From: a virus
UHGV virus genome: UHGV-0074610
Strand: one strand, 5' to 3'
Length of the DNA stretch: 19,386 nt
The notes under the pieces were generated by a model that saw only the letters and a program-made list of their open reading frames with translations, had not been told where the DNA came from and did no database searches. Each line of letters opens with the position of its first letter. Position 1 is the stretch's first letter. Both the position numbers and the translations under genes were made by a program. This document shows, in pieces, positions 1 through 19,386 of this stretch.

Positions 1-7342: not shown

Positions 7343-10060
7343 TTAAGCTACATTGCCGGGGTAGGAGGCATTGTCGTATTGATAGAAGGAGTCGCGGTAT
7401 TCTTTTGCTGTAACCTGACATGTTCCGTCAGACTGCGGTGATATCTCTGAGATTAGTGCGCTGTAACCAACACGCGAAGATTCGCAGAATATAAGACGTG
7501 GAGGTTCTATCGATTGATCATTCAGTATGATGCCAATGAACTCATCCTGTTCAGATACCGATAATTCATAATCACTAATCTTAGTAACTGGAAGCAAACC
7601 AGACGCTGAGCCATCCTGATAACGAATTAACGCGCGCGGATTGCTGAATGTCCAGTCGAGTGGTTCTGATACGGTGATAGTTGTTTTACCACCGTCAGTT
7701 CTCATATCTTCAATCAGCGTGCTGATTGTTTTGCTACCTGGAATATCATCAGTAAAAATAATTCTGTCGCCTACGTTATAGCAAAGCGCATCCATTTCAG
7801 TGGTCGTGGTATGAGTTAAACGCTGCTGCCTGTACTTCATCAGACGTCGCATGCCTATCTGATAAGCTCTGTCCTGATCAAGCACGCCATCAAGCGTATA
7901 ATCTTCAACTTTAACTGGCGTAGGATTACCCGATGTTCTGCATTGAACAGTCTCTTCAGCCCACGTAGTACCATTAATGTAAGTGACATCCACGCCATCA
8001 TAATCATCGGCAGATGGTGCAACGAAAGCCGTTTGAAGCGCTTCTGTCATTTCCTGAGGACTAATGATTCCCGTCCACGTTTTTATCCCCTCCCTTCCAA
8101 CAGAAGCCATGCCGTCAGACAGCAGGAAATAGCTTTTACCTGCGTTAGTGACTTTCTGTAGCATTTCAAGAGCGGAAACTGAGTCTGTTGTTGCGTAATC
8201 GAAAAACTCGCTATCAGGCGTCCAGTAAGACGATTCCAGCATATCAATCGCTTCATGATCCATCGCAAGCCCCAACTCATTTCCAATGTGGTACAGCGCA
8301 CCTGAAATGCTCCTGGAAATACCGGTATCATAAATGCGTGTGGCGACTACGTTGACACGGCGGTCGGACTGAGCGGCAAGCTTTCCACCAGTTTCGACTG
8401 ATACAGCCATAGTGGTTACACCAGTGTATGATGATGGTCTTGAAAGCAATCTCCCCCTCAATGACTGCCAGTACATGTTATCCCTGCTGTTATCCTGGCC
8501 TTGTTCGTTCGTTCTCCTGCATCTAACCTCCACCAAACCGGCCGATGCCAGCGTGATACGTTCGGTAAAACCTAACCCATTAATATTTTGCTGATTGTAA
8601 GACCCTGTTTTGCTTGTCCAGCCTGAACCAGAACCGTAAACACGGTACTGAATTTCCCACTGAACAATCCTGTTCTGCTTCTTGCCTTTCTTGTTATATC
8701 CGCAAATGCCGTTAGGGAAGAAGAAGTTGACCTCAAACATATCAACGACTTCATTATCCGGACATGTAAGAAACGGCCCCATCCATTTATTGTTCTGATT
8801 TAAACCGTTTGCTTCGAAATCAAGTACTGTACGTGGTGTGAAACCAGGCCATGTCGGGTCAACGGCTCCATCAACAATCCGTTGCAACGTAACTGTGCTG
8901 GCGTCTATATCCAGAATTTTATATTCGCTGCCTGAGTGCGATACTGATAAACGAATGTATCCTTCAGGAATTCCCGTAAATGCGGTGCCGGTAGCGCTGT
9001 CATACGCCAAAGTGATTGACGCCGTAATAACGTCTTCACCAACAGGCTCTGAATGAGGGATGTAATCAGCAATGAAAAGCTGGTAATCGATACTGTTGTA
9101 CCAGAGAGTAACTGGCATGCCGATGTATGGAGCAATCTCTTCCAGTGTGTCACTGGTGATTCTGCTGTATGCGCCATCGTTGGTGACAACATAAGAATCT
9201 GGAACAATCAATTCAACAATTGCACCTTCTGTCCATGAGTCAGGAAGGTCGTTTGTTGCAGTGTTCCCATCGTCAGTACTAAGCCCGTTAAAGGTGATAT
9301 CTGCACCAGATACCGTTAATGATTCAGCTACAACATCCTGGGTATCAGGTGCAGTCTGCGCCATATCAAGGCCAGAACCGGACGCAGTTCCCCCTACCTC
9401 AGTTGAGTTGAACCAGTTTTCTGTTCTTCTGTCACCGCTAACATTCTGTCCAGGCTGATAAACAGTATAAGAAAAGCCATCACCAAGAGAGGCGCTTGGC
9501 GTTGAGCCAACGCGAATGTCTCCATCACCGAATGAAAAGCGCCCCCTACCCAGCACAACGAACATTTCAACCGTCATTACAGTTGGATCATCAGCTGAGA
9601 ATCTTGTTACTGGTTGTACCGCATAGTCTGGATAAATTCGGCTTCGACCAAATAACTCTCGTATCGGGTCACCTAATTTTGCGTTGTTCGCTTTAGCAGG
9701 ATTTACATCAAGTGGGTTTCCTGTTCCCGATGAGTAACCACCAAGATCACCAACGCCTGGAGCAAAGAATAAAGCATAAGCTACAGACGCAACTGAAACG
9801 GCAACAGCAATCCAGGCCAGAGCTACAGCTCCATAAGGAACAGGATAAATTCTGACGTCACTATCAGGACTGATTGCATACTCAAACCATGCCTGTGGGG
9901 GAATATTTTTCCCATCTACGTCAATTGTGATTGGCTGTTTTATATCAGGCTTATAGCCCTCTACTTTTTTCGACAGCCATTGATGTAAGGTTAAAGCGCC
10001 ATGTTCATGCCTTTCCAGCGGTTCGCCGGGGATACGGGAGGGGTAGATTCGGATAGTCAC
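7343..10060 (-). CDS. tail tip / host-specificity protein (gpI-like N-terminal region fused to a large gpJ-position protein)
   Basis: 905-aa ORF. The N-terminal roughly 180 aa resemble lambda gpI-type tail assembly proteins (small N-domain, hydrophobic Ala/Val/Gly-rich segment, then LGDPIRELFGRSRIYP); the remainder is a large beta-rich protein in the gpJ position. Apparent GTG start overlapping the upstream stop (GTGA at 10057-10060); no in-frame ATG nearby. Confidence 0.65.
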   Translation of the reverse strand: MTIRIYPSRIPGEPLERHEHGALTLHQWLSKKVEGYKPDIKQPITIDVDGKNIPPQAWFEYAISPDSDVRIYPVPYGAVALAWIAVAVSVASVAYALFFAPGVGDLGGYSSGTGNPLDVNPAKANNAKLGDPIRELFGRSRIYPDYAVQPVTRFSADDPTVMTVEMFVVLGRGRFSFGDGDIRVGSTPSASLGDGFSYTVYQPGQNVSGDRRTENWFNSTEVGGTASGSGLDMAQTAPDTQDVVAESLTVSGADITFNGLSTDDGNTATNDLPDSWTEGAIVELIVPDSYVVTNDGAYSRITSDTLEEIAPYIGMPVTLWYNSIDYQLFIADYIPHSEPVGEDVITASITLAYDSATGTAFTGIPEGYIRLSVSHSGSEYKILDIDASTVTLQRIVDGAVDPTWPGFTPRTVLDFEANGLNQNNKWMGPFLTCPDNEVVDMFEVNFFFPNGICGYNKKGKKQNRIVQWEIQYRVYGSGSGWTSKTGSYNQQNINGLGFTERITLASAGLVEVRCRRTNEQGQDNSRDNMYWQSLRGRLLSRPSSYTGVTTMAVSVETGGKLAAQSDRRVNVVATRIYDTGISRSISGALYHIGNELGLAMDHEAIDMLESSYWTPDSEFFDYATTDSVSALEMLQKVTNAGKSYFLLSDGMASVGREGIKTWTGIISPQEMTEALQTAFVAPSADDYDGVDVTYINGTTWAEETVQCRTSGNPTPVKVEDYTLDGVLDQDRAYQIGMRRLMKYRQQRLTHTTTTEMDALCYNVGDRIIFTDDIPGSKTISTLIEDMRTDGGKTTITVSEPLDWTFSNPRALIRYQDGSASGLLPVTKISDYELSVSEQDEFIGIILNDQSIEPPRLIFCESSRVGYSALISEISPQSDGTCQVTAKEYRDSFYQYDNASYPGNVA

Positions 10061-10437
10061 TTCCAGAACTCCACTTTAACAAAGCGTCGCTTGAAACGAG
10101 AAACAGGAAGAAATGTCACATTCATTCCCGGATTACATTCAGCTACGTGAAGTTGACCATTTATCTCAACAACGACACCAACGTGGGTAACGGTTGATCC
10201 GGAATAACACGCAGCGCCTGCACCGACGCAAGGCTCACACTTCTCAAGCGACCGCATCAGCTTTACTGCTTCTCTGTTAAGCCCACCATCATCTTTCGTC
10301 ACCCCGGAAAAATCAGGCCAGAGAGGTAAATCGAGGTCCTTACGTACCTCATTGACGATGCCGAAACAGTCAAGTTCAGGATAAACGCGTCCGCCCTTCT
10401 GCCAGACGACAGAAAGGTATTTGTCAGGGTTGAACAT
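10057..10437 (-). CDS. NlpC/P60-family tail protein (gpK-position, peptidase-like)
   Basis: 126-aa ORF with excellent RBS (AAGGAG, 5 nt spacing). Contains a candidate Cys (LDCFGIV) and downstream His (THVGVVVE) in the spacing typical of NlpC/P60 papain-like hydrolases; position matches lambda gpK. Confidence 0.65.
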   Translation of the reverse strand: MFNPDKYLSVVWQKGGRVYPELDCFGIVNEVRKDLDLPLWPDFSGVTKDDGGLNREAVKLMRSLEKCEPCVGAGAACYSGSTVTHVGVVVEINGQLHVAECNPGMNVTFLPVSRFKRRFVKVEFWK

Positions 10438-10446
10438 TGTTGCTCC

Positions 10447-10929
10447 TTAACTCATGTAGCGGAGGCCAGGATAATACGGAAGGGTATAACGATGACGGGG
10501 CCACGCAGTATCAAGAACGTTCATATAGCCCGCCGTTATCTGCGCTTGCGTAGATGTCCACGAACCACTTTTTACAGCCAGAGTGTAGGGAACTGAAGCG
10601 GGTGCGCTAAGGTCGGTAGATACGTAGTTACGATAGGTTAAAGATGCCTCTGCCAGGTTATCCAGCGCATTATGAATCGCAGTAGAAGTAACTCCATCAA
10701 TGTTGTCGATGGCAAACTGTAAATCCTGTGTGCCATCACTATTTCTGTCAGGAAGAGCAATATCGATAGCTGCTGCCTGAAATGTAACTTCATCGCCATT
10801 TTCAGTGATTGCAGTGATATCGTCGAAGCCTTTGCACAGGTAATAAACTTCAGTTCCAATGTTTATTTGCAGGGTTTCGATAATCACCTCTTGACCCGAA
10901 GAGGCGTATAGACGATTGAGAATAGTCAT
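10447..10929 (-). CDS. minor tail protein (gpL-position)
   Basis: Track ORF starts at an alternative codon at 10941; the ATG at 10927-10929 overlaps the upstream stop (ATGA), giving a 160-aa product. Assigned by position between tape measure and the NlpC/P60 gene. Confidence 0.55.
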   Translation of the reverse strand: MTILNRLYASSGQEVIIETLQINIGTEVYYLCKGFDDITAITENGDEVTFQAAAIDIALPDRNSDGTQDLQFAIDNIDGVTSTAIHNALDNLAEASLTYRNYVSTDLSAPASVPYTLAVKSGSWTSTQAQITAGYMNVLDTAWPRHRYTLPYYPGLRYMS

Positions 10930-11399
10930 GGTCTTGGCCACTCCCTGTTAAGCGCAATATCAATGATGCTGCTGTTGATAATGTAATCAGGGAACTCTCC
11001 CCAGCCAGGAGCAAGAATCGGTCTCTCCCATAGCTCAAGCGTGGCGGTGAATCGCCAGTAATTTCCTCCCTCAATAGTTGGCCCTTCGTAGATGTCTACA
11101 AACCGGCAAACGTACATATCTATAATGCCAAGGGGTGATCGAAGAGGCATGTTGAACCAGTCGGCACCATCTTTGATAGTGTCTCTGTACCATGCCTCAA
11201 ACAATTGAGCCTCCGGATCTGTAAACAACCATGCCACTGATGCCTGAGTTGGCGTTGATGTGTACAGACGGCGCTGCCTTGCCCTGCCAGATGTAAGCTC
11301 TGTTCTCAGCAATGGGCTAACAGGCTTTAACCCGAATCCTTCCTGCAATGGAACAGGCAGGTAATCATTCGGATAGTTAATGCTGGTAGTTTTAGCCAT
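10926..11399 (-). CDS. minor tail protein (gpM-position, distal tail)
   Basis: 157-aa ORF; its ATG overlaps the tape measure stop (TAATG at 11395-11401). Assigned by position immediately after the tape measure gene. Confidence 0.55.
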   Translation of the reverse strand: MAKTTSINYPNDYLPVPLQEGFGLKPVSPLLRTELTSGRARQRRLYTSTPTQASVAWLFTDPEAQLFEAWYRDTIKDGADWFNMPLRSPLGIIDMYVCRFVDIYEGPTIEGGNYWRFTATLELWERPILAPGWGEFPDYIINSSIIDIALNREWPRP

Positions 11400-13924
11400 T
11401 AACCCGTTCTCCTGTTAGTGTTCCAGCGCATCATCGCTTTTGAAATGCTACCTTTTCCGCTCGCAAGGTCACTGGCCGCCTGTTGATAACCAAGCTTTGC
11501 CCCTTCTGTAGTTGCTTTTTTCATCATGGCAATTTGAGTGTCGGAAGGATCACCGTTCACATTCATGTTTATAACTGGTGAGAAACTGGCCCCCTGAGTA
11601 GACTGCTGGTTTACCCTGTCGAGTGTTTCGTCAAGCTTGGCAGAGGTTTGAGAAGTTACGACTCGCTCCCCTTTCTGAAGAAGCCAGGTCCCGGTTTCTG
11701 GAACGCTGTCGATACCATCGTGCGCCATGCCTGCAAGGGCCGAAGTACCAACGGCTGCTACAAGAGGTGCAGTTACCGCCGCCGCTGTTGCCATCGCAGC
11801 AGGCGCAAGCGCTGGACCAACGATAGGAATTGCCGCTGTAGATGCATAAGCGGCGATCTGAGCCTGTAAAGATGAAGCCTGTGCGTTTGCCAGCATTGAT
11901 GCCGCTGCGCTTGCCTGAGTGGATTTACCTACCAGCAATTGCACAGCCTGATATACCAGCCACTGCGCCGCCATATCAGAAAGGGTTTTAATGATTGTTT
12001 CACCAAGGCCAGAGAAAATATTACTGAAGAAATCACCTAAATCCTCTGCACCATGCACAAGATCATTCAGGTTGTCAGAGATGGATTCCGTTGCGCCATT
12101 AAGAATGGAGGTCATCGCATCGGCGGCGGTCTGGTAGTAATCAGCGGAGTTATCAGCGTAATCATTCAACGCATCCATAATCCCGCTTTGCCAGTCACCC
12201 ATCTGTGCGTCGGACTTTTTGTAATAGTCCTGCTGAATATCGAGACGCTCATCAAGTGCCTGCTGTAACGCTGCCGTCTCCTGGTCATAAAGCGATTTAC
12301 TGATATCGCCGCTTTGGTATTGCTTCTGAAGGTCTGCCTGTCTGTCGAGAAAACTACGCTGAATATCCAGCAATTCCTTCATGCGCTGGCGAGTCTTATC
12401 GCCCATGCCTGCGCCAATAAAATCAGAATCATTTGCTGCCTGGTCATTCTGATTTTGCTTGCGCAAATTAGCGGTAAATTCGACAAGCTTCAGGTTTTCT
12501 TCGTTGGCTTTTTTCAGAGAGTTGAGACGGTCTATTTCCGTAGCAAGCTGCTCAAGACGCTCTTTCTGAGCTGCATTAATCCCTGTTAATTTTCCGGAAG
12601 TGAAATCAAAACGCAGCTTCTCAAGCTCGGTGACCTGCTGATTCTTTTTGCCAGTTGTGTCAATTAACGCAATCTGGCGCTGATAACTCATTTCCAGAGA
12701 CTTAAATGCTGATTCCAGCTTCTTGGCCCCGGCATCAGGCGACGCTTTACCGTTTGTTTCTCCTGAGCCTAAGGAATAATTTTTGCTGGTTGATGATGGC
12801 CCACCTATGGTGGCAGGACTGAGAGGAAGATTATTGCCGGCTTTCATGATGGAAAGTCGGCGTTCGAGCTGTGCTATTTCAGCTTTCTTCCCGTCAACGT
12901 CCATACCAATTCTGTTAAAACTGGCAAGGAAGCCCTGGTCTTCTACATCTGCTTTGAGGTTGTTGAGACGACGCTCTATATCAGTTACAGATGCATTCTC
13001 ACCAACGGCCTTACCGCCTTTGTACAGGTCAATCAACTTACCTGCTTCAGCGCCAACTTTCACAAGCCAGGTAGCCAGGTCAACAACGCCGCCAACCAGG
13101 TCTGTTAGTCCCTGAATCACCTGCGGGTCTTTGAAAACATCGCCCATGTCAGTGATCGCATTCTGTAATCCTGACAGGTCAACATTTGCAAGGCCGGTAG
13201 CAATCTCAATTTTTACGCCGTTAACCTGCGTCTCCATGTCTTCAAACAGGGAGTTTACTTTCACCAGTTTTTCGATGTCTGCATCATCAGGAGCAACACC
13301 GAACTGCTTTGCCGCGTCCATGTACTGGCGAAGCTTTTCACCACCCTGATCAAGCAAGGGCAGGAGCTTTGACAGGTCATTACCAAGGCTTTCGAGAATG
13401 GTTGTTTTTTCGGCGTTTGTTTTTATCTTGCCAAGAGCATCACTGATAGCGAGAAGTTGCTTGTCAGGCGATTCCCCGGCTAGTTTTTTTGCGGATAATC
13501 CAAGCGCATCAAGTGCACCGACAGCTTCCCCAGATTTATTTAAGACCGCATCACCAATCTTATCGCCAATATCCTTAAAGATATCGGCCATCTGGTCACC
13601 AGATACACCTGCTTTTTCTGCGGCATATTGCCAGGCCAGCAGGGACTGAGTAGACATATTGAGCGACTTCGCCCAACGGTCTGTTTCAGTAATCTGTTTG
13701 GAAGTGGTTTTCAGCAGGTTATAACCAGCAACACCTACACCAATTGCTGCAGCGCTTGCTGCTGTCGCAAAAGCGGTAAACGCGGTCGCCGCAGCCTTGG
13801 CGTCGGATTGTACCTGTTTACGCCATTTTTGAGATGCTCGCTCAGACTGGCTAAGGCCAGAGACAAAACCACCAACCTTAGCCACCAGGTCAATAGTCAA
13901 CGTGCCGAGGGATTTACCAGCCAT
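11399..13924 (-). CDS. tail tape measure protein
   Basis: 841-aa Ala/Gln/Leu-rich, largely helical protein; the largest gene in the tail module and directly downstream of the chaperone frameshift pair. By the established rule of roughly 0.15 nm of tail per tape-measure residue this predicts a non-contractile tail of about 125 nm (inference). No sheath-sized gene is present. Confidence 0.9.
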   Translation of the reverse strand: MAGKSLGTLTIDLVAKVGGFVSGLSQSERASQKWRKQVQSDAKAAATAFTAFATAASAAAIGVGVAGYNLLKTTSKQITETDRWAKSLNMSTQSLLAWQYAAEKAGVSGDQMADIFKDIGDKIGDAVLNKSGEAVGALDALGLSAKKLAGESPDKQLLAISDALGKIKTNAEKTTILESLGNDLSKLLPLLDQGGEKLRQYMDAAKQFGVAPDDADIEKLVKVNSLFEDMETQVNGVKIEIATGLANVDLSGLQNAITDMGDVFKDPQVIQGLTDLVGGVVDLATWLVKVGAEAGKLIDLYKGGKAVGENASVTDIERRLNNLKADVEDQGFLASFNRIGMDVDGKKAEIAQLERRLSIMKAGNNLPLSPATIGGPSSTSKNYSLGSGETNGKASPDAGAKKLESAFKSLEMSYQRQIALIDTTGKKNQQVTELEKLRFDFTSGKLTGINAAQKERLEQLATEIDRLNSLKKANEENLKLVEFTANLRKQNQNDQAANDSDFIGAGMGDKTRQRMKELLDIQRSFLDRQADLQKQYQSGDISKSLYDQETAALQQALDERLDIQQDYYKKSDAQMGDWQSGIMDALNDYADNSADYYQTAADAMTSILNGATESISDNLNDLVHGAEDLGDFFSNIFSGLGETIIKTLSDMAAQWLVYQAVQLLVGKSTQASAAASMLANAQASSLQAQIAAYASTAAIPIVGPALAPAAMATAAAVTAPLVAAVGTSALAGMAHDGIDSVPETGTWLLQKGERVVTSQTSAKLDETLDRVNQQSTQGASFSPVINMNVNGDPSDTQIAMMKKATTEGAKLGYQQAASDLASGKGSISKAMMRWNTNRRTG

Positions 13925-13925
13925 G

Positions 13926-14237
13926 CTATGTCCACTCCTGCATAGCCTGTTCCAGTGAAATGGAAGGCTCGTTAATGTGTGGTGTGAAGTCTGTTACTTT
14001 GAAGGAGGGTGAATCTTTTCCACGGTTGACGTTTGCCAGCACAGAAGAAATTAGGCCAGCGGCCCATTCGGTACGCATCATTCCGTTAAGGCTTCCGTAC
14101 TTTTGACGGTAAAGAACCCAGTCGCGATACTCTGTAACGCTAACGCGTTCTTTTGCTTCAGCAATGGTGCGTCCGCCGATCCCGTTGAGAACTAATTCAC
14201 ACCAGAATTCGTCGTCTGCGCTGAGTTCGCCTTTCCC
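13926..14237 (-). CDS. -1 frameshift extension of the tail assembly chaperone (gpGT-like fusion C-terminal part)
   Basis: From the slippery heptamer G GGA AAG (minus-strand sense, plus coordinates 14231-14237) the -1 frame stays open for about 100 codons (GKGELSADDEFWCELVLNG...EQAMQEWT) and ends at a TAG (13926-13928) one nucleotide before the tape measure ATG. Translated by hand. Confidence 0.5.
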   Translation of the reverse strand, partial: GKGELSADDEFWCELVLNGIGGRTIAEAKERVSVTEYRDWVLYRQKYGSLNGMMRTEWAAGLISSVLANVNRGKDSPSFKVTDFTPHINEPSISLEQAMQEWT

Positions 14238-14569
14238 AGGTCGTTAACCTGCTGAATAGCGACAAGCAGAGCAACCGTAAGAGCACCATCGAGTGCGCCG
14301 CGCTCAGGATCTGCTTCACCAGTGATATCGGCAACAGTGAAAACTGGAGCGCCATTTTCATCACAGATGGATGCAGCGATACGCCCTGCTACACCATCAA
14401 TTTTCCCCACCGCTGAAAGAACATTTGATACCGCGTCGTGATACCCCATTGGTCGGATATAAACGGTAGCGGTGATCTCCTTATCGCCCTGCTTCCAGGT
14501 GATTTCCTTCTCAACAGGACGACCAGTGAACGACCCTGCCTGTTTTAACGAATCCAGATTCAGTTTCAT
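14192..14569 (-). CDS. tail assembly chaperone (gpG-like)
   Basis: 125-aa ORF between major tail protein and tape measure, ATG start with GAGGAAA upstream; contains the in-phase slippery site near its 3' end. Confidence 0.7.
   Translation of the reverse strand: MKLNLDSLKQAGSFTGRPVEKEITWKQGDKEITATVYIRPMGYHDAVSNVLSAVGKIDGVAGRIAASICDENGAPVFTVADITGEADPERGALDGALTVALLVAIQQVNDLGKANSAQTTNSGVN
14231..14237 (-). promoter_or_regulatory. programmed -1 ribosomal frameshift slippery site G GGA AAG
   Basis: Plus-strand CTTTCCC is GGGAAAG on the coding strand, phased X XXY YYZ with the chaperone reading frame (codons CTG GGA AAG). Identical to the phage lambda G/GT slippery heptamer. Confidence 0.6.
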
Positions 14570-14586
14570 TTCTTTCCTCTCAATTT

Positions 14587-14602
14587 GCGGGGTTTCCCCC
14601 GC
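14587..14602 (-). other. intercistronic stem-loop with GAAA (GNRA) tetraloop between major tail and chaperone genes
   Basis: 6-bp GC-rich stem GCGGGG / CCCCGC with 4-nt loop (GAAA on the minus-strand transcript), 15 nt after the major tail stop and about 18 nt before the chaperone ATG; no U-tract follows on the minus strand. Confidence 0.3.
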
Positions 14603-14619
14603 TTATTAATGCCTGGTTA

Positions 14620-15117
14620 TTAGCTCGTTGGCAGGGCCTTTGGAACCCAAACACCCTGCCCTGAACGCTGAATAGTTGCGGAAGTTTGCACGACCGTATT
14701 CGCCTGGAAGTCGAACGGGAAATCTGAAACATAGCCCTGGAACACATACCAGGTACGTGTATCCGGCAGAGAAAGACCATCAACTGCATCAGGATCACCA
14801 GACGTCGCTACCGTTGGTTCATCCGTTCCGTCAGCCCAGCCAATAGCGAAGGTCAGGTTTGTCTGGTCACTGGATTCAGCAAGGTTGCTCAACATGACAT
14901 GGCTGGCGTTTGCCGGGTCTGCGTTAAGAGCTACAGTAGCCTGACCGGGAGTGCGCAGACCTTTTTTATAGGAACGAGTATTGGTTTCACTCAGACAGGT
15001 ATCTTCAATCTGATCTGCCGGACTACTACCTGGTGAGAACGAAGTAATACATTCAACTTCACTGACCACACCGTTATTCAGAACGTACATCTGAGTGCCT
15101 TGAGTCACTACTGACAT
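14620..15117 (-). CDS. major tail (tube) protein
   Basis: 165-aa ORF with GGAG RBS, immediately upstream of the chaperone/frameshift/tape-measure trio, which is the conserved position of the siphovirus major tail protein. Assigned by position. Confidence 0.65.
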
Positions 15118-15133
15118 AATTATCTCCGGGTAT

Positions 15134-15157
15134 AAAAAAACCGGCTCAAGGCCGGTT
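15134..15157 (-). terminator. rho-independent terminator-like hairpin plus U7 tract, upstream of the major tail protein gene
   Basis: Stem AACCGGC / GCCGGTT (7 bp, 5-nt loop) at 15139-15157; on the minus-strand transcript it is followed directly by UUUUUUU (plus-strand A-run 15134-15140). Lies between the stop of the 121-aa gene and the GGAG RBS of the major tail gene. Confidence 0.4.
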
Positions 15158-15169
15158 GTGGAAGGTTTG

Positions 15170-15535
15170 TTATCGGTTGACTATCCAGTCAACGTCGAAA
15201 GAGTATCTATACCTGAGTGTCTCAGGGTCTCGCGTCTGATTACCCCAGCGAACAATGTTGGCTTTTACCTCAATCGCATTACGCATGGCTTGAGCGACAG
15301 CAATCGCTTCATCAGGGGTATCGGCATAGATATCAACCTGAAGCGAATACATGTCCGCATCAGGTCGTTGGTTGAGAAAATTTTCAGGAGAACCGCTGAC
15401 GTTCTGCCAGACGGCGTATGGATAAACAACGCTATCGTCCTGAATACCGAAAGGGTAAATTCTTACCGGATTGCTTCCGAGTAAAGCAGTGACTTCAGAA
15501 CTCGATGCGCAAACAGAGAAAATAGGAGCAATCAT
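15170..15535 (-). CDS. tail terminator / tail completion protein (gpU-position)
   Basis: 121-aa ORF; ATG overlaps the upstream stop (ATGA). Assigned by position immediately upstream of the major tail protein gene. Confidence 0.5.
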
Positions 15536-16017
15536 GCCGTCTCTCCTTTCTTCTGTGCTCGTTTGATGGCTCGGTCAATCCCCGCTTCGTAGTTAACAGA
15601 GAATGTGTTGAAAACCTCTATCAACCTTGAATTTGCAGCAGCACGAACCAGCGGTTTTGCTGCCATCTTTTCAGTGCCAAACTCAAGAAGACGCCAGTGT
15701 GGAGTGGGTGCATCTTTCGCAGTGCTTGGATGCTTTTTTAGTACGGCACCCTGAAGAATACCTATCCTGAAGGCCAGATCGCCTGTTTGTTTAAACATAC
15801 GACCATTCCAGCGAAGCGCGGCGTTATCAGCAATGCTACGGGCGGTTTTAGGGTCGTCGAGTCGCTCTGCGTTTCTCTTTATCTGAGTTACGATCACGTT
15901 TCCCGCTTTCCTCAGTGCCGAGCGCCCTGTTTTGCGCTTAGTTTCCGTGGTAATGGCTTCTAACTTACCAAGCAGTGAATCTACACCTTCAAGCTTAAAC
16001 TCAATGCTATCAGCCAT
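15532..16017 (-). CDS. neck / tail-completion protein (HK97 gp10-like position)
   Basis: 161-aa ORF, ATG start, in the head-tail joining block between head closure and tail terminator genes. Positional assignment. Confidence 0.5.
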   Translation of the reverse strand: MADSIEFKLEGVDSLLGKLEAITTETKRKTGRSALRKAGNVIVTQIKRNAERLDDPKTARSIADNAALRWNGRMFKQTGDLAFRIGILQGAVLKKHPSTAKDAPTPHWRLLEFGTEKMAAKPLVRAAANSRLIEVFNTFSVNYEAGIDRAIKRAQKKGETA

Positions 16018-16342
16018 CCTTTACCCCCTCTGAGCACGGAAGCGTGAGATATTCGAGCCCACTATCAGGGTCAGGAAGAATCCCCTCAATGCTGTAGATT
16101 TTTCCACGGAAAAGAATACGGTCTTTCTCCTGGATATCTTCCCGGTATCGAATCGTGATTCTGGCTGTTACTTTTACGTTTGATGCCTGGGCTGTAATGA
16201 AATCCCTGACAGAAGAGGCAACCACGCTACCCCACACCTCTGCAAGCTCATTCCAGGTGTATTCCATTGCACCAGTAGTAGGTGACTGGACAGCCGTTCT
16301 CCTCTGGATGGTGATGCGGTGGCGCAGTTTTGCAAATTCCAC
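16010..16342 (-). CDS. head closure / head-tail adaptor protein (gp7 / SPP1 gp16-like)
   Basis: 110-aa ORF with apparent GTG start 2 nt after the upstream stop and GAGG 6 nt upstream. Size and position match head-closure proteins. Moderate confidence from recalled family features. Confidence 0.55.
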   Translation of the reverse strand: MEFAKLRHRITIQRRTAVQSPTTGAMEYTWNELAEVWGSVVASSVRDFITAQASNVKVTARITIRYREDIQEKDRILFRGKIYSIEGILPDPDSGLEYLTLPCSEGVKDG

Positions 16343-16344
16343 AA

Positions 16345-16539
16345 TTACCTCGGCTTTCCATCAAGATAGGTTTGCGGTGGCAAATCATCATCAATTTCAT
16401 CAACGAGCGTTTTTGCAATCAGAGATACAAGCGTTTCATCAGCCTGAGCCAGGCGATTTATCGCTTCTGCCTGTTTGAGTTGAGACGCCGCCAGTGCCTT
16501 CAGCGCTACCGTTAATTCGTTTACCTGCTGCTCGTTCAT
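16345..16539 (-). CDS. small helical hypothetical protein (64 aa)
   Basis: Track ORF starts with TTG at 16545; the ATG at 16537-16539 is preceded by GAGG (7-nt spacing). Predicted helical, acidic C-terminus; lies between connector and head-closure genes. Confidence 0.4.
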   Translation of the reverse strand: MNEQQVNELTVALKALAASQLKQAEAINRLAQADETLVSLIAKTLVDEIDDDLPPQTYLDGKPR

Positions 16540-16609
16540 AGGCAATCCTCGTCCACTTTTTTATCCACTCGCGCCGTTTGGCGCATCCTGCGCATGCCAT
16601 ATTTGCCCC

Positions 16610-19386: not shown

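What the first reader, a model, noticed from the sequence alone, without database searches (positions are those of the whole stretch)
13926..14237. Lambda-type G GGA AAG programmed -1 frameshift producing a chaperone fusion that ends at the tape measure start
The heptamer G GGA AAG is in the correct X XXY YYZ phase near the 3' end of the chaperone gene. The -1 frame stays open for about 100 codons through the otherwise unannotated 13926-14191 gap and stops at a TAG one nucleotide before the tape measure ATG. This reproduces the conserved gpG/gpGT arrangement of long-tailed phages and accounts for the only sizeable gap in the late operon.
Basis: partly seen in the sequence, partly recalled or inferred. 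Interest (0 to 1): 0.4.

Follow-up and report, generated by a model that had tools for sequence, protein, structure and literature searches.

The report
Phage tail chaperone G/GT frameshift site
This is the ordinary, well-known "slippery" signal that lets a long-tailed phage make two tail-assembly chaperones from one stretch of DNA; it is real and strongly conserved here, but it is a routine member of a textbook class.

Summary
The heptamer G GGA AAG (14237-14231) is in X XXY YYZ phase at codons 112-113 of a 125-codon tail assembly chaperone gene (14569-14192). The -1 frame is open for 101 codons after the slip. It ends at TAG 13928-13926, one base before the tape measure ATG (13924).

- The upstream part matches Pfam Phage_TAC_13.
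- The -1 extension matches Pfam Phage_tail_T, the lambda gpT family.
- GGGAAA is invariant at the equivalent codon in all 121 related loci (48-100% protein identity, Citrobacter to Halomonas).
- Wobble-position variability moves from the 0 frame to the -1 frame at the heptamer.
- The window's -1 frame has no start codon for 50 codons after the slip.
- The closest characterised relative, phage HK022 gp13/gp14 (70% identity, same heptamer, same codon), is annotated as a frameshift fusion.

No downstream stimulatory structure exists, which I recall is also true of lambda.

One correction. In lambda, gpG and gpGT are absent from mature virions. Induced-cell lysate must be assayed instead.

Verdict: a real, new member of a known kind, of low interest. 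It is useful mainly as an annotation fix, because PGAP calls only a 51-aa T fragment in close relatives.

The parts
14620..15117 (-). Major tail tube protein gene (165 aa), immediately upstream of the chaperone gene
   Evidence: Pfam PF16460 Phage_TTP_11, E 1.8e-66; phrog_158 major tail protein
14192..14569 (-). 0-frame tail assembly chaperone gene (gpG analogue, 125 aa including a 12-codon tail after the heptamer)
   Evidence: ORF list and translation; Pfam PF16459 Phage_TAC_13, E 2.4e-34 over residues 6-109; phrog_1749 tail assembly chaperone, E 1.8e-43
14231..14237 (-). Slippery heptamer G GGA AAG in X XXY YYZ phase (0-frame codons 112-113, Gly-Lys)
   Evidence: Phase computed. GGGAAA is invariant and the 7th base is G (A in two) in 91 distinct aligned homologues. 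It sits in phase at the equivalent codon in 121 of 121 loci.
13926..14231 (-). -1 frame extension (gpT analogue): 101 sense codons read from G14231, plus stop TAG 13928-13926. The frameshift product is join(14569..14231, 14231..13926) = 214 aa.
   Evidence: Translation; Pfam PF06223 Phage_tail_T, E 1.5e-10 over fusion residues 144-211; phrog_337, residues 119-213. Wobble periodicity is in the -1 frame. There is no ATG/GTG/TTG in this frame before ATG 14081.
13926..14081 (-). Internal-ATG 51-aa ORF inside the T frame. This is the piece that automatic annotation calls 'tail assembly protein T'. It is probably not an independent gene.
   Evidence: ORF list. PGAP annotation of the equivalent ORF in E. 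coli PCP07014. T-family homology starts 20-45 residues upstream of this ATG.
14247..14250 (-). Weak Shine-Dalgarno-like AGGU, 10 nt 5' of the heptamer. About half of the homologues carry 5-8 nt matches such as AGGAGGU at this spot. A role as stimulator is unproven.
   Evidence: Count over 91 distinct homologues; not conserved
13935..13939 (-). AGGAG ribosome-binding site of the tape measure gene, embedded in the last codons of the T frame (10 nt before ATG 13924)
   Evidence: Read directly from the sequence
11399..13924 (-). Tail tape measure protein gene (841 aa), starting one base after the T stop codon
   Evidence: ORF list; Pfam PF09718 Tape_meas_lam_C, E 8.5e-10; phrog_2854, E 1.4e-281

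Best explanation
This is a lambda-type programmed -1 ribosomal frameshift in the tail assembly chaperone gene of an HK022-like siphovirus prophage, probably of Citrobacter.

Most ribosomes read the chaperone gene in frame and make a 125-aa G-like protein.

A small fraction slip back one base at G GGA AAG. At that moment tRNA-Gly sits in the P site and tRNA-Lys in the A site. They re-pair from GGA/AAG to GGG/AAA. Translation then continues in the -1 frame for 101 codons and gives a 214-aa G-T fusion that ends one base before the tape measure start codon.

By analogy with lambda, many copies of G and a few of GT coat the tape measure protein. The T domain recruits the major tail tube protein, and both chaperones leave before the tail is finished.

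Shown here: the sequence anatomy, the homology of both halves, the conservation of the heptamer, the frame switch of purifying selection, and the lack of any start codon for T.

Inferred, not shown: that the fusion protein is actually made, its ratio to G, and the protein interactions.
For: - Phase, open frame and stop position are as stated.
- Gene order is tail tube, chaperone, T frame, tape measure. Pfam hits are Phage_TAC_13 (E 2.4e-34) for the upstream part and Phage_tail_T (E 1.5e-10, above the curated cut-off) for the -1 part. PHROG tail chaperone and tail protein hits agree.
- All 121 related loci from viral and bacterial genome collections (48-100% identity) carry GGGAAAG, or GGGAAAA in two, in phase at codon 107-113, followed by 93-108 open -1 codons. 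The 0-frame stop, by contrast, wanders from 3 to 55 codons downstream.
- In 91 distinct aligned sequences the six bases GGGAAA are invariant, including synonymous positions, while flanking wobble positions vary.
- Mean column entropy peaks at 0-frame codon position 3 upstream of the heptamer (1.23 bits against 0.57 and 0.33). Downstream it peaks at -1-frame position 3 (1.16 bits against 0.36 and 0.28).
- The -1 frame opens only 3-4 codons upstream of the slip in 75 of 108 distinct loci. It has no ATG/GTG/TTG before +50 codons in the window, and none before +9 in any locus.
- HK022 gp13/gp14, 70% identical with the same heptamer at the same codon, is deposited as a joined frameshift CDS. A paper lists HK022 among phages whose tail chaperone frameshift was confirmed experimentally (PMC5313236).
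- G_GGA_AAG is described as highly shift-prone in E. coli, and it is the lambda G/GT site (PMC5009743; PMC3296357).
Against: - No protein-level evidence exists for this sequence.
- No stimulatory RNA structure lies downstream. Folding z-scores are +0.5 and +0.9, and the consensus fold has 0 pairs. Efficiency therefore rests on the heptamer alone and may be low. That would be in keeping with the low level reported for lambda (about 4%).
- Direct pairwise similarity to lambda gpGT is weak (26% over 93 aa, E 0.033). The G half belongs to a different Pfam family from the one I recall for lambda gpG, so the link to lambda itself runs through profile matches and through HK022.
- Whether this prophage is intact and expressed is unknown.
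Confidence: 0.93

Rival explanations
1. The T region is an independent small gene translated from the internal ATG at 14081 (51 aa), as PGAP annotates in related prophages. On this view the heptamer is irrelevant.
For: An ATG exists at 14081. An ATG lies at +50 or +51 codons in 84 of 108 distinct loci. RefSeq annotates the equivalent 51-aa ORF as 'phage tail assembly protein T'.
Against: The 50 codons between the heptamer and this ATG evolve under -1-frame purifying selection. They are part of the T-family match, which starts at fusion residue 144 for Pfam and 119 for phrog_337, whereas the ATG is at about residue 164. No start codon of any kind could serve those codons. No Shine-Dalgarno motif stands at a proper distance before ATG 14081 (sequence). 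This reading also does not explain the invariance of GGGAAA at synonymous positions.
Confidence: 0.04
2. The same G-T fusion is made, but by RNA polymerase slippage (transcriptional realignment) at the GGGAAAG run rather than by ribosomal slippage.
For: It would yield the same protein. The sequence data here cannot formally tell the two apart.
Against: From general knowledge, transcriptional slippage needs homopolymer runs of roughly 6-9 or more identical bases, and here the runs are only 3 G and 3 A. The strict X XXY YYZ phase conservation in 121 of 121 loci is the signature of tandem tRNA re-pairing, whereas polymerase slippage has no codon-phase requirement. The review treats the lambda G-T event as ribosomal frameshifting involving tRNA-Lys, and PMC3296357 shows its rate depends on tRNA-Lys U34 modification.
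Confidence: 0.02
3. A chance heptamer next to a chance open frame, or a frame-disrupting mutation or sequencing error in what was once a single gene.
For: GGGAAAG is no more frequent in the window than in shuffles. In-phase XXXYYYZ heptamers are common, with 19 in the other genes.
Against: The same two-frame layout with the same heptamer occurs in 108 distinct sequences from many genera. A 101-codon open -1 frame is rare in this window (1.6% of positions). Both halves have significant family matches.
Confidence: 0.01

Closest known systems
Escherichia phage HK022 gp13 / gp14 tail assembly chaperones (AF069308)
   Same: 70% amino-acid identity over the whole 214-aa fusion. The heptamer GGGAAAG is identical, in phase, at the same codon (112). 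Gene order is the same: major tail, chaperone, frameshift extension, tape measure. It is deposited as a two-piece frameshift CDS, and PMC5313236 reports it as experimentally confirmed.
   Different: The HK022 0-frame product is 161 aa, with 48 codons after the heptamer, against 125 aa and 12 codons here. Its T part is 107 codons against 101. Its T stop lies 19 nt before the tape measure start, against 1 nt here. No nucleotide-level match was found by megablast.
Phage lambda gpG / gpGT
   Same: [quoted passage not shown] The T extension is in the same Pfam family, PF06223. The position between the major tail gene and the tape measure gene is the same. No downstream structure was found here, and from memory lambda needs none either. 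The expected mechanism and function are those summarised for lambda in PMC5009743.
   Different: From memory, lambda gpG belongs to another Pfam TAC family, whereas this one is Phage_TAC_13. Pairwise similarity is marginal (26% over 93 aa, E 0.033). The lambda T part is about 145 aa against 101. In lambda the T ORF overlaps the start of H, whereas here stop and start are separated by one base.
Pseudomonas phage D3 orf17 / orf18 and related Klebsiella, Pseudomonas and Vibrio siphophage chaperone pairs
   Same: 60-65% identity in two tblastn pieces in different frames, with the same arrangement. They are annotated 'tail assembly chaperone | tail protein'.
   Different: Most of these records list two separate ORFs rather than a joined frameshift CDS. 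The hosts differ.
E. coli dnaX gamma/tau -1 frameshift
   Same: A -1 slip on an X XXY YYZ heptamer ending in A AAG, decoded by the single enterobacterial tRNA-Lys. About half of the homologues of this locus carry an SD-like AGGAGGU 10 nt upstream. From memory that is the dnaX spacing.
   Different: The window has only AGGU at that place. No downstream hairpin exists. In dnaX the shift truncates the protein, whereas here it extends it.

Membership tests
Conserved G/GT-type tail assembly chaperone -1 frameshift of long-tailed dsDNA phages (Levin 1993; Xu, Hendrix & Duda 2004) | Two overlapping ORFs located between the major tail (tube) gene and the tape measure gene | tested here: met
   Tail tube 14620-15117, chaperone 14192-14569, -1 ORF 13926-14243 and tape measure 11399-13924, all on the minus strand
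Conserved G/GT-type tail assembly chaperone -1 frameshift of long-tailed dsDNA phages (Levin 1993; Xu, Hendrix & Duda 2004) | A slippery heptamer X XXY YYZ, in 0-frame phase, inside the overlap of the two ORFs | tested here: met
   G GGA AAG at 14237-14231. It is in phase and is the only such heptamer in the chaperone ORF.
Conserved G/GT-type tail assembly chaperone -1 frameshift of long-tailed dsDNA phages (Levin 1993; Xu, Hendrix & Duda 2004) | The downstream ORF has no start codon or ribosome-binding site of its own near its 5' end, so it can be expressed only as an extension | tested here: met
   The first ATG/GTG/TTG in the -1 frame is 50 codons after the slip. Coding constraint starts at the heptamer.
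Conserved G/GT-type tail assembly chaperone -1 frameshift of long-tailed dsDNA phages (Levin 1993; Xu, Hendrix & Duda 2004) | The slip site and the two-frame layout are conserved among homologues despite sequence divergence | tested here: met
   121 of 121 loci, 48-100% identity. GGGAAA is invariant in 91 distinct sequences.
Conserved G/GT-type tail assembly chaperone -1 frameshift of long-tailed dsDNA phages (Levin 1993; Xu, Hendrix & Duda 2004) | The fusion protein is actually produced at a low, fixed ratio to the short product | not testable with these tools
   This needs a western blot, mass spectrometry or a reporter assay. Lambda values are about 4%, or 30:1.
Conserved G/GT-type tail assembly chaperone -1 frameshift of long-tailed dsDNA phages (Levin 1993; Xu, Hendrix & Duda 2004) | Both products are required for tail assembly but are absent from mature virions | not testable with these tools
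   This property of lambda is stated in PMC5009743. It is not testable from sequence.
Pfam PF16459 Phage_TAC_13 (tail assembly chaperone) | Score above the curated gathering threshold over the full-length domain | tested here: met
   118 bits against a cut-off of 28.8; residues 6-109 match profile positions 1-98 of 98
Pfam PF06223 Phage_tail_T (lambda minor tail protein T) | Score above the curated gathering threshold | tested here: met
   41.7 bits against a cut-off of 25.9; fusion residues 144-211 match profile positions 1-70 of 73
dnaX-type stimulated -1 frameshift (upstream SD-like element plus downstream hairpin) | A stable, conserved stem-loop a few nucleotides 3' of the heptamer | tested here: not met
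   MFE z-scores are +0.90 (98 nt) and +0.54 (61 nt). RNAalifold on 91 sequences gives 0 pairs.
dnaX-type stimulated -1 frameshift (upstream SD-like element plus downstream hairpin) | An SD-like sequence about 10 nt 5' of the heptamer | tested here: inconclusive
   The window has only AGGU (4 nt). Of 91 homologues, 47 have matches of 5 nt or more, including AGGAGGU in 24. The element overlaps Gln-Glu-Val codons and is not conserved.

The most novel reading that the evidence does not exclude
In this HK022/D3-like chaperone family the frameshift rate may be tuned by an internal Shine-Dalgarno-like element (AGGAGGU) placed 10 nt upstream of the heptamer. I recall dnaX using the same spacing. The element is present in about half of the lineages. 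In the window's Citrobacter-type lineage it has decayed to AGGU, and the 0-frame tail is also shortest there. If true, G:GT stoichiometry would be set differently in sister lineages of one family, and the window would represent the 'unstimulated' state.
Probability: 0.15. Interest if true: 0.3.

Novelty: new member of a known kind. Interest (0 to 1): 0.1.

Why it matters
The main value is for annotation. The correct gene model is a 214-aa joined CDS, join(14569..14231, 14231..13926) on the minus strand. Automatic pipelines instead leave a gap or call a 51-aa fragment, as seen in a 93%-identical E. coli prophage.

The locus also adds a clean comparative data set: 108 distinct sequences with an invariant GGGAAA and a frame switch of selection exactly at the heptamer. 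That illustrates how conserved the G/GT recoding signal is from Enterobacteriaceae to Halomonas.

It does not open a new question. The mechanism, the function and even the same heptamer in the closest relative (HK022) are already established.

Tried and rejected
- Megablast of the 900-nt region against phage records found nothing. Protein-level search was needed.
- A downstream stimulatory structure was looked for in two ways: single-sequence folds of 61 and 98 nt, and a consensus fold of 91 homologues. Neither showed any.
- A Rfam scan of the whole window found no family. The tRNA scan found none.
- A PDB sequence search with the fusion gave only noise, with best E 0.06 to an unrelated protein.
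- NCBIfam had no model for the fusion.
- Direct BLASTP against lambda gpGT was marginal (E 0.033), so the link to lambda rests on the Pfam profile.
- I could not read Xu et al. 2004, 2013 or 2014, which are not held. Their content is cited only through the Atkins review and secondary citations.
- I briefly suspected that the major capsid gene was missing between the portal and connector genes. The E. coli relative shows it lies upstream of the portal gene, outside the window.
- The family assignments were already far above threshold, so those runs would not have changed the verdict.

Full report
**Observation.** The late operon of this window lies on the minus strand. A 125-codon ORF runs from ATG 14569 to a stop at 14194-14192.

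Reading the minus strand, the heptamer GGGAAAG occupies 14237-14231. Because (14569-14236) mod 3 = 0, the 0-frame codons are CTG GGA AAG. The heptamer is therefore in X XXY YYZ phase at codons 112-113.

Re-reading from G14231 in the -1 frame gives 101 sense codons and then TAG 13928-13926. C13925 follows, and then the ATG (13924) of an 841-codon ORF. The -1 frame is closed by TAA 14246-14244, so it opens just 4 codons before the slip.

**Is it more than chance?** The heptamer on its own is not. GGGAAAG occurs twice in the window against 2.13 expected from shuffles. The other 17 long ORFs contain 19 in-phase XXXYYYZ heptamers.

What is unusual is the combination. None of those 19 heptamers is followed by more than 36 open -1 codons. 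Only 1.6% of 5744 codon positions in the other genes are followed by 101 or more open -1 codons, with a median of 7.

**What the two halves are.**
- The ORF upstream (14620-15117) is a lambda-like tail tube protein (PF16460, E 1.8e-66).
- The 841-aa ORF downstream is a tape measure protein (PF09718; phrog_2854, E 1.4e-281).
- In the conceptual 214-aa fusion, residues 6-109 match Phage_TAC_13 (PF16459, E 2.4e-34).
- Residues 144-211 match Phage_tail_T (PF06223, E 1.5e-10; 41.7 bits against a cut-off of 25.9). This is the family of lambda gpT.
- PHROGs agrees: phrog_1749 tail assembly chaperone covers residues 1-118, and phrog_337 tail protein covers residues 119-213.

**Comparative evidence.** A tblastn search of phage records found 77 records. 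The best is HK022 and its kin at 70% identity, in two pieces in two frames.

The HK022 record annotates gp14 as a two-piece CDS 'presumed to be expressed as the downstream part of a translational frameshift product'.

Scans of viral contigs and of one genome per species returned 120 more loci, at 48-100% identity. They come from Citrobacter, Buttiauxella, Enterobacter, Atlantibacter, Erwinia, Pantoea, Rosenbergiella, Pseudomonas, Stenotrophomonas, Marinobacter, Salinicola, Halomonas and others.

Across the 121 related loci (HK022 included) and the window itself:
- GGGAAAG, or GGGAAAA in two Stenotrophomonas loci, lies in phase at codon 107-113.
- It is followed by 93-108 open -1 codons.
- The 0-frame stop, by contrast, wanders from 3 to 55 codons downstream.

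In an alignment of 91 distinct sequences the six bases GGGAAA are invariant, although three of them sit at synonymous positions. The bases right after the heptamer form a variable linker whose indels are multiples of three.

Column entropy by codon position shows the frame switch directly. Upstream of the heptamer the most variable position is 0-frame position 3 (1.23 bits against 0.57 and 0.33). Downstream it is -1-frame position 3 (1.16 bits against 0.36 and 0.28).

In no locus does the -1 frame hold an ATG, GTG or TTG within 9 codons of the slip. In the window the first is ATG 14081, 50 codons downstream. The conserved T-family sequence between the heptamer and that ATG can therefore be translated only by ribosomes arriving from the chaperone frame.

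**Stimulatory elements.** Folds of 61 and 98 nt 3' of the site are no more stable than shuffled sequences (z +0.54 and +0.90). The consensus fold of 91 homologues predicts no pair at all. Rfam has no match in the window.

From memory, lambda likewise needs no downstream structure. G_GGA_AAG is described as highly shift-prone in E. coli (PMC5009743).

Upstream, 47 of 91 homologues carry an SD-like match of 5-8 nt, AGGAGGU in 24 of them, ending 10 nt before the heptamer. The window has only AGGU (14250-14247). The element coincides with Gln-Glu-Val codons and is not conserved. I record this as a possibility, not a finding.

**Mechanism.** The tandem slip re-pairs tRNA-Gly from GGA to GGG and tRNA-Lys from AAG to AAA. 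It gives the same Gly-Lys dipeptide in both frames, as described for lambda (PMC3296357).

In lambda about 96% of ribosomes stay in frame, and the G:GT ratio of about 30:1 is critical. The G moiety binds the tape measure protein. The T moiety binds the major tail protein and recruits it. Neither chaperone is found in the finished virion.

I infer the same here from homology and synteny. Nothing at the protein level was or could be tested.

A practical consequence follows. Lysates of induced cells are the right material.

**Rivals.**
- Independent translation of a 51-aa T from ATG 14081 is what PGAP annotates in a 93%-identical E. coli prophage. It fails to explain the -1-frame constraint and the T-family homology upstream of that ATG, and it fails to explain the invariant heptamer.
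- Transcriptional slippage is unlikely on runs of three. It also would not demand codon phase, which is kept in 121 of 121 loci.
- Chance or sequencing error is excluded by 108 distinct sequences sharing the layout.

**Comparison with the known.** This is an orthologue of HK022 gp13/gp14 and a distant relative of lambda G/GT. It shares lambda's heptamer and T family, but its G belongs to a different TAC family, and pairwise similarity to lambda is only marginal. A paper lists HK022 among the phages in which the tail chaperone frameshift was confirmed experimentally (PMC5313236).

All sequence-testable defining features of the G/GT class are met. Production of the fusion and its absence from virions cannot be tested here.

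**Verdict.** The finding is real and correctly interpreted, but ordinary: a new member of a known kind. Its value is as an annotation correction, join(14569..14231, 14231..13926) on the minus strand, 214 aa.

Noticed in passing
window 3465-5033 (+): A 522-aa ORF encodes a highly hydrophobic protein with many apparent membrane-spanning stretches. It has no match in Pfam, PHROGs, NCBIfam or PADLOC. It follows gtrA-gtrB-gtrC and lies in a 33-35% GC stretch. In the related E. coli prophage an IS66 element sits at this place instead. It may be a second serotype-specific O-antigen-modifying enzyme.
   Followed up: partly
window 726-3432 (+): A GtrA / GtrB / GtrC-like O-antigen conversion cassette (phrog_2224, phrog_841, phrog_4829; Pfam GtrA_DPMS_TM, Glycos_transf_2, Glucos_trans_II) sits next to the tail spike gene. 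It is a typical lysogenic-conversion moron, with GC falling to 33%.
   Followed up: partly
window 14587-14602: A perfect GC-rich hairpin, GCGGGG-GAAA-CCCCGC on the minus strand, lies in the 50-nt spacer between the tail tube gene and the chaperone gene. No T-run follows it on the coding strand. It could damp or stabilise expression between the abundant tube protein and the chaperones.
   Followed up: no
window 15139-15157 (-): A terminator-like hairpin, AACCGGC-CTTGA-GCCGGTT followed by TTTTT, lies between the tail completion gene (ends 15170) and the tail tube gene (starts 15117), in the middle of the late operon.
   Followed up: no
window 16933-17817 (-): A 294-aa ORF lies between the portal and head-tail adaptor genes. 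It matches PHROGs labelled 'portal protein' (phrog_1289; also the C-terminal third of the 859-position profile phrog_2271, whose N-terminal half matches the true portal). It also has a CBM_5_12 hit near its C-terminus. PGAP calls it hypothetical. In the E. coli relative the major capsid gene (645 aa, possibly a protease-capsid fusion) lies upstream of the portal gene, outside this window.
   Followed up: partly
window 5077-7287 (-): The tail spike or fibre gene has a conserved N-terminal anchor (Tail_spike_N) and a C-terminal Peptidase_S74 intramolecular chaperone domain. Its GC of 36-38% is well below the 47-51% of the rest of the tail module, which suggests a swapped receptor-binding module.
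   Followed up: no
L005, L008-L010, L013-L015, L018, L021 (codon 55 of the chaperone gene); window 14401-14407 equivalent: Several close relatives carry a second in-phase GGGAAAG or GGGAAAA at codon 55 of the chaperone gene. Its -1 frame stops after one codon, so a slip there would abort the protein. The window reads GGG AAA at this spot and is not slippery there.
   Followed up: partly
window 50-421 (-); L124 3439-4372: A UmuD/HumD-like ORF lies at the prophage end (phrog_3469). In the E. coli relative the prophage lies next to a truncated isocitrate dehydrogenase gene, which suggests integration at the icd site.
   Followed up: no
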